64,000 bases of DNA from Promethearchaeati archaeon SRVP18_Atabeyarchaeia-1 (GTDB taxonomy: Archaea; Asgardarchaeota; Atabeyarchaeia; Atabeyarchaeales; Atabeyarchaeaceae), in contig CP147779.1 of the NCBI GenBank assembly GCA_037308085.1, positions 1,760,001 to 1,824,000 of the forward strand, given 5' to 3'. The notes under the pieces were generated by a model. It was not told the DNA's origin. It did not search any database and saw only the letters and a program-made list of their open reading frames with translations. Made by a program: the position numbers and the translations under genes. Below are positions 1 to 64,000 of this stretch, piece by piece (position 1 is the stretch's first letter; each line of letters begins with the position of its first letter).

Positions 1-1235
1 TCATAGACCTTTTCGTCCTCCTTATCTGACTCAGCGGCGTCGTGTTCCACGTCCCTGACTTTCTCTTTTAGCTCGCTAAGCTCCCTGTAGTATTCGTGCT
101 GAATTATCAGGTTCATTATCTGGCTTGTGCCTGTCCAGATCATTGCAAGCCTCGAATCTCTGAGAAGTCTTTCGATCGGGTAGACGTTTGTGTATCCGAT
201 TCCCCCGAGTATCTGCATCGAGTTGTTTAGGATCTCCCATGCGGCTTCCGTTGCAAACTTCTTGGCCTCGGAGGCCATGCGGCGCTGGAGTCCCGAGTCT
301 TTCCGCTCATCGACTGTGCGAGCTGCGGCGTAAACCAAGCCTCTTGCGGCATCAAGTAGGGTGATCGAGTCGGCAACCATGAAGCTGACTGCCTCGAACT
401 TGTTTATTGGCTTTCCAAATGCCTTTCTTTTCTCGCTGTACCTTGCAGCTATTTCGATGGCTGCCCGGGCAGTGCCGAGCGCTCCTGCTGCGCTGGTCAT
501 CCTCTCAGGAATCATCATTTGCCAGAAGACGTCACTGGCGGAGTTCTCCTTCCAGAGCAGGTTCTCCGCTGGAACCTTGACGTCGTCGAAAACGAGTCTC
601 CCCGCTCCTCCTCCTCGAGTGCCCATAAGTCCATAGACGTAATCGGCCCTCACTCGGGGGCCTCTGTCTACTAGGAAGGCGCTCAGTGATGCGTGACCGG
701 GTGCATCGCTCCGCGTTTTTGCATAGGCGAGGAAATAGTCGGCACCATCGGCTCCAACCACGAACCGTTTCTGTCCCTTCAGAATATAGTCTTCGCCATC
801 CTTCTTCGCCACAGTTGTCGTTCCGAAGAAATCTGAGCCTCCTCGGGGCTCGGTTAGCGCCTCAGCGCAACATAGCTTCCCTTCGAGTGTGGGCTTGAGA
901 TATTTCGCTTTCTGCTCATTAGTTCCAAATACATTTAGTGCCTCTCCAACGATTATTGGAAGTGAGAATAAGCATCCAAGCGACATTCCAAGGACCCCTA
1001 TTTCCTCCAACGCGAGCACGTCGTCTACCCACTTCAGACCTCTTCCACCGTATTTGGGAGGGAATCGGAGTCCAAGCAAGTTTCTCTTAGCTAGGTTCTG
1101 CACGTACTCCTTAGGGTATCTGACCTTATCGGCGTCCATGTCGATAAGTAAGCTTCTTGGGACCTCATTCCTGACAAAATCTCTGACTTCATCCCTGAGC
1201 CTTCTCTGCTCAGGCGTGAGAAGCGCATCGAACAT
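1..1235 (-). CDS. Acyl-CoA dehydrogenase (3' end runs off the window edge)
   Basis: Not in the ORF track. Manual translation from ATG at 1235: [21 protein letters not shown]...[10 protein letters not shown]...LKGQKRFV...RKAFGKPI...MQILGGIGY...[20 protein letters not shown]; no stop before base 1. Confidence 0.93.
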
Positions 1236-1315
1236 TATATCGTTATCCTCCGCGAAATCGCTCACGGATCCATTCTGCCTATAATTGTCCGGACATATAA
1301 ACGCTTAGAAGTCGG

Positions 1316-2077
1316 TCAGGGTCGTCCGGAGGGGCTTTTGCCTCGTAGCGTATCGGTGATGAACTTCGTTAGTTTGCCTCTTTCGACAAGATAGTAGCGC
1401 TGCGAATTTGCTGTCTGAGGAACAAGTTTGTTCTTGATGATTATGACCTTCATTCCAGTCCTCAGTGCACCATCTACATCCGTCCCAGGGTTATCCCCAA
1501 TCGAAACACAGGACGCGGCATTAGTCTTGAGCCTATCCACTATCAAGGTGTAGGGCTCAGCGTCAGGCTTCACATTCGCCGTTTCCTCTCCTGCCACCAC
1601 TGTCGCATCGAACATCGCTGCCAAACCAGACGCTTCAATTCGCTCAGTTTTCATTCCTTTCGTTCCGTCCGTGTCGCTTATAAGGCCAAGCTTGATGCCT
1701 TCACGCTTGAGTGCCTGGAGCATGCTCTTCGTCCCAGGATAGATGGTTGATTTCTTCTTGATCGATTCCCAGTACAGCACCGAGGTCTCCGTGATTGCTG
1801 ACTCAGGCAGATCGGCGGGCTTACCTGAGTACCGCCTTAAGACCTTGGCCCACCATAAGTTTCTGTCATAGATCCTGTTTTGGTGCATCTCGATGTCGAT
1901 CTTCGAGATTATATCGGTCATCTTTCTTACATTATCTTCGCTGTCGTGCCATCCTAGTTGATCCAGCAGAAAAGCCGAGACTTTCTTATGGGTGTTCTTG
2001 CGAGGAGTAAAGGAGTCCACTAGTGTTCCATCGAAATCGAATACAGCAGCGCTTTCTTTTAGCATGTTCTCCGCCAT
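1316..2077 (-). CDS. HAD-superfamily hydrolase
   Basis: FDFDGTL motif I, KP motif III, IGDNPGTDV motif IV. Confidence 0.9.
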   Translation of the reverse strand: MAENMLKESAAVFDFDGTLVDSFTPRKNTHKKVSAFLLDQLGWHDSEDNVRKMTDIISKIDIEMHQNRIYDRNLWWAKVLRRYSGKPADLPESAITETSVLYWESIKKKSTIYPGTKSMLQALKREGIKLGLISDTDGTKGMKTERIEASGLAAMFDATVVAGEETANVKPDAEPYTLIVDRLKTNAASCVSIGDNPGTDVDGALRTGMKVIIIKNKLVPQTANSQRYYLVERGKLTKFITDTLRGKSPSGRP

Positions 2078-2099
2078 ATATAGGCTTCACCGATTCCAC

Positions 2100-2363
2100 T
2101 CACTGATCATTACTTGAGGGGGCTGGCACTGATGCTGCGTCCGCTTTTCTTCTGTCTGGCAACTGCGAGTAGTTTCCATCAGAGGACCTGTATACGGCAA
2201 TTCGTGCAACCGACTGCCAAACGTCTTTTTCAAGCTTCCTGATCTCAACGCGGATGACCTCGGATTTCGGGTCACTTCTTCCCTGCCAAACTGACAAGTT
2301 CAGAAACTCCCCGGTTGAAAGCCGGGTAGAGAAGCGAGCTTTGGGATAATTCCGTTGTTCCAT
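2100..2363 (-). CDS. Small hypothetical protein, beta-rich; possibly PC4/PUR-like nucleic-acid binding
   Basis: GGAGGA SD upstream; LNLSVW...IRVEIRK...W pattern; the fold is a guess. Confidence 0.55.
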   Translation of the reverse strand: MEQRNYPKARFSTRLSTGEFLNLSVWQGRSDPKSEVIRVEIRKLEKDVWQSVARIAVYRSSDGNYSQLPDRRKADAASVPAPSSNDQ

Positions 2364-2433
2364 CTCAGCCTTCCTCCTCCGAATACCTCATTGATAATAT
2401 TGTTTTCACATGTCTATGAATATTGCTGCCATG

Positions 2434-2736
2434 CTACTCTTTCTCCATGATAGAAACTCTGAAAGAGTGCAGGTCCCCAGCCATTACTCCCTTCTTGATC
2501 GCCGGGTCATTCTTCATGAAGCTCTCTGCATCCTTAATGGATGTCGCACGGAAGATGACAATCCCGAACTCTCCATCCAAGCACGGACCGGCTAGAATCA
2601 CTCTTTTCTCCGCCAAGCCCTTCTTCAGGTACTCGAAGTGTTCATCGACGACTGCCTGTTCCTTGGGGGAGAAATTGCCAAAGGCTTCCCGTCTCGTCAG
2701 CCTTAAGACATACGCAAAAGTTGGAGTCTCATTCAC
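2434..2736 (-). CDS. YciI family protein
   Basis: EHFEYL...LAGP...DP motifs. Confidence 0.85.
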   Translation of the reverse strand: MNETPTFAYVLRLTRREAFGNFSPKEQAVVDEHFEYLKKGLAEKRVILAGPCLDGEFGIVIFRATSIKDAESFMKNDPAIKKGVMAGDLHSFRVSIMEKE

Positions 2737-2932
2737 TTGGATCGCCTATAGTCTACCCCTTCATGGCTGGGATTGGGATCATGATCTACTCTCTAAAATC
2801 CCTTGTGGTCGAAGGCACGAAGCAGGTACGAAGAGTCAAATAGTCATCCAAACTTACTTGATCCAGTCTCACAGCAAACGTTATTTGGGATCGAAAGCCC
2901 TACCGTTCTGATGGCTTTCGTCGGATTGCGAC

Positions 2933-4249
2933 ATGATGTATGAGATCTACGGATTCCCGCACTGGGAAGCGAGGGGCTCAACTACGACAGACCTGATGGT
3001 CTATAATACCAAGTCTGAAAGGAAGGAAAAGTTCGAACCTTTAGAAAACAAGACAGTGAAGATCTATGTATGTGGTCCGACCGTCTACGATGTTCCTCAC
3101 ATCGGTCATGGAAGGTCATACGTCTTCTTCGACGTTGTAAGAAGGTACCTAGAGTTTCTCGGTTACCGGGTCACCTTGGTAACAAACTTCACTGACACAG
3201 AAGAGAGCATAACTAGGCGAGCCCATGAGCTTGGAAAACAACCTGCGAAACTCGCTGAAGAAATGATTCAGGTCTTCCTCAAAGAGATGGATCAACTCGG
3301 CGTAAAGAGAGCCGACATTTATCCGCGGGTAACAGAGCACATCAACGATATCATCGATATGGCACAACGCCTAGTACAGATGGGGTACGCCTACGTTGTT
3401 GATGGTGAGGTCTTCTTCGACGTCAAGAAGGCTGGAGGATATGGCGCCGTAGTGAATAGACCAGTTGAAGAGTTAATTGCAAGCGAAGGCGGAGAATCAG
3501 TTCCCGCCGCTTCCAGCGGGAAACGGAGTCCCAGCGATTTTGCGTTATGGAGGAAGGAGAAGCCAGGGGAACCGTCCTGGGAGAGTCCATGGGGGCACGG
3601 CAGACCAGGATGGCACATTGAATGTTCAGCAATGGCAACCAAGTACCTTGGCTCGATGATAGATATTGAGGGAGGAGGACAGGATCTCATATTCCCTCAC
3701 CACGAGTGTTCCAGCCTCATCTGTCAGACCCGCTTTGGAAAACCCTTCGCCAAGTACTATTTGCACAATGGATTCATAACCGTAAATAAGCAGAAGATGT
3801 CGAAGTCGAAGGCCAACTTCGTGACCCTTAGAGAAGTCTTGAAGAAATACGATTATCAAGTTGTTAGATTTTTCCTGCTCAAGAGACGGTATAGAGAGCC
3901 ACTTGAGTATGACGACAAAGAGATGGCTGAAGCGGAGAGAAACCTTGGAAGAATACAGGCTGCCATCAAGAAAGCTGTTAAAGCGTCCGCAGCCAAATCT
4001 GGCAAGGCGTGCATAGAAGCAGAGAAGAAGCTCGTCAGTGAACTCGTTGAAGCCAAGGGCAAATTCATTGAAGCCATGAACGATGACTTGAATACCGAGC
4101 AGGCCGTCAATACACTTCTGAGAGTTTCTTTGTGCATTGAAGAGTTTGCAGAGACATGCAAGCGCTTCACGAGCGAGGAAACGGGTCAAGAGGCAAAAGC
4201 CATTTGCAGGCAGTTCAATGACGTGATGGGAGTCTGCAGGAAACTGTAG
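2933..4249 (+). CDS. cysS: Cysteinyl-tRNA synthetase (start may lie slightly downstream)
   Basis: YVCGPTVY, PHIGH, GRPGWHIECSAM, DLIFPHHE, KMSKS. Confidence 0.97.
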   Translation: MMYEIYGFPHWEARGSTTTDLMVYNTKSERKEKFEPLENKTVKIYVCGPTVYDVPHIGHGRSYVFFDVVRRYLEFLGYRVTLVTNFTDTEESITRRAHELGKQPAKLAEEMIQVFLKEMDQLGVKRADIYPRVTEHINDIIDMAQRLVQMGYAYVVDGEVFFDVKKAGGYGAVVNRPVEELIASEGGESVPAASSGKRSPSDFALWRKEKPGEPSWESPWGHGRPGWHIECSAMATKYLGSMIDIEGGGQDLIFPHHECSSLICQTRFGKPFAKYYLHNGFITVNKQKMSKSKANFVTLREVLKKYDYQVVRFFLLKRRYREPLEYDDKEMAEAERNLGRIQAAIKKAVKASAAKSGKACIEAEKKLVSELVEAKGKFIEAMNDDLNTEQAVNTLLRVSLCIEEFAETCKRFTSEETGQEAKAICRQFNDVMGVCRKL

Positions 4250-4442
4250 AGTGAGTTCAGCACGACGTCTAATATCCACAGAATTCTTGTTCTCCACCTT
4301 CATGGATTAGAATACATATTGCGAATCGGAGATCTCAATTTCACTCAGCAAAAGACAAGATGCAGGGAGGTACAGGACAAAAAAAGGGGGAGAGAATCAT
4401 CGAAGACGCTCATTCTCCGGTTCTCTTTTGCAGGTCGGATAG

Positions 4443-4646
4443 CTATTTCGGTTTGACTTTCTTAACAGTCAAGTCTATCAAAGGGGCGTTGACATTGTTC
4501 TTGACAGACTGCATGCCCTCCATAGCCCCTTCTCTCTGATGATATGACTGGCTCGCTTGTGCGATACACTGACCGTTCGCAGCCCTCAATCTGAACCTGT
4601 ACTTTCCGCTCTTACCTTTGAAAAGCTCCCACTTACCTTCCGGCAT
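4443..4646 (-). CDS. YegP/DUF1508 family protein
   Basis: WELFK...YRFRLRAANGQCIA..SQSY...G..SVK; GGAGG SD. Confidence 0.88.
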   Translation of the reverse strand: MPEGKWELFKGKSGKYRFRLRAANGQCIAQASQSYHQREGAMEGMQSVKNNVNAPLIDLTVKKVKPK

Positions 4647-4919
4647 TTAGAAAACCTCCCTTTATGTGTGCTGACTTGTATATCGCTTCATCTATAAAAA
4701 CGCTCCCAATCTGGAATTGCTCAACTGGCTGTGGGAGATCTGTCGGTGGTCGTAAGAGAGAGGCGCTTTCTCGCACCGGGATACTTGTTTTGATGTTGGC
4801 GCGATGTCAATATCCTTATAAGCGAAGTTTTATCTCGCGTGAGTGAAATCCCAGATTTCGGCGGAGGGAAGCGGAGTGGCGCCGCGACTGGATTTCTGGT
4901 TTTCTTGCTTGGTGGAACC

Positions 4920-6344
4920 ATGGGCAGAAACGAGAAGCAACGCGCTACCGTTATCGGAGTCGTTGCGGCTTCTTTTTTGACTGGGATCAAGCTGATCGCA
5001 GGTATACTGAGCAATAGCCTCGCTGTTCTAGCTGAGGCGGCGCATTCAGGTCTAGACCTTGCTTCAGCGGCTCTCGGGTTCTTCGCCATAAGAGTCTCAA
5101 GTAAGCCTGCCGACAAGGAGCACCAGTATGGACATGGCAAGGCTGACACGATAGGAGGGTTCTTCGCAGCGCTTTTTCTTCTTGTGACATGCTTTTGGAT
5201 CATCTCGGAAGGTTACAGCAGACTAGTCCATGGAGGAGTCGGGCTGGACATTACTCTTTTGACCTTTGCCGTGATAATGATCTCGATAGCCGTGGACACC
5301 GAGAGAACAATAGTATTTCGCAGAATCGGAAAGAAAACCGGAAGTCCAACCATCCAAGGGGAAGCCCTGCACTTTGCGAGCGACATTGCGAGCTCATTTG
5401 CAGTGCTAGGTGGGCTCGCCCTCGTGAGCATTGGATACGTGAGTCTCGACGTGTATTTGGCGCTCGCCATAGCGGTGTACTTTGGGTACACCAGCATACA
5501 CCTAGTGGTCAGCAGGACCAATGAGCTTATCGACAGAGCCCCATCCCAGCTTCGCGGTCAAATTAGACGCATCGTGAAGTCGGTTGACGGAGTCGAATCC
5601 TGTGACCGGGTACGCGCAAGGAGAAGTGGTTCCGAGCTATTCGTCGATCTCGTCATAAGCGTCCATCCTAGGACGCCATTCGTCGCGTCTCATAGAATCG
5701 CCTCCAAGGTTGAGAAGGCAATCAAAAAAGAGTTCAAACAAAGTGATGTTGTCGTACACGTCAACCCAGGTTTCTACGGAGAAGAGATCATAGACGAAAT
5801 CAGGGAACTGGCACTTGCTGAAGGCGCCTCGGGGGTACATGGAGTTGAGATAGAATCCCATGGAGAAAGCCAGCGGATCAACTTTGACTTGGAGTTCCCA
5901 GGATCAACGTCGATTGGCAGAGGTCATGAAATTGCCTCTAGAGTGGAATCAGAGCTGCGAAAGGCGTTTCCAGAAATCACTGTAGTAACCACGCATCTTG
6001 AGCCAGAAGAGACAAAACAAGGGGCCCAGAAGGTTGATAGCAGGACACTCGTGGACAGAATCAGTGCCATAGCAGAGTCGAGAAAAGGTGTCCAGAGCTG
6101 CCATGAAATCTATGTGACCAAGATCGGCGATAATCTGCATGTGAGCATGCACTGCAACTTCGATGAGCGTCTCACGATCGCGAAGGTTCATGACATAATT
6201 TCATCATTGGAGCAGGAAATAAGGAGAGATTTGAAGGAAGTCGCCGATGTCACGATTCATTCTGAACCTATGCCCCTCAAGCCATTGTCGACGATGCCAG
6301 TAAAAAGTGTAGAATCAGACAAGAATCTGGGAAAAGCAGGATAG
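4920..6344 (+). CDS. Cation diffusion facilitator (FieF-like) with three C-terminal metal-binding/dimerisation domains
   Basis: AEAAHSGLD, KPADKEHQYGHGK, HFASD; three H..AS.VE / VH.EP-type repeats. Confidence 0.92.
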   Translation: MGRNEKQRATVIGVVAASFLTGIKLIAGILSNSLAVLAEAAHSGLDLASAALGFFAIRVSSKPADKEHQYGHGKADTIGGFFAALFLLVTCFWIISEGYSRLVHGGVGLDITLLTFAVIMISIAVDTERTIVFRRIGKKTGSPTIQGEALHFASDIASSFAVLGGLALVSIGYVSLDVYLALAIAVYFGYTSIHLVVSRTNELIDRAPSQLRGQIRRIVKSVDGVESCDRVRARRSGSELFVDLVISVHPRTPFVASHRIASKVEKAIKKEFKQSDVVVHVNPGFYGEEIIDEIRELALAEGASGVHGVEIESHGESQRINFDLEFPGSTSIGRGHEIASRVESELRKAFPEITVVTTHLEPEETKQGAQKVDSRTLVDRISAIAESRKGVQSCHEIYVTKIGDNLHVSMHCNFDERLTIAKVHDIISSLEQEIRRDLKEVADVTIHSEPMPLKPLSTMPVKSVESDKNLGKAG

Positions 6345-6361
6345 GCGGGACTAGGCCCGCC
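6344..6361. terminator. GC hairpin between convergent genes
   Basis: GGCGGG-ACTAGG-CCCGCC at the CDF stop codon. Confidence 0.4.
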
Positions 6362-6425
6362 AACACTTCGGACAAACACGAACAAAAAAGCCGATCCTCA
6401 AAGAGAGGTATTGTTCCGCTGCATC

Positions 6426-7163
6426 TCATTTCTTGAGGAGTCTAATTGTGTCTTTGTCCGTTCTCGAAACTATGCCTTTCTGCTCAAGCGATTCGATTGC
6501 CTTGGTCACGCTAGCAGAATTGATCTTAGTCGTCTTCTTCAGATCGTCTATCGAGATCTGACCGTTCTCACCGATTAGCTTGGACACTATGGTGACCTCA
6601 GGAGGTTCGGATTTCGTCTCACTCAACAGGAAGTGCGTAATCGGCTCCTTCTCCGACAGCTCCTTGGTTTTCCGCTGGAACTCGCTCCTTGCGTTCTCCA
6701 AGGTTTCAAATTCCTTTTCGTTTGAAAGGTTCAAGGTATCGAGGTTCCCATGGACGCTATTTGACTCTTTTTCGAGCTCCACGAGTTGAGCTTTTAGCGC
6801 ATCGGCTTTGGTCTGATATTGTTGAAGGGTACTCTGCATCTTGTCAATTTCCTTCTGGTTGTTTTTGATATCGGAAGAAGCTGATGAGTATCTCTTTTCG
6901 GTTTCCTTGGTCTTCTGCTCCAGCTGGTTGACTTCCGTCTTCAGTTCCTGCCTCCTCTCTTCGAGTCTCTCAATATTCTCGTCATGCACACCCATTTTCT
7001 TGTTGAATTCTCCCTGCTCTGCGCTAACCCTGACCGCTGCCTCTACGACCTTCCGGCTTTCACTTGAGAACGTGTCCCTTGCCTTTTGGATCGAGTTCTC
7101 CAGCTCGGTTATCCTCGCCTCGCTCTTGTTAATCAATTCTCTAATTTTGTCAATTTCGGACAT
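6426..7163 (-). CDS. Coiled-coil protein with C-terminal winged-helix domain
   Basis: ~180 aa heptad-rich E/K region, then ISIDDLKKTTKINSASVTKAIESLEQKGIV. Confidence 0.8.
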   Translation of the reverse strand: MSEIDKIRELINKSEARITELENSIQKARDTFSSESRKVVEAAVRVSAEQGEFNKKMGVHDENIERLEERRQELKTEVNQLEQKTKETEKRYSSASSDIKNNQKEIDKMQSTLQQYQTKADALKAQLVELEKESNSVHGNLDTLNLSNEKEFETLENARSEFQRKTKELSEKEPITHFLLSETKSEPPEVTIVSKLIGENGQISIDDLKKTTKINSASVTKAIESLEQKGIVSRTDKDTIRLLKK

Positions 7164-7191
7164 TTTGCTTCAACCTCCAATGTTCTAACTC

Positions 7192-7935
7192 TCAATCCTC
7201 CAAGTGGCGGAGAACTCTGACGTCTCCCGCCTTCGAGTCGTACTGGAGAAATGCCTTTTTCGCTAGCGGCTTGATTATAGACTCGATTTCATTCCGCTTC
7301 AGCTGTGTCGTAGTCTCAAGATGCTGCATGGTAGTCGTGGACTGCTCCCGCAGGGCATCTATCACTCTGAGTTCGGGGAAGGATACTGCCTTCTCCTTCG
7401 CGAGTAATCGGAGGGCATTATGCTTAGCTCCCTTCGAAGCTAGTTCCAGCTGCGCATTATCGTGTGATTCTCTTAGAGATCGAATATCTGAGTCGTGCTT
7501 CTTCTTGAGCGATTGGAGCTCAGACTTCAGCTTGTCTACCTCGCGTTTCTTGTCATTCACGGATCGCTCTAGTTCATTCACTTGCTTGGAAGCGACTGCG
7601 ACTTCCTCTTTGATGCTCTCCAGCTTATTCTGGAGTTCCTTGACCTTGTCAACCTGCTCCGTGCTTGAGGTCTTCTCAGTGTAGGTAGATTGTCCCGAGG
7701 ATTTCCTTTTCTCTAACTCATCGATCTCCTTTTCGGTCTGAGTTACCTTCCTTGTCTTCTCGTCTTCGGTCTTACTCCTGTCTTTGACTTGTGACTCAAG
7801 GCGCCTGCCGAGGTCTGAGACTGCATTTAATGCATCGGATAGGTTCTTGGATTCCCTGTCCACGGCGGACAAGGCGTCTTTCATCGCCGCTTTCATCTTG
7901 TTAAGAGCAGATGTCATATTTGTGATCTCGGACAT
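7192..7935 (-). CDS. Coiled-coil protein with C-terminal winged-helix domain (paralogue-like partner of the previous gene)
   Basis: Heptad region, then PELRVIDAL...TTMQHLETTTQLKRNEIESIIKPLAKKAFLQYD; TTTAAATA TATA box at ~8006-7999. Confidence 0.8.
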   Translation of the reverse strand: MSEITNMTSALNKMKAAMKDALSAVDRESKNLSDALNAVSDLGRRLESQVKDRSKTEDEKTRKVTQTEKEIDELEKRKSSGQSTYTEKTSSTEQVDKVKELQNKLESIKEEVAVASKQVNELERSVNDKKREVDKLKSELQSLKKKHDSDIRSLRESHDNAQLELASKGAKHNALRLLAKEKAVSFPELRVIDALREQSTTTMQHLETTTQLKRNEIESIIKPLAKKAFLQYDSKAGDVRVLRHLED

Positions 7936-8613
7936 ATTAGAAAATACCCCCATTCTTATCCATGTGGATGCTGATGGAATATCTCATTGCTAAACGCATA
8001 TTTAAACAAGTAGAACGGGAATTTCAAAAACCACTTCCTCTCTTTTTCTGGTGCGGCACTCCAAGTACTAGCGGGCATTGACTTTCGAGCTTTAATAGAG
8101 AAAGCACAGCCTGAGACTGCATCTTCAACCACGCAAAAACCATTGTCGTCGAGCCGATTTCTTGCCTGATCAATTGAAGGGAAATTGGCTGGCTCATGAG
8201 GAACGAACCTGAATGCATTTGAAGTCCATTCAGCTACCGCACACACACCGTTACCGCACGAATCACCGGGTTCGGTGGGCTGAGAGGGATGCCTTGGTCT
8301 CGCGATTGCATGCCGGGAAGCGATGCTTGCTGAGACCCTTTTCCTAATCTCGCCCATGTCGTATCATGGCCACGCTGCACTAGAAACGTGGCTAGCGCTA
8401 ATGCACGCGTTGCTCACTGGAGTTCTCAGACGGCGGCAGAAAAGCAGGACGAGATCAATATGACGACCACGAAATGGGTAGCCCTCCAACAAATAGGAAA
8501 CCGATATCAGACACCTCGTCATCGTTAGTTGACTACGTACAGGTTCGCTTATCATGAACGTTGGAGAAAAAGAGGAATGAACATCGGATAGGAAGAGATC
8601 ATGTGCATTACTC

Positions 8614-9000
8614 ATGGCAGCGGCAATCATGGCAACGATCGTCACCGCAACAGCAACCACAACACTCAACCCCACGGCAACACCAACAAGAACACCACAA
8701 ATCAATGCGACCCCAACGATAAACCTCACAACACCTCCACCACAAACGGAGTGGAGCAGGACGTACGGAGGAACAGGCGATGACATTGCGTATTCGGTTC
8801 AGCAGACCTCCGACGGTGGATACATCGCGGCAGGATACACGGATTCCCTCGGTCTCGGGTCGCGTGACTTCTGGCTCGTGAAGATCCAAGGTGGCGGGGC
8901 AGGGGAAGGACTCCCATTGTTTGTCATAATGGGCGGAGTGGCTGCAGTAGCGGTAGTCCTAGCAATCTCTATAATCGTCCTGAAGAAGAGGAAGGCATAG
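8614..9000 (+). CDS. Membrane-anchored surface protein or remnant: Thr/Pro linker, single beta-propeller-type repeat, C-terminal TM helix and KKRK
   Basis: WSRTYGGTGDDIAYSVQQTSDGGYIAAGYT..DFWLVK repeat unit; hydrophobic C-terminus with basic tail. Confidence 0.65.
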   Translation: MAAAIMATIVTATATTTLNPTATPTRTPQINATPTINLTTPPPQTEWSRTYGGTGDDIAYSVQQTSDGGYIAAGYTDSLGLGSRDFWLVKIQGGGAGEGLPLFVIMGGVAAVAVVLAISIIVLKKRKA

Positions 9001-9488
9001 GCATGAGTCACGTTCTCTAACCTAGCTTCTCCCCCTATTTTTCTGTTGGGATTGCAGCTATCTCTTTTACTGTACTTCTTCTTACTGATCGCAGCATAGA
9101 GCCCTAATTGTTTCAAAACAAGTATGGACAAGAAGTGTTGAAGTTGAATCGAGAACACTGGGAAGCTGAGATGAAGAAATACGGTACAGACTTGATGAAA
9201 CATTCCTAGCACGCTTCTGAAACGCAGGATCCAAGAAGGATACAATACAGTCTCCGTGTGCACTGCAAAGATGAACGCATATTTGAGCCAGAGGAATGTG
9301 GGTGATAGAAATCCCGTTCGCATCTTTCTAAACTGAGGGGAGAGAACCGCTGGATTAGTCTTCTGGAAAACGGGAGGTAAAGCGTTCTCTCCACGATGTC
9401 CAGGAATCCATGCAGAGCTGGAATAGCGGCTCCATGTTGACCTTATCCGTGCTTCATCAGCCTAGATCGGTTGGAAAGGATGCATAAT

Positions 9489-10592
9489 CTAGTCAGGAGC
9501 AAATTTGTACTGGCTCAGTCCCAGTTCGGACTTCAATGTCAGCAGATCCCTGAGGATGCTTTTGTTGATTGGGATCCCGTTCTTGCGTCTCTCTAGCTCG
9601 ATGTAGTACTCCTTTTCTCCCGCTGTGTAGATGCGCTGCTGCCCTGGCGCTTTCTTGGAGTTCCTGAGCGCCCTGCAGATGTTGCCTGCAATTCTTCTAA
9701 AATCCTTGAGGTCGTTGAAGCTTTCGACGTTGATGGCCATGAGGAAGTGCCCCAGGAAGTAGGTCTTGGGGTTGTTCAGGTCCTTCATGAAGGGTCCACC
9801 CCAGAGAGCTGCGGAGAGAATCTCTACCGCCGCCGCATAGCCATATCCCTTGTGACCGCCGAGGGTTTCGCCCAGACCGCCCAGCGGGAGGAGAGCAGCA
9901 GTCCCCTTGCTCAGACCCTCTAGGATCTTTGGGCTATCAGTCATTATTCCACTGTGCTCATCGATGACCCACCCCTCGGGGACCGGCGACTCGGTTCTTG
10001 ACAGGACCTCGATTCTTCCTCTCTGTGTAATCGAGGTTGCGCAGTCGATCAGGAAGGGGAATTTCTCATCAGTTGGGATACCGATAGTCAGGGGGTTAGT
10101 GCCCATCATGGGTTCTACGCCGAAGGTTGGTGGTATGGATGGTCTTGCATTGGTGACCGTGATGCCGATCATGCCCTCTTTGATGGCCATCATGGAGTAG
10201 TAGCCTGCGATCCCGAAGTGTGTTGAGTTGCCAACAGAAACCGCGCCAGTTCCGTATTGCCTCGCCTTCTTGATGGCCATCTCCATGGCGCGGTATCCTG
10301 CAACGTGACCCATTCCATGGCCGACATCTATCCTAGCCGTTGTAGGTGTCTCCTTTAGGATCTTGATCTTAGTCACTGGTGACTGGACACCAGTCTTTAT
10401 GCGATCATAATACATCTTGAGTCTTTGAACTCCGTGGGACTCAATTCCTCTGAGATCCGAGGTGATCAGCACCTCGGCGCAAATCGCGGCATCCTCTTTT
10501 GGACAGCCGACCTTAAGAAAGACATCCTTCATAAAGCTCTCTAGCGTTCCCGCGTCGATATGGATGATCTCCTCAGTCAACCTAGAAAACAC
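9489..10592 (-). CDS. Ldh_2 (malate/L-lactate/sulfolactate dehydrogenase-like) oxidoreductase
   Basis: DLRGIESHG, STHFGIAGYY, GTNPL, GGHKGYG. Confidence 0.92.
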   Translation of the reverse strand: MFSRLTEEIIHIDAGTLESFMKDVFLKVGCPKEDAAICAEVLITSDLRGIESHGVQRLKMYYDRIKTGVQSPVTKIKILKETPTTARIDVGHGMGHVAGYRAMEMAIKKARQYGTGAVSVGNSTHFGIAGYYSMMAIKEGMIGITVTNARPSIPPTFGVEPMMGTNPLTIGIPTDEKFPFLIDCATSITQRGRIEVLSRTESPVPEGWVIDEHSGIMTDSPKILEGLSKGTAALLPLGGLGETLGGHKGYGYAAAVEILSAALWGGPFMKDLNNPKTYFLGHFLMAINVESFNDLKDFRRIAGNICRALRNSKKAPGQQRIYTAGEKEYYIELERRKNGIPINKSILRDLLTLKSELGLSQYKFAPD

Positions 10593-10747
10593 CTTCTAAT
10601 CTGATATTCAGTTTATCTTCTTGAATCACATATTGAGAATAGATTCTTGCGGATATATGAAAACTGCGGATGCTGGCACGGAAGCGCCTGCCTAAAAACT
10701 GAAATATGTGATGCGGCAGAGTTCTTTTCAGGAACGAGGTAGTCTTT

Positions 10748-11266
10748 ATGACGAAAATCCTGATTGTATACGAGTCTCAGACGGGTAACACTGAGAAGAT
10801 GGCTGAAGCTATCGCAGCAGGCGTCGGTGAGGTAAAGGGAGTTGAGTGTGAAGTCAAGAAAGTAAGCAAGGCAAGGCTTGACGACTTGGTTGCTGCGGAT
10901 GCGATCATTATGGGATCCCCGACATACTATGGAGAGATGTCTGCGGCACTGAAGTCTTTCATTGATTCGTCAGCGCAGATCCACGGGAAACTTGAAGGAA
11001 AAGTTGGGGCTGCTTTCACTAGTGCAGGAGGAACTGCAAGCGGCGCAGAAACTACTTTGCTCTCGATACTACAGACTATGTTAGTACACGGGATGATCAT
11101 ACAAGGTCGGCCTGATGACAAGCACTATGGTGTTGCATGCGTTGAGTCCCCCAATGAAGGAGCCACTGAGAATTGCAGGAAGCTTGGCAGGAGAACTGCA
11201 GAGCTTACCCTGAAGATTCTTGGTGGGACTGGGAGAAGGCTGCAAAGCAAAGGATCCAAGAAGTGA
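10748..11266 (+). CDS. Flavodoxin-like WrbA-family NAD(P)H:quinone oxidoreductase
   Basis: YESQTGNTEKMA, GSPTYYG, GKVGAAFTS. Confidence 0.9.
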   Translation: MTKILIVYESQTGNTEKMAEAIAAGVGEVKGVECEVKKVSKARLDDLVAADAIIMGSPTYYGEMSAALKSFIDSSAQIHGKLEGKVGAAFTSAGGTASGAETTLLSILQTMLVHGMIIQGRPDDKHYGVACVESPNEGATENCRKLGRRTAELTLKILGGTGRRLQSKGSKK

Positions 11267-11275
11267 AGGCGGGAA

Positions 11276-12490
11276 ATGAGACTTGGTTTTGTCGTCAACC
11301 CCGTAGCTGGAATGGGTGGGCGAGTTGGTCTGAAGGGGACTGACGGGGTCGCCGAGGAGGCCGTAAGACGCGGGGCCAAACCGATGTCGCCAGCGAGGGC
11401 GATAGAGTTCCTAGAAGCACTAAAGAGAGATTCAGATGGCGGGAAGCGGCTTGAGTTTGTTACGTGTAGGGGATCGATGGGCGAGGATGAACTCGAACAG
11501 GTTGGGCTGAGAATTCATGAGATCCTAGCAATACCCACCAAGCGCTCTGAGGCTGGGGCTCAGAAGACGTCGGGTGAAGACACAAAGGCGGCAGTAAGAT
11601 CGTTTGTCGCCGGCAAGGTTGAACTGGTGGTGTTCGTTGGTGGAGATGGGACGGCAAGAGATGTCCTAGATGCACTTGAAGAAGTCCGGTTCAGCGGAGG
11701 GTCGAGGAGCACCTCGGCGGATGAAGAGGGTGGCGGATCGTCACCCAATACCCCTCCTGCTCTGGGGGTTCCTTCTGGCGTAAAGATGTACAGTGCAGTA
11801 TTCGCGTTGAATCCTGCCGACGCGGCCCAAATAGTCTCTCTCTACGCTGAAGGGAAGTCCCAAGTCACCGACTTGGAGGTTGTCGATATCGATGAATATG
11901 CCTTCAGAAATGACGAGCTTTCAATACGCCTGTACGGTTACATGAAGTGCCTCTACGTACCGTCGATGAGCCAAGCCAGCAAGGAGCTCTCACCCGATTT
12001 GACTGATGAGAAAGACAACCAGGAAGCAATAGCGAAGGCAATCACAGAGGAAATGGATCCAGAAGGCCTCTATGTCCTTGGACCGGGAACTACAATCAAG
12101 ACCTTGGCAGAAGCGCTTAAAGTCAAGAAGACCACGCTAGGCGTCGACATATACTACAAGGGAAAAATGGTCGGAATCGACGCCGATGAGAAAAGCATCG
12201 TAGATGAAATAGAGACACACGGAGGGAAGAAGAACGCTTGGATCGTGGTCTCGCCAATTGGCCGGCAAGGCGTGCTTTTCGGAAGAGGAAACCAACAGAT
12301 AAGCCCTGCAGTCCTGAAGGGCGTCAACAGAGACCACATAATTGTCGCTGCAACTAGAAGCAAAGTGCGAGACTTGGATTGCGGAAGCATTAAGGTAGAT
12401 ACAGGCGACAAGGACCTCGACAGTACCTTTAGGGGGTACATAAAGGTAATGACAGATTACAGGGAGTGGAGAATGGTTCCGGTAGACTGA
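11276..12490 (+). CDS. ATP-NAD/AcoX kinase family protein
   Basis: NPVAGMGG, GGDGTARD, GVPSGVKMYS, GRGNQQISP. Confidence 0.9.
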   Translation: MRLGFVVNPVAGMGGRVGLKGTDGVAEEAVRRGAKPMSPARAIEFLEALKRDSDGGKRLEFVTCRGSMGEDELEQVGLRIHEILAIPTKRSEAGAQKTSGEDTKAAVRSFVAGKVELVVFVGGDGTARDVLDALEEVRFSGGSRSTSADEEGGGSSPNTPPALGVPSGVKMYSAVFALNPADAAQIVSLYAEGKSQVTDLEVVDIDEYAFRNDELSIRLYGYMKCLYVPSMSQASKELSPDLTDEKDNQEAIAKAITEEMDPEGLYVLGPGTTIKTLAEALKVKKTTLGVDIYYKGKMVGIDADEKSIVDEIETHGGKKNAWIVVSPIGRQGVLFGRGNQQISPAVLKGVNRDHIIVAATRSKVRDLDCGSIKVDTGDKDLDSTFRGYIKVMTDYREWRMVPVD

Positions 12491-12616
12491 CAAAATTCAG
12501 TGTGTGCAGGTCGACACTCTTCAGCTGGATCCAGCAGAATCAAGGCAAGTATAATAAAGAGAGTTCCAGTAATAGTAAGGCATCTGATAGAAGCAGAGCA
12601 TTCAGGAGTGTCTTCC

Positions 12617-13075
12617 ATGTCAACGAAAGCACAAAAGAAAGGATCTGGCGCTGAAGACCGTCGTATAGCGTTCTTGCTTGCACTCATCGGAGGAGCGTGC
12701 TTGATTCTAGCTGGCGTGAGTGGGGGTGTGTGGATCTACGCCCAAGCCTTTGCCGCGATCGTGCTGGTGTACCCCGAGCTCGCAGGTATTCTTGGGCTTA
12801 TTCTCCCGATTCTAACTGCGATCGCTTCGCTTGGTGGCATAGCTGTAATCATAGGCGGAGTACTCATCCTCGGCGTGAGACTGACGACAGGCAAATTCCT
12901 CATCATGATGGGAGCTGGAGTCGGGATACTCGGGATCTTCATAGGTTTGGCTTCAGGTCTGGCTCAGGGTTGGGGTCTCGTCCAGAGCGCTCAGGCTGTC
13001 TTCGCGACTTACCAGGTTATCGGTTGGATCGGGATACTCTTCGCGATACTCGCGAGATTTATGGCTAGGAAGTAG
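12617..13075 (+). CDS. Four-TM Gly-rich membrane protein
   Basis: Four hydrophobic segments; GGAGTG SD before ATG 12617. Confidence 0.7.
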   Translation: MSTKAQKKGSGAEDRRIAFLLALIGGACLILAGVSGGVWIYAQAFAAIVLVYPELAGILGLILPILTAIASLGGIAVIIGGVLILGVRLTTGKFLIMMGAGVGILGIFIGLASGLAQGWGLVQSAQAVFATYQVIGWIGILFAILARFMARK

Positions 13076-13371
13076 AGTCAAGCTAAGGTGAAGGGGTGAA
13101 GGCTGTCTGCTGATTCCTTCGCTCCAGCTTTTTTCTCGATCAATTGACCACCGCGGATCTCAAGTGCCTATTGTATTGTCATGAAAATCACAGTCGGGGT
13201 GGGCAGGGCTAAAGCTGACAAATGGATCATGTGATCTTCGCAAAACGCGCGTGCCCCGTGGAAGCTAATGAGGAGAATATATATGCAGGATGTTACCTAA
13301 GTTTATCAACAACCGGACGCAGATACGGTCAGATCCTAGTGATATGAGTGAACTTGGAGGTTTGATTAAGC

Positions 13372-13557
13372 TTGGCAAGAAAGCCGAAGGAATTTGAGAC
13401 TAAAGAGTCCACCGGAACTCGAGTAGTCTGTCCAAAGTGCGGATCGATCCACGTAAGGAGCAGTGATGAGAAAGGCAAGGTTATGACTTACATGGGCGGC
13501 ATGCCCGTCTACAAGAAGCTCTGGGTATGCAAGGATTGTGGAAACCAGTGGGGATAG
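13372..13557 (+). CDS. Small zinc-ribbon protein
   Basis: CPKCG...CKDCG; GGAGG SD. Confidence 0.75.
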   Translation: MARKPKEFETKESTGTRVVCPKCGSIHVRSSDEKGKVMTYMGGMPVYKKLWVCKDCGNQWG

Positions 13558-13815
13558 ATCTTGATACTCCCCTCTTGGGGAAGTGAGAATTCACGCTTGG
13601 GAAATTGATCAGGCCATGATGCATGATCTTTGACGCACGTGCACACCGAGAAGATTTTCCGAATTCCGAGTGAACTGGAGTCGTGTCCAACCTTCTGATT
13701 CTCAGCATTGTGGAGTTACAATAGCTCCAATACTCTTTCTTTTGATTAGCCTCCCGACACGGGATAAGAGAGCTATTTCTGGATTCATCTACGCAAGTAG
13801 CGCAGTAAGCTATTT

Positions 13816-15228
13816 ATGAACCATGGGCGAAAAGTAGCACAGGTCCCGGCGCAAGACAAGTCAATTGCAGGGAGTATTCAGGTCGGCAGGGTGATCAAGC
13901 TGTCAAGTCCGGAGAGAAAGAACTTTCGAGGCTACATGGCATTCTGGTCTGGACAGATGATCTCCACCTTTGGAACCAACATTGTGCAGTTCGCCATCAT
14001 CATATGGTTCGCGATTGTAACTGGCAGTCCGCTCATACTAGGTCTGGCAGGGTTTGGCGCTCTTGGCACCCAGCTGGCTTTGACTCCAATTGCAGGGGTC
14101 TATGTCGACAGATGGTCGAGAAAAAAAGTCATCGCCGTCTCAGATGGTTTGCAGGCAGTTGCGGCGCTAATCCTTATCTACTTCTTCTTCACGGGTCAGG
14201 CAACTGTCTGGCATGTGCTCATCATACTCTCAGCCCGCGGCGGTCTCGGCGCGTTTCACGATCCAGCCTTCCAGGCTGTTATCCCCATTATGGTCCCCGA
14301 GCGCTGGCTTAGCAGGATCAATGGTCTTACCCTTTTGGCAACGGGAATGTCAGCCGCAATTGGGGCGCCGACAGCCGTCTTACTATACTCATTACTTGGA
14401 GGAGATCTGGCAAGAATCCTATGGATAGACGTGATCACTTTCTTGATTGCAGTTGTTCCAACCGTAATCGTCTACATCCCACGAGTAGACAAGGGCAAAT
14501 CACGCGGTGAGAAGGTTGCCTTTAGAAGCGAATTCTCAGAGGGTCTCACTTTTATTCGAAAGAAGAGAGGACTGCTCACACTGCTCAGTACCTTCACGAT
14601 TGCCAACTTCCTCCTTGTTCCTCTTGGAGTGCTGTTACCCTTGTTCTCCATTCAAATCTTAGCGAAGGGAGACACCACTACAGGTAAATTTCTTTTTGGC
14701 TTCCTGTCATTCTTGACCAATGTCAGCCTTCTTGTCGGCGCCGGCATAATGACCGCTTGGAAGGGATTCAAAAGAAACATCGTCGGAGTTGTTGGGGGGC
14801 TGGCGCTGGGAAGCATAGGAATGTTGCTTTTTGCACTCTCAACTCATATAGGCAGTCTCCTACTATGGTTGACCCCTCAGGCAGTTGTCTATGTTGCCGC
14901 TTTTGGGGCGCTTCTGGTTGGGCTAGTTGTACCCATCGCAAATGTCTCGAGCCAAACCATTTGGCAGAAGATAGTGCCCCCCGAGAAGCTTGGCCGAGTG
15001 TTCTCAGTCAGGTTGGCGCTCGCCCAGATGTCGGCACCCTTTGCCATGCTCTTCAGTGGTCTAGCGGCCGACCTCATCGGAATGCAGATGGTCTTACTCA
15101 TCTGTGGGGGATTGGAACTGCTAGTACTGGTAGTTACGTGGTCAATGACATCGCTCCCGCACGTGGAAGACACTATTCTAGAGAACCAGAAGCCTCCTGA
15201 AGAGGGAAACCTGAAGAATAGGAAATAG
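13816..15228 (+). CDS. MFS transporter (MefA/DHA3-like; start uncertain)
   Basis: FWSGQMIS, GVYVDRWSRK, ~12 TM segments, PPEKLGRV. Confidence 0.9.
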   Translation: MNHGRKVAQVPAQDKSIAGSIQVGRVIKLSSPERKNFRGYMAFWSGQMISTFGTNIVQFAIIIWFAIVTGSPLILGLAGFGALGTQLALTPIAGVYVDRWSRKKVIAVSDGLQAVAALILIYFFFTGQATVWHVLIILSARGGLGAFHDPAFQAVIPIMVPERWLSRINGLTLLATGMSAAIGAPTAVLLYSLLGGDLARILWIDVITFLIAVVPTVIVYIPRVDKGKSRGEKVAFRSEFSEGLTFIRKKRGLLTLLSTFTIANFLLVPLGVLLPLFSIQILAKGDTTTGKFLFGFLSFLTNVSLLVGAGIMTAWKGFKRNIVGVVGGLALGSIGMLLFALSTHIGSLLLWLTPQAVVYVAAFGALLVGLVVPIANVSSQTIWQKIVPPEKLGRVFSVRLALAQMSAPFAMLFSGLAADLIGMQMVLLICGGLELLVLVVTWSMTSLPHVEDTILENQKPPEEGNLKNRK

Positions 15229-15261
15229 GGAAGAAACTTAGTAGATTCGCGAGGTGTTTAC

Positions 15262-15714
15262 TTGAGGGAGAATAAGATGCCTGTGTCATTGGATAAGAGA
15301 AGTGGGACGGTCAGCTTCATCGGACTAGTTCAAAAAGATACATCAAGAATAATTGTGTTCCCAGAATTCTGCAAAGGTATAGAGGGATTGGAGAACTATT
15401 CGCACGTGATCATACTATACTGGTTTCATCAGCGCGACAACCCCAAAGAAAGATGCACTCTCCAAGTTATTCCGAAGAGACACGCGGGAGCCCCACAGAT
15501 TGGCGTATTTGCATCAAGAAGCCCGAGCCGGCCAAATCCAATCGGACTCTGCGTCGCGGAACTAATCGGAGTTGAGAAATGCATTCTGACCGTAAAGGGG
15601 CTTGACGCTGACGAGGGGTCCCCGATAATAGACATAAAACCCTACTTGCCCAAGGCAGAGTCGATCCCTGATGCCAGAACGCCCTATTGGGCACAGAGCG
15701 GGCCTTTGACCTAA
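15262..15714 (+). CDS. trmO: TrmO/TsaA (YaeB) family tRNA m6t6A37 methyltransferase
   Basis: GVFASRSPSRPNPIGL, GLDA..GSPIIDIKPY. Confidence 0.88.
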   Translation: MRENKMPVSLDKRSGTVSFIGLVQKDTSRIIVFPEFCKGIEGLENYSHVIILYWFHQRDNPKERCTLQVIPKRHAGAPQIGVFASRSPSRPNPIGLCVAELIGVEKCILTVKGLDADEGSPIIDIKPYLPKAESIPDARTPYWAQSGPLT

Positions 15715-15721
15715 GCCTTCC

Positions 15722-16954
15722 TCATTTCTTAGAGGACTTTCTTTCTTCTTTTAGTGGTTCAGGGAGACGTAAACTGAAGAGCGCACCCAGCGTAACATAG
15801 AGGCACATTAGCAGAACGAAGCCGATCGTTCCGAAGGTCGGGATCACAAGTGAGCCACTTAGCGGACCCACGATCAGTCCTGTGCCCAGTATCATCGAAT
15901 ATACTCCGAAGGTTGTTCCACGCGTCTCATGTTTTGCTATGTCGCTGAGGTAAGCGAGGACAGCTGGCGGAAACGCCCCAGCCCCGAAACTCACTAACCC
16001 CACTAGTGGCAAGATAGGCCACAATATCTCAATCGAGTTCACGTTGAGGGTCAGCAGAGTTGCGAGAACGCCGAAGCAGAACAAGCCCACAATGATGAAG
16101 GGTTTGCGCCGCAGCAAACGATCGGATAGCCGCCCCAATAGGAGTAACCCCAAGATCAAACAGAATCCGACAACGCCTAGCGTGAACAACGCTTGTGTTG
16201 AACTGAAAATGCTTCCTGACTCAGCGATACCCTCAGCGAAGGCGATGATCAGTCCGTATAGACAGATAATGGGCGTGTAAACTGGAAGCAGACGAAGTAT
16301 ATCTTTGTTTGAAAAGGTTTGCTTAAAGAGCGCTTTAACGCCAATTGAAGTGACTTCTTTGCCTTTTGTTTCTGTGACAAGTAACAGAACCAAGACAACG
16401 GAGACCATGACCATTCCCCCTGCCAGAACAAGACTCGAGAATATCGTGAAGTGGAGTAGATTGATGAGCATCGCCCCAGCAACATACCCACCTGCTAATC
16501 CTCCGAGAGTTGTCATGTCGAAGATCCCCATGCTCTGCGCCCTGTTCTTAATAGTGGACATGTCGGAGATCATCGTCAGCGTTGAGGAAACTTTGGCTGC
16601 GGCCCCAACTCCAAACAGGGCTGAGAAACCCATCATAAGTGCAAGTGCGCCTTGGGAAAAAATGAACGAGAAGGCTGCTAGGGCGGTCAGGAAATGCCCT
16701 AAGATTAGTACAGGCTTTCTTCCAATCTTGTCACACATGGCGCCAAAACCCATCACGGTAACTAGCTCAGCGGCAGGATAGCTGGCAACTATTATCCCGC
16801 GCATGAAGTCAGCCGCAGGACCGACACCTAAGTAGACGTGGCTGGTTGCGACAGCTATGGAAGCGAATCCGGCAGCACGCATGACGAATGTGGCAATATA
16901 CAAGACCGCGAGACTGACTCGAGACGATACCATACGCGACTCCGCTCCGACCAA
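15722..16954 (-). CDS. MFS transporter
   Basis: GAMCDKIGRK and GRLSDRLLRRK motifs; ~12 TM segments. Confidence 0.9.
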   Translation of the reverse strand: MVGAESRMVSSRVSLAVLYIATFVMRAAGFASIAVATSHVYLGVGPAADFMRGIIVASYPAAELVTVMGFGAMCDKIGRKPVLILGHFLTALAAFSFIFSQGALALMMGFSALFGVGAAAKVSSTLTMISDMSTIKNRAQSMGIFDMTTLGGLAGGYVAGAMLINLLHFTIFSSLVLAGGMVMVSVVLVLLLVTETKGKEVTSIGVKALFKQTFSNKDILRLLPVYTPIICLYGLIIAFAEGIAESGSIFSSTQALFTLGVVGFCLILGLLLLGRLSDRLLRRKPFIIVGLFCFGVLATLLTLNVNSIEILWPILPLVGLVSFGAGAFPPAVLAYLSDIAKHETRGTTFGVYSMILGTGLIVGPLSGSLVIPTFGTIGFVLLMCLYVTLGALFSLRLPEPLKEERKSSKK

Positions 16955-17192
16955 GAATCTACAATTTCACAGTAGCATTGACATGCGCTATGCTTGCTCC
17001 AAGCAAATGACCCTGAAAGTAAGTTGGATGAAATCAGGACGTTGAGTTGTTGCGGAGAGTTGAGAAAGAGAATGATATAAGGATGTTGGTGCCGTCATTG
17101 AGAAGAGTCACTCTGGTGCCATATGATTATATACTCAAACGACAAAAGGTTTTCGCGAATTGAGACCCGCATGTTGTTGAAGGTGCCGCTTC

Positions 17193-17927
17193 TTGAATGT
17201 CCATGAGAAGTCTATCAGAGCGAGCGAATACTTGACCTACGTGATTGGCAACATCATTTTGATGGTTGTCCTCTTTTACATCCTGCTTAATAATCTCCTC
17301 TATGAATGGACGGGGCAGCTGTACCCGGTTACCTCTGGCTTTCGCTTACTCCTAGGAGGTTTAGATGACGCGATCCCATTTGTCCCCGAGATGGTGATCT
17401 TCTACCAATACCTGTTTTACGGGATCGTGATTCTGACGATGCTCTTCTTTGCCTTTGTTGAATACAGGAAAGGCTACGCCCTAAGTTGGTCCTTGGTGAT
17501 AGTCAGCGCCATCGCAATAATCATCTACATTGTCTTCCCAGTTTCAACCTATGAGTGGCGAGTAGCTCTCACCCCACACTTAGACTTGGGCAACTTCTGG
17601 CAAGCTCAAGTATACAGTATTTACACCATTGACACTCCTTTCAATTGCTTCCCCAGCTTGCACGCCGCGGTGTCCACAATCTGCTTCTACACATGGTATC
17701 AATATAGCAAAGTGCGACCCAGCCGGGCAACCAAGATAGCTGCAATCGTTGCATTTGTAATTTCAGCAGGCGTTATTCTCTCTACCCTGTTCATCAAGCA
17801 ACATTATATTGTAGATGAGATTGCTGGAATCTTGCTCGCCTGGGTGATAGGCAGAACCATCTTCAACTATCTGTGGAAAGCTTTCAAGTTGACTGGATCT
17901 CGGGTGGATAAGCGCAAGGTGAAGTGA
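17193..17927 (+). CDS. PAP2-superfamily membrane phosphoesterase/phosphotransferase (AUR1/IPCS-like)
   Basis: NCFPSLHAAVS and STLFIKQHYIVD motifs; multiple TM segments. Confidence 0.85.
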   Translation: MNVHEKSIRASEYLTYVIGNIILMVVLFYILLNNLLYEWTGQLYPVTSGFRLLLGGLDDAIPFVPEMVIFYQYLFYGIVILTMLFFAFVEYRKGYALSWSLVIVSAIAIIIYIVFPVSTYEWRVALTPHLDLGNFWQAQVYSIYTIDTPFNCFPSLHAAVSTICFYTWYQYSKVRPSRATKIAAIVAFVISAGVILSTLFIKQHYIVDEIAGILLAWVIGRTIFNYLWKAFKLTGSRVDKRKVK

Positions 17928-17949
17928 GGCACCCCATTATGGGTGTCTC
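17926..17949 (+). terminator. Hairpin followed by a T-rich tract
   Basis: GAGGCACCC-CATTAT-GGGTGTCTC then TAATTCGTTTTCTGTTTC. Confidence 0.5.
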
Positions 17950-18159
17950 TAATTCGTTTTCTGTTTCTATACCCACCTTGCGAGCTATAGGAACGCAAGG
18001 GGGAAAACATGACGTATCCTTCAAAGGTGTCTGGGTTGCGTAAATTGCAATCAGACTTCGGGTTGTGCTCAGAACGCGGGATAGAATATAAGGGCGATTG
18101 CGAATGTTTGTTTACCCCCGCAGTTTTCCTTGATAAGCATCATTTAGGAGTGTGGAGAC

Positions 18160-18819
18160 TTGAGCGAAGCTGCCGGCAGAATGATAGCAGGAAATATCGT
18201 TCAGGGAATAAAGAAGGCAGGCGCGGTCCTCGGTCCAGGGTACGTGCAACTCGCGGCAAGATATTCGACCGCTTTCTTTGCCAAACTGATCGGCCAGACG
18301 CCACCCGAGGTCAAGGACATAGATGAGGCTCTTGAGTACGCAATTGGGAACATGAAGATCTTCATGAATGGCTATGAAGCATTCGCATATGGCGCCCTCA
18401 AGGCTGAGAGTACCATCCAAGGAGCCACTGGATCCGTTATCAGAATGGTAGCTAAGACCTCGACGGCTCACACGTTTGAGGAGGCTGGTTTCGGCAAGGC
18501 ACTAGGAAAGGCAAGTACTGCTCCAGAGGCCTTAAGGAAGTACTACTCTTCGCTTGTCAAGCTCGGCTCGATGAGGGAACAGGACCTAAAGTTTACCGAT
18601 TCTGGCGCAGAGCTGAAGTTGGATATCGACAATTGCCCGTTCGCTGATGCATGTCTGGCCGCAGTCGCTGAAGGCATTCCAAAGATCCTAGGCGGACACG
18701 AGTGTGTGAGGATTCTAGCTTTTGCAACAATAATCGAAGTCATGACGGGAAGGCAACAAGACTACAAGCTGACCAGACTGAGTCCGCCCAAGTGTGGCGG
18801 CACAATCCTCCAAGCGTAA
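18160..18819 (+). CDS. V4R/methanogen-output-domain-like ligand-binding protein
   Basis: LDIDNCPFADAC...C...C pattern; GGAGTG SD. Confidence 0.65.
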   Translation: MSEAAGRMIAGNIVQGIKKAGAVLGPGYVQLAARYSTAFFAKLIGQTPPEVKDIDEALEYAIGNMKIFMNGYEAFAYGALKAESTIQGATGSVIRMVAKTSTAHTFEEAGFGKALGKASTAPEALRKYYSSLVKLGSMREQDLKFTDSGAELKLDIDNCPFADACLAAVAEGIPKILGGHECVRILAFATIIEVMTGRQQDYKLTRLSPPKCGGTILQA

Positions 18820-18861
18820 GAGATCCCAACACAGGATATCTCATTTCTTCGCCGTCGGATT

Positions 18862-19140
18862 CTACACTAGCTGGGATCGTTGCAGGCGATCCGTCCCCAT
18901 GACCTGAAGTACCTTATTCACGCCATTGACCCCGTCGACTACTGGCAGTGCTATCTTCCACCGCAGTTCACTCGGCAGCCTCGAGAAGTTTGCCGTCTGG
19001 CATTTTCGCCGTCAACTGCCCCTACTGTAGCCGCATACTGCTACACCTCGTGGTCTCCCATGACTCCCCCGATCTGATGTGAAATACCGCGGCGTTGGCT
19101 CGTCGAACCTTCCTCTCCAGGTCCAGCATTGATCTACTCC
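18862..19140 (-). pseudogene. Decayed duplicate of the guaA 3' end
   Basis: Translates with stop/frameshifts as ..AGLERKVRRANAAVFHIRSGGVMGDHEV*QYAATVGAVDGENA/TANFSRLP..KIALPVVDGVNGVNKVL..PATI, versus GuaA [69 protein letters not shown]..PATI. Identical blocks GTGGTCTCCCATGACTCC and GAGAAGTTTGCCGTC occur in both copies. Confidence 0.9.
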
Positions 19141-19141
19141 A

Positions 19142-19759
19142 TCAGACGGTTTTCATCATTACGGTGCTTGGTCCGATGACAAGTGCGGTTGAATGCGCTT
19201 TCAGAATATCGAACATCACCTTAAGTGCGTCGGCGCTTCCCCTTTCGGCGACGGTTTGCTGGTCATACGCGCATATCGCCGTCATGGGGAGATCCAGCGT
19301 TCTGTGAAGCGCTCTCTCATACTGGATAAGTTCTTCCGTCATATTGTTCTCGAAGAAGCATGCCATCTCTCCAGTCACCCTCAAGCCCTTGAAACCCCTT
19401 TTCTTTGAGTCTGCCAGCAAGTCCTTCCACATCTGCAAGGTTCTCGAGGGGTCAAACTTTCCGTCGATTATGTACCAGTCCTTGTAGTCCATTACTTTGA
19501 GGGCACCCTTCTGTTCATACTTGTCGACATCTATGCCGAACTTGCGCATTGCTCTTTTGCTCTCTTCGGGTGATTGCTGGCTAGCCACGTAGGCGGCCGC
19601 TTCTTTTCTTTCCAGGCCAGCTTTCAGGTATGTGAAGAGAACCTCGTTCTTGTCTTCGGTTCTTGTATAGAACAGTACTACGTGGTCTCTGGGTTTCATC
19701 TTCTTCACGAATTCAAGAACCTGGTTTCTCATGAACTCTGCGGTGACGTCCTTTTCCAA
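19142..19759 (-). CDS. Stand-alone MEDS (DcmR-like sensory) domain protein
   Basis: DHVVLFY, YLKAGL, GFKGLRVTGEM, YE..L, ICAYD. Confidence 0.9.
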   Translation of the reverse strand: MEKDVTAEFMRNQVLEFVKKMKPRDHVVLFYTRTEDKNEVLFTYLKAGLERKEAAAYVASQQSPEESKRAMRKFGIDVDKYEQKGALKVMDYKDWYIIDGKFDPSRTLQMWKDLLADSKKRGFKGLRVTGEMACFFENNMTEELIQYERALHRTLDLPMTAICAYDQQTVAERGSADALKVMFDILKAHSTALVIGPSTVMMKTV

Positions 19760-19891
19760 TTCAGATTCCCAGTTATCTATCTCTTCAGGGTTTTATAAAT
19801 CTCTGGCAGACCGTGCCGTTACAGAATGCCCATTTGAGTGGTATATAAGAAGATTATACATTGCGAACAGGGTTCCCCAGAGCTAGTTGTT

Positions 19892-21469
19892 CTATTCCAG
19901 CTCGATTGTCGCTGGTGGTTTGTCGGTGATGTCATAGAGGATCCTGTTGACACCCTTGACTTCATCTACTATTCTCAAGGCGATCCGTTCAAGCAGATCC
20001 CAAGGTAGCTTTGAGAAGTTTGCCGTCATTGCGTCCTCGCTTTCAACCGCCCTTACAACCACCGAATACTGGTATGTTCTGTGGTCTCCCATGACTCCGA
20101 CCGTCTTAACTGGGAGTATTGCGGCGAACGCTTGCCAGAGCTTCCTCTCGAGTCCAGCCTTCTTGATTTCCTCTCTGACAATTGCGTCTGCGCCACGCAG
20201 AATCTCCAGCTTCTCTTTCGTGACTTCGCCTGGGCATCTAACGGCAAGTCCTGGCCCTGGGAAAGGCTGGCGCCACGTAATCTCGTCCGGTATGCCCAGC
20301 TTCTCAGCGACAACTCGTACTTCGTCCTTGTAGAGGTCCCTAATAGGCTCGACAAGCTTCAGGTGCATCCACTCAGGGAGCACGACGTTGTGATGACTCT
20401 TGATACGTGATGACGTCTTAGTGGCTTGGGCGCTCTCAATCCTGTCAGGATAGATCGTGCCTTGTCCAAGGAATTCGAAGCCGCCATACTTCTCCTTAAG
20501 CTCCTCAGCCTTACTCTCAAAAACTTCGATGAAGGCTGATCCTATTATTCTCCTCTTTTGCTCCGAATCCTCGACCCCTTTCAGCTTCGACAAGAAGAGT
20601 TCGCTCGAATCTAGGAAGTAGAAATTCTTGAATCTAAGATGCTTGGTGAAAGTGCCCAGCACCTGTTCTGCTTCACCTTCCCTCAGCATCCCAGTGTCGA
20701 CGAATATGCAGTGCAGGTTGTCTCCGATCGCTCTATGAATTAGCTCGGCAGCCACTGTCGAGTCGACCCCTCCGCTGACGCCCATGACGACTCTTCCTTC
20801 GCCGACCTGATCTTTGACTTGCTTCACGGTTGCTTGAATGAAATCTAGGGGGTTCCATGTGGGGGCAAGCTTGCATATGTTCAGAACAAAGTTACTCAGT
20901 ATCTTGATACCATTCACGGTGTGCCGAACCTCTGGGTGGAACTGAACCGAGTAAATGCCCATTGCCTTCGAACGGAAAGCCGCGTTCGGGCAGATCTCGG
21001 TAGAGGCTATTCTCTCAAACCCTGGAGGCAGTGATACAACTTGGTCTCCGTGGCTCATCCACACTGTCTCTTCCTTATTCAAGCCCTTTAGAAGGTCGCT
21101 CCGGTCATTCACAGTGAGCTTCACTTTGCCGTATTCTCTGCTACTGGTTGGTTCGACTTTTCCGCCGAACAGGTGAGCTATTAGCTGGTGACCGTAGCAT
21201 ATTCCGAGTACGTGGATCCCTCGCTTAGTAAGGGACTCAATGAGACTTCTGCTCATTGTCGGAGCCCCTTCATCGTACACGCTACTAGGTCCGCCTGAAA
21301 GTATTACTCCACCTAACCATTTCTCCCCTAGTAGTTTCTCGTCAACGACGTCACTGTACGCAATCAATTCGGAGTAGGCTCCCACTTCCCGGATCCGTCT
21401 TGTTATCAGGTGAGCATATTGGCCGCCGAAATCGATGACGAGTATAAACTTCCTCTCTTCACTTTCCAT
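19892..21469 (-). CDS. guaA: GMP synthase (glutamine-hydrolysing), fused GATase and ATP-PPase domains
   Basis: DFGGQY, GICYGHQ, QFHPEV, SGGVDS, IKSHHNV, PFPGPGLAVR, KPPATIE. Confidence 0.98.
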   Translation of the reverse strand: MESEERKFILVIDFGGQYAHLITRRIREVGAYSELIAYSDVVDEKLLGEKWLGGVILSGGPSSVYDEGAPTMSRSLIESLTKRGIHVLGICYGHQLIAHLFGGKVEPTSSREYGKVKLTVNDRSDLLKGLNKEETVWMSHGDQVVSLPPGFERIASTEICPNAAFRSKAMGIYSVQFHPEVRHTVNGIKILSNFVLNICKLAPTWNPLDFIQATVKQVKDQVGEGRVVMGVSGGVDSTVAAELIHRAIGDNLHCIFVDTGMLREGEAEQVLGTFTKHLRFKNFYFLDSSELFLSKLKGVEDSEQKRRIIGSAFIEVFESKAEELKEKYGGFEFLGQGTIYPDRIESAQATKTSSRIKSHHNVVLPEWMHLKLVEPIRDLYKDEVRVVAEKLGIPDEITWRQPFPGPGLAVRCPGEVTKEKLEILRGADAIVREEIKKAGLERKLWQAFAAILPVKTVGVMGDHRTYQYSVVVRAVESEDAMTANFSKLPWDLLERIALRIVDEVKGVNRILYDITDKPPATIELE

Positions 21470-21664
21470 GCCTGCGCCGCCTCGGAGGATAGTGATCCAG
21501 ACTGGGCTGACCGTGAATCTCAACGCAAATGAATAGATGCTCTACCTTCTTAACGTTTTTCGGGGCAAGGTAGTACTGAAACAGGAGGAAATAGCGGCAA
21601 AAGCAGGATTCCTCGTCTAAGTTCTTGCCGCAACTTGCCCACTGCTTGGACAGAGCTTCTCGCA

Positions 21665-22201
21665 CTACTTAGTCTCGAATCTCTCTACGATCTTCTGGTA
21701 CTTCTCGTGGATCAACTTTCTGTCGAACTCCCAGAACTCCTGAAGCATTGCATCTTGTTCCTGCTTCGTGAAGTAGTCCAGTATGGGGAAGAAGAAGTGC
21801 TTGTCCTCCTTCTCGATGTGCTTCGGGTAGAATTCGGCTAGCGCTCCTAGCTTGGCAGTGATTTCCTTCAAGGCGTTACTGTTGCCCTGAACGTACTTGT
21901 CCTTGGCGGCAACTAGCTCGCCAACCGTTTTTCTGGCGTAGACGTGCTCCTCTACCAGTTCATCCACAGTCTTCTTGTGCCCTGGCGAGAGCTTCTTCTT
22001 CGCCAGATCTCTGAAAAGTATGTCCTCTTCTTTGCCGTGGTGGCACCTGTCCGCATATGTTCTTGCGAAGTCGACATAGGTGTCGATGAAGATGGGATCA
22101 GCCTTCTTTCCTCTTTCTATTTTGTTCAACTCTTCTTTCACAATCGCGATCATGCGCTCGATCAGCCTGTGTTCAATCATTAATGGACCAATCGGCTTCA
22201 A
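21665..22201 (-). CDS. Hemerythrin HHE-domain protein
   Basis: EHRLI, CHHGKEEDILF, EH, HIEKED..FFP. Confidence 0.9.
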   Translation of the reverse strand: MKPIGPLMIEHRLIERMIAIVKEELNKIERGKKADPIFIDTYVDFARTYADRCHHGKEEDILFRDLAKKKLSPGHKKTVDELVEEHVYARKTVGELVAAKDKYVQGNSNALKEITAKLGALAEFYPKHIEKEDKHFFFPILDYFTKQEQDAMLQEFWEFDRKLIHEKYQKIVERFETK

Positions 22202-22271
22202 TTGAGATCACCCTCCAAACTAGCTTGCAAAGGAATACGTGTCTCAGGTCTTTTGGATCTTTCTGCAGTTA

Positions 22272-23240
22272 TCAAATCTTTAGGAGCTTCTTGGCGTTCT
22301 CGCCTAGGATCTCACTTCTTTCCTTGGGCGTGAAGTTCTTGATGCCAATTGCTTTCAATGCATCTGGGACCTGGTACTCCCTTATGAATTTCACCCAATC
22401 CTTCTGGCTTAGTACTGATTTGGCCCATCCCCAATCAGATCCGAACAGGATCCTTGAGTGGGCTGTGTTTACGAGTCTTCTCAGTGACATGACAAGATAG
22501 TTTATGTCATAGTAGTGAGATGTCTGTCCCCACGCTGAAATGTCAGCGTAGACGTTTGGTCTCGTTATCAGGATAGCGATAACTTCGTCGAGCCATGCTC
22601 CCCATCCAGCGTGTGCCATAATTATCTGTAGCTCGGGGAATTTGCCGGCTGCCTCATCGATATACATTGGGTGCGTACATTTCATGTAGAAAGGCCCGGA
22701 CACGGGACCAGTGTGGGACAATACGGGAACGCCATAATCCAAGGCTATCCTATATACTGGCGTGCAGGCGTCATCACTCGGATAGAAACCCGTTGGTGGG
22801 TAAAACTTGATCCCCTTCATTCCCCACTCCTTCAGACCACGCTCAACGGTCTCCACGGCATTCTTGCGGCGCGGGTCAACCGCAATGAATCCGACAAGCC
22901 GGTCGGGGTATTTCTTCACGGCATCAAGAACGAACTTGTTGCACTCATCTATTTCTGCTCCCACCCGGAGCCCTGGAACAAAGCCCTTTCCCCAGTCAAC
23001 GGTGAAAACCACACTCTTGTCGATTCCCGCCCCATCCATCTCTTTGATCAGCTTCTCGGGGTTCCCGTCGATCATGTCTTGCATCAGGGCACCTTTCATT
23101 ATGTCCTCTCTTTTCAGTCCCAATCCGATAGCATACTGATCTGCGATGCCTTCAATCATGTTTTCTGTGTAGTGCTTTCTCAGGTAGACATGCACGTGCG
23201 AATCTATGACAACCATATCTGCCTCTTCCTCCTTCCACAT
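22272..23240 (-). CDS. Amidohydrolase_2 family metal-dependent hydrolase
   Basis: IDSHVH, GIKFYP, HTG, MAHAG, ILFGSDW, ILGENA. Confidence 0.9.
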   Translation of the reverse strand: MWKEEEADMVVIDSHVHVYLRKHYTENMIEGIADQYAIGLGLKREDIMKGALMQDMIDGNPEKLIKEMDGAGIDKSVVFTVDWGKGFVPGLRVGAEIDECNKFVLDAVKKYPDRLVGFIAVDPRRKNAVETVERGLKEWGMKGIKFYPPTGFYPSDDACTPVYRIALDYGVPVLSHTGPVSGPFYMKCTHPMYIDEAAGKFPELQIIMAHAGWGAWLDEVIAILITRPNVYADISAWGQTSHYYDINYLVMSLRRLVNTAHSRILFGSDWGWAKSVLSQKDWVKFIREYQVPDALKAIGIKNFTPKERSEILGENAKKLLKI

Positions 23241-23379
23241 TTTCGTCCCGAAGATGGCTAGTATCTCCTTGCATCTTCCATATATACTTCGTTTCTGGAA
23301 TCACTTAGTCCCTAGGTTTCCGTCTGCTATTCTCCTCGAAAATACGGCACTTGATCCACTAGATTGTAGTAGGAGGTAT

Positions 23380-23937
23380 TTACAGGGGCAATTGAAGCGT
23401 CTCAAGCAGCTTCGTGAGAATTATGTAGGTCAACCCCCAGATGACACTATCGCCGATGAGGTAAGCTGGGAAGGCTCCAAAGTTGAATTTGACGCTGCCT
23501 CTGCTCCTGATAAGCTGTTTAGGGTCGACCCAGATGTAGCGCTCCAACTCTTCGGCACTCAGTTTTATTTCAGGGTCATGCTCAAGCACGAAGACAAATG
23601 GCAATACGGTCATGCCAGGTCTGACCGCTGACCTCACGGGCTCCAATACCCCAAGAAATCGACAGCGATTAGCGAGGTCAATATTGGTCTCTTCTAAGGT
23701 TTCTCTAATGACCGTTTCCTTGAGACTTCGATCCCCAGGCTCGCGCCTTCCACCAGGCAGAGCCATCTGCCCCGACCAGGGATCCTTTGGGTTCTCAACC
23801 CTCTTAACAACAAGAAGTCTTAGATTCCTATCGGCTTCTCTCAGCAATATTGCGACGGCGGCTACTGCCTGCGTTTCTTCAGAGAACTTCGTCAGTTTTC
23901 TTGACAGTGCTTCCACGTCTCTCAAAGCAGGATCCAA
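23380..23937 (-). CDS. Nudix hydrolase (CoA pyrophosphatase-like)
   Basis: WSGQMALPGG...RETLEET Nudix box; IWGLT. Confidence 0.9.
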   Translation of the reverse strand: MDPALRDVEALSRKLTKFSEETQAVAAVAILLREADRNLRLLVVKRVENPKDPWSGQMALPGGRREPGDRSLKETVIRETLEETNIDLANRCRFLGVLEPVRSAVRPGMTVLPFVFVLEHDPEIKLSAEELERYIWVDPKQLIRSRGSVKFNFGAFPAYLIGDSVIWGLTYIILTKLLETLQLPL

Positions 23938-24246
23938 AGTCGATCGCCCTCGCCGTTTCTCCGGCCATTATTGTGATCATCCGATAACCTTTCTCACTCC
24001 CATCCACCTTAATACACGTGAAATAAAAGCCTTTGGCAATAAGATATTGCAGAACTAGAATAGTCTGCGAGGACGAAGAACGCAATAGCCTTCAACTCAT
24101 ATCGGAAACGCTAGCGAAGAGACGGCACAATTGACTCAGAGAAAGGCGGACCCTGGCTTGAACGTGACACAGTGTTGTGATGATGCTCTCGCTGGAACCA
24201 TGGAATCAGTCTTAGTCGCCCTAGATTCTCGTTATTCCAGGTTGAT

Positions 24247-25500
24247 CTATTGGCAAACAAACTCACAGTAGTCGTCGCCTTTTGCCACGCACTTTGTCTC
24301 AATGCACCTCACTGTCCTAGCGAGCAGCAATTCCATTACGCCTGCTATGAGACCCGCAAGATGCGGATTCATGGGTTTGTCGGAACTTCGGATCAGTGAA
24401 CAGAGTGCATTCCTTACCCGAAAAATCGAGCGGCCGTTGTCGAAGACCAGCAACTCCGCCAGCCCCATCCCCGAAGCTGATATGTAGCCAGCCAAGAGCT
24501 CAAGTACCCTCCTCGGATCCAGGTCGTCTAGTCTTAGGTTCATCGAAGAAAGCAGTTCCTTAATATTCTGTGCCCCGGCAGATTTTGCCCTATTGTACAT
24601 TTCTTCTGTTGCAGACTCGTAGGTGCCCTGGTCCATGAACTCCTCCATCAGTCTCGCCATGTTCTTCGCGTTGTTAAGGGTGAATCTTATGCCCATCAGA
24701 CTTATTGTTCCATCAGGATTATGCTTCAACTGGTTTCTCAGTGTACGGGTCAACTCAGCAGAAGCTGTCACTAGAGTGGGCTTGCCGTCGATGATATCGT
24801 AGGGAACCTCATTCAACTGGAAATCGGGAATCGGGGACTGCTTGACGCGAAGGAACCTCTGATACCTACCCTTGACCTCTCTAACAGTCAATACGATTAT
24901 CGAGTCACCCAGATCCTCAATGGCGGTGGCGATGCTTTCATCAAACATTTTTGGGTTGAAAAGCGCTAGGGTCACCATCCTATCTACCTTGATCAGTGTC
25001 CTAGCCATTCTACTTATTTTGTAGGCGGATTCGAACTTGTAGTTGGCCAGTGCCGAAGATGCCGAATATACGAGCATTCTCATGCCCTCGAATTTTCCGG
25101 ACTCAATTTGGCTCTTAGATATCTCCGCCAAGTCGTAGTATAGGCGGAGAAGCGAATTTGGGTCGCTAAGGCTCTTGCTTCTAAGTATTGGGCCTCGCCG
25201 CTCAGGGTCATATTCCCCCTCGCTGTAGAGGTCCGCTATGATCATGGAGCCAGATTCGAGGGCATTCTTCATGTCGACGCCGAGATCCGTTAGCTTTGCT
25301 ATGAAAGTACTGGGTGGCAGATCATACAGCAATATCGAACAGACGTCCCGGTGGCGCAATCCTTCATTTATGAATGCTACTATAAAAGAAAGCTCTTGAG
25401 TTCCACGCTCAACTTCTAGGTAAGTGGTAGAGCGATTGGTCAGTCCACCGCCCAGCAGCCGATCAACCTCAGGAACCCCGAAGCTCACGACATCAGACAT
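24247..25500 (-). CDS. KaiC/RAD55-like RecA-fold ATPase with degenerate Walker A, fused to a C-terminal V4R domain
   Basis: FGVPEVDRLLGGGL; P-loop reads VERGTQEL; RFLRVKQS; C-terminal ETKCVAKGDDYCEF. Confidence 0.85.
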   Translation of the reverse strand: MSDVVSFGVPEVDRLLGGGLTNRSTTYLEVERGTQELSFIVAFINEGLRHRDVCSILLYDLPPSTFIAKLTDLGVDMKNALESGSMIIADLYSEGEYDPERRGPILRSKSLSDPNSLLRLYYDLAEISKSQIESGKFEGMRMLVYSASSALANYKFESAYKISRMARTLIKVDRMVTLALFNPKMFDESIATAIEDLGDSIIVLTVREVKGRYQRFLRVKQSPIPDFQLNEVPYDIIDGKPTLVTASAELTRTLRNQLKHNPDGTISLMGIRFTLNNAKNMARLMEEFMDQGTYESATEEMYNRAKSAGAQNIKELLSSMNLRLDDLDPRRVLELLAGYISASGMGLAELLVFDNGRSIFRVRNALCSLIRSSDKPMNPHLAGLIAGVMELLLARTVRCIETKCVAKGDDYCEFVCQ

Positions 25501-25814
25501 GTTAGAACCTCCCGCCGAGAAAATCTATCTCGAAACTTCCGTATTAGGTTTTTGGGGCGGTTGGGGATCATGACAGCCTCGAGTTGCAAGCTCGCAAGCT
25601 TCAGCGGTGGATAACTGACTTGTCGACGAGACACCTAATGCCCAGGCAATACGATTTCGGAATCGGATTATCTCTCGGAATCATAGGGGTACCTTGCCGC
25701 ACACCTTGTGTTGCGTCACTCGAGTACTCTGAGAGTGACAGCCTGTACGTAACCGTGAGTAAATGCTTCCATGGAAAGGGAGGATGCCTTGTCCTGAAGC
25801 TGATGGCTCCTGAT

Positions 25815-26621
25815 CTAGGACTTGGGCTTCTTCTTGGATTCATCGATGAAGTATAGTATCAAGTCTATGAAGTAGTCTGGTCTCTCCATTAGTGCGCCGT
25901 GCCCTGCGAAAGGAATAACAGCTATCTTCGAATTCTGGATTTCCTTGTGGATCAGTTCAGCCTCTTCGGCTGGAACCACTTCGTCTTCCCTGCCATGAAT
26001 GATCAGTGTCGGAACCGTGATCTTCTTGATGTCCTTCTCCATTACCGGGGGGCTCTTCATGTACCCCTGCTGAACCCGTGCTGAGGTCTTTGCTTCCCTG
26101 GTCTTCATGGAATCCGCAAATCTCTTGATTGCATCCTTGTGTCTGCGCGCAAACATTGGGTGGAAGATGTCCTTGATCTCGGCGTCGATATATGCCTGCA
26201 ATCCTTTTTCAGCAAACGCTTTTGCCCATGCTCCTGCGACCTGTATTGACTTGGCAGGCATTCTGGACGTCGTGTCTATGAGGATTAGACCCTCGACTTT
26301 CTCCGGATGTGTCAAAGCCATCTTCTGTGCTACAAATCCACCCATGCTGATTCCGCAAATGTACGCCTTGTCTACCTTGAGCACGTCAAGGAGTGCTGCA
26401 ACATCGTCGGCGAACATGTCTTGGGTGTAGGGCATATCCGGTTTCTCGGATTTCCCGTGTCCTCTCAAATCCACGGCTATGCATCGGATCTCCTTTGACA
26501 TATCTGGAGTCACTTCTGACCATTCAGTCGAGTCTCCTCCCACTCCATGTATTAATACTAAAGGTGTTCCTTTTCCAGTATCCTCATAATACATCATGAA
26601 GTCCTTCACTTTTGCTTTCAA
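25815..26621 (-). CDS. Alpha/beta hydrolase (PcaD/MhpC-like)
   Basis: LIHG, DLRGHGKS, GISMGG, GREDEV, AGH. Confidence 0.92.
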   Translation of the reverse strand: MKAKVKDFMMYYEDTGKGTPLVLIHGVGGDSTEWSEVTPDMSKEIRCIAVDLRGHGKSEKPDMPYTQDMFADDVAALLDVLKVDKAYICGISMGGFVAQKMALTHPEKVEGLILIDTTSRMPAKSIQVAGAWAKAFAEKGLQAYIDAEIKDIFHPMFARRHKDAIKRFADSMKTREAKTSARVQQGYMKSPPVMEKDIKKITVPTLIIHGREDEVVPAEEAELIHKEIQNSKIAVIPFAGHGALMERPDYFIDLILYFIDESKKKPKS

Positions 26622-26666
26622 GATATTTTCTCTCCTCCTGATGCTTCTGGCTGTTCTCGCTACTCT

Positions 26667-28223
26667 CTACTTTTTGACCAAATACTCCTCACGCATTACC
26701 CGTTTAAGGATCTTCCCTGCTATATTGCGAGGGAAGTCCTCGCTGACAATGACTCTGCTTACGCGCTGATATTTCGCCGCCACGTTTTCGTTAATCCACT
26801 TTAGGAGAGATTCCTCAGTTGTGCTTCCAGGTTGGTTGAGGACAACTGCAGCAACTGGGGTTTCCCCCCATTTTGGATCGGGAATGCCGAAGACTGCGAC
26901 TTCTCTCACATCAGGATGTCTTGCAATGACCTCCTCGATGTCCCTGGGGTAGACTTTCACTCCTCCTGAATCTATCATATCCTTCTTCCGATCAACGAGA
27001 TATAGGTATCCATCGCTATCGACGTAGCCTACGTCCCCGGTGAACAACCAACCGTCTCTGATAGCCTGTTTGGTCTGGTCGGGACGCTTGTAATATCCTG
27101 GCATGAGTACAGGACCGCGGCCAATGATCTCGCCTATCTTCCCTGTTGGAACATCCTTTCCATCGTCGTCCACAATCCGCATCTGGAGCAATGGCCCTGG
27201 GGTTCCAACGGAGCTTGGCTTTCTTGGATAGTCATATTTGTCAAGAACTGTCACAAACCCTTCAGTCAGGCCGTAGAGCTCGTAGAATCGGCTAGGTAGG
27301 CGCTTATTCAATTCCTGCTTATGCTCCATCAATAGGGGAGCCCCGACGTTGCATATCATTTCAATTGATCGTAGCGCTTTGAGCGAGAACTTGGGTGAGC
27401 GGAGAATAGCAATGATCTGCGCAGGAACTACCATCATGTGGGTCACTTTTTCCTGTCTCACGGTTTCTATGAACAGATCTGGACTGAACGCGGGAAGAAG
27501 AACGAAAGTACAACCCATGTAGAGGGCGGGCATCAAAGTCACAAAAGTAGCGTTAAATACGATTGAACCGGAGTGTAGCATTACTGATTCTGGCGTCATC
27601 CTGAAGACTGGGGGAAAAGTCAAGGCGTACATTAGCCGGATGTAGTGGGTGTGGACTATTCCTTTGGGCAGTCCTGTCGTCCCACTGCTGTAGATGATGT
27701 TGAAAGGATCATTCTCGCTGATTTCTATACCTTGAGGTTCCTGATCGCTGGCGTCAGCCTTCACATCGTTATAGTACCTGTACCCAGGCATGTCTGGTGA
27801 ATCGACAACCAGGTAGCCATCATCCATTATACCGGTAAGCTCGGGTCTGATCTCTTCAACAATCTTAGCGAGAATAGAGTTGGTGATTATCACCTTTGAA
27901 TCAGAGTCTTCGAGAAGAGACTTTAACCCCTTTGGCAGAAGCATTGTGCTAAGTGGCACTACAACTGCCCCTGTTTTTGCCGCAGCCCAGTACGTTTCAA
28001 GCAATTCAACGCAGTTTGTGAGCAGAGTCGCTACTTTATCGCCTTTCTTGATCCCCATGCCAAGCAGGGCATTTGCAGCGCGGTTCACTTCCGCATTGAA
28101 TTGCCTGTAATTCAAACGCTTTTCCTTGAAGACGACTGCCGTGTGGCTAGGTCGATAGCGAGCGTGTCGGCTCAGAATCATTCCAATATTGATGGGATGG
28201 CCACGATCAATTGTACCAGACAT
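26667..28223 (-). CDS. AMP-dependent acyl-CoA synthetase
   Basis: YSSGTTGLPKG, YGLTE, TGDVG, DRKKDMI, GKILKR. Confidence 0.95.
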   Translation of the reverse strand: MSGTIDRGHPINIGMILSRHARYRPSHTAVVFKEKRLNYRQFNAEVNRAANALLGMGIKKGDKVATLLTNCVELLETYWAAAKTGAVVVPLSTMLLPKGLKSLLEDSDSKVIITNSILAKIVEEIRPELTGIMDDGYLVVDSPDMPGYRYYNDVKADASDQEPQGIEISENDPFNIIYSSGTTGLPKGIVHTHYIRLMYALTFPPVFRMTPESVMLHSGSIVFNATFVTLMPALYMGCTFVLLPAFSPDLFIETVRQEKVTHMMVVPAQIIAILRSPKFSLKALRSIEMICNVGAPLLMEHKQELNKRLPSRFYELYGLTEGFVTVLDKYDYPRKPSSVGTPGPLLQMRIVDDDGKDVPTGKIGEIIGRGPVLMPGYYKRPDQTKQAIRDGWLFTGDVGYVDSDGYLYLVDRKKDMIDSGGVKVYPRDIEEVIARHPDVREVAVFGIPDPKWGETPVAAVVLNQPGSTTEESLLKWINENVAAKYQRVSRVIVSEDFPRNIAGKILKRVMREEYLVKK

Positions 28224-28577
28224 GGATCTCAGCCCCCTGTGTTGGGCGCTCCGTTGCCCAAGTTATCTTTTTCCTTGAGGTCTTGCTCAAGGCGTCGCTC
28301 CCCTTCTCGCCATCGGCTGCATTAATCTGGAAGCGCGAGTGAGTATGAGTTGCGTGAAAGGTTAGCTTCTGCTGAACATGATCTCCATCTTCAAATATAT
28401 AAGAGCTTAAGAATGTTGAAGTTGGAGGCGCGCTTCCTGAAGTATTTGCATCTTCGAAGCAAGTTCACTTTCTCTGCGGCGAAGAGAGGGGAAACTAGAC
28501 TGCTCTGGTACGTAGAAAGGGAAGTACAAGAAGTCCAAGAGCAGGGCCAGTCCAAGTCTGAAGCATGATCCACTATT

Positions 28578-29687
28578 CTACCGCGCCTGGCCTTCGAATT
28601 GCTCCAATTTGATTAAGGAATTATCCTTCGCAGATGCATAGGCTGCCTCCACAACCTTGTGCGCATAAACTCCAACTTCGAAATCCGGCTGTGGATGACG
28701 CTTCGATTGGATTGACTTGATAAACGAGTAGTCTTGGTACGTGTATTCTCCAAGTTCATATTTGCTTTGAATGCCAAGCTTATCTTTGGTATAGTTGTTC
28801 GCATCTTTGTATCCTATTCTTGCTGGGAGTTCTTCACCTATTTGGTAGAAGTATGGCGCAGCAGACTTCGTTTCTCCATCCAGCTCTAGGTGGAACAGGG
28901 CCTTGTTGTAGAAGATCTCGATCAGGCGGCTTGATCCTCTTGTTCCCAGCTCGTGCCATATGCTTGACAGCATCCCCTCAGCGCCATTCTCGAATTTGAG
29001 CCATACGTTGGCTTGGTCTTCAACTTCTCTCCCAGAGAAGTACCTTATGCTTGCCCTGAGCGCTTCAATTCTCCCGAAGAACCACCGCATGAAGTCGACA
29101 TCGTGTATCGAGTGCTCGATTAGTGTTCCTCCCCCAGCGAGATCCTTGTCCTTACGCCATGTGCTCTGGTATTGGCCTCTAATTGGAAAGAACTGATCGT
29201 CTCTCAACACGAAGTCCATGGCAGGTCCGATCCTGCCCGTATTGTCGTCGATTAGATGCTTGCAGTAATTGAGGAGTGGGTCAAACCTCATTACCAAGCC
29301 AACCTGTGCCTTCACGCCCGCTTTTTCCACAAGGTGGAGCATCTCTTCTGCGTCTTTCAAATTCCTTGCCATTGGCTTCTCGCAGAAGATGTTCTTTCCT
29401 GCTGCAGTGGCCTCAGCAACGTACTGTTTGTGGAACTTCGTGGGTGTGCAGATAAACACGGCATCTACACTGTCGCTCCTGATAAGGGAAGTAGCGCTAT
29501 CGCAGATTTTGACGCCAGGTCTTAGCCGAGTGACAACCTTGAGCCTTTCAGGATCGACATCGTACGCGGAAGTGACCTTCACATCCAGCAGTTTGGATTG
29601 TGTCAGTAGGTCTAGTGACTGGAAGTGGGTCATTGAGATCCATCCGCAACCCACAAACCCAACTCGAGTGGTATTTGCCAATGACAT
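28578..29687 (-). CDS. Gfo/Idh/MocA oxidoreductase
   Basis: GFVGCGWI, FCEKPMA, GGGTLIEHSIHDVD. Confidence 0.93.
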   Translation of the reverse strand: MSLANTTRVGFVGCGWISMTHFQSLDLLTQSKLLDVKVTSAYDVDPERLKVVTRLRPGVKICDSATSLIRSDSVDAVFICTPTKFHKQYVAEATAAGKNIFCEKPMARNLKDAEEMLHLVEKAGVKAQVGLVMRFDPLLNYCKHLIDDNTGRIGPAMDFVLRDDQFFPIRGQYQSTWRKDKDLAGGGTLIEHSIHDVDFMRWFFGRIEALRASIRYFSGREVEDQANVWLKFENGAEGMLSSIWHELGTRGSSRLIEIFYNKALFHLELDGETKSAAPYFYQIGEELPARIGYKDANNYTKDKLGIQSKYELGEYTYQDYSFIKSIQSKRHPQPDFEVGVYAHKVVEAAYASAKDNSLIKLEQFEGQAR

Positions 29688-29777
29688 TACCCTCTCGTGA
29701 GCGGCGGGCAGAATAACCGATCTGGCTGTATGATGGGGAAAAGCAAAAAAGTGGTAAGTTGGGGAAGACGGTTGCGC

Positions 29778-30209
29778 CTATATCTCCTCGAGTAGAGTTG
29801 AGAATGTGTCGTGGTGATCTTCTTCTTCCTCGAGTATCTCCCTGAAGACTCTGTTAGTTGTCTCATCGTTTTCTGCTCTTGCCTTGTCGACGATCTGCTT
29901 GTATAGTTTGATGGCAGTCTCCTCATCCTTCATGTCTTGCTCGACCATTTCTCGGGGTGTTTCTCTGACGAAGATCGGATCTGGTTTGGTCGTCGGTGTT
30001 CCTCCGAGGTAGAAGAGCCTCTCGGCGATTTTCTCTGCGTGTTTCATCTCTACTTTAGCTATGTCCTCAAGTTCGTCCTTTATGGTGAATCCTTTTATTC
30101 CGCTCCACTGAACATGTTGCCACATGTACTGGATTGAGACCTGTATCTCCCTTGCTATTGCCTTGTTGAGTAGATCCAACAATTCCTTTGAGACTTTAAC
30201 TACGCTCAT
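29778..30209 (-). CDS. Bacterioferritin/ferritin-like diiron protein
   Basis: ARE..QY, EMKHAEKIAERL..LGG.P, EE.AI..Y, EEEDH. Confidence 0.9.
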   Translation of the reverse strand: MSVVKVSKELLDLLNKAIAREIQVSIQYMWQHVQWSGIKGFTIKDELEDIAKVEMKHAEKIAERLFYLGGTPTTKPDPIFVRETPREMVEQDMKDEETAIKLYKQIVDKARAENDETTNRVFREILEEEEDHHDTFSTLLEEI

Positions 30210-30409
30210 GCTTCTTTCCCTCCTGCGTTTGTCTAGGAATAAGCGTTCAACTATATGATGGTTACTAAATTGAGCCAGAAAGCCCAAACCTTTAAGAGGT
30301 CGATGAGAAATGCCGAGAAGAAGGGCAGGAAGTCTGTGTGAGCGGACAAATCAAAGAAAGAGCTAGTTCTTATCGGGTAGACATGCTATTACAGCTTCAG
30401 GGGTGAACC

Positions 30410-31170
30410 GTGAGAATGGAACACTCGAGTGTTGAAAGCGTCGGCTTCTCGAGTGGGGGTCAGAAGGTTGTCGGCGTTCTCCACCTTCCATGCGGAGATG
30501 CAGCGCAGAAGAACAAGATAGTCGTTACTTGCCATGGGCTTATGAGTAGCAAGGACTCCCAGAAGTACCTAGACATAGCCCATCGTTTCTCGGCCGAAGG
30601 TCTGGCCGTTCTCAGATTTGATTTCCGCGGATCTGGCGAGAGCGAAGGAAGAGGCGACCTGCTCAGCAACAGGATTTTGGATCTGAGATCTGCCATCGAC
30701 TTCGTCGTTGACAAAGGCTACAAGTCGGTGGCTTGCTCGGAAGTAGTTATGGAGGGGCGACCGCGATACTCGTAGCGGGGGAAGGTCCCGCCGCCCAGGC
30801 CTTGGTTACTTGGTCTGCGCCGTGCCAGCTTACTCAACTCTTCGGTTCGATGACGAAACAACCGCAACGGAATCGTGGTCGAGGACTCGTTGGAATTGGT
30901 GAGGAAGCTGGTACCTCAAAATTCATGGCGGACTTGTCTGCCTATAATGTGGTTGAAGCTGCCAAGAAGGTTGGAATGGTTCTAGTGATACACTGCAAGG
31001 GAGACGAGGTTGTTCCATGGATTCAGGCCAAGATCATATACGATAATGCTATACAACCGAAAAGACTACAGATATTTGAGGGAGGGGACCATCAGTTTCT
31101 GCAGCCCTCGATTAGAAGAGAGGCAACAGAACTGAGCTTGGCTTGGATGAACAGCCATCTGGGTACGTAG
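30410..31170 (+). pseudogene. Alpha/beta hydrolase split by a 1-nt frameshift at ~30730
   Basis: ORF1 carries CHGL and RFDFRGSGES; ORF2 carries LGSSYGG, D..VP and DH; adding one base in GTGGC restores V-G-L-L-G-S-S-Y-G-G. Confidence 0.8.
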
Positions 31171-31372
31171 AGGTCGGCAAGTCTAACATATCTGAGACCG
31201 GCCGATTTGTGGTGTCGCACGAGCTCAAACTGGTTTTCAAGCGCAGCGGAAAGATTACCAAATCGATCCAGAAGACCCACACCCTTTAGCCGACCCCTTC
31301 AAGAAGTTGGTAGCTCACCGTGATGTAGGACGATCAATTGCGCTGGTGAAGCTTCCTGAGACGTTGGGGGAA

Positions 31373-32563
31373 TCAAAGTGAGAAGATGATGGCAGCTGCG
31401 AGAAGTACTAAGCCAAGCGAGAGGAAGGAGATCGAGTACATTGATGTCGCTGCGAGTATGAAACCAGTCACAATTGGTCCGAGTGCCTGCCCCACATCCA
31501 TTATCGTTCCAAGGAATCCCATCGCTGATCCATAGACTTCTTTTCTGCAAGCCTCAGACACAAGTGGGGGAGTTGAAGATGTAACTAGTGAAAAACCTAG
31601 GCCATATGTGACTGAGACTAAGATTAGTTCAGGGAAAGATACTGCAAACTGCATAGCAAGCATTGGAGCTGCGCCCAACGCAAGACCAAGGACAATCGGC
31701 TTCTTTCTTCCAATCTTGTCCGAGAATCTACCCATGATGGGTTTCGCTAAGACGAAAGTGGCTATCTCAGAAGTCAAAATGACACCTATCAGCAAATCGT
31801 CAATGTTCAGCAAATGGGCGAACGGCACAAGGTAGAATTCGAAGGCCCCGTAGACATAATAGATGGCTGCCTCCGCAAGACTCGCGAGAAGGATGCGCCG
31901 ATTTGAAGCAACTTCCTTCCAGTCTTGGAAGACATTGCGCGAGATTTTGTCCCTCGCCTTATCAGCATATTGCGCCACATTTGCGGCACTGCGGTTGGGT
32001 TCTTCAGTCTTTCTTCCCTCATGCAAGCCGACCGCCAGAATCAGGGCCAGCACACCTGAGAGACCGACAAGCGTGTACAGTTCGTGGTAGTCTGAAATCG
32101 TGACGAGGAGGATATATCCTCCAAGTACAGGGGCAATCGCTCTGCCGATCGCCGTTGACGACGAGAAGGTTGCGATCTTTTCACCCCTGCTCCCAGGATA
32201 CCTCTCGACAATCGCAGCATTCGCCACTGGAACAAGGATCGCAGTGGCAAAGCCGTGATAGAATCTTACCAGGATCAATTGATACGGATCAACAACGAGC
32301 AAGTATAGAAAGGGAGCTGTGGCAAATATCACGCCAGCGAAGACAATCACTTTGCCTCTCCCCAATCGGTCCGATAGTAACCCGGCTGGAAGGCTGACCA
32401 GTATGCCAGGGATGGTTGAGGCAGCTGCGACAAATCCCATTAGGTACGCGGGTGTCCCTAAGCTTGCTGCGAATGGGTTGAGAACGGGGGTCTTTGACAT
32501 CGTTGAGCTGAGAATAGCGAAGAGCCCCATAATGCAGATGGTTAGGAAAAAACGTCTTGGCAT
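31373..32563 (-). CDS. MFS transporter
   Basis: GLLSDRLGRG and GRFSDKIGRK; ~12 TM segments. Confidence 0.9.
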   Translation of the reverse strand: MPRRFFLTICIMGLFAILSSTMSKTPVLNPFAASLGTPAYLMGFVAAASTIPGILVSLPAGLLSDRLGRGKVIVFAGVIFATAPFLYLLVVDPYQLILVRFYHGFATAILVPVANAAIVERYPGSRGEKIATFSSSTAIGRAIAPVLGGYILLVTISDYHELYTLVGLSGVLALILAVGLHEGRKTEEPNRSAANVAQYADKARDKISRNVFQDWKEVASNRRILLASLAEAAIYYVYGAFEFYLVPFAHLLNIDDLLIGVILTSEIATFVLAKPIMGRFSDKIGRKKPIVLGLALGAAPMLAMQFAVSFPELILVSVTYGLGFSLVTSSTPPLVSEACRKEVYGSAMGFLGTIMDVGQALGPIVTGFILAATSMYSISFLSLGLVLLAAAIIFSL

Positions 32564-32594
32564 GGTCGATCTGCCCTCAGGCTGTGAGGTCCAA

Positions 32595-33188
32595 TCAACC
32601 TGTTTGTTGGCTGGTTTTATAGGTCTTCCTTGAGTATCCAGCCTTCCCAAGACACTCCCCGAGACTGTGATATTCCTCGGTTATTGGGTTCCAAGTTATC
32701 GGCTTGAGTTTTGCGTAGTCAATATTCTTGGATTCGCCCAGCAGTCTATCATCGACATTGACATTAACCACCTCTCCTACGAAAACATCATGCGAGCCAA
32801 ACCTCATAATATCCTTCACCCTGCATTCGAGGCTTACAGGGCACTCGCCTATTATTGGGGGCATCACTTTTTTCGCTTCCATGGGCGTCAGTTTCGTTAC
32901 TTTGAACTTGTCTACACTTCTGCCGGATACGATACCACAGTAGTCGGTTTCTCTCACTATGTCTACCGTTGGAATGTTGATGACGTATTCTCTTGTCGTG
33001 GTTATTAGCCCATGCGAGTATCGCGAAGGTCTAACAGATATGCTCACGCGAGGAGGATTGCCAGACAGGATTCCGCTCGCTGCGAGGGTGCAGATGTTAG
33101 GTTTCCCCTTCTCATCCACCGATGTGGCTAAGACCACAGGTGTCGGATATAGAATCGTGGCAGGTTTCAAATCCTTTCTAGATGACAT
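32595..33188 (-). CDS. Flavin reductase (flavoredoxin-like)
   Basis: LYPTPVVL, EYVINIP, CG..SGR..DKF, ECPVSLEC, GSHDVFVGEV. Confidence 0.92.
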   Translation of the reverse strand: MSSRKDLKPATILYPTPVVLATSVDEKGKPNICTLAASGILSGNPPRVSISVRPSRYSHGLITTTREYVINIPTVDIVRETDYCGIVSGRSVDKFKVTKLTPMEAKKVMPPIIGECPVSLECRVKDIMRFGSHDVFVGEVVNVNVDDRLLGESKNIDYAKLKPITWNPITEEYHSLGECLGKAGYSRKTYKTSQQTG

Positions 33189-33372
33189 TGATCAAACCTC
33201 TTGAGGTTTCTTTGACAATTGAATAGTCCGATGCTGCGAATATTGATTTGCAGTCACTTATCGCTCCTCGGGAAACGGGAGCGCACGCCCAATTATCTAT
33301 TGGGCAGGATTAACCAAAAAGAATAGAAAAAAAGGGGCTTATTATCTATTACGGTTATTCGCTGAGTATGAT

Positions 33373-33726
33373 CTACTGCTCCTCTTCGCTTTCATCAGTC
33401 TCTTTGGTCTCTTCCTTCTCTTGAGGCTCTTCACTTGCTTCCACAGTCTCTGGCTCATCTGCCTTCGTTGCTCTTCTTCCAAATGCCTTGCTTGTCGCTT
33501 CGCTGAATTTCTTTCCTGTTACGTTGACTCTTTCGCCTAGTTTCTTTGTTGCATCAGTTGCTGCAACGCTAAATTTCTTTCCAGTATCGGTAGCTCTCTC
33601 TCCGAACTTTTTTACTGCTTCGCTAGTCTTCCTTCCCGCCTCACCTACAGCATCACTTGCTTTCTTTCCCGCCGCCTTGGCTTTGTCGGAGACATCTTTT
33701 GTTTTTTTCTTCAGGTTTTCACTCAT
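33373..33726 (-). CDS. LEA/apolipoprotein-like amphipathic repeat protein with acidic tail
   Basis: (A/T)GKK(A/F)S(E/D)A repeats at 11/18/22-aa spacing; E-rich C-terminus; GGAGG SD. Confidence 0.7.
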   Translation of the reverse strand: MSENLKKKTKDVSDKAKAAGKKASDAVGEAGRKTSEAVKKFGERATDTGKKFSVAATDATKKLGERVNVTGKKFSEATSKAFGRRATKADEPETVEASEEPQEKEETKETDESEEEQ

Positions 33727-33993
33727 TTTCGTTTCCCTCCAAACTTCTTAGGTAGTCATAAACAGATAAGGATATCGTGGACGAATCAGAGAGGATGGTT
33801 CGATTCAGACTGTGTAGGCTCGGGCTAGGCTGAGGAAAGAACATGTCCATTGGATGTTGCACCGAATATGCAGAAAAAGTCGATAAGAGAGTCCGAGGTT
33901 GAAGCGGCGGTTCTCGGGTGGGTTTTCGCTCGAAGACTATTGACCAGCTTGCCAGAATTCACTCGCAATTCTTGGATGGGAGTGGGCGGTGGG

Positions 33994-34563
33994 TCACTTC
34001 TTCATTGAGAAGCCGATTAAGCCCAAGGATTCACCTACGCTGAGGTAGTTTCCCGTCATTGGATTCCAAGTTATGGCTTTCAGTCTTTTGAAATCGATTT
34101 TTCCTCTTTGATCCAAGACATTCTCGGAGACGTCAATGTTAACTACCTCCCCGACAAATAGGTCGTGAGACCCCAGCGCTATGATATTCCTGACCTTGCA
34201 TTCGATGCTCACCGGACATTCTGCTATTATTGGAGGCTTTACTTTCTTCGCCTTGATGGCTGTTAGCTTGGTATCCCTAAACTTGTCAGAGTTTCTGCCC
34301 GAGACCATGCCACAGTAGTCGGCCTCTCTCACGATGTCAGCTGTAGGTATGTTGACCACGTATTCCCCTGTCTTCCGTATTAACCCATTAGAGTAGCGTG
34401 GAGGTCCCACGGAGATTCCAACCTGTGGAGGATTTGAGCATATGTTTCCAGCCCACGCTAGTGTGATTATGTTGGGCTTGCCTCCTTCGTCTATGGACGT
34501 GACCAGGACTACGGGGGTTGGATAAAGAGCGGTGGATGGCTTCAACTCTTTTCTTGTAGACAT
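33994..34563 (-). CDS. Flavin reductase (paralogue of 32595-33188)
   Basis: Same motifs; near-collinear with the other copy. Confidence 0.92.
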   Translation of the reverse strand: MSTRKELKPSTALYPTPVVLVTSIDEGGKPNIITLAWAGNICSNPPQVGISVGPPRYSNGLIRKTGEYVVNIPTADIVREADYCGMVSGRNSDKFRDTKLTAIKAKKVKPPIIAECPVSIECKVRNIIALGSHDLFVGEVVNIDVSENVLDQRGKIDFKRLKAITWNPMTGNYLSVGESLGLIGFSMKK

Positions 34564-34926
34564 CGATATTCCCCTTTCAATTCGGTTAGGTTAATGCTGA
34601 TTAGTTGAGAACTAATTTGCTTATGAGTGCTTGATCTATAAGAGGTCTCCTAGTAACAGAAGCCGTTTGTCTTGGAGGTTTCTGGATGCTGGAACTCTTC
34701 TATTTTTCCCGCCTTTGTGCAGACTAGATCATGCTTTCATTTCGGCTTCCGTTTCCTCGCTGGGTGGATTCAACGTTATATACTACAGGATCATACTCTG
34801 TATTGTCGCTGACAGTTATCGTCGTTGGCGCTGACTTGATGTTGAGTGCGCTTATTGGGTTCTCGATCGTCCCCTTCTGACCTTGTATTAGAATCCGTCG
34901 CGTCAAACTGTGGTGGCTAGGCAGAC

Positions 34927-35616
34927 ATGGTTCCAAATCTTGGTGAGCTGGCAAGCGAGCAAATTGACTTGCAAGGCAAGAGAACAAGGAGGGGACGGAT
35001 AAAGTATCGGAAGCTCTTCTCGAGGCGCTCAAAGAAGAAGAGACCAGAAACGATAGTCGGGGACATCAGAGCAGATAGCGGGGCCGAGGCCAAGGTAATC
35101 ACATGGCTGAAAGAGCACGATTTGGTTTTCGAAGCCCATGGGGCGATCCCACATTCAAGAAGGAAAGTCGATGCGAACAAGTTGGTTGAGGAAATTCTGT
35201 CTGGCTTCTCATCAGAGAGGAGGGAGCTCTTGGCGTCGAAGTTGAAATTGAAGAAGATCGAGAACAACAGGTCTATTGGTCGATATGATTTCAAGGTCGA
35301 AGGAACTAGCAGGAGCAATGGGAAACACGAAGTCTATTACATAGAGTATTGGGGATTGTACAATCCGAATGTGGAAGTCACCAAGGATAGTCTCAGGAAG
35401 TTGTACAATCGGCTACTGGTCAACTATACCCTAATCAAGAAGCCGCTGAAAGAGAAATACTACCGTGCAATTGGGCTCAACTTGATCTCGTTGACTAGAG
35501 CCAACTTGAAGAAGAAGTCTCTCGACGAGAAGCTTGGTTGCCTCCTGGATCTGGATCAGAACCACCTTATTTCAAAGTTCATGAGCAAAGAGAATGTTCC
35601 AGTCAAGAAAGAATAA
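34927..35616 (+). CDS. Putative PD-(D/E)xK-like nuclease-fold protein
   Basis: DSGAEAKVITWL...YDFKV...YYIEYWG...K.KYY; very basic. Confidence 0.6.
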   Translation: MVPNLGELASEQIDLQGKRTRRGRIKYRKLFSRRSKKKRPETIVGDIRADSGAEAKVITWLKEHDLVFEAHGAIPHSRRKVDANKLVEEILSGFSSERRELLASKLKLKKIENNRSIGRYDFKVEGTSRSNGKHEVYYIEYWGLYNPNVEVTKDSLRKLYNRLLVNYTLIKKPLKEKYYRAIGLNLISLTRANLKKKSLDEKLGCLLDLDQNHLISKFMSKENVPVKKE

Positions 35617-35743
35617 GCTACATAAGAGAGAAAAGGAGAGATTAGAAGAGATGACAGCGGGAAGATCACGCCGAGTTCGGTCTTCTTACAGCAAGCGTGG
35701 CATGGCATGCTTCTGTATTGCATTTTAGGAGGAGAGGACAAGC

Positions 35744-36865
35744 ATGGGAATGCACGATCTTGAGACATCCGTGTTAGAGGCAAGCAAGAACATCCTGAAG
35801 ATAATCACTCATGGCGATAGAGCTCGCATACTGAGAAAAGAAGATGATGTTCTCCTTATTGGGGATCAGAGGGATCTAAGCCCCATTTATACTGAAACCT
35901 TGGCAAAGATCATCCGTGAATGGCAGAAGCAGAAGACCACGAAGGTTCATGTTCGATACTTGCCCAAACAGAGACCAGTCACTGATCTGAGACAGATTGA
36001 TCCGTCAGTAGGAACTCTGGCTGCCAAGGCGGACATCATAATAGGCACCTACTCGAACCCGGGTGAGGCGATCGTCAATCAGGAATCGCCAATACTCAAC
36101 AAAGCTTTCTTTTCTACGATTTTTGATAGAATGCGGAAGGACAACATACGGCTCTACGCTGTTGCGGGAAGACCTAACTTGCGCGTATTGGAAACACTCG
36201 CAAACAGTGACGCCATTGAAGAGACCAATGCGTTGTCAAAGCAGCTTAAGCGCTACCTTCAACATAAGTCAGACGAAAAGATGCAGGTTTACACTCTGAA
36301 AGAGGGAAGGTACGGCGATCCGCTGGAATTTGAGATTCCAGGACCGGAAATGGTTTCAGCCGACTACTTTGAGGCCAACGAGAATATCATTAACATCCCC
36401 TCTGGCGAAGTATTCTTTGAACCGGCTCCGGGTACAGCGAGTGGGAAAATCTACTTCAAGGAGGGAAGCTACTACCACTTGTTTGTTCCGATCAAGGGAA
36501 TGGTTATACTAGAGTTCAAGGATGGCGAGGTTGCCGATTGCCGAAGCCTCGGGCAAAAAGACGATGAGGTACTCAAATTCATGACGAAGCACTTTGAAAC
36601 AAAGGAAAACAGGCATTTGGCTGAAATGGGAATAGGCACATACATAGCGGCATCAAAGATCCCGATGGAGGACATGATCTACAACAGGACCATTCTGGAG
36701 AAGCTTCAAGGGTTCCATATAGCGTATGGGAGTTCTATTCACATAAAGGGAAAGCACGATGCTCCGGAGCACATAGACAACTGGGTCAAATACGGCGATG
36801 TCTACATCGGCGAAGATCACCTGATCTCGAAGGGCAAAGTAAACACGAGGCTACTTGGCGACTGA
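35744..36865 (+). CDS. M29/thermophilic aminopeptidase-like protein
   Basis: NIPSGEVF, LAEMGIG, EK..GFHIAYG, HID. Confidence 0.8.
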   Translation: MGMHDLETSVLEASKNILKIITHGDRARILRKEDDVLLIGDQRDLSPIYTETLAKIIREWQKQKTTKVHVRYLPKQRPVTDLRQIDPSVGTLAAKADIIIGTYSNPGEAIVNQESPILNKAFFSTIFDRMRKDNIRLYAVAGRPNLRVLETLANSDAIEETNALSKQLKRYLQHKSDEKMQVYTLKEGRYGDPLEFEIPGPEMVSADYFEANENIINIPSGEVFFEPAPGTASGKIYFKEGSYYHLFVPIKGMVILEFKDGEVADCRSLGQKDDEVLKFMTKHFETKENRHLAEMGIGTYIAASKIPMEDMIYNRTILEKLQGFHIAYGSSIHIKGKHDAPEHIDNWVKYGDVYIGEDHLISKGKVNTRLLGD

Positions 36866-36909
36866 TAGCGACCTAACACTTCTCTTTAGCTTGCGAGTGA
36901 TTAAGCTCC

Positions 36910-37773
36910 TTGCAGATACTCTTATCACTGACCAAGAGAATACCCCACTCTTCACAAGGAAGTGAGAACTACTTGTCTCAGTCGCGGCAGTCGAGTTATG
37001 GTTACGATGCCATTCAAAGACATCAGGCCATCGAAAAGATGGTCGTGCGCATGAACCAGGAAGACCAGCAAGAAAAGAAGTATTACCGGATCAGGCCCGC
37101 AAGATGGTATGGTGGCATTGTGACCGCTGATTGTAGTGGTTGTGGCTTGCTCTGCAAGTTCTGCTGGGTTGCAGATGAGGTGATGTCTAACCCCGCTAGT
37201 GTGGGACGATTCTACACGCCTAGAAGAATCGCAGATGAGATCCTTGTCATAGCTAAAAAGCGAAAGCTAGACCAAATCAGAGTAAGTGGAGGGGAACCCA
37301 CAATCGGGAAACCTCACCTACTACAACTCTTGAGACGCATAGAAGGCTATGGGAAGAAATTCATCTTAGAGACTAATGGCATCCCTATCGCGGCTGACAA
37401 AGAGTACGCCGAAAATCTGTCAGACTACCGCAGTTTCCTCCACGTGAGAGTCTCCCTGAAAGGATGCGACGAGGAAGAATTTTCCATTTTGACAGGGGCG
37501 CGACCTGAGCAATTCCAACTTCAACTGAAGGCCCTCGAGTACCTTGTTGAGGCAAGGGTCGAATGCCACCCCTCCGTTATGACATCATTCTCTACAACGG
37601 AGAGCTATAACGCTCTGAATAGAAGACTCAAGAACATGGACCCGCTGCTGGCTCAGAACACCGAGATCGAGGAGCTAATACTCTATCCCCACGTCGTGAA
37701 AAGGCTCAAGAAGTATGGCCTGGCTTACAGCATTGGTCACAGGCCTGACCAGGTTCCGCTCGATCAGATTTGA
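36910..37773 (+). CDS. Radical SAM protein (start probably further downstream)
   Basis: CGLLCKFC (CxxxCxxC), SGGEPT, LETNG. Confidence 0.9.
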   Translation: MQILLSLTKRIPHSSQGSENYLSQSRQSSYGYDAIQRHQAIEKMVVRMNQEDQQEKKYYRIRPARWYGGIVTADCSGCGLLCKFCWVADEVMSNPASVGRFYTPRRIADEILVIAKKRKLDQIRVSGGEPTIGKPHLLQLLRRIEGYGKKFILETNGIPIAADKEYAENLSDYRSFLHVRVSLKGCDEEEFSILTGARPEQFQLQLKALEYLVEARVECHPSVMTSFSTTESYNALNRRLKNMDPLLAQNTEIEELILYPHVVKRLKKYGLAYSIGHRPDQVPLDQI

Positions 37774-37881
37774 AGCTACACTAGCAGAAAAACGTTTTAT
37801 AGTACTGATTGTCTAGAATCGTCCGTTGCGCATTGCGATTGACTCAAAGCATATCTGGGCTATTCGCCGATCAAGAGGATT

Positions 37882-38907
37882 TTGACCATGGACGTAATTG
37901 AGGAAGGCAATGGCGAAATATGGTCGAAGCACGACCCGGAGGAGCACCGCAGATGGGTACAAGACAAGAAGAACAGGTCACTTCAAGATAGAACTATGAG
38001 CATCAAGGATGCGGTCTCCAAATACGTTGGTGACGGAGAGTACCTAGCGATGGGTGGCTTCGGTCATGTCCGAGTCTCTATGTCCGCAATATACGAAATG
38101 ATAAGGCAACACAAGTCAAACCTCACTATGGCGGGTAAGACTGCCGTCCACGACATAGAGATCCTCGTGGCAGGTGGATGCATAAAGCGTGTCGACAGGG
38201 CTTACTCGGGCGGGCATGAAGTGAGAGGACTTTCACCAGCCTTCAGAAGAGCAGCAGAATCCGGCGAGATAAAGATCCAAGAGTGGAGTAACGCATCCTT
38301 CCAGTGGAGATTTAGAGCCGCCGCGATGGGGATCCCGTTCATGCCCACGCGCATACTGATGGGAACGGACACATTCAAGTACAGTGCGGCAAAGGTCGTG
38401 AAGGATCCTTTTACTGGGATGAAGGTGGCGCTCCTCCCTGCCTGCTATCCAGATATTGTCTTCATCCACGTTCACAGGTGCGATGTATATGGGAACTGCC
38501 AGATTGATGGAATTACCATAGAGGATGTAGACCTATCAAGGGCCGCACGCAAACTCGTGGTGACAACCGAGAAGATAATTGACAATAGCGAAATTAGAAG
38601 GGAGCCTTGGAGAACCAGCATCCCCTACTATTATGTTGACGCGGTCTGTGAAGTTCCCTACGGCTCGCACCCTGGAAATATGCCCTATGAGTACTACTTC
38701 GACGAAGAACACATTGGAATGTATCTAAAGGTCGCTAAGACTGCGGAGGGCGCAAAGGAGTACATCGCCAAGTATGTACTTGGCGTCAAGGACTTCGAAG
38801 AGTATCTTGACCTAGTTGGAGGAACGAAGAAGCTCGCCTACCTCCGACGAGTGGAACAACTAAGAGAACGCCTCAAGGCACCTTGGGCGGAGGAAAAAGA
38901 GCGGTGA
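37882..38907 (+). CDS. Family I CoA-transferase subunit A (glutaconate CoA-transferase-like)
   Basis: GGFGHVR, RAAAMGIPFMP, IHVHRCDVYGN, PYGSHP. Confidence 0.9.
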   Translation: MTMDVIEEGNGEIWSKHDPEEHRRWVQDKKNRSLQDRTMSIKDAVSKYVGDGEYLAMGGFGHVRVSMSAIYEMIRQHKSNLTMAGKTAVHDIEILVAGGCIKRVDRAYSGGHEVRGLSPAFRRAAESGEIKIQEWSNASFQWRFRAAAMGIPFMPTRILMGTDTFKYSAAKVVKDPFTGMKVALLPACYPDIVFIHVHRCDVYGNCQIDGITIEDVDLSRAARKLVVTTEKIIDNSEIRREPWRTSIPYYYVDAVCEVPYGSHPGNMPYEYYFDEEHIGMYLKVAKTAEGAKEYIAKYVLGVKDFEEYLDLVGGTKKLAYLRRVEQLRERLKAPWAEEKER

Positions 38908-38923
38908 AGGGAGGTGTAGACGA

Positions 38924-39724
38924 ATGAATCAAAGTGGAGAAAAAAGCAGCGACTTCACGCTGATCGAGATGATGGCGTCAGCCGGCTCAAAGATACTTGA
39001 AGACAGAAAAGTCATCGTTTGCGGCACCGGAATACCGATGCTTGCAGCTCTCCTCGCCCAGAAGACACACGCCCCAAACATCGTGATCATCTTCGAGGCT
39101 GGAGGCATAGGCCCCCAACCCCCAACCCTACCAATCTCGGTGGGAGACTCAAGAACCTTCTACAGAGCAATCCTTGCTGGGTCGATGGACGACGCCATGT
39201 CAGCCCTCCAGACGGGATACGTTGACTACGGATTTCTCGGAGTAGGTCAGATCGACAAGTACGGAAACATAAATGCAACATGCATCGGATCACATGACAG
39301 AATGAAAGTCAGCTTTCCAGGTTCGGGCGGAGCAAACGACATAGGGTCCCTCGTCTGGAAGACAATAATCGTTACTGGGCAGCACGACAAAAGAAGATTC
39401 GTGGAGAAACTCGACTTCTGCACCACCCCTGGATATCTAACTGGTCCAGGAGCTAGGGAAGCAGCTGGGCTGCCAAAAGACACTGGCCCGTATCGCGTTA
39501 TCACTAACATGGCTGTTATGGGATTCGACAAGACAACAAAGGAAATGGCTCTCCTCTCAACTCATCCTGGCGTGAGCGCGAAACAAGTTGTCGAAAACAC
39601 GGGTTTCAGGCTAAGTGTCCCGAGCAAGGTGGATGTAACCGACCCTCCGACTTGGGAAGAAGTCAGGATACTGAGAGAGGAAATTGACCCGGCGGGGATC
39701 TTTGTGAGGCGACCAAAGAAATGA
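38924..39724 (+). CDS. Family I CoA-transferase subunit B
   Basis: GTGIP, IFEAG (catalytic Glu position), QIDKYGNIN, PGSGGAND. Confidence 0.9.
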   Translation: MNQSGEKSSDFTLIEMMASAGSKILEDRKVIVCGTGIPMLAALLAQKTHAPNIVIIFEAGGIGPQPPTLPISVGDSRTFYRAILAGSMDDAMSALQTGYVDYGFLGVGQIDKYGNINATCIGSHDRMKVSFPGSGGANDIGSLVWKTIIVTGQHDKRRFVEKLDFCTTPGYLTGPGAREAAGLPKDTGPYRVITNMAVMGFDKTTKEMALLSTHPGVSAKQVVENTGFRLSVPSKVDVTDPPTWEEVRILREEIDPAGIFVRRPKK

Positions 39725-40060
39725 CCATGAGTCGTTGGCCACGTATGGGCAGCCAATCTTCAGCGCGTGTTTCCCCGGCCTCAAACATGGAGCGCAATTG
39801 GCCGCTGCGATTGACGTTGCATAATTCTGTATGATATAGTTACGTTACTTTGAATTCGTAACATTATTATTTCAGACCCTATAGATCAAGGCGCCCATAG
39901 GGCTGGTTATGCGCAATATTTCTTTCTAGGCGATAGGCAAACCATGCCTAAGAATACCAAGTCTAGCGAGAAACCTAGTGACATTGAGTTCTGCCAAACA
40001 TAGTCATAGTAACCCTATTGTGTGCTAGTGCCTGTCTATCCTCTTATCCGTCTCCTGGCA

Positions 40061-40474
40061 TCAAGTTCTCAGGGCACTGGGTGTCTGAGATAGTTGCCTT
40101 TTGAGTTCCTTCCTGTCCAATTGAGCACCACAAAGTGGACATTGACCATGTTTCCGCAGATATTCGAGCAGATGCGCTCTGTGAGCAGGACCTCCACAGA
40201 AGGGGCACCATGTTGCCGGATCCCTGACTCTCAACTCCTTTTTGCATATCATACAGGCACCGACAAGGGCATTATCTCTACCCTCTTTTGGCATTGTTAC
40301 AGTTCCCTCATGTCCTATGGCCGCAGCCCGGATTATCTCGCCTGCGGGTAAGCTTTCACCGCAGTTTGGGCAGAAATGGGCGTTCTCAAACCTGAGGCTG
40401 GAGCCGCAATTGCCACATTTCGGCGGAAGGCGAACAACTCTGAATCCCAGTTTGAATCTAAACGCGGCGATCAA
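40061..40474 (-). CDS. Double zinc-ribbon plus RING-like domain protein
   Basis: CGNCG...FCPNCG; CMIC-x12-CPFCGGPAHRAH...CPLC. Confidence 0.8.
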   Translation of the reverse strand: MIAAFRFKLGFRVVRLPPKCGNCGSSLRFENAHFCPNCGESLPAGEIIRAAAIGHEGTVTMPKEGRDNALVGACMICKKELRVRDPATWCPFCGGPAHRAHLLEYLRKHGQCPLCGAQLDRKELKRQLSQTPSALRT

Positions 40475-40492
40475 GTATAGACTCGTTGTTGA

Positions 40493-40783
40493 TCACAGAT
40501 ATATGCTGGGAAGAGGGTTTCCTTCGAAAAGGATGGTCGCTAAAGGACCAGTGTCTAGTAAGATATCAAGAATTCCCCAACCTAGAAACCAAGGAAAAAA
40601 GCTTAGCAGTAAGAGGTAGTATGTCTTTCCCCGAGGCAGTGTTAGTGTAGCGGCGCAATTCGGGCACTTAGATTCTCTCCCGAACCAGTTGCGCCCAACG
40701 ACTGCAACGTACACGCTACAATTCGGGCACTTCAAAAATGTTGGTGGACCCTTTGGGCTTTCTGCATAGTCCTGCACAATCAT
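40493..40783 (-). CDS. Small zinc-finger membrane protein
   Basis: CPNC...CPNC followed by a hydrophobic segment; GGAGG SD. Confidence 0.5.
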   Translation of the reverse strand: MIVQDYAESPKGPPTFLKCPNCSVYVAVVGRNWFGRESKCPNCAATLTLPRGKTYYLLLLSFFPWFLGWGILDILLDTGPLATILFEGNPLPSIYL

Positions 40784-40850
40784 CCCCCTCCGATGACATT
40801 GCAGCCACTCTGTCTATTAATCTTGCCTGCCATCAGGGGTGAGACCGCCT

Positions 40851-41206
40851 CTCCTGTTCGGTGAGTTACATGAAGCGTCCTCGATTGCTTGTTCATATGT
40901 GATTCCCGGTATCCAGTTGCAGGCGATGCTATAGTCACAGGGTGGCTCATATCTTACACCTAGAAGCCTGCCTTACCCGTACCCGACTACGTCAAAGCTG
41001 TCTTGGGGTCCTCATGCTCCTCGAAATAGTCACTAACCTTATCACCTTACATCAGTTCCGCCTGCGCAGACTCTTCGACTTTCCTAAGGTCAATCTGTAC
41101 AGCTCCGGGTTCGGGGTGCCGACTGAGAAAACGGAGATGCGACGAAGTTATGATAACCTGGGTCAGTTTTCTGCTGAAGTCCTCCCCCGCTTTTCCCGAA
41201 CAGAGA
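40851..41206 (-). ncRNA. Candidate large structured ncRNA of unrecognised family
   Basis: Terminal stem plus at least 8 internal helices; G-U pairs form only on the minus strand; TATTAAAA TATA box at 41227-41220; no convincing ORF. Confidence 0.6.
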
Positions 41207-41426
41207 TTCTTGTGGACCTTTTTAATACTATTATTGTGAAGAATAGGAAAATCGTTGCGAGCATCGCAGAAAAATAGGGTGGTCCACATAAGCTTTAATA
41301 ACGGAAACATTGCCTTAACTCCTCTCAGAGAGGCGGCACTGCACCGCATCTCGCAGATTCACGTTACTGGCAAATGGGGTAAGGTAGAGTCGCCTTCTGC
41401 AGAAATTAGAAAGATGGGTGTAGATA

Positions 41427-41810
41427 ATGCCGGAAGTTAAGAGCTTAAGGAAGCAACTTGAAGAAGTTCTGAAGAGCATGGAGGAAGCTGACCCAGATAT
41501 AGAAGGATCCGCACTCGTCAGAACCGATGGCCTCGTCATGGCCTCGGCTATCCACAAGGACGCAGACGAATCACTCATAGCTGCGATGTCAGCAGCTCTG
41601 CTGAACATTGGCTCCAGATCAGTCTCCGAGCTAGAGCGTGGCGCCTTGGATAAAGTCATCGTAAGCGGAACAAGGGGCGACGTGGTTCTAAGTGGGGTGG
41701 GTGGAGAGGCAGTTCTCTCAACCATAACGAGACCGGGAGCGAACTTGGGACTCGTCCTCGTCGAAATGAAGAGAACCGCCGGGAAGCTCGGTACGACCCT
41801 CAAGGGTTAG
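41427..41810 (+). CDS. Roadblock/LC7 domain protein
   Basis: IEGSALVRTDGLVMAS...IAAMSAALL..G......LERG...NLGLVL. Confidence 0.95.
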   Translation: MPEVKSLRKQLEEVLKSMEEADPDIEGSALVRTDGLVMASAIHKDADESLIAAMSAALLNIGSRSVSELERGALDKVIVSGTRGDVVLSGVGGEAVLSTITRPGANLGLVLVEMKRTAGKLGTTLKG

Positions 41811-42011
41811 AACTTTGTATACGCAACACACTGCAAGAAAGCCGATTCTCCAAAAGGGCTCATCGGCTATTGCATTACCTTGTGCTCTTCACATTTTCCA
41901 GTCCCTAGTGAGTAGTGTTTCCCTTACTTTTGCCTCGGGGATCACCCCAAATCATTTGCTAGACGCGGGTTTTCTGACGTGAATGCAACGGTCTCTCCAA
42001 CTTGTTCGTTT

Positions 42012-42059
42012 TGTTACCAAATAGTAACACTTATATGCCATATGTTACCAAATAGTAAC
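42012..42059 (+). promoter_or_regulatory. Two identical palindromic operators flanking the hsp20 TATA box
   Basis: TGTTACCAAATAGTAAC at 42012-42028 and 42043-42059 (GTTAC-N6-GTAAC); TTATAT at 42031-42036 between them. Confidence 0.8.
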
Positions 42060-42123
42060 TATAGATTAGAGGCATATACAAATTGAGCCTCCACTCTGGG
42101 GCTTGTCAGAGGTGAGCAATGAG

Positions 42124-42723
42124 ATGAGTGATAGGAGAGATTTTGATGATGAATTTGGCGACACATGGGAAGACGAGTCATTCAAGAAACTGTTCGAAGA
42201 ACAAAGAAACATGGAACACGCATTGAGGCAGTACGTCAAGAAACTGATCGAGTCCGTCAAAAGAGGAGATCTCAAAGGAAGAAGCGAAATAATACCAATA
42301 GACCGGCCAGGCGTCACAGGATTCATATTCCGCCAGGAGTTCGGAGCTACAACGGCGCCAAACGAAGAGAGCAAATCACCCGCAATAATGGAGGAGCGGG
42401 GAGAGGAAAAGCAAGGATTTGCCATTCCGCAGAGCACAGTGCAAGAGGAAAGGGAACCTGTTCTCGAGACATTCGCAGACGGAGACGAGTTCGTCGCACT
42501 AGTTGAACTCCCAGGCCTGGAAGAAGACGAAATACGTGTCGAGACGGGGAACAGCTGGATAAAGATCGGTGCCATCAACTTCAGGACAACCCAGATCGAT
42601 GTCCCTTCGGAGTTTGACACCAGCAAGACTATCAGAATGTACAAGAACGGCGTACTCGAAGTAAGGGTACCATTAGCGACGCTTGCGGAACGCCACGAAG
42701 AGATCAGATTCGGCGCCGCATAG
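42124..42723 (+). CDS. Hsp20/alpha-crystallin small heat-shock protein
   Basis: REPVLE, VELPGL..DEI, YKNGVLEVRVP; GAGGTGA SD. Confidence 0.88.
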   Translation: MSDRRDFDDEFGDTWEDESFKKLFEEQRNMEHALRQYVKKLIESVKRGDLKGRSEIIPIDRPGVTGFIFRQEFGATTAPNEESKSPAIMEERGEEKQGFAIPQSTVQEEREPVLETFADGDEFVALVELPGLEEDEIRVETGNSWIKIGAINFRTTQIDVPSEFDTSKTIRMYKNGVLEVRVPLATLAERHEEIRFGAA

Positions 42724-43179
42724 ACAGAATCTAGTGAAGCGCGGAAGAGACCCTGAACTACCCTGTCGCCATAGGGCCCGAATGTCCAATTCGGTCACTC
42801 TGTTTGGAGCCAAATAGCGGGCTCGGAGTCTAGCATCGATTCCCCCTGCCCTATTTCCACCTCTTCTTTCATAGATCCTCGCTTTGGGTCTGTTTCTTCT
42901 TGTTTTCTCAGTCTTGTTCACACCCTCACGATGTTCGCTGCGAGGATAGTATTTCAGTCTCCAGACCAGCAGGGCCTCATTGTCAAGGTGAAGGGTCCGA
43001 AATGATGGGGTCAAACGGCCCCGAGCTGCAAGTTTGCAGGCTTCAGCAGTGGGTAAATGGTTCTTTGCGATGTCGGTATAGGGCAATGCATAATGCAACG
43101 ACCGAAAGCCAGAAATCAGTCTCTGTCACCTAGCCTAAACCAACGACCCGATGATTTCCTCCGATTTGAGGGAGGAGTG

Positions 43180-43836
43180 ATGAAGAAAGAGACCAAGGAC
43201 TGGACAAAAGACGAGTTGATGAATGAATACGTGGGGAAATACACGCCACTGACTATCCCAGTTGACATTTCCATCGAAGGGCAGCAGACAATCCTGAACC
43301 TCACCCGCGCAGAGAAGATACTAGATGACGCGAAGGTCATCGCGGTCGAGGACTGCGGCTGCAGAACGAGGATGCGCAAATGCGACGCACCACTGGAAGT
43401 CTGTCTGAGCTTGGACGACGGCGCCAAGGAGGCAATAGAAAGTGGCGCCCGTAAGATATCAAAGTCTCAGGCGCTTGCCGTCATGAGGCGCTCGCACGAA
43501 GCTGGCCTCGTTCACCTGACCTACACAATCAAGGGACAGGAGAAGCCGTTTATCATCTGCAGCTGCTGCTCATGCTGCTGCCACTCTCTCAGCGCACTCG
43601 TTAGATTCGGAATTCCCGACCACGTTGTAGCCTCGGAGTACATAGCTTCAGACAATGAGGAAACCTGCGACAAATGCGGCACATGCGTCCGACGCTGCCA
43701 GTTCCACGCACGGCAACTCGTGAACGGCAAGGTGGAGTTCGATCAATCAAGGTGCTATGGATGCGGGGTATGTGTCACCACTTGCCCAACGAAATCAATC
43801 AAGCTAATCACAAGAAAGATACTCCCTACCTGGTAG
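43180..43836 (+). CDS. 4Fe-4S cluster protein (CxCCxCCC family with C-terminal 2[4Fe-4S] ferredoxin)
   Basis: CGCR, GLVH, ICSCCSCCCH, two CxxCxxCxxxC motifs. Confidence 0.9.
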   Translation: MKKETKDWTKDELMNEYVGKYTPLTIPVDISIEGQQTILNLTRAEKILDDAKVIAVEDCGCRTRMRKCDAPLEVCLSLDDGAKEAIESGARKISKSQALAVMRRSHEAGLVHLTYTIKGQEKPFIICSCCSCCCHSLSALVRFGIPDHVVASEYIASDNEETCDKCGTCVRRCQFHARQLVNGKVEFDQSRCYGCGVCVTTCPTKSIKLITRKILPTW

Positions 43837-44004
43837 AGTCGGGAGTTGGGCGCGCTTTCTCCACAACTTTGTCTAACAGCGCCTCCAACGACTGCCGGCA
43901 GCGTTAAGCCCAAATGGGCAGATTTATTATGGCACTGTCGTTAATAGTAGTGGCGAGGCTGAGAGCTGAGGCTACTATAGGAAAGAGAAGGAGGGCTATG
44001 CGGT

Positions 44005-45666
44005 TTGAGCAATATTCTAGAGGGAGAAGGAACGGCAAGCAAAGCTGGCACCGAAGAGAAGACGGCGTCTGAAATAATCGTTGATGAATTGCTGGAAGCC
44101 GGTGTGAAGCACGTCTTCGGGATTCCTGGTCATACCTGCTTGGGTATTGTTGAGGCGCTGCGGAAGCAAAAAGATATCGACTTCATCACCGTTCGCCATG
44201 AAGAAACTGCAGCTTTGATGGCGTCCGCTTATGCAAAGCTTACAGATAGACTCGGCGTGGTTCTTACAATTGCTGGTCCAGGAGCCACGAACCTTATGAC
44301 TGGGTTGTACGATGCAAAAATGGATCATGCCCCAGTTTTGGCGCTTACGGGCCAGGTGGACCTACAATTCATTGGCCGTGACGCACTGCAGGAAATCGAT
44401 CAAAACGCGCTCTTTGAACCTGTCTCCCTATTCAACAAGGTGATAACCACCGGAGATGAGACTGCAGAGATCACTCTGCTAGCCATCAAGAACGCGCTCG
44501 TCCGTCGAGGCGTTTCGCATCTCGGAGTTCCAGTCAACATTCAGAGGCAAAAGACGGCTCAACAAGTGAAGCCCCTAAAGGGTCGAGTCCCGCAGCCCAG
44601 AATACGCCCATCGGAGGAACTCTGCAAAAAGGCAGCAGACATGATCAATTCTGCCGATCGCCCAATGATCATTCTTGGTTGGGGTGCGCGGTTTGCCGCA
44701 GACCGTTGCCTTGAACTAGCTGAGAAGATTGGCGCCCCAGTAGCCACGACTTTCAAGGCAAAAGGCATAGTCTCTGAATTCCACCCACAATCCGTTGGGG
44801 TTCATGGCAGTGTCGGCCCAGACCCCTCTAAGGAACTGGCCCATGGTTCTGACCTTCTGATAGTTCTTGGTAGCTCTTTTTCTGCGCAGACAGCAATCCC
44901 ATCGGACAAGCCGGTAATTCAAGTCGATTATGATTCCTTGGCCCTCGGGAAGCGGTTCCCCGTGGAATTGTCGCTTTGGGGCAGCGTCGAAGATACTGTG
45001 CCCATATTGACAAGCTTAGCCAAGGAACGGGACAACAAGTCAATACTGCGCAATATCGAGATGCTGATGCAGAAATGGAGACAGAAGATTGAACCCGTAT
45101 TGTCCTCAGATGAGGTTCCAATACATCCTGCCAGGGTTCTGCGGGCACTCCAGAAAGTGATACCGGAGGAGGCGATGATTTCAATTGATGCGGGTGACAA
45201 CTCTTGGTGGTTTGGAAAGTACTTCAGAGTAAGTAAGCAGAGATTCATGCTCTCTGGATACTTAGCGACCATGGCGTTTGGCTTCGCCGCCGCTTTGGGT
45301 GCAGGCTTTGCCTACCCTAGTGTCAAGTCAATAGCTCTAACGGGGGATGGTGCGTTCTCCATGGTGATGGCTGATTTTACGACAGCCGTCAAGTATCATC
45401 TGCCAGTTGTGGCAATCGTCTATGACAACAACGAACTATCCATGATAACTCATGAACAAAGGATGGAAGGATTCCCGAAGTACGCCACCGAACTTGTCAA
45501 CCCGAATTTCGCAGATTTCGCCGAATCCTGTGGTGGAGACGGTTACGATGTAAGGCAACCGGAAGAGCTGGAACCTGCGCTGGAGAAAGCGATGGATTCA
45601 CGAAAACCGTGCATCGTCGATGTTCACACCAATCCTACAAAGTACTGGATGACCGAGCACTCCTAG
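44005..45666 (+). CDS. TPP-dependent enzyme, pyruvate oxidase/acetolactate synthase family
   Basis: FGIPG, RHEETAA, GPGATN, TGDGAF...NN. Confidence 0.92.
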   Translation: MSNILEGEGTASKAGTEEKTASEIIVDELLEAGVKHVFGIPGHTCLGIVEALRKQKDIDFITVRHEETAALMASAYAKLTDRLGVVLTIAGPGATNLMTGLYDAKMDHAPVLALTGQVDLQFIGRDALQEIDQNALFEPVSLFNKVITTGDETAEITLLAIKNALVRRGVSHLGVPVNIQRQKTAQQVKPLKGRVPQPRIRPSEELCKKAADMINSADRPMIILGWGARFAADRCLELAEKIGAPVATTFKAKGIVSEFHPQSVGVHGSVGPDPSKELAHGSDLLIVLGSSFSAQTAIPSDKPVIQVDYDSLALGKRFPVELSLWGSVEDTVPILTSLAKERDNKSILRNIEMLMQKWRQKIEPVLSSDEVPIHPARVLRALQKVIPEEAMISIDAGDNSWWFGKYFRVSKQRFMLSGYLATMAFGFAAALGAGFAYPSVKSIALTGDGAFSMVMADFTTAVKYHLPVVAIVYDNNELSMITHEQRMEGFPKYATELVNPNFADFAESCGGDGYDVRQPEELEPALEKAMDSRKPCIVDVHTNPTKYWMTEHS

Positions 45667-45751
45667 CAGATCAGGATGGGTTAGCCAGAGAAGCTCTCAT
45701 GAATCCAAGTCCTTCTTCAGCTGTGCCAAGAAGCTTCTGGAGCGTCTCGCT

Positions 45752-46681
45752 CTATCTCTCAAAGATCTTATACATTGGATGTTTCCCTGGCTCAGGCTTA
45801 ACGTTGTAGGTTCTCTTCGCATAGTAGGCTGTCATAGCGTCTGCCATTGCTATGGCGGGAAACACCGCGTATGCCTCTTCTATTGGTCCGTAGAGGACAT
45901 AGCTTCCTCCCATCAGTGAGGTATAGAGTGCAGCGCCTGAGATCGTCGTTACGTACGCGTGTGGACCCATTAGCCCTTTCTTCACCTTCTTCCATGCAGT
46001 GATCGCATTTGACGGTCCGCAACCAGCGGGTAGACCGAACTCCTCTCTTACAAGTTGGATAGCGCGTGCAGCATACGCGATGCTTGGAACATCAAGCACG
46101 GCGGTGTCCACGATTACGTTCTGGATACCCGCCTCTTTGGCAAAATCAAGCAATCCTGTTTTGCCGCCTTCGCCTTTGAGCACTTTTATTCTGCCCTCGG
46201 GGGTCATGTCTCTAGAGTTGAAGGCGAGAATGATGCTAGATTCCACATCAAGATCTCTGAGCGCATCAATTTCGCTCTGCCTCGGGGTCTCCATGATGGA
46301 GTTGTAGATCGCTCTTCTCATCAAGCCAACTTCGGATACATGGCGCATAGCCTCGATTCTGACTTCCGGCGCCGTGCTGTCGACAAGGAAGGGCTCTTCA
46401 GCTGCTTCAGCTGCGAAATCGATGTACTTTATGAGCGCCTCAGACGTGTTACCGACGACATCCAACACGGCTGGGTTTCCGGTCTTGTCCGACATCTCTT
46501 CCTGTGCCTTGATTAGCTCCTCCGCCTTGCTCTTGTCGAATGTGCCCTTCATGGGATCGGAGACAATCTTGTGCTTATCGTAGAAGATGGTTCCAATGAG
46601 CACGGTTGGATATTGACCGATCTGACCGCCGAACTTGACTCCCGCAACGTCGATGACAATTTGCTCCTTGTTGAACTTCAT
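45752..46681 (-). CDS. mtrH: MtrH-family pterin:corrinoid methyltransferase (stand-alone)
   Basis: KFNKEQ...GGQIGQYPTVLIGTIFY, PFLVDST, IYNSI, GCGPSNA, LYGPIE. Confidence 0.92.
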   Translation of the reverse strand: MKFNKEQIVIDVAGVKFGGQIGQYPTVLIGTIFYDKHKIVSDPMKGTFDKSKAEELIKAQEEMSDKTGNPAVLDVVGNTSEALIKYIDFAAEAAEEPFLVDSTAPEVRIEAMRHVSEVGLMRRAIYNSIMETPRQSEIDALRDLDVESSIILAFNSRDMTPEGRIKVLKGEGGKTGLLDFAKEAGIQNVIVDTAVLDVPSIAYAARAIQLVREEFGLPAGCGPSNAITAWKKVKKGLMGPHAYVTTISGAALYTSLMGGSYVLYGPIEEAYAVFPAIAMADAMTAYYAKRTYNVKPEPGKHPMYKIFER

Positions 46682-47019
46682 CAAGATGCTAACGCCTCTG
46701 CAGCGCAGGTGAACTCGAATGCGCATAATCGTATGGCTCAGAAGGGTGGCTTGCTCACCGATTCTGTATCCTTGATCGCTTATATTGCTTTGTTGGGATC
46801 GAGTGCAGAGAGTCATGGCTAGATGATCCCGCAAGCAGGTGCGCTTGGCAACGTGAAGGGCTTGAAAGACCGCACCAAACAGCCGAGAATCGCAAGACCA
46901 CGGGCTTTGGCAGAGGGTAGATGGCATCCTAAGCTTCGACTGATGACTGGCGTCGGCCAGCTACGCCTTCCACCTTAGGACCATACCGGCCTTGAGCTTG
47001 ATATGATCATGCTTGCCAA

Positions 47020-48039
47020 TCAGAATGTTGAGAAACCAATTCGCATCTGGTCCATAATTGCCCCCTTTTGCTCCTGAAGTATTCTATCAACATTCTCGCG
47101 AGTAACTGCTTTCGTTGTGCCGACGTCCGTCACACAGGCAGCCCCAGCGGCCTGCCCTTCAAGCAGGAGGTCCAGCAACTCCTTTCTGGTCAGAGCGGCT
47201 ACGTCGATCTTTCCCAGTTTGTCCGCTTTCCTAGTCAGGTAGAAAACTACCCCTGCAGAGAATGCGGCTCCAGCACCCATCGGATCAACGACAGGAACCT
47301 TGAAAGCCGGCATGGCGACCCTATCATAGGCGTGCTTGGCGACCAACCCCTCATTGCCCAAGGTGATTATCGGGAGTTTTACCCCTCGATTGGCGATGGC
47401 GTTGAGTGCTTCAGTTGACTTGTGCTTACCTGTCATGCTTTCCGCTTCTGTACCGTTACAGTGCAGCACATCAATCCATTCAGAGGCTCGTGCAAGGAAC
47501 TCCCACCCATGTCCCTGCGGCTGGATTGGGTCAACGACGGTCACACAGTCGAGTTCCTCCTTGACCTCCCTTAGGATCCGAGGAAGCTGCTCGTCAAACA
47601 GTCCGAGGGATCCAGTTGCACCAATGTAGAATACGCAGGGTCTCTCCCTTCTCAGCAAATCTCTCACTTTGAGTGGCTCAAGGAGCGTGTTTGCCCCAAT
47701 ATCGAAATGAAATTTGCGGGCTTCACCTTCGGCGGATATTGTCGTGGCTGACCCAGTCGGAGTCTTCTCGACCTTCTCCACGTGTGTGACCACGCCATTC
47801 TTCTCCAATTCCTTGATGATGAAATCGCCGAGATCGTCCTGTCCCACTGCACCCGAGCAGCTGACTTCACCTTTTGCCAGACCCAACTTCAGCAGGTCAA
47901 TTGAGACGTTGGCCGCATGCCCGCCAGCAGAAAACCTTTCTCCAGACAGCGCGGATGTTGCCTCCCCTGGGGCAGCGGCTTCGAGCTGACCGCTAGCAGT
48001 AATGTCGACAACCAGCATACCCGTACAGGTAACGAGCAA
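47020..48039 (-). CDS. PfkB/ribokinase-family carbohydrate kinase with the catalytic Asp replaced by Ala
   Basis: GGHAANV, GAVGQDDLG, N.TEA, ITLG..G, VVDPMGAGAAF (canonical D..GAGD). Confidence 0.85.
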   Translation of the reverse strand: MLVTCTGMLVVDITASGQLEAAAPGEATSALSGERFSAGGHAANVSIDLLKLGLAKGEVSCSGAVGQDDLGDFIIKELEKNGVVTHVEKVEKTPTGSATTISAEGEARKFHFDIGANTLLEPLKVRDLLRRERPCVFYIGATGSLGLFDEQLPRILREVKEELDCVTVVDPIQPQGHGWEFLARASEWIDVLHCNGTEAESMTGKHKSTEALNAIANRGVKLPIITLGNEGLVAKHAYDRVAMPAFKVPVVDPMGAGAAFSAGVVFYLTRKADKLGKIDVAALTRKELLDLLLEGQAAGAACVTDVGTTKAVTRENVDRILQEQKGAIMDQMRIGFSTF

Positions 48040-48114
48040 AATGGATAGTACTCCTCTGCAGCTCGTGCTTCTGAAATGAGATATGGTCTCATGATATTTG
48101 AAAGGATGGTACGG

Positions 48115-48246
48115 GGTTCTGTTAACTCTTGGGGTGATGAGTTAACTGGGTAGCATCGACTCCGAGGATTACCTGTTCCTTCCGCTCCTCAGGGTTCCCC
48201 TTCACCGCTTCACCTGCCGCTCCCTTCAGGCTGAACCGCAGCCCTG
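48115..48246 (-). ncRNA. Putative omega/reRNA scaffold overlapping the tnpB 3' end
   Basis: Non-conserved protein tail after RuvC-III; hairpins GGCTG/CAGCC (48229-48243) and GTTAACTC-N10-GAGTTAAC (48121-48146); position inferred from known TnpB loci, boundaries uncertain. Confidence 0.55.
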
Positions 48247-49288
48247 CGCCGACGATATTCAGAGCCCCATTCTCATCCCTGTCCACGAGCCTCCTGCAGC
48301 GTGGGCAGTAGACCTTCCTCCCTGCGCATTCGACTATCTTGGAGCCACATATCGCGCAGATTGAGGAAGTCTTGGATGGATTAACGTAAAATACTGGGAT
48401 ACCATCCCAGCGTGCCTTGTACTCTATTTGCCGCTGCAGCTCGGCGTAGCTCCAGCTGTTCATCCTTGCCCTGTAGTCCTTGCCCTGCCAGTTTCCCTTC
48501 CTGTAGAGTTTGCGGATGCCTCTGATGTCCTCCATGACTATGCCGAACTGCCTTTCCTTCGCCTCCTTCACTATGCTTGCTGAAGTGTTGTGCAGTATCC
48601 AGTTTACCTTGCTCCTCTGGATTCTTCCGTATTTGGAGTAGAGCTGCTTCCTGACGCGGCAATCGCTTCTTCTGAGGCCTCGCTTCGCCTGCCTACAGTT
48701 CTCCTTGATCTCGGTCGCCCTCGACAGGTCATACCTCCTCATATCTCCAGCCGAGGATGCAGTGGTTACATTGTCGAGGTTGCGGTCTACCCCGACTAGC
48801 CCCACAGGCTCAACCTGAGCAACCTCCTTCGTGAAGGCCAGTGACACGGCGGAGGCGGTCAAGCAGACTGAACGCACAGCACACCCCTCAACAGACTGCA
48901 GCGAGTAGGCGTTCAGCGGGAGGTAAACGTACTCTCTTGCCCTGATGGGCAGCCTGAGCTTGCCCTTGATTATCCTGAAGCCGTAGCAGTCGGTGAGCAT
49001 GAGCCTTGTTGCGCAGGGCTTCTTCACCCCCTCCCGCTTCCTCAGCGCCTGCCTGTAGTTTCGGAGGATGCCCGCGGCCTTGCTGATCGCGGTTAAGCGG
49101 TAGTAGGCTGGCACATCAAATCCTGCGAGTTGATGGTATGCCTTCTTTGAGAGCGCCTTCATCGAGGTGACATTCTCAGCTACACCAATCCTTAAGCAAT
49201 CGTTCACCATCTTTCTGAACGCATCCAAAAGGTTGAGTAGCTCTGGAGACGGCGTATAGTTCTGCTTCACCGCTTTGACCGCTTGCAT
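48122..49288 (-). CDS. tnpB: TnpB RNA-guided endonuclease (388 aa from ATG 49288)
   Basis: RuvC-I VGVDRN, RuvC-II IVMEDI, zinc finger CAIC..CPRC, RuvC-III DRDENGALNI; TTTATTA TATA box ~24 nt before the ATG (probably leaderless); stop codon lies inside the TIR. Confidence 0.96.
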   Translation of the reverse strand: MQAVKAVKQNYTPSPELLNLLDAFRKMVNDCLRIGVAENVTSMKALSKKAYHQLAGFDVPAYYRLTAISKAAGILRNYRQALRKREGVKKPCATRLMLTDCYGFRIIKGKLRLPIRAREYVYLPLNAYSLQSVEGCAVRSVCLTASAVSLAFTKEVAQVEPVGLVGVDRNLDNVTTASSAGDMRRYDLSRATEIKENCRQAKRGLRRSDCRVRKQLYSKYGRIQRSKVNWILHNTSASIVKEAKERQFGIVMEDIRGIRKLYRKGNWQGKDYRARMNSWSYAELQRQIEYKARWDGIPVFYVNPSKTSSICAICGSKIVECAGRKVYCPRCRRLVDRDENGALNIVGAGLRFSLKGAAGEAVKGNPEERKEQVILGVDATQLTHHPKS

Positions 49289-49390
49289 ACCCGAAAATGG
49301 GGTACTTCGGCTAATAAAGCCACCATACGGCCGAGAAGCCTCCAACTCCAACTTTCACCCGAAGAGTTAACAGAGCTTGGTTCGGCAAGA

Positions 49391-49441
49391 TTTAAATACG
49401 AGGACTCGTAATTTACACGCGAGAATACGACTACTCGTAAT
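49391..49441 (+). promoter_or_regulatory. TATA box plus tandem palindromic operator upstream of dtxR-feo
   Basis: TTTAAATA at 49391-49398; AATACGAGGACTCGTAAT (49395-49412) and AATACGACTACTCGTAAT (49424-49441). Confidence 0.7.
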
Positions 49442-49478
49442 ATTCCAGGACGTGGATCTTCCCAAAACTTGGAAAGAG

Positions 49479-50258
49479 ATGGTGAAGTTGGCCGAAGGGC
49501 AGGTTACTGATGTGGTTGAGGAATACCTAGAGACAATCTACAGGCTCCAAATGAGGGAAGGTGACGGGGCTAAGACAAATGACATCGTCAGAACAATGAA
49601 GGTCGTTCCAGGAACCGTCACAAATACGGTGGAGCGACTGGAGAAAGAAGGCTTTGTAGAACACGAGCCCTATAAAGGCGTTAAGCTGACAGAGAAAGGA
49701 CGCAAGATCGCGCTGCAAGTCGTCAGAAGGCATCGCCTATCCGAGAGACTGCTCACAGACATTCTCCACGTTAACTGGGGGAAGGCTCACGATATAGCAT
49801 GCAAGATTGAACATGACATCGCTGACGAGGAGGTCATGGAAAGGATTGAGGAGGCATTGGGTAATCCTAAGACGTGCCCTCATGGAAATCCTATCCCCTC
49901 TGAAGACGGAGAGTCCACAGATGACGAATCCAGTGTGAAACGGTCTAGGTCTCTCTGGGATCTTCAAGTCTCAGACTTGGGCGTCATAACGAACATCGCT
50001 GACGAAGATAGCGAGGTTCTGAGGTACCTTTCTGATTTCGGGCTGATGCCTGGCATGAACGTGGAAGTGATCAAGAAAGATCCCGCGGAACACACTATGA
50101 TTGTGCGGCTGGCTGGCTCCGCCATGCACACGATTACCGAAAAGGTGGCTTCATCCATCCGCGTCAGAGGGGCAGAGCGACTCAATAGAGCCGATATTCT
50201 GAACCGCCGCACTCACTCTGTCGGCAAAGGATCGACGTTTGGTGAATACGAAAGCTGA
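49479..50258 (+). CDS. DtxR/MntR-family metal-dependent repressor with FeoA-like C-terminal domain
   Basis: EEYLETIY, RRHRLSERLL, ACKIEH, CPHGNPIP. Confidence 0.95.
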   Translation: MVKLAEGQVTDVVEEYLETIYRLQMREGDGAKTNDIVRTMKVVPGTVTNTVERLEKEGFVEHEPYKGVKLTEKGRKIALQVVRRHRLSERLLTDILHVNWGKAHDIACKIEHDIADEEVMERIEEALGNPKTCPHGNPIPSEDGESTDDESSVKRSRSLWDLQVSDLGVITNIADEDSEVLRYLSDFGLMPGMNVEVIKKDPAEHTMIVRLAGSAMHTITEKVASSIRVRGAERLNRADILNRRTHSVGKGSTFGEYES

Positions 50259-50282
50259 GAAATGCTGGGCAGTTGAGCCATA

Positions 50283-50732
50283 ATGCAGAGAACAGAGAGA
50301 TACCTGACCGAGCTAATGGAAGGAGAGGCAGGGATCGTAGTGGATGTCGAAACAGAGAACTGCCCTGAAAGAGGCAAAAAAGGAGCGCGCAGTGGCGTGA
50401 GCTGCGTGGCCGGCTGTGCCTCGAGGTGGGGTGCAGTTCAAAGGCTCTCGGAATTAGGCTTGACTCTTGGAACGGAGGTCACCATGACGAGTTCTGCTCC
50501 CCTCAATGGATCTCTTGAGGTATCCGCCAGAGGACGTAAGATAGTACTCGGAAATGAGTTGGCCTCACGGATCGTAGTCACGGAAACCAATCGTGATGAG
50601 CGCCCGAGTCGGAAAAACTCGAATGAAATAGCTAGCAAGAAAGGCGTTCAAAGGCGAAACCAAAATAGGTTGCCTCACACGAGAGCCGTGCAAAAAGAAA
50701 TAGAAGAGTACAGAGGGATACGTCTTGACTAA
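50283..50732 (+). CDS. feoA: FeoA family protein
   Basis: RLSELGLTLG, SAPLNGSLEV..RGRKIVLG..LA. Confidence 0.85.
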   Translation: MQRTERYLTELMEGEAGIVVDVETENCPERGKKGARSGVSCVAGCASRWGAVQRLSELGLTLGTEVTMTSSAPLNGSLEVSARGRKIVLGNELASRIVVTETNRDERPSRKNSNEIASKKGVQRRNQNRLPHTRAVQKEIEEYRGIRLD

Positions 50733-51021
50733 GACTGTACTAAACTTGACAGAACTAACAGACGGACAAGGAGGCATTGTTGTCGGCGTGGATGGCTCAG
50801 CTGGCAAGAGAAGGGATCAAGATGGTACCCTGAAGGCCTGCTCCGAAGAGAAATGCGGGTTTGTGAGACGGCTCATGGATCTCGGTTTGACCCCCGGAGC
50901 CAAGGTCATGGTTGTGAAGTCAGCTCCCTTTAACGGACCCTTGGAGATTCTGGTCAGAGGATCCAGAATAGCGCTGGGCAGATGCGTGGCTTCAAGGATC
51001 AAGGTGGAGGTGACGGGATGA
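50725..51021 (+). CDS. feoA: FeoA family protein
   Basis: RRLMDLGLTPG, SAPFNGPLEILVRGSRIALGR. Confidence 0.92.
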   Translation: MTKTVLNLTELTDGQGGIVVGVDGSAGKRRDQDGTLKACSEEKCGFVRRLMDLGLTPGAKVMVVKSAPFNGPLEILVRGSRIALGRCVASRIKVEVTG

Positions 51022-53114
51022 ATGGCAGTTCCAGCAAGGGTGCAACTCTCCCAACAGAGGGACCCCACGTTAAAGTGAAATCTGGCTCGAAAGATCACGG
51101 CGAGCCCCTCGGAGGGAAAGGGCTGCTAAAGATCGCCCTCGCAGGAAATGCCAATGTCGGGAAAAGCGCGATTTTTAATCAATTGACTGGATTGCATCAG
51201 CATATCGGAAACTGGCCTGGAAAGACTGTGGAAAGGGCTGAAGGAACTCTTCACTTCAAGGGATACACGATCGATGTAGTCGACTTGCCTGGCATCTACT
51301 CACTCTCGACTTACTCTATCGAGGAGCTGGTCTCGAGGGAATACATCACATCTGAGAAACCTGACTTGGTTATCGACGTGATTGATGCCACTCTGTTGGA
51401 GAGGAACCTGTTTTTCACTCTGCAACTGATGGAACTGGAGACCCCTCTAGTCGTCGCTTTGAACCAGATTGACTTGGCGAAGAGAAAAGGAATCGACATC
51501 GACATAAGGAAACTGGAGAAGGCTCTTGGGGTTCCTGTGGTTTCCACCGTTGCGGTCAAGGGAATAGGAATCTATGAACTCTTGGATAAGGCAATAGAAA
51601 CCATTGAACGCAAGAGAAACCGAAAACACCAAAACGCGGGCAAGGGAAAAACCCAAGGAGATACTGGGCAAGAAAAAAGCTGCTACCTCAATGGTCCGAT
51701 CAGGTATGGAAATGAGATCGAGGCGAGAATCAACGGTCTGGTAGTCAAGCTTAAGCAGCATCGATGGAAATATCCCAGTAGATACCTGGCGATCAAGCTC
51801 CTCGAAGAGGATGAGGAGATCGCAACAGAAGTCGCGAAACTCGATCCTGCGACAGTCTCAAAGGCTGGAGAGCTTTCCGATGAGCTTGAGAGAATCCACA
51901 GTCACTCTTGCTCTACCCTAATTACGTCGGAGCGGTATGAGGTTGCTGGCTTTATAGCTAGGGATGTTGAAGAGGTGAAGTCCCCGCTGAAGCCCCTATT
52001 AGAGGAACGGCTGCACGATGTCACGACCAGCAGGTTCATGGGTTATCCCATAATGCTCATCACAGTGGCATCCATGTTCCTCTTAGTTTTCGCTTTCGGG
52101 GGATGGTTCTCAGGTCTACTGTCGAGCTTCTTCTACGGCTGGCAGCCAGCCTTCCAAGCAGCACTTGGGGGTGGGGTGATGTCTAGTCTGGGATGGAGCG
52201 TTATTGAAGGAGTAGTAGCTGCTATCACCGTTGCCTTGCCTTTCATAATTCCCTTCTACGTCATTCTCTTCGTTCTGGAGAACTCGGGCTACCTCAGCAG
52301 GGTAGCATTCCTAATGGACAATCTGATGCACAAGATAGGACTTCACGGGAAAGCCTTCATCCCGATGATTCTCGGGTACGGCTGCAATGTCCCAGCATGC
52401 CTTGGCTGTAGGATAATGGAAACCGATAGAGAACGGCTTCTCGCAGCATTCGTGACGACTCTGGTGCCATGCGCCGCAAGAACAGTAGTAATCCTCGGAC
52501 TCGTCGGAGCATTCCTCGGAATACAATATGCTCTGGCTATCTACGTCTTTGACCTGGCAGTGATCTTCCTTCTGGGAAGGATAGCATTCAAAGTCCTGCC
52601 GGGCGAACCTACTGCGCTAATAATGGAGATGTCAGACTACAAGCTACCCCACATGAAGACGGTCTTCAAGGAGACCTGGGTTAGGCTTCTGGAATTTGTG
52701 AAGATGGCGTTTCCAATAATCATAGTCGGCAGCTTCGTTCTCAAACTGATGAGTGTCATTGGCCTCATGGAGCCAATATCCGCTGCACTCAGCCCAGTGA
52801 CAGTTGGATGGCTTGGCTTGCCAGCTGTGACTGGGATCATCCTGATTTTTGGTGTGCTGCGGAAGGAGTTGGCGCTAATAATGCTTGCCGCACTCGTTGG
52901 GACAACTAATTTCGCGCTTGTGTTGACACCCATCCAGATGATCGTGTTCACGATAGTCGTAATGTTCTACGTTCCATGCCTCGCAACAATCGGAGCATTG
53001 GTCAAAGAATTCGGCTGGAAGAGGGCTCTATACGTAACCCTTTTTGAAATACTGTTCGCCATCGCCCTCGGAGGAATAGTCTTAAGAATCCTAACACTCG
53101 TGCTCCAATTATGA
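51018..53114 (+). CDS. feoB: Ferrous iron transporter B
   Basis: [41 protein letters not shown]. Confidence 0.97.
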
Positions 53115-53162
53115 AAGCACAATTTTCAGGGTCCTTTTAAGAAGAGTTGAAGAAAGAGATCT

Positions 53163-53591
53163 ATGTTCCAGACTCCTGAATCTCTCAAGTGGGTGATTTC
53201 AACGAAAAGGTCGGTCCTTATCACGCGCTCGGTTATTGACAGCATTCTTACATATGCGAAGGTCCAGCATCCTAGGGAAGGAATCCTGCTCCTCAGCGGA
53301 AGGATAGATAGTGACGGAATCCAAGTCGACGAAGTTATTGTGCCTCCCCTCGCTGTCCATGGGTATGGCTTCTCGAGTTTTCCTTTCCAGATGCTTCCAA
53401 TAGATCTGTCCGTGGTAGGCACGGCGCATTCCCATCCTTCTGGAGTTCTCCGGCCATCGGTTGAAGATCTGAACCACTTCTACGGTAGAGTGATGGTCAT
53501 AACAGCGTACCCGTACGATTCCGAGAGCCAGATCGCAGTCTACGACAAAGCGGGGACGACCATAAAGTACGAGATAGAAAAAGGAGCATGA
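53163..53591 (+). CDS. JAB1/MPN (JAMM) metalloprotease
   Basis: PRE...AHSHPSG..RPSVEDL, intact JAMM motif. Confidence 0.92.
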   Translation: MFQTPESLKWVISTKRSVLITRSVIDSILTYAKVQHPREGILLLSGRIDSDGIQVDEVIVPPLAVHGYGFSSFPFQMLPIDLSVVGTAHSHPSGVLRPSVEDLNHFYGRVMVITAYPYDSESQIAVYDKAGTTIKYEIEKGA

Positions 53592-53728
53592 ATTCGCTCG
53601 CCAGACAATCATGGTGAACGATCCTTCTAATTCTGCGGGCACGGCCGCTGCCTGCCGTGACATCTATATTGCCCTGATCCACTTCCAGCGTGAACAGGAA
53701 AAAAAGGGAGAGAGTTGGGTGCGACTCT

Positions 53729-55096
53729 TCATGTCTCTTTAGCTACTCTTTTTCCCCCGTGCTCTTTTTCCAGCTGCTTGAAATTGAAGTCTACTTTGAC
53801 ATGTTGTAGTGCTAGTGCTCCCATTAGAAGGAATATCGCCAGAACTGGCCCGAATGCTCGATATCCTGTGTTTCCTGGGAAGGCCACGTTCCAAGTTAGA
53901 ATGCCAGATATGAAGAAGCCTAGAGCTTGGAATAGATTCAAAGGAATGGAGTTGAAACCCATATAGATGCCCGCTCGCGCTTCGCCAGTCTTTATTTCAT
54001 CTTCGTGAGCTATGTCTGACATGATCACGTAGGGGAAGATCATGTATCCAGACATGTTGAATGCAACTAATGCGACGTATATGAACCCCTGCCAGAACAG
54101 CGGTATCGGTACGCCTGGCCATCCGATTAGCAAGGAAAATGGTAGAACCGCAGTCAGGAACAGCATTGCGAAGGTGAAACTACTTTTCCTGCCAACTTTC
54201 CTGATAACCAGCATCCAGATGAGAAAACTAAGGATTACGACAACGATGAATACGGCGCCGAATATGATGTAGTCTATCGTCGTTGAAAAGTTCAAGACAT
54301 ACTGAACAAAACCTAGCACCATGCTCTGAATAGAGATGAATGCGACGGACAATAATCCTTGGCAGACGATCCATGCCAGGTAGTTCTTGTTGGCAGTTAT
54401 GACTCTGAACTCGCGTCTAATGGATGGTGTCTTGATTTGCTTCTCATGCGATTCTAGGAGCTTCAATATCGAGGGGATGTAGAAGACGATCTGTACCATG
54501 GAAGCTATGAACATTATCTCAAGGATTAAGCCCCAGCTACCGGCTTTTATCAGGCTCGGAAATGTGAATGCAATTAGTATTCCGATCGCAGTTCCAATCA
54601 TGTTTGTCGTATTCAGGATTGTCGATAATCGGACTCTCTCTTCTGGCTCGGTTAACTCTGGCATCCAGCTCTGATATGGTGTACTGATCCATCCGTACCA
54701 GAAGTTCACCATGCAAACTGCGATTGTCATGTATAAGAACAGAGGTATCTGGTAAGAGCCTGCATTAGCATCAGGTACCATCGCGGATGTGGGCAAGAAG
54801 TAGGTTGGCGAGAATAGTAGAATCATGGAAAGTGCGAGAAATGGTATTCCAGTGATAACGAAAGGTTTTCTTCTCCCATATCGGGTGCCTTTCAATCTGT
54901 CACTTAGAGCGCCGGCCGCAAACTGTGATATCATTATCGTTATTTTGCTGAGAGCTAAGGCGATTCCGGCATACAAGCCAATTAGCACAAGCGGGTTTGC
55001 TTCATAGAAGTTCAATGGAGCGAATTCGACTAGTCGCAGGGCAATCTGAGCACCCAGCGGTCCAATGCCATACCACAACTTATGACTTGCCTTCAT
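53729..55096 (-). CDS. MFS transporter, GPH/MelB-like
   Basis: GALSDR...GRRKPF, PYQSWMPEL, SDI...E..TGE.RAG.Y.G. Confidence 0.9.
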   Translation of the reverse strand: MKASHKLWYGIGPLGAQIALRLVEFAPLNFYEANPLVLIGLYAGIALALSKITIMISQFAAGALSDRLKGTRYGRRKPFVITGIPFLALSMILLFSPTYFLPTSAMVPDANAGSYQIPLFLYMTIAVCMVNFWYGWISTPYQSWMPELTEPEERVRLSTILNTTNMIGTAIGILIAFTFPSLIKAGSWGLILEIMFIASMVQIVFYIPSILKLLESHEKQIKTPSIRREFRVITANKNYLAWIVCQGLLSVAFISIQSMVLGFVQYVLNFSTTIDYIIFGAVFIVVVILSFLIWMLVIRKVGRKSSFTFAMLFLTAVLPFSLLIGWPGVPIPLFWQGFIYVALVAFNMSGYMIFPYVIMSDIAHEDEIKTGEARAGIYMGFNSIPLNLFQALGFFISGILTWNVAFPGNTGYRAFGPVLAIFLLMGALALQHVKVDFNFKQLEKEHGGKRVAKET

Positions 55097-55720
55097 GAAG
55101 AGTCTTTATTTGCGGTATCTGTATTTAAATAGGTTGTGTCCTAGAGCCTTGCCCGATAAGTAAGTCGGTAGATTACAGAGTATTAGCCAGGGATCTGGGC
55201 GCTTCTGACTGCAAAATGAAAGGCAGAACAAAGGCATTGTGAGGTGCACTGCTCTCACACTGTCCTGTTTTGAGAAAAGATTGTGCTTTCCACGTGCATA
55301 TGTGCACTCGTGCAAAGCTCTCCCTCGTTATCGCGTCTCTCAAAGACTACATGGTAAGCCTGGTAGTTGCACTCTGGCCTAGTCGCCAGCAAACAAGGGG
55401 TGAAGGCTGGACAATATCGCTTCCAGTTAAAAGTTAACATTATCGTTGGCAAACAACAAAAGCTATTTATCCCGTCTTCAATCGCTCAATTAGTGGACGC
55501 AAGCCTGATGATCGCGTATGTTTTGCAGCATTTGCAGAGAAGATGAGATCGCACATAGGTTGTTGTTCCCTTTAGTATTGTTCCGATTCCCATTTCGCAT
55601 TGGAAAGGCTAATAGATTCGAAGCCATGAAAAGTGATGAGGCATGCGCAAGGTCGCGCTTGAGAGTGGTTGTATCCATGATAACCAGCAGCATTCGGTTT
55701 GAGATTGGAACAGTCATGGG

Positions 55721-57193
55721 ATGGTAGGAAGTGAGTTTATGGTTATTTCGAATAGGGGCATTGTGGTTCTGGGGGGTGGCGCCACTGGAATAGAAGCGTC
55801 GTTGAACCTTGCAGATATGGGCTTCACAGTGCATCTTGTTGAGGGATCACCTACGCTGGGGGAGAAGATTCTCTATGCAGATCATACGACCTCGTCCGAT
55901 TCTTCCATCACGACGCTTTACCCAAAGATGGTGGAGTGTGCAAGACATCCCAGGATATTGTTGCACCTCAATTCAGCCGTTGCTGCCTTCAAAGGGGGTC
56001 GCGGAGATTTCGTCTTGAGAATCGTTGAAAAGCCCAGATACGTCAGTTCCGAGAAGTGTGTGGGCTGTCAAGCGTGCTCAGACAAATGCCCAGCCAAGGT
56101 CCAGAATGAGTTGGACGCGGGCAGAAGCATGAGAAAGGCCATCTATATGCCCTTGCCAGAATCGGTACCTAGAATCGTGACTATAGACTCCAAGAACTGC
56201 CTATTCTTCACCAAGAAGATCTGCAGAGTATGTGAAAGGTTCTGCACGTCTGGCGCAATAGACTTCGACCAGAAGCCACGTGAGACAGAACTGAATGTTG
56301 CATCAATTGTCGTTGCACCAACTCTGGACATGAAAGACGCCTCAATTCTACCGAACGTGAAAGATGTTGGAATCTACCGCTGCAAGCACCCCGCTGATTG
56401 CAGACCTGAGGATTTGCAGGCGGCCATCAAACTGGGAGCGGCGGTCGCGAATGCCGTTGGCCAGGATATGGCGGGGGCCTTAGGAATTGCAGAGTTCAAC
56501 AGGCTAGCCACGCTTAGCCCAAGAAGCATCACAGCTGTAGTCGATCAAGGCAAATGCAACGGGTGTGGCGCGTGCGAGAATCTTTGCGCGAGTGGAGCCC
56601 CGAAGGTCACATCGACTGGTGGGCAGAAGCTTTCCCAGATTAACCCTCTTCGCTGCGAGGGTTGCGGGACTTGCGTCGCCGGGTGCCCACGCTTTGCGAT
56701 CACGTTGCAGAACTACGCCGACGATCAGGTTCTCGGTCAGGTCAATGTTGTTCTTAGTCAAGCCGTGGCGCCTGGTGAGCCGCGGATTCTGATGTTTGCA
56801 TGCGAATACTGTGGCTTCCCCACCTCAGAGCGTACTGGAGCGTGGAAAACAGACTACCCTGAAAATGTCAAGGTTGTGAGCCTTCCCTGTAGCGGCAGAC
56901 TGGACCCGTTCATCGTGGCTGCAGCTCTCAAGGCTGGGGCTGACGGCGTGATAATATCAGGTTGCAGACCAGGACACTGTCATTTCCTGATTGGAAACAA
57001 GGTTGCGGAGCAGAGGTACAGGATCCTCGAAGAGGCGATGGATACACTTGATGCTGGCTCGTGTAGAGTCCGTCTCCAATGGATCTCTCCCAGCGAACCT
57101 AAACCGTTCACGAGCTTCGTCAAAGAGATGTCCGAAAGACTTCGAGAACTTGGTCCTAACCCGATAAGGAATTCAGCGGCCGGGAATAGCTGA
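55721..57193 (+). CDS. Internally deleted HdrA-like protein fused to MvhD
   Basis: GGGATG Rossmann start, inserted and C-terminal 2[4Fe-4S] ferredoxins, MvhD motifs CEYC/CSGR/GCRPGHCHF; lacks the CxGSR..CSRxCC domain. Confidence 0.82.
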   Translation: MVGSEFMVISNRGIVVLGGGATGIEASLNLADMGFTVHLVEGSPTLGEKILYADHTTSSDSSITTLYPKMVECARHPRILLHLNSAVAAFKGGRGDFVLRIVEKPRYVSSEKCVGCQACSDKCPAKVQNELDAGRSMRKAIYMPLPESVPRIVTIDSKNCLFFTKKICRVCERFCTSGAIDFDQKPRETELNVASIVVAPTLDMKDASILPNVKDVGIYRCKHPADCRPEDLQAAIKLGAAVANAVGQDMAGALGIAEFNRLATLSPRSITAVVDQGKCNGCGACENLCASGAPKVTSTGGQKLSQINPLRCEGCGTCVAGCPRFAITLQNYADDQVLGQVNVVLSQAVAPGEPRILMFACEYCGFPTSERTGAWKTDYPENVKVVSLPCSGRLDPFIVAAALKAGADGVIISGCRPGHCHFLIGNKVAEQRYRILEEAMDTLDAGSCRVRLQWISPSEPKPFTSFVKEMSERLRELGPNPIRNSAAGNS

Positions 57194-57231
57194 TTAAAGG
57201 GAATAAGTACTCAAACGAGGTTGAACAACCA

Positions 57232-57741
57232 TTGGATCTCCCTGAGAAAATAACCCCTGACCCCTCATTCATGGAGGAAGTCCTGAGCGAGCCGGATGGA
57301 GAGATGCTGAGATACTGCTTCAATTGCGGGACTTGCACCGCTTCATGCGTCGTCAGCAGACACACCGAGAATTACAGACCAAGAATGATCCTTCACTTAG
57401 TATCGCTGGGAGCACGGGATGCAATCCTCAAAAGCAAGGAGATCTGGCTTTGCGCAGCATGCAACACGTGCGGGGAGCGCTGCCCCCAGGGAATCAATAT
57501 AGCCGAAGCGATGAATGTTCTCCGCAGGCTCGCCATAAAGCACAATCAGATCCCCTCCTCCGTGAGAGCGCTTGCTTCGAGTATAGTGAAGTTCGGCAGA
57601 ATCTACGAGATAGACGACTTCATAGAGGAGGAGCGTCAAGACTTAGGTCTGCCTGTGCTTCCACCTCCCGACAAGAAATTCCTAGAATCCCTGTCAAGGA
57701 AGATTAACTCGAAATCGCCAAACCTTCTTCCCTCTGAATAG
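57232..57741 (+). CDS. hdrC: Heterodisulfide reductase subunit C
   Basis: CFNCGTCTASC; IWLCAACNTCGERCPQG. Confidence 0.93.
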   Translation: MDLPEKITPDPSFMEEVLSEPDGEMLRYCFNCGTCTASCVVSRHTENYRPRMILHLVSLGARDAILKSKEIWLCAACNTCGERCPQGINIAEAMNVLRRLAIKHNQIPSSVRALASSIVKFGRIYEIDDFIEEERQDLGLPVLPPPDKKFLESLSRKINSKSPNLLPSE

Positions 57742-57786
57742 ATGACGCGGCAAGAACAGATCCAAAGAACCAAGAGGTAAACAAGA

Positions 57787-58710
57787 ATGAACCAAGCCGC
57801 CAAAAGCAATTACAAGGGCTGCCATTGTGGTAGCAGGGACAATAGATACGGCTACTTCGCAGGATGCACCATCCCCGCCAGATTGAACAGCTACGAACTC
57901 TCTTCTCGAAAAGTCCTAAACAGGCTTGGGGTAGAGCTGGTGAATCTCGAAGGGGCCTCTTGCTGCGGAATGCCTCTTGAGCGAGTTGACCACGAATCCC
58001 ACATGTTCATGGTTAGCAAGGTTCTCGCTGAGGCGGAGCGGCAGGAGCTTGATATCCTGACTCTCTGTTCAGGTTGCTTCGGGAGCTTGTCACGAGGTGC
58101 CGCTTACCTCACTAGTCACCAAGAAGAATGGAAGAAGATGAACGAATCACTCGGAGAATTCAACCTCCAATACAGAGGCATAGCCCAAGTCCGGCACTTA
58201 ATTCAGATCCTCTACGAAGATGTCGGTCCTGCAAGGATCAGAAGCCAGGTCAAGCGGGATCTGGGCAAGCTTAGAGTTGCAGCGCACTATGGCTGCCACC
58301 CGCTGAAGCCACACGATATAGTCAAGTTCGATGATCCAGAGGAACCGAAGAGCCTTGATGAACTCATCAGCGCTACAGGTGCGGATAGCGTTGAATACAA
58401 GGACAAACTGCAATGCTGCGGATCACCTATCTTGGCTGCCGACGAGGGCCTCGCCATGAAAATAGCGAAGACGAAGCTGGACAACATAAAAGCTGCAAAT
58501 GTTGACGCTATTGTCACGATCTGTCCGTTCTGCGAACTGATGCTTGATGGAATGCAGATAGTCATCGGAGACAAGTTCAAGGAGAACTATGGTATCCCCG
58601 CGCTGTTCCTGCCTCAGCTAATAGGGCTCGCCATGGGCATTGAACCAGTAGACCTTGGCATTAACATGAACAAGGTAAGCGCGGAGAACCTGCTTAGCCG
58701 CATAGCATGA
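57787..58710 (+). CDS. hdrB: Heterodisulfide reductase subunit B
   Basis: Two CCG domains; HYGCH; CPFC. Confidence 0.95.
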   Translation: MNQAAKSNYKGCHCGSRDNRYGYFAGCTIPARLNSYELSSRKVLNRLGVELVNLEGASCCGMPLERVDHESHMFMVSKVLAEAERQELDILTLCSGCFGSLSRGAAYLTSHQEEWKKMNESLGEFNLQYRGIAQVRHLIQILYEDVGPARIRSQVKRDLGKLRVAAHYGCHPLKPHDIVKFDDPEEPKSLDELISATGADSVEYKDKLQCCGSPILAADEGLAMKIAKTKLDNIKAANVDAIVTICPFCELMLDGMQIVIGDKFKENYGIPALFLPQLIGLAMGIEPVDLGINMNKVSAENLLSRIA

Positions 58711-58729
58711 GAAGAGGAGTGAGGAGAAG

Positions 58730-60076
58730 ATGTCAGAGCCTCCCGACATGGGCGCGAGAACTGAGGGAAACCAGAAGGCATGCCTCGTAATTGGCGGAGG
58801 AATTGCAGGCATACAGGCCTCCATCGATCTTGCTGACCAAGGCTTCAAGGTCTATCTTGTTGAGCGGGAGCCGAGCATAGGTGGACACATGGCTCAGCTT
58901 GACAAGACGTTTCCAACACTCGACTGCTCCGCGTGCATACTGACTCCAAAAATGGTTGATGCTTCGAGACACCGAAACATTGAGCTAATCACGTACGCAG
59001 AGGTCAACTCGGTGACGGGTGAAGCCGGAGACTTCGAAGTCAAGATAACAAGGAAACCTCGATTTGTCAGGTCGGACAAGTGCACTGGCTGCGGAACTTG
59101 TTCTAGGCATTGCCCGGTTGAGGTTCCAAATGAATTTGATGTGGGACTCGGCATAAGGAATGCGATATACGTACCGTTTCCTCAGGCTGTTCCATCGACC
59201 TACACGGTTGATGATGCACACTGCATCAAATGCAAGCTCTGCGAGAACATATGCCAGGCGGGCGCATTGGACTTTAGCCAGAAGCCGGTTGAGACGAAGC
59301 TGAATGTCGGAGCCGTGATAGTCTGTACTGGCTTCGACTTCTTCGATGTCAAGCAGCACTACAAGAACCTAGGTTACGGGAGATATGACAACGTTATCTC
59401 ATCACTTGAATTTGAGCGGCTAATCAACGCGTCGGGTCCAACAAGCGGCTCGGTAATTAGGCTCTCTGACGGTAGAGTCCCGAAGAGAATCGCCTTCGTC
59501 AACTGCATAGGGAGCAGAGACGAGAAAAAGGGCATTGAATACTGTTCGAGGGTCTGCTGCATGTATTCAACCAAGAACGCTATCCTCGCTACCGAGCACG
59601 TGGATGGCTGCGAGCCAACTATATACTTCATAGACCTCCGAGCCTTTGGGAAGGGATTCGAAGAGTTCTACAAGTTGGCCGAGAAGACCTACGGAGTGAA
59701 GTACGTGAAGGGAAGAGTAGGTGAAATAGCCCAAGATCCTGAGACGAAGAACCTAATCATAAGAGCGGAGGACACCGCGTCCGGAAGAGTGCTCACAAAC
59801 GAACATGATTTGGTGGTTCTGTCACCCGGACTGACTGCATGCAAGCAGGCAATCGACTTCACTAAGTGGGGTTTGCCGGTCGAGAGAGATCGCCACGGCT
59901 TCTACCAAAGCAGGGAGGCTGCAACGCTCCCCGTTGATACATGCGTCAAGGGGTTCTACGTATGTGGAGCCGCCGAAAGTCCAAAGGATATCCCAGACTC
60001 AGTTGCCCAAGCCAGCGCCGCGGCAATGAGGGCTTCGATTGTCTTGGCAGGCAGTCAACCCAAGAGGAGGTACTAG
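58730..60076 (+). CDS. hdrA: HdrA-family flavoprotein, short form (no N-terminal domain or C-terminal ferredoxin)
   Basis: IGGGIAG, GGHMAQLDKTFPTLDCSAC, CIGSR, YCSRVCC, PKDIPDSV. Confidence 0.93.
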   Translation: MSEPPDMGARTEGNQKACLVIGGGIAGIQASIDLADQGFKVYLVEREPSIGGHMAQLDKTFPTLDCSACILTPKMVDASRHRNIELITYAEVNSVTGEAGDFEVKITRKPRFVRSDKCTGCGTCSRHCPVEVPNEFDVGLGIRNAIYVPFPQAVPSTYTVDDAHCIKCKLCENICQAGALDFSQKPVETKLNVGAVIVCTGFDFFDVKQHYKNLGYGRYDNVISSLEFERLINASGPTSGSVIRLSDGRVPKRIAFVNCIGSRDEKKGIEYCSRVCCMYSTKNAILATEHVDGCEPTIYFIDLRAFGKGFEEFYKLAEKTYGVKYVKGRVGEIAQDPETKNLIIRAEDTASGRVLTNEHDLVVLSPGLTACKQAIDFTKWGLPVERDRHGFYQSREAATLPVDTCVKGFYVCGAAESPKDIPDSVAQASAAAMRASIVLAGSQPKRRY

Positions 60077-60078
60077 AC

Positions 60079-62130
60079 TTGGCGAACTCAAAAGCTGGTT
60101 CAAGTCCATCGCACTCATTGTCAAACGAGGAGCCGAGGATAGGCGTCTACGTGTGCCACTGTGGAAGCAACATCGCAGGCACGGTTGACGTAGAGAAGGT
60201 GGCAAACTTCGCCTCGAAACTTCCGAACGTCACCATCGCGCGACACTACATGTACATGTGCAGCGACAGCGGGCAAGCACTCATAAAGGAAGACATCGAG
60301 AAACTTGGAATCAACAGAGTCGTGGTCGCCTCCTGCTCACCAAGAATGCATGAACCTACTTTCAGAAAGGTATGCGAAAGCAAGGGGCTTAACAAGTATC
60401 TGTTCGAGATGGCGAACCTGCGCGAGCACTGCTCGTGGGCGCACATGCATGAGCCTCAGAAAGCTACCGAGAAAGCAATTGAGCTCGTAAGAATGGCTGT
60501 GGCGAAGGCGCGCCTGCTGGAGCCCCTGCCACCGATGGAGGTCGAGGTCACACCGAGCGTCCTCATAGTTGGTGGTGGCGTTGCGGGACTGACTGCCGCA
60601 AGAGACGTGGCGCAGCGGGGATTCAGCGTCACCTTGGTGGAGAAGAAGCCGGTTCTCGGGGGAAACCTTGCAAAGCTTAGTGCACTCTTCCCTTCAGGCA
60701 AGAAAGCCTCTGAGACCATAGAGCCCGTAATCAAGGACGTCGTAACGAATAGAAACATCACTGTCAAGTTGAATACGCAGGTTGTGTCGTCGCAAGGTTT
60801 CATCGGCAACTTCAAGGTCACCTTGTCGGAGCAACCTGACTTCGTAAATCAGAAATGCAGCTTGTGCGGAGAATGCTCAAAGGTTTGTCCCGTTGAAGTT
60901 CCTGACGAGTATAACTTCGGTCTGGTTTCCCGGAAATCCATCCACGAGGTACAATCTCATACTCCGGAAGGAAGTAGCAGCAGATTCGTCTTGGATCCCG
61001 AGAACTGCACCAAATGTGGAAGATGCTTGGAGGTGTGCCAGCCCTCAGCTATTGACCTGGATCTTAAGCCCAAAGAATCAGAAGTCGACGTCGGTTCAAT
61101 AATACTGGTCACCGGTTTTGACTCATTTGAACCCAACGGTCTGTATCTCTACGGTGTAAACCCGGATGTGGTAACTCTGGCTCAGTTCTCTAGGATCATG
61201 AGGGAGGATGGGCCAACTAAGGGTGAGCTGGTCAACCCTAGAACTGGAAGGAGGTCACAGTCAGTTGTCTTCATATCATGTGTCGGTTCGAGAGAGGAAC
61301 CTGATTACGGAGAAGCAGTGGAAGGAACCGCTCCTCGGAGAACATACTGCTCAAGAGTCTGCTGTACCGCCATAGCTGAGAGCGCTAACGCGATCAGAGA
61401 GAAATATCCTAGGTCTCAGGTTTACGTCCTATATAGAGACTTCAGAACTTTCGGCAAAGGGCACGAAGAACTCTATAGGAGAAGCAGGGAGAACCTAGTA
61501 AAGTACATCCGTTACACGTCAGAAAAGCCGCCTGAAGTCAAAGGCATAGAAGGCGTTAGAGAGGACAAGCCTCTAATAGTTTCGGTTTGGGATGACTTGA
61601 TCGCGAGGCAAGTCGAGATCCCAGCAGACATCGTCGTACTCGCGTCGGCGATAGTTCCCTCAAAGGGCGCGACCGAGCTCGGTCAGATCCTCGGGGTGAC
61701 CCGGTCACGCGATGGCTTTTACCTCGAAGCCCACCTGAAACTGAACCCGCTGAGTTCTGTTTCGGACGGAATATTCCTTGGGGGAGTAGCACAGGGACCG
61801 AAGGATAGCTGCGACAGCGCGGCTCAGGGTAGCGGAGCCGCAGGCAAGGCCTCCGCGCTGCTTGCACAAGGACGAGTTTCGATAGAATCATCAGTCTCAT
61901 CAGTCAACGAGGACAGGTGCGGCGGATGCGGAATCTGTGAGGGTGCTTGCATCTACGGCGCAATGGAAATGAAAGCGCTGGGTGAAGACAAATCCAAGCG
62001 CGTGGCGCATGTGATCGAAGCTGTGTGCAAGGGCTGCGGAACATGCGGCGCAGGATGCCCGTCAGGAGCTATAACCATGAAACACTTCACAGACCATCAA
62101 ATAACAGAGATGATCAAGGCAGCCATGTAG
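60079..62130 (+). CDS. hdrA: HdrA-family flavoprotein, long form
   Basis: TTG start after GGAGGT; RIGVYVCHCG, ASCSPR.HE, NLREHCSW, CVGSR, CSRVCC, C-terminal ferredoxin. Confidence 0.95.
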   Translation: MANSKAGSSPSHSLSNEEPRIGVYVCHCGSNIAGTVDVEKVANFASKLPNVTIARHYMYMCSDSGQALIKEDIEKLGINRVVVASCSPRMHEPTFRKVCESKGLNKYLFEMANLREHCSWAHMHEPQKATEKAIELVRMAVAKARLLEPLPPMEVEVTPSVLIVGGGVAGLTAARDVAQRGFSVTLVEKKPVLGGNLAKLSALFPSGKKASETIEPVIKDVVTNRNITVKLNTQVVSSQGFIGNFKVTLSEQPDFVNQKCSLCGECSKVCPVEVPDEYNFGLVSRKSIHEVQSHTPEGSSSRFVLDPENCTKCGRCLEVCQPSAIDLDLKPKESEVDVGSIILVTGFDSFEPNGLYLYGVNPDVVTLAQFSRIMREDGPTKGELVNPRTGRRSQSVVFISCVGSREEPDYGEAVEGTAPRRTYCSRVCCTAIAESANAIREKYPRSQVYVLYRDFRTFGKGHEELYRRSRENLVKYIRYTSEKPPEVKGIEGVREDKPLIVSVWDDLIARQVEIPADIVVLASAIVPSKGATELGQILGVTRSRDGFYLEAHLKLNPLSSVSDGIFLGGVAQGPKDSCDSAAQGSGAAGKASALLAQGRVSIESSVSSVNEDRCGGCGICEGACIYGAMEMKALGEDKSKRVAHVIEAVCKGCGTCGAGCPSGAITMKHFTDHQITEMIKAAM

Positions 62131-62157
62131 AGGCGAAGAGGAAGGTGTGACCAAGAA

Positions 62158-62640
62158 TTGACCAAAGAGAGCCACTCTGTTGTAGCACAAGGCAATCCTG
62201 GTTTCGAACCAAAGATCATTGCAATAACCTGCAACTTCTGCACCTACGCAGGCGCTGACCTAGCCGGAACGAGCAGAATACAGTATCCTACTAATGTCAG
62301 AATAATCCGCGTAATGTGTAGCGGCAGGGTTGACCCGACCTTCGTCCTAAAAGCGCTACAGGAAGGAGCTGATGGTGTCCTGATAGCTGGATGTCATCCA
62401 GGAGACTGCCACTTCCTTGTTGGAAACGAGAAGGCTCTAAGAAGGTACACGGTGCTTAGCAAGATGCTCAAACAAGTCGGACTAGAACCCGAGAGGGTCA
62501 GGCTTGAGTGGATATCAGCCTCAGAAGGGGAGAAGTTCGCCAAGGTTATCCGCTCCATGGTTCAGGATTTGAGGCGCGTGGGGCCGAACCCCTACAAGAA
62601 CGGCCTGCAAGGTGGAGGAAAGGTGGGCTTAAGCTCGTAG
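62158..62640 (+). CDS. mvhD: F420-non-reducing hydrogenase delta subunit
   Basis: CNFCTYAGADLAG, MCSGRVD, GCHPGDCHF, WISASEG. Confidence 0.96.
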   Translation: MTKESHSVVAQGNPGFEPKIIAITCNFCTYAGADLAGTSRIQYPTNVRIIRVMCSGRVDPTFVLKALQEGADGVLIAGCHPGDCHFLVGNEKALRRYTVLSKMLKQVGLEPERVRLEWISASEGEKFAKVIRSMVQDLRRVGPNPYKNGLQGGGKVGLSS

Positions 62641-62662
62641 TGGATCAGAGGCGAAATGAGAA

Positions 62663-63052
62663 TTGGAGAAGAGACCTTCCACTGTAAAGAACGGTCAAAC
62701 CCCTCAGAACTACGGTTTGAAGATTGACGGTCTGCTTGGAGCCTTCAGGTCGGAGCAGGTAAGATGGCTCATAAGCCGGGAAAAAGAGATCAAGAAGAAC
62801 TCGGGAATTTCTGATGAAGCCTACAGGCAACTGGTAAGTGGGACAGTCAAGCGGGAGGCTGAAAGAAGCACGATCATCATGGAACTGGTGAGAAGCAACG
62901 GGGGAACAATCGGAGAGATAGCTTCTTCAACGAGAATCCCTGAGAAACAAATTCTCAGACACATGATCGCGCTCATGAAGAAGGGCTCTGTGGCAATTGT
63001 GGACGAGAAGGAAGGCCAATATGCGTTCACAGCTGTAGAACCTCCGGAGTAG
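62663..63052 (+). CDS. Small winged-helix protein within the mvh cluster
   Basis: TIGEIASSTRIPEKQILRHMIALMKKG. Confidence 0.7.
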   Translation: MEKRPSTVKNGQTPQNYGLKIDGLLGAFRSEQVRWLISREKEIKKNSGISDEAYRQLVSGTVKREAERSTIIMELVRSNGGTIGEIASSTRIPEKQILRHMIALMKKGSVAIVDEKEGQYAFTAVEPPE

Positions 63053-63083
63053 TATGATCAAGAATGGAGAGGTTGCTCTAATA

Positions 63084-64000
63084 ATGGTTCAAGCCAAAAG
63101 CGTGATATTCGTTCAACTTTCCAGCTGCTGGGGCTGCCACCAATCGCTCATAGACCTATACGAGAAACTTGTGGACATCCTGCCAGCGCTGAACATCAAG
63201 TACTGGCCGGCAGTTGTCGACTTCAAGGAAAAGGATCTCGAAGGGCTCCCCGATAGGGGTATCGACGCTGGCTTCGTAGAGGGCACAACCCGTACAGAAA
63301 ATGATATTCGCCTCCTTAGATTGGCAAGAAGCAAGTCGAAGCTCCTCGTCTCATATGGAACATGCTCCACCTACGGTGGCGTCTACGCATTAGCCAACCT
63401 CTCAACCAGAGACGAACTGCTCAGAAGAAAGTATTACGAAGCGGAGTCTCTGTCCAACAAGGGCGTACCTTCAGACAACCTCCCCGAGATAACCAGCTCC
63501 ATAAAGAGAAATGACGAAAACGTGAGATTCGACCTCTACCTTCCAGGTTGCCCGCCGACAAGTGACAACATAGCAGCCGCAGTCACGGCATTAATCGAGG
63601 GCAAACCAATTAAGGTCTACGAGAAAACCGTCTGCGACGAGTGCGAAAGAAACAAGGAAGAGAAAAAGAGCGTCAAGAGATACAAGAGACGCTTTGAGGG
63701 CAAAACAGATCCCGTGAAGTGTCTTCTCAACGAGGGATACTTGTGCCTAGGGCCAGGAACGCGGGCAGGATGCGGGGCTCAGTGCCCGACAAACGCCAAC
63801 TTGCCATGCGACGGATGCTACGGTCCGCCCCCTGGGGTGACTGATCAGGGTGCAAAGCTACTCAGCGCAATCGCAAGCATCGCGGACATGCCACCAGAAG
63901 AACTTGACAGAGAAATCGCAGATCCCTTGGGTCAATTCTACAGATTCACCTTTGCATATGGTCTCATCAAGAAGTCAGTCAGGACCTACATTGATGAGAA
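63084..64000 (+). CDS. mvhG: F420-non-reducing [NiFe]-hydrogenase small subunit (runs off the window edge)
   Basis: Manual translation: QLSSCWGCHQS..VEG..YGTCSTYGG..LPGCPP..VCDEC..CLL..GYLCLGPGTRAGCGAQCP..PCDGCYGP..FYRFT. Confidence 0.95.
   Translation, partial: MVQAKSVIFVQLSSCWGCHQSLIDLYEKLVDILPALNIKYWPAVVDFKEKDLEGLPDRGIDAGFVEGTTRTENDIRLLRLARSKSKLLVSYGTCSTYGGVYALANLSTRDELLRRKYYEAESLSNKGVPSDNLPEITSSIKRNDENVRFDLYLPGCPPTSDNIAAAVTALIEGKPIKVYEKTVCDECERNKEEKKSVKRYKRRFEGKTDPVKCLLNEGYLCLGPGTRAGCGAQCPTNANLPCDGCYGPPPGVTDQGAKLLSAIASIADMPPEELDREIADPLGQFYRFTFAYGLIKKSVRTYIDE

Follow-up and report, generated by a model that had tools for sequence, protein, structure and literature searches.

The locus described here, a tnpB gene lying by itself between inverted repeats in an archaeal genome, raises the question of what moves such an element and whether the nuclease has any part in its spread. 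TnpB is thought to benefit IS605 and IS607 elements by restoring them after scarless excision. A 2026 review (PMC13565253) also reports TnpB with ISL2, IS630 and IS1031, and describes the reason why DDE transposons would keep TnpB as unclear. An earlier note on this DNA had proposed that the gene is carried in a non-autonomous element with terminal inverted repeats (TIRs) and target-site duplications (TSDs), and that this element is moved in trans by an IS6-like DDE transposase, in a Fanzor-like architecture and in a probable Asgard host.

Ends and contents of the element

Positions are numbered within the window, that is, the whole 64-kb stretch of DNA that was analysed, which corresponds to positions 1760001-1824000 of a genome of 2,808,651 bp in one contig; coordinates in that genome are marked as such. 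We read 48115-49377 as a non-autonomous mobile cassette in which a promoter, tnpB and an omega-RNA scaffold are enclosed by the TIRs of an IS6-like DDE transposon, and we give this reading a probability of about 0.85. Its features are the following.

48095-48114, minus strand: predicted guide-encoding flank, made of the right-end (RE) side TSD copy and about 12 nt of host DNA, directly 3' of the omega-RNA scaffold; placed from the scaffold 3' end and from guide biogenesis in IS200/IS605
48107-48114, no strand: 8-bp TSD, RE-side copy, TGGTACGG; 7/8 against 49378-49385, other copies having their own 8-bp repeats
48115-48137, no strand: right-end (tnpB 3') TIR, IS6-like, starting GGTTCTG; it agrees with one TIR of the IS6-like transposon (genome 549276-555829) at 22/23 positions
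48115-48250, minus strand: predicted omega-RNA scaffold of about 136 nt, overlapping the tnpB 3' end, its terminal hairpin using the inner half of the TIR
48122-49288, minus strand: intact tnpB gene, encoding 388 aa from the ATG; its stop codon falls within the TIR; profile matches, conserved catalytic and zinc residues
49311-49319, minus strand: TATA-like box CTTTATTAG (tnpB strand), putative promoter about 25-30 nt upstream of the ATG, from sequence reading only
49355-49377, no strand: left-end (LE; tnpB 5') TIR with more degenerate outer bases (AGCTCTG); from sequence reading, repeat search and shuffles
49378-49385, no strand: 8-bp TSD, LE-side copy, TGGTTCGG, by direct reading
49386-49389, minus strand: TAM-like motif CTTG (tnpB strand), directly 5' of the LE-side TSD, where 10/12 A-lineage elements have TTG

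Read directly, the two TIRs are identical at 20/23 positions as inverted repeats, and a repeat search returned a core of 20 nt with 95% complementarity. A degenerate 23-mer pattern of the TIR, allowing up to three mismatches, matched twice in the 64-kb window, in opposite orientation, with 0.00 matches expected from 100 shuffles. The inverted match covers the non-palindromic TTCGGGTGA and is therefore a true inverted repeat, not a palindrome repeated directly. The two 8-bp direct repeats adjoin the TIRs, and the sole long ORF between the TIRs is tnpB on the minus strand, which confirms what had been claimed of the ends and of the gene content; the cargo of this 1.26-kb element is only TnpB and its guide-RNA scaffold. 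The element sits between divergently transcribed genes for a PfkB-family kinase and a DtxR-type repressor.

The reading frame of tnpB, whose ATG lies at the 49288 side, is open up to a TTG at 49351, and its TAA stop (48122-48124) falls inside the right TIR. The product matched Pfam PF07282 (E 4e-19, 69 bits, cut-off 26.3) and NCBIfam NF040570 guided_TnpB (118.4 bits, cut-off 100), and it aligns to Cas12f and TnpB structures. The RuvC residues D168, E253 and D338 (DRDxN motif) and the zinc-finger cysteines C311, C314, C328 and C331 (CxxC...CxxC) are conserved in the protein alignment, and E253 stands 58 residues ahead of C311, which is the prokaryotic layout. Judged from its sequence, this tnpB is intact and probably active.

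Copies, partner transposases and hosts

About 20 elements in the genome have the identical end type, each with its own 8-bp TSD. A genome-wide TIR scan combined with a TSD test gave 18 TIR pairs with flanks at least 6/8 identical, ten of them 8/8, and these pairs fall into four groups: an A lineage, consisting of the window copy, two other full copies and truncated copies; a B lineage of about 11 units, each about 1292 bp long, with a TnpB that shares 36-40% identity with that of A; MITEs of about 260 bp, in which the last ~135 nt of an A-type element follow a short left end that holds a TATA-like box, and which have no tnpB; and two large DDE-transposase units. The two further full-length A copies are 85-87% identical to the window copy and have the same boundaries (alignment at query positions 9 to 1269/1270); their TSDs, AATGCTAT and TGGAGCTC on the genome plus strand, are both 8/8, so that the three full-length A copies have TSDs of 7/8, 8/8 and 8/8. 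Copies ending at the same bases, each with an individual 8-bp TSD, were what the earlier note had proposed to look for, and both were found. At the place that corresponds to the TATA-like box of the window copy, a TTTAAATA or TTTATATA box is present in B-lineage elements and in MITEs.

Several diverged copies keep tnpB intact with its catalytic residues, and several others carry stops or frameshifts. The B-lineage TnpB has DRH instead of DRD and thus no canonical RuvC-III aspartate, so that this lineage may not cut. The DNA of the elements differs by 13-15% between copies, which gives no sign of very recent jumps; the TSDs are much better kept than this divergence predicts, and the insertions should therefore be younger than the split of the copies.

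A search of the genome with PF13610 (DDE_Tnp_IS240) found two genes, with matches at genome 550019-550435 and 615632-616048. The first, a gene for 383 aa at genome 549896-551047, lies in a unit of 6554 bp (genome 549276-555829) with an A-type TIR and an 8/8 TSD, TGGAGAAC, and the second in a unit of 4419 bp (genome 614149-618567) with a B-type TIR and a 7/8 TSD; both ends of this second transposon agree with the B-type right TIR at 24/24 positions. The two transposases, 78% identical over the DDE core, score 65 and 64 bits against PF13610, above its cut-off of 27, and their top NCBIfam match is the IS6 profile NF033587, which they cover at positions 1-201 of 202 with 120.7 and 116.1 bits for a cut-off of 125. 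The longer of them has an N-terminal SWIM/zinc extension. Neither of the two transposase units of this genome contains a tnpB. Of five other genomes that carry this TnpB lineage, four have homologous transposases, of 56-78% identity. Two of these transposases are enclosed in IS units, of 1978 and 2165 bp, whose TSDs are 8/8, and at none of the 8 transposase loci examined does a tnpB share a unit with the transposase. The genome also has three Y1 TnpA genes (genome 478195, 1573364 and 1955413), all of them far away and none with a TIR match nearby.

Since there are transposase units with matching TIRs and TSDs, and the Y1 genes are distant, the structural part of the IS6-like idea holds. An IS6-like transposase would bind the TIRs and insert the cassette in trans, creating the 8-bp duplication, and we regard this trans-mobilised reading as very probable. 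The suggestion that an IS6 transposase with the same TIR should exist was borne out by the two IS6-like DDE genes, and the claim of mobilisation in trans gains support from their location in units elsewhere in the genome. Shifting boundaries, missing TSDs and an association with Y1 TnpA had been named as outcomes that would speak against it; none of them was found, boundaries being constant and Y1 genes distant.

The nearest protein relatives also support an Asgard host. The closest come from Candidatus Atabeyarchaeum deiterrae Atabeyarchaeia-2 (79%, on the chromosome) and from a Promethearchaeati MAG, followed by Bathyarchaeia (up to 60%) and then Nitrososphaeria. The genome analysed here is hence very likely the second closed Atabeyarchaeia genome that PMC11529989 describes. 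The lineage was present in 3/400 Asgard genomes (E <= 1e-50), the three genomes of this family, and in 9/401 sampled genomes of Thermoproteota, the phylum of Bathyarchaeia (E <= 1e-60). This distribution points to transfer among co-resident soil archaea and not to an old Asgard trait, and TnpB was probably acquired by transfer from Thermoproteota. Together with the prokaryotic layout of the protein, it gives no sign of an Asgard-eukaryote link. The relatives in Atabeyarchaeia, Bathyarchaeia and Nitrososphaeria retain the TIR/TSD architecture, with TSDs of 8/8 for those in G001, G002, G400 and G401, Bathyarchaeia being among the carriers.

Public wetland and freshwater-sediment metagenomes contain this DNA stretch. 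When metagenomes were scanned with the 19-nt right-end sequence, most of the paired ends bounded cassettes with other cargo, with the same TIR family and 8-bp TSDs. Six metagenome tnpB copies with this right end had no recognisable TSD, possibly through chimeric assembly of repeats, and were left out of the motif counts given below.

The guide-RNA scaffold and the motif beside the left duplication

What MITEs retain of the element is its last ~136 nt, read on the tnpB strand from 48250 to 48115, and this scaffold stretch is the only part conserved in the tnpB-less ~260-bp MITEs, at 75-80% identity. RNAalifold, applied to 19 right ends from four genome groups and including tnpB-less MITEs, predicted 25 pairs, 15 of them with compensatory changes, TIR positions included. 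In the last predicted hairpin the inner half of the TIR pairs with the sequence just upstream of it, and where the TIR varies (TTAAC, TTACC, TCAAG) the partner strand changes accordingly. The covarying predicted structure overlaps the tnpB 3' end and stops exactly at the element boundary. By this comparative prediction, the right TIR is both the transposase site and the terminal hairpin of the omega-RNA scaffold.

In any transcript that continues past the right TIR, where the predicted scaffold ends, the added part starts with the TSD. Transcription would exit the right end, and the guide would consist of the TSD and the next ~8-12 host bases. The guide position is read here by the way in which TnpB guides arise in IS200/IS605 elements.

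For the other end, elements were oriented by tnpB, or by the RNA in the case of MITEs, and the bases directly 5' of the left TSD were read. The A-lineage set had 12 elements from four genomes with TSDs of at least 7/8, and the B-lineage set had 10 elements.

A lineage (12): beside the left TSD, YTTG, with TTG in 10/12; right side, 0/12
B lineage (10): beside the left TSD, YTTA, with T at -3 in 9/10, T at -2 in 8/10 and A at -1 in 8/10; right side, T[TC]A in 3/10

The difference between the two sides of A-lineage elements in TTG (LE 10/12 versus RE 0/12) has a Fisher p of 7e-5, and with a genome-wide TTG frequency of 0.019 the binomial p is 2e-14 for 9/11. Base -1 separates the lineages, with G in the A lineage and A in the B lineage (p = 1.3e-5). 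The motif tracks the TnpB/RNA lineage and not the TIR variant, as A-lineage copies in G002 with a TTACC-type TIR keep TTG.

As a control we used 18 TnpB-free elements of the same TIR family, namely transposase units and small metagenome cargo cassettes. Their flanks were T-rich, 17/36 having TT at -3/-2 and 7/36 having TTG; the TTG share differs from that of the A-lineage LE side with a Fisher p of 1.4e-4, and in the cassettes the motif occurred on either side, even between homologous cassettes (L133 versus L173). The T-rich flanks of TnpB-free elements indicate that the transposase or AT-rich intergenic DNA adds a bias, and part of the motif may be due to it. The near-obligate, one-sided and lineage-specific motif is peculiar to the TnpB/RNA elements. 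The presence of this short motif beside the copies suggests that the nuclease still aids the spread of the element, and we judge the chances of a functional coupling of TnpB to the element through a TAM to be slightly better than even.

The possible role of TnpB and comparison with known systems

IS6-family elements are generally regarded as transposing replicatively; on that assumption, restoration of the element after excision, which is what TnpB classically does, would have no place here. With the lineage motif just 5' of the left TSD, an empty site would read TAM, TSD and flank, a full TnpB target. The guide from the right end would equal the same 8 bp plus flank and would match this empty allele. 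An occupied site would be protected at both ends: on the left only 8 nt would follow the TAM before the TIR begins, and on the right the full match would be preceded by GAACC, with no TAM. In this way the nuclease would cleave alleles that are still empty and so promote copying of the element through recombination, and insertions that happened to land beside a TAM would be those retained. We tentatively propose, at odds a little short of even, that a DDE transposon which makes TSDs and is probably replicative has in TnpB its allele drive. The IS6-like enzyme would scatter copies, of which only the TAM-adjacent ones become fixed. The ~260-bp MITEs, composed of TIR, promoter and omega-RNA, would on this view parasitise both the transposase and the nuclease while supplying only a guide. 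If this reading is true, the TAM-TSD-guide geometry is one that is undescribed for IS605, IS607 or Fanzor elements.

No empty allele with just one TSD copy, which the earlier note had suggested seeking, was recovered. Contigs of four public runs covering 46500-51000 contained no joint across 48115-49385; the insertion was present in all four runs, which come from two studies, and no polymorphism was seen. An exact search of metagenome_contigs with the reconstructed empty site gave no match, and neither G001 nor G002 has the element in its orthologous PfkB/DtxR intergenic region, both regions being too diverged to reveal a single TSD. A 303-bp skip from 48157 to 48461 was considered as a variant of the window copy and rejected, as it corresponds to a truncated paralogue at genome 1254037-1255002.

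The same data may be read in other ways. TnpB could be passive cargo with no part in the spread of the element, the TTG/TTA motif reflecting a target bias of the transposase or AT-rich intergenic DNA. The metagenomes lend this some weight, since they hold many small cassettes, with unrelated cargo, that end in TIRs of this family and are flanked by 8-bp TSDs; so do the T-rich cassette flanks, where TT at -3/-2 (17/36) is common and TTG (7/36) exceeds its genome-wide frequency of 0.019, and the DRH for DRD of a B-lineage TnpB that may not cut. However, a bias of this kind leaves the motif on either side of homologous cargo cassettes (L133 versus L173), whereas in TnpB/omega-RNA elements it is near-obligate and one-sided (10/12 versus 0/12), and its last base differs by TnpB lineage, G versus A (p = 1.3e-5), even with a common TIR type. 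Several diverged copies, moreover, retain an intact tnpB with its catalytic residues, and tnpB-less MITEs hold the RNA scaffold under covariation. We therefore consider passive carriage rather unlikely. A stranded relic, formerly mobile but now neither transposed nor functional and kept by drift, would account for a window copy whose nearest genome copies are only 85-87% identical, whose left TIR has degenerate outer bases (AGC for GGT), whose TSDs differ at one base, and whose insertion is present in all four runs of the two studies with no polymorphism seen. Against this, the ORF is unbroken and retains every catalytic and zinc-binding residue, whereas several copies carry stops or frameshifts; the RNA scaffold and the right TIR are well kept; and TSDs better preserved than copy divergence predicts place the insertions after the copy split, all of which makes a relic improbable.

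We give next to no credence to an ordinary IS200/IS605 element of the IS1341 type, moved by a Y1 TnpA, in which the inverted repeat would be a pair of subterminal hairpins and the 8-bp repeat a matter of chance. The genome does have three Y1 TnpA genes and other, distant tnpB genes, and the right end does form a predicted hairpin, but the inverted match spans non-palindromic loop bases, no Y1 gene lies near any TIR match, and the same TIRs and TSDs also enclose transposons that encode a DDE transposase, as well as tnpB-less cassettes. The TSD census, with 18 pairs having their own 8-bp TSD and ten of them 8/8, where a single 8/8 match has a chance of 1.5e-5, refutes the view of the inverted repeat as a mere IS605-type hairpin pair, which was rejected.

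The reading of the locus as a cassette mobilised in trans by an IS6-like transposase makes this family a natural test case for TnpB in DDE transposons, with an identifiable partner transposase and ~20 copies in one closed genome. In it the RNA scaffold is fused to the TIR, and the candidate TAM is placed so that it would make an empty site a perfect target. The family is also a source of compact archaeal TnpB/omega-RNA pairs whose candidate TAM is 3-4 nt long. The findings do not support an Asgard origin of Fanzors.

Among known systems, IS6 elements (IS26, IS257 and the archaeal IS6 group) share with this family a DDE transposase best matching PF13610/NF033587, an 8-bp TSD and non-autonomous derivatives with common TIRs; the TIRs here start GGTTCTGTT, which may be compared with the GGTTCTGTTGCAAAGT at the start of IS257. 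Unlike IS6, however, the transposases here fall just below the NCBIfam equivalog cut-off, one of them has a SWIM/zinc extension, and their units are 4.4-6.6 kb long with cargo. Furthermore, unlike IS6 MITEs and mobile-insertion cassettes, the element carries an RNA-guided nuclease and its RNA, and its TIR appears to be built into the terminal hairpin of that RNA.

TnpBs associated with DDE transposases, and solo TnpBs, were described in 2023 by Altae-Tran et al. (PNAS, PMC10691335), who distinguished six branches, DDE-1 to DDE-6, with inverted terminal repeats in all; they also found solo TnpBs whose ends are near-identical to the ends of elements with a transposase, and took these TnpBs to be mobilised in trans. 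The element described here resembles these in having TnpB between symmetric inverted ends, with the tnpB 3' end less than 250 bp from the transposon end. It differs from them in that the transposase and tnpB stand in separate units at all 8 transposase loci examined, in having a TAM-like motif one TSD length from the end and in the existence of guide-RNA-only MITEs. Among DDE families the accessible text of PMC10691335 names IS630 only; searches for IS6 with TnpB, together with that text and the text of PMC13565253, yielded no paper linking TnpB with IS6, and a paper on Atabeyarchaeia mobile elements reports five IS-like transposons and leaves TnpB unmentioned. Since the TnpB-DDE association and solo TIR-flanked TnpBs were already published, the novelty is narrower than the earlier note implied.

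With IS1341-group IS200/IS605 elements the family shares tnpB as the sole gene, a predicted omega-RNA that overlaps the tnpB 3' end and stops at the right boundary, and a short 5' motif in the role of a TAM. IS200/IS605 elements, however, have no TIRs and no TSD, and their TAM lies directly at the left end (PMC13565253), whereas this element has TIRs of 23 bp, and its 8-bp TSD separates the motif from the left end. Fanzor elements likewise carry a TnpB-family nuclease in TIR/TSD transposons moved by DDE transposases, and to this extent, carriage in a TIR/TSD DDE-type element, the Fanzor-like claim stands; it does not extend to the protein, which is a typical prokaryotic TnpB, its E253 being 58 residues before C311, where in Fanzor the RuvC-II E is ~6 residues before the zinc finger (PMC13565253), and the host is archaeal and not a eukaryote or giant virus. 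In Fanzor the TSD is short and fixed, its 5' copy being part of the TAM and its 3' copy lying in the RNA scaffold (PMC13565253), whereas here it is 8 bp long and variable and is the predicted first 8 nt of the guide. What is new in this family is the right TIR as the predicted terminal hairpin of a covarying omega-RNA scaffold, and a lineage-specific motif 5' of the left TSD.

Divergent copies and the RuvC-III motif

Genome-wide, copies of the A lineage, the element's own tnpB family, and of the B lineage, a second tnpB family, differ from one another by 13-25%, but their TSDs nonetheless match at 7/8 or 8/8 positions, so that the insertions seem to postdate the divergence of the copies. This pattern suggests that A and B copies entered repeatedly from a diverse pool, rather than being amplified within the genome. 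The two lineages also differ in the RuvC-III motif, which is DRDxN in the A lineage versus DRH(V)N in B-lineage TnpBs, with NRH/GRH in two B copies, so that the usual aspartate is absent. Going by this motif, B-lineage TnpBs may be rearranged or nuclease-dead; even so, the elements carrying them retain the motif YTTA next to their left TSD.

genome 54083-55237 (locus L047:1501-2655): B-lineage tnpB copy, one of several

Derivatives and cargo within the same TIRs

We found a truncated A copy, MITEs of approximately 260 bp without tnpB, and a larger IS6-like transposon.

genome 1254037-1255002 (L004): truncated A-lineage copy
genome 868840-869096, 1260433-1260701, 2205592-2205851, 537694-537951, 673143-673403 and 1526452-1526708 (L006-L012): MITEs
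genome 549276-555829 (L062:276-6829): IS6-like transposon with A-type TIRs

In the truncated copy, which has no TSD, an internal deletion of about 300 bp fuses the RNA region to mid-tnpB, and its junction corresponds to a 303-bp skip in contigs from two public metagenome runs. Each of the MITEs runs from its left TIR through a TTTATATA-like box and the omega-RNA scaffold to its right TIR, and would depend on both transposase and TnpB in trans; three have 8-bp TSDs matching at at least 7/8 positions, and in the remainder these are imperfect or shifted. The IS6-like transposon contains unknown small ORFs and a type IIG restriction-modification gene of 995 aa with Eco57I, N6_Mtase and MmeI domains, and since this gene lies between A-type TIRs, a defence gene moves on the same transposase-TIR system.

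Insertion site and shared right end

The tnpB element lies about 10 nt from two near-identical palindromic boxes, which are kept in the related genomes G001 and G002 and are probably operators of the DtxR-type repressor.

window 49395-49441: two 18-nt palindromes, AATACGAGGACTCGTAAT and AATACGACTACTCGTAAT, in the gap that separates the element from the DtxR-type repressor gene

Exact matches to the 19-nt right-end sequence are present in more than 120 metagenome stretches (metagenome contigs, L102-L179). Paired ends with 8-bp TSDs mostly surround cassettes of 485-1622 bp, each with one unrelated small ORF and without a transposase, and in this the cassettes resemble mobile insertion cassettes.

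Follow-up and report, generated by a model that had tools for sequence, protein, structure and literature searches.

The analysed window is a stretch of 64,000 nucleotides; coordinates refer to it unless they are marked as genome positions. On its minus strand it holds a transposon unit of 1263 bp (48115-49377) with tnpB as sole gene. The tnpB frame runs from an ATG at 49288 to a TAA stop (reverse complement of 48122-48124), i.e., the left end in tnpB orientation carries the higher coordinates. The encoded 388-aa protein matches Pfam PF07282 (Cas12f1-like_TNB, 4.4e-19) as well as the NCBIfam model guided_TnpB (118.4 bits, cut-off 100), and its PDB sequence matches are TnpB and Cas12f chains. 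The RuvC residues D168 (within GVDRN), E253 (MED) and D336-R-D338 (DRDEN, 336-340) as well as the zinc finger cysteines C311/C314/C328/C331 are all present and conserved in clade A, which is the element's own TnpB family. All features of the locus are listed in Table 1.

Table 1. Features of the tnpB transposon unit and its flanks, in tnpB orientation from left to right (window coordinates).
Feature	Position	Strand	Basis and remarks
Candidate TAM TTG	49386..49388	-	directly 5' of left-hand TSD copy; clade comparison
Left-hand TSD copy CCGAACCA	49378..49385	-	7/8 identical to 48107-48114
Left end (LE) TIR, IS6 type	49355..49377	-	inverted repeat and copy alignment; outermost AGC differs from GGT
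TATA-like box TTTATTA	49312..49318	-	about 27 nt before tnpB ATG; putative promoter, read from sequence
tnpB	48122..49288	-	388 aa; RuvC residues and CxxC...CxxC zinc finger intact
OmegaRNA scaffold	48115..48266	-	overlaps tnpB 3' end, stops at element boundary; covariance model R1, 147 bits
Terminal hairpin	48121..48146	-	3' arm 48121-48128 and most of loop within TIR; holds stop codon
Right end (RE) TIR	48115..48137	-	tip ...ACAGAACC exact in 12/13 RE copies, remaining one ACGGAACC
Right-hand TSD copy CCGTACCA	48107..48114	-	first 8 nt of predicted guide
Predicted 20-nt guide template CCGTACCATCCTTTCAAATA	48095..48114	-	unique in genome at 16 and 20 nt; transcription putative

The terminal inverted repeats (TIRs) at 48118-48137 and 49355-49374 are 20 nt long and 95% complementary. 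Alignment with three further copies from the genome (85-87% DNA identity; one with an internal deletion) sets the limits of the unit to 48115 and 49377, and stretched to these limits the TIRs are 23 nt long. The flanking 8-mers CCGTACCA and CCGAACCA (tnpB strand) are 7/8 identical, while the sister copies c2 and c3 show perfect 8-bp duplications (ATAGCATT and TGGAGCTC). The left flank before the duplication ends with ...ATCTTG and the right flank (tnpB strand) starts with CCGTACCATCCTTTCAAATA. Furthermore, 48121-48128 and 48139-48146 form a hairpin of 8 bp, GTTAACTC-N10-GAGTTAAC. Since the limits are fixed by the copies, since the duplications of c2 and c3 are perfect and since the hairpin pairing is kept by compensatory changes (see below), the TIR, hairpin and duplication features exceed chance. 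The stop codon lies inside the right TIR and this TIR is part of the hairpin, such that stop codon, transposon end and hairpin arm use the same bases. An earlier sequence-only reading of the locus had pointed to this overlap of protein code, transposon end and probable RNA stem. Its coordinates are correct, and the compensatory changes now add weight to the stem.

Both ends vary to a different degree among copies. At the left end, the three outermost nt (49375-49377) are found as AGC, CAC, CGC, GGC, TGT and others, sometimes also with altered length, and the next 20 nt are conserved. The right tip ...AGAACC, on the other hand, is nearly constant, with rare ...AGAACT or ...AGAACG in other phyla. 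The constant right tip versus the varying left tip suggests ongoing selection on the RNA 3' end and a left tip that is decaying or altered.

IS6 family members are marked by 15-20-bp inverted repeats with GG tips and cTGTt as well as by 8-bp target repeats (PMC7986276). The right end GGTTCTGTTAAC... shows these end features and the left end is alike except for its three outermost nt. The 8-bp target repeat, which has the one mismatch here, is perfect in c2, c3, the right-end copy r9 and many elements of other genomes. A genome-wide scan for the terminal sequence identifies about 25 units bounded by this TIR type, namely units with clade A tnpB (including the one at 48115-49377), units with tnpB of a second clade B (36-41% protein identity), mini-elements of about 255 bp and two longer elements (6.5 kb and 4.4 kb). 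Each of these two encodes a DDE_Tnp_IS240 transposase (8e-18), so that a cognate IS6 DDE transposase within matching ends exists in the same genome. Here, the TIR variant of clade A resembles that of the 6.5-kb element and the variant of clade B that of the 4.4-kb element. The 6.5-kb element features a perfect 8-bp duplication and an intact 383-aa transposase with an N-terminal zinc finger, which scores 120.7 bits over the whole NCBIfam profile transpos_IS6, just below the equivalog cut-off of 125. The nearest relatives, Ca. Atabeyarchaeum deiterrae (Asgard) and a 'Promethearchaeati' MAG, carry clade A tnpB and one such transposase each. Among five other MAGs with such TnpB elements, an IS6 transposase is detected in one, a count that is weak evidence given the fragmentation of these MAGs.

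Based on the IS6-type ends, the duplication and the matching transposase elsewhere in the genome, the sequence identifies the unit as a non-autonomous IS6-type transposon with tnpB as cargo, which is presumably mobilised in trans by the 383-aa IS6 transposase. We also considered membership in IS200/IS605 or IS607 and rejected it given the 20-23-nt TIR, the 8-bp duplication and a left end without hairpin. The three Y1 transposase genes of the genome adjoin other TnpB families.

To describe the RNA, we built an alignment from the terminal 150 nt of ten right ends: three from coding copies, six from non-coding mini-elements and one from r5, a tnpB 3' remnant. Its consensus structure comprises 31 pairs, of which 9 show compensatory double changes. 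On this structure 98% of the cells are paired compared to 24-45% when partners are slid, and 0/500 shuffles reach the observed values. Within the terminal hairpin (helix 8), 5/9 pairs are changed on both sides, e.g., GTTACCTC/GAGGTAAC and GTCGAGTC/GACTTGAC, and covariation is also observed in one long-range stem and one inner stem. The single-sequence folding energy of the scaffold is ordinary (z 0.54), such that it is solely the covariation that argues for the structure. The scaffold covers about 150 nt and its structure halts 6 nt (AGAACC) short of the boundary, with the TIR as 3' arm of the last stem. This agrees with the sequence-only reading, which had the scaffold end in the TIR. That is, we find what characterises OMEGA systems: a structured omegaRNA that overlaps the tnpB 3' end and ends at the element boundary.

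When applied to the genome, the covariance model reports 25 right ends with E <= 0.01, located at mapped right-end boundaries, and one match from outside the training set reaches 155 bits. No full scaffold is found by the model in the two transposase-bearing elements of the genome, and an Rfam scan of 47900-49500 matched no family. The loop GGTT(C) could form a pseudoknot with the 3' tip (G)AACC, but this is unproven, since both sides are invariant; in a distant clade with a GTACC end the loop is GGTC, which does not compensate for the change.

The mini-elements have a length of about 255-269 bp and account for seven RE copies (r6-r12), six of them with a matching left end; examples are found at genome positions 868840-869096, 1260433-1260701 and 537694-537951. 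Their layout is a left TIR directly followed by a TTTATAT box, a spacer of about 90 nt, the scaffold and the right TIR. Most of them show an 8-bp duplication that is preceded by TTG. The mini-elements thus look like mobile omegaRNA genes that would need both TnpB and transposase in trans. For their TTTATAT box, as for the TTTATTA box upstream of tnpB, we infer a promoter function from the letters only.

A guide that begins at the element boundary has the duplication as its first 8 nt, and the TAM must then sit just 5' of the left-hand copy. We therefore studied the bases at this position. Within the genome, TTG is found exactly 5' of the left-hand TSD copy for the 48115-49377 copy, c2, c3, r6, r7, r9 and six solo left ends. 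Exceptions from this geometry are six more ends with TTG offset at N7 or N9 and one mini-element without TTG. In the two nearest relatives, TTG precedes three insertions with perfect duplication and ATG one, while the clade B copy shows TTA. As a wider set, we used 80 relatives from Bathyarchaeia and Nitrososphaerota (37-60% identity). Half of them (40/80) reside in elements of 1.2-1.36 kb with GGTTCTGT...ACAGAACC-type ends (at least 13/20 TIR positions matching), and for 21 of these 40 elements the duplication matches at 7 or 8 of 8 positions.

For the tally we considered a duplication as good if at least 7/8 positions match, which results in 36 elements over three archaeal phyla. The left triplet of clade A (n=10) is TTG in 9 cases and ATG in one. 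Clade B (n=9) shows TTA five times, followed by TCA, TAC, TTC and CTA. For the other phyla (n=17), we observe TTG (6), ATG (4), ATA (3), TTA (2), TAT (1) and TTT (1). Given a genome background of 1.9%, the 9/10 TTG of clade A correspond to a binomial p-value of 4e-15. The generalised motif W-T-R (genome background 5.7%) is present on 30/36 left sides versus 8/36 right mirror positions (Fisher's test, p 3e-7). The motif tracks the TnpB clade, i.e., TTG in the Asgard clade A and mostly TTA in clade B. Mapped onto the TnpB tree, the triplet changes 15 times compared to a mean of 18.6 for shuffled triplets, with 0/200 shuffles as low.

These counts bear on several claims of the sequence-only reading. 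Its guide and empty-site sequences are correct, and its proposal that the guide starts with the TSD and that the empty site has its TAM 5' of the TSD, with a guide boundary predicted from sequence, is supported: when the bases 5' of the TSD are compared across copies, TTG recurs there and on the left side only. Its candidate TAM CTTG has to be shortened. Position -4 varies (C, T or A) and only TTG is conserved, which leaves TTG in place of CTTG as the motif. Likewise, the TSD mismatch it emphasised is present in the 48115-49377 copy (position 4) but is no general feature, as many copies have perfect TSDs. Single mismatches are located at positions 4-6 in 11/15 one-mismatch elements, the 48115-49377 copy included; the tally was done post hoc (binomial p about 0.005), and the cluster may be due to chance or tied to the seed at the left junction.

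Taken as a whole, the observations are probably best explained by the 3' end of an IS6-type transposon that provides a guide starting with the TSD, combined with TnpB homing into empty alleles in which TTG precedes the target. Transcription through the right end would produce an omegaRNA whose guide consists of the 8-nt duplication and the flank beyond; where this transcript begins and ends and where the guide starts are predictions, and a look-up of public sequencing runs listed none that contains the locus as RNA. In the empty allele, the full 20-mer directly follows TTG, such that TnpB would cut there, and repair from the occupied copy would insert the element into the cut allele. The occupied allele offers only the TAM and 8 matching nt at its left junction and would thus be spared. 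ISDra2 TnpB requires a match longer than 8 nt, for which reason the occupied allele is expected to escape cleavage. The partial self-target at the left junction (TAM plus 8 nt) would follow directly from this geometry.

Since IS6 transposases show no such target preference (see below), TTG-N8 most likely reflects a filter acting after insertion. That is, only TAM-adjacent insertions would be driven to fixation and kept, and such a filter could operate within a cell that has several chromosome copies or from cell to cell; that homing takes place between chromosome copies is an assumption of ours. Movement of IS6 elements is regarded as replicative, via cointegrates and without excision (PMC7986276), so the benefit of TnpB would differ from the IS605-type restoration after excision. 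Going one step further, an RNA-guided nuclease may decide which IS6-type insertions persist, including the omegaRNA-only mini-elements of about 255 bp, and a replicative transposon that does not excise may need TnpB homing to become fixed. We put this generalisation forward tentatively and consider it slightly doubtful. If true, it is a role unlike the 'repair after excision' shown for IS605 and IS607.

The pattern could be unrelated to TnpB if TTG-N8 were a target preference of the IS6-type transposase. This can be assessed with transposase-bearing elements as control, since the same IS6 transposase type is common in Nitrososphaeria (97/251 genomes). For 11 of their elements with perfect duplications and good TIRs, W-T-R is found on 1/22 sides, which is the background level. 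Including the genome's two transposase elements, 2/26 sides show the motif versus 30/36 omegaRNA-bearing elements (p 2e-9); note that these controls are mostly from Nitrososphaeria. The two exceptions are what speaks for a transposase preference: one of the genome's own two IS6 elements has TTA 5' of the duplication on one side, and one Nitrososphaeria element has TTG. The motif is, however, single-sided despite near-identical TIRs, shifts with the TnpB clade and is rare at transposase-bearing IS6 elements, which makes a transposase preference very improbable. The motif therefore goes with the TnpB/omegaRNA module and its orientation and not with the transposase. Such a link would also arise if TnpB, via TAM recognition, helped to choose the IS6 target, be it guide-independent or loosely guided, as a primitive analogue of CRISPR-associated transposons, with TTG-N8 set at insertion and not by a filter. 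The very precise spacing between TTG and left end fits such a recruitment, as does a one-sided motif that is specific to TnpB/omegaRNA elements; the mini-elements without tnpB show the motif as well and would need TnpB in trans. We nevertheless judge recruitment unlikely, since TnpB is not known to interact with an IS6 transposase, the transposase gene is distant from the elements, and a filter after insertion yields the same pattern with known activities. Moreover, different copies have unrelated flanks, so the donor guide does not pick the target; for the same reason we rejected insertion directed by the donor guide.

Two further readings keep the TnpB-omegaRNA complex but change what it binds or where the guide starts. 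The complex might target the occupied allele, i.e., bind TAM and 8-nt seed without cutting and thereby regulate promoter or transposition, with no homing involved. TTG and 8 matching nt are indeed guaranteed beside the left end, about 60 nt upstream of the TATA-like box, and the (post hoc) excess of TSD mismatches at positions 4-6 (11/15) would fit too. Yet the nuclease residues are intact, perfect duplications are kept in many copies, stable TnpB binding on an 8-nt match is not established, and the intact scaffold tip of old copies is explained no better than by homing, so that we regard a purely regulatory role as quite improbable. Alternatively, the duplication could be part of scaffold or TAM with a guide that begins only after it, given that the Fanzor1 TAM has been interpreted to include the 5' TSD, and the scaffold the 3' TSD (PMC13565253). 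This is barely credible here: the duplication differs at every insertion, which rules it out as a fixed TAM and as part of the scaffold, the conserved motif is found upstream of it, and conservation among copies ends exactly at ...AGAACC.

We also compared the element with known systems. As in IS200/IS605 TnpB elements (ISDra2, IS608 and the solo-tnpB 'IS1341'), the RuvC D-E-D and zinc finger are intact, the omegaRNA overlaps the tnpB 3' end up to the right boundary, and the TAM is on the left of the insertion site; a guide taken from the flank and a module aimed at the empty site are shared features that we predict. In contrast, IS200/IS605 elements use a Y1 transposase (IS607: serine) and their TAM abuts the left end, and neither they nor IS607 have TIRs or TSDs (PMC13565253, PMC4810608). 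The element described here has IS6-type TIRs, an 8-bp duplication between TAM and left end, a presumed DDE enzyme in trans, and a left junction that repeats the first 8 nt of the predicted guide.

TnpB has been linked to DDE transposases before. Altae-Tran et al. 2023 describe, in the main text, six DDE-associated TnpB branches with inverted repeats, including solo tnpB copies within the ends of transposase-bearing elements (PMC10691335), and the DDE families named with TnpB are IS630, ISL2 and IS1031 (PMC10691335, main text; PMC13565253). These branches resemble our element, as TnpB lies within inverted repeats and the tnpB 3' end is within 250 bp of the transposon end, whereas the relation of TAM, duplication and guide, omegaRNA-only mini-elements and the contrast to transposase-only elements are not part of the main text's description (PMC10691335). 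The IS6 family is not named in that main text on DDE-associated TnpB (PMC10691335). A literature search for a link between TnpB and the IS6 family found no paper.

Fanzor1 of eukaryotic and viral DDE transposons is alike in being a TnpB homologue within a TIR/TSD transposon, where the TSD is accommodated in the TAM/guide geometry. There, the TAM includes a short sequence-specific TSD and the scaffold contains the 3' TSD (PMC13565253), while our element has an arbitrary TSD of 8 bp with the TAM upstream, and the TSD would be the guide seed. With IS6/IS26 and respective MITEs it shares 15-20-bp inverted repeats, GG tips, cTGTt, 8-bp repeats and the IS240-type DDE domain, as well as the archaeal clade with N-terminal zinc finger (PMC7986276). 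Known IS6 members carry the transposase only, with one passenger gene and two MITEs recorded family-wide (PMC7986276), whereas the ends studied here enclose tnpB and omegaRNA, or omegaRNA alone, without transposase. We thus read the locus as a TnpB/omegaRNA module adapted to IS6-type ends, with its TAM apparently displaced by the duplication.

Several consequences would follow. For this widespread archaeal class, pipelines that predict the TAM from the bases next to the left end would go wrong, since they would read the variable duplication while the motif is 8 nt farther out. In our hypothesis, a DDE family whose members supposedly do not excise (IS6) is tied to an RNA-guided nuclease, and each omegaRNA-only mini-element would be a guide-RNA gene with a mobility of its own. 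The motif frequency of 83% for omegaRNA elements versus about 5% for transposase-only IS6 elements provides a natural experiment on whether TnpB drives fixation. Hosts include Asgard archaea, Bathyarchaeia and ammonia-oxidising Nitrososphaeria.

At the host locus, pfkB and DtxR genes are adjacent in both relatives, with no element in between. A nucleotide-exact empty allele is not found in these two relatives, as the pfkB-DtxR spacer is too diverged to be aligned at the target. Metagenome contigs were also pattern-scanned for the reconstructed empty sites of the 48115-49377 copy and of c3, which gave no match. Between the insertion and the gene of the DtxR/FeoA-type regulator, about 10 nt from the insertion, we observe an 18-nt box with internal palindrome in two copies (49395-49412, AATACGAGGACTCGTAAT; 49424-49441, AATACGACTACTCGTAAT) that has an operator-like look.

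Some further observations concern the inventory of related elements. Genome-wide, at least 25 TnpB-like loci of several families compare to only three Y1 (IS200-type) genes, two of which are recorded in this count as adjoining other TnpB families. The 6.5-kb IS6-type transposon (genome 549276-555829, L022:477-7030; perfect duplication TGGAGAAC) holds the genome's only intact IS6 transposase and, as cargo, a 995-aa Eco57I/MmeI-like type IIG restriction-modification enzyme; few IS6 members carry passenger genes. Clade B tnpB, e.g., at genome positions 54083-55237 (L035:1501-2655), has DRHVN as RuvC-III motif compared to DRDEN in clade A, which may be a catalytic-site variant. Finally, the Nitrososphaeria loci L144, L146 and L161 show IS6 elements head to tail, spaced by the same 8 bp as found in their flanks (...AGAACC-N8-GGTTCT...), as expected for IS26-like targeted or cointegrate transposition.
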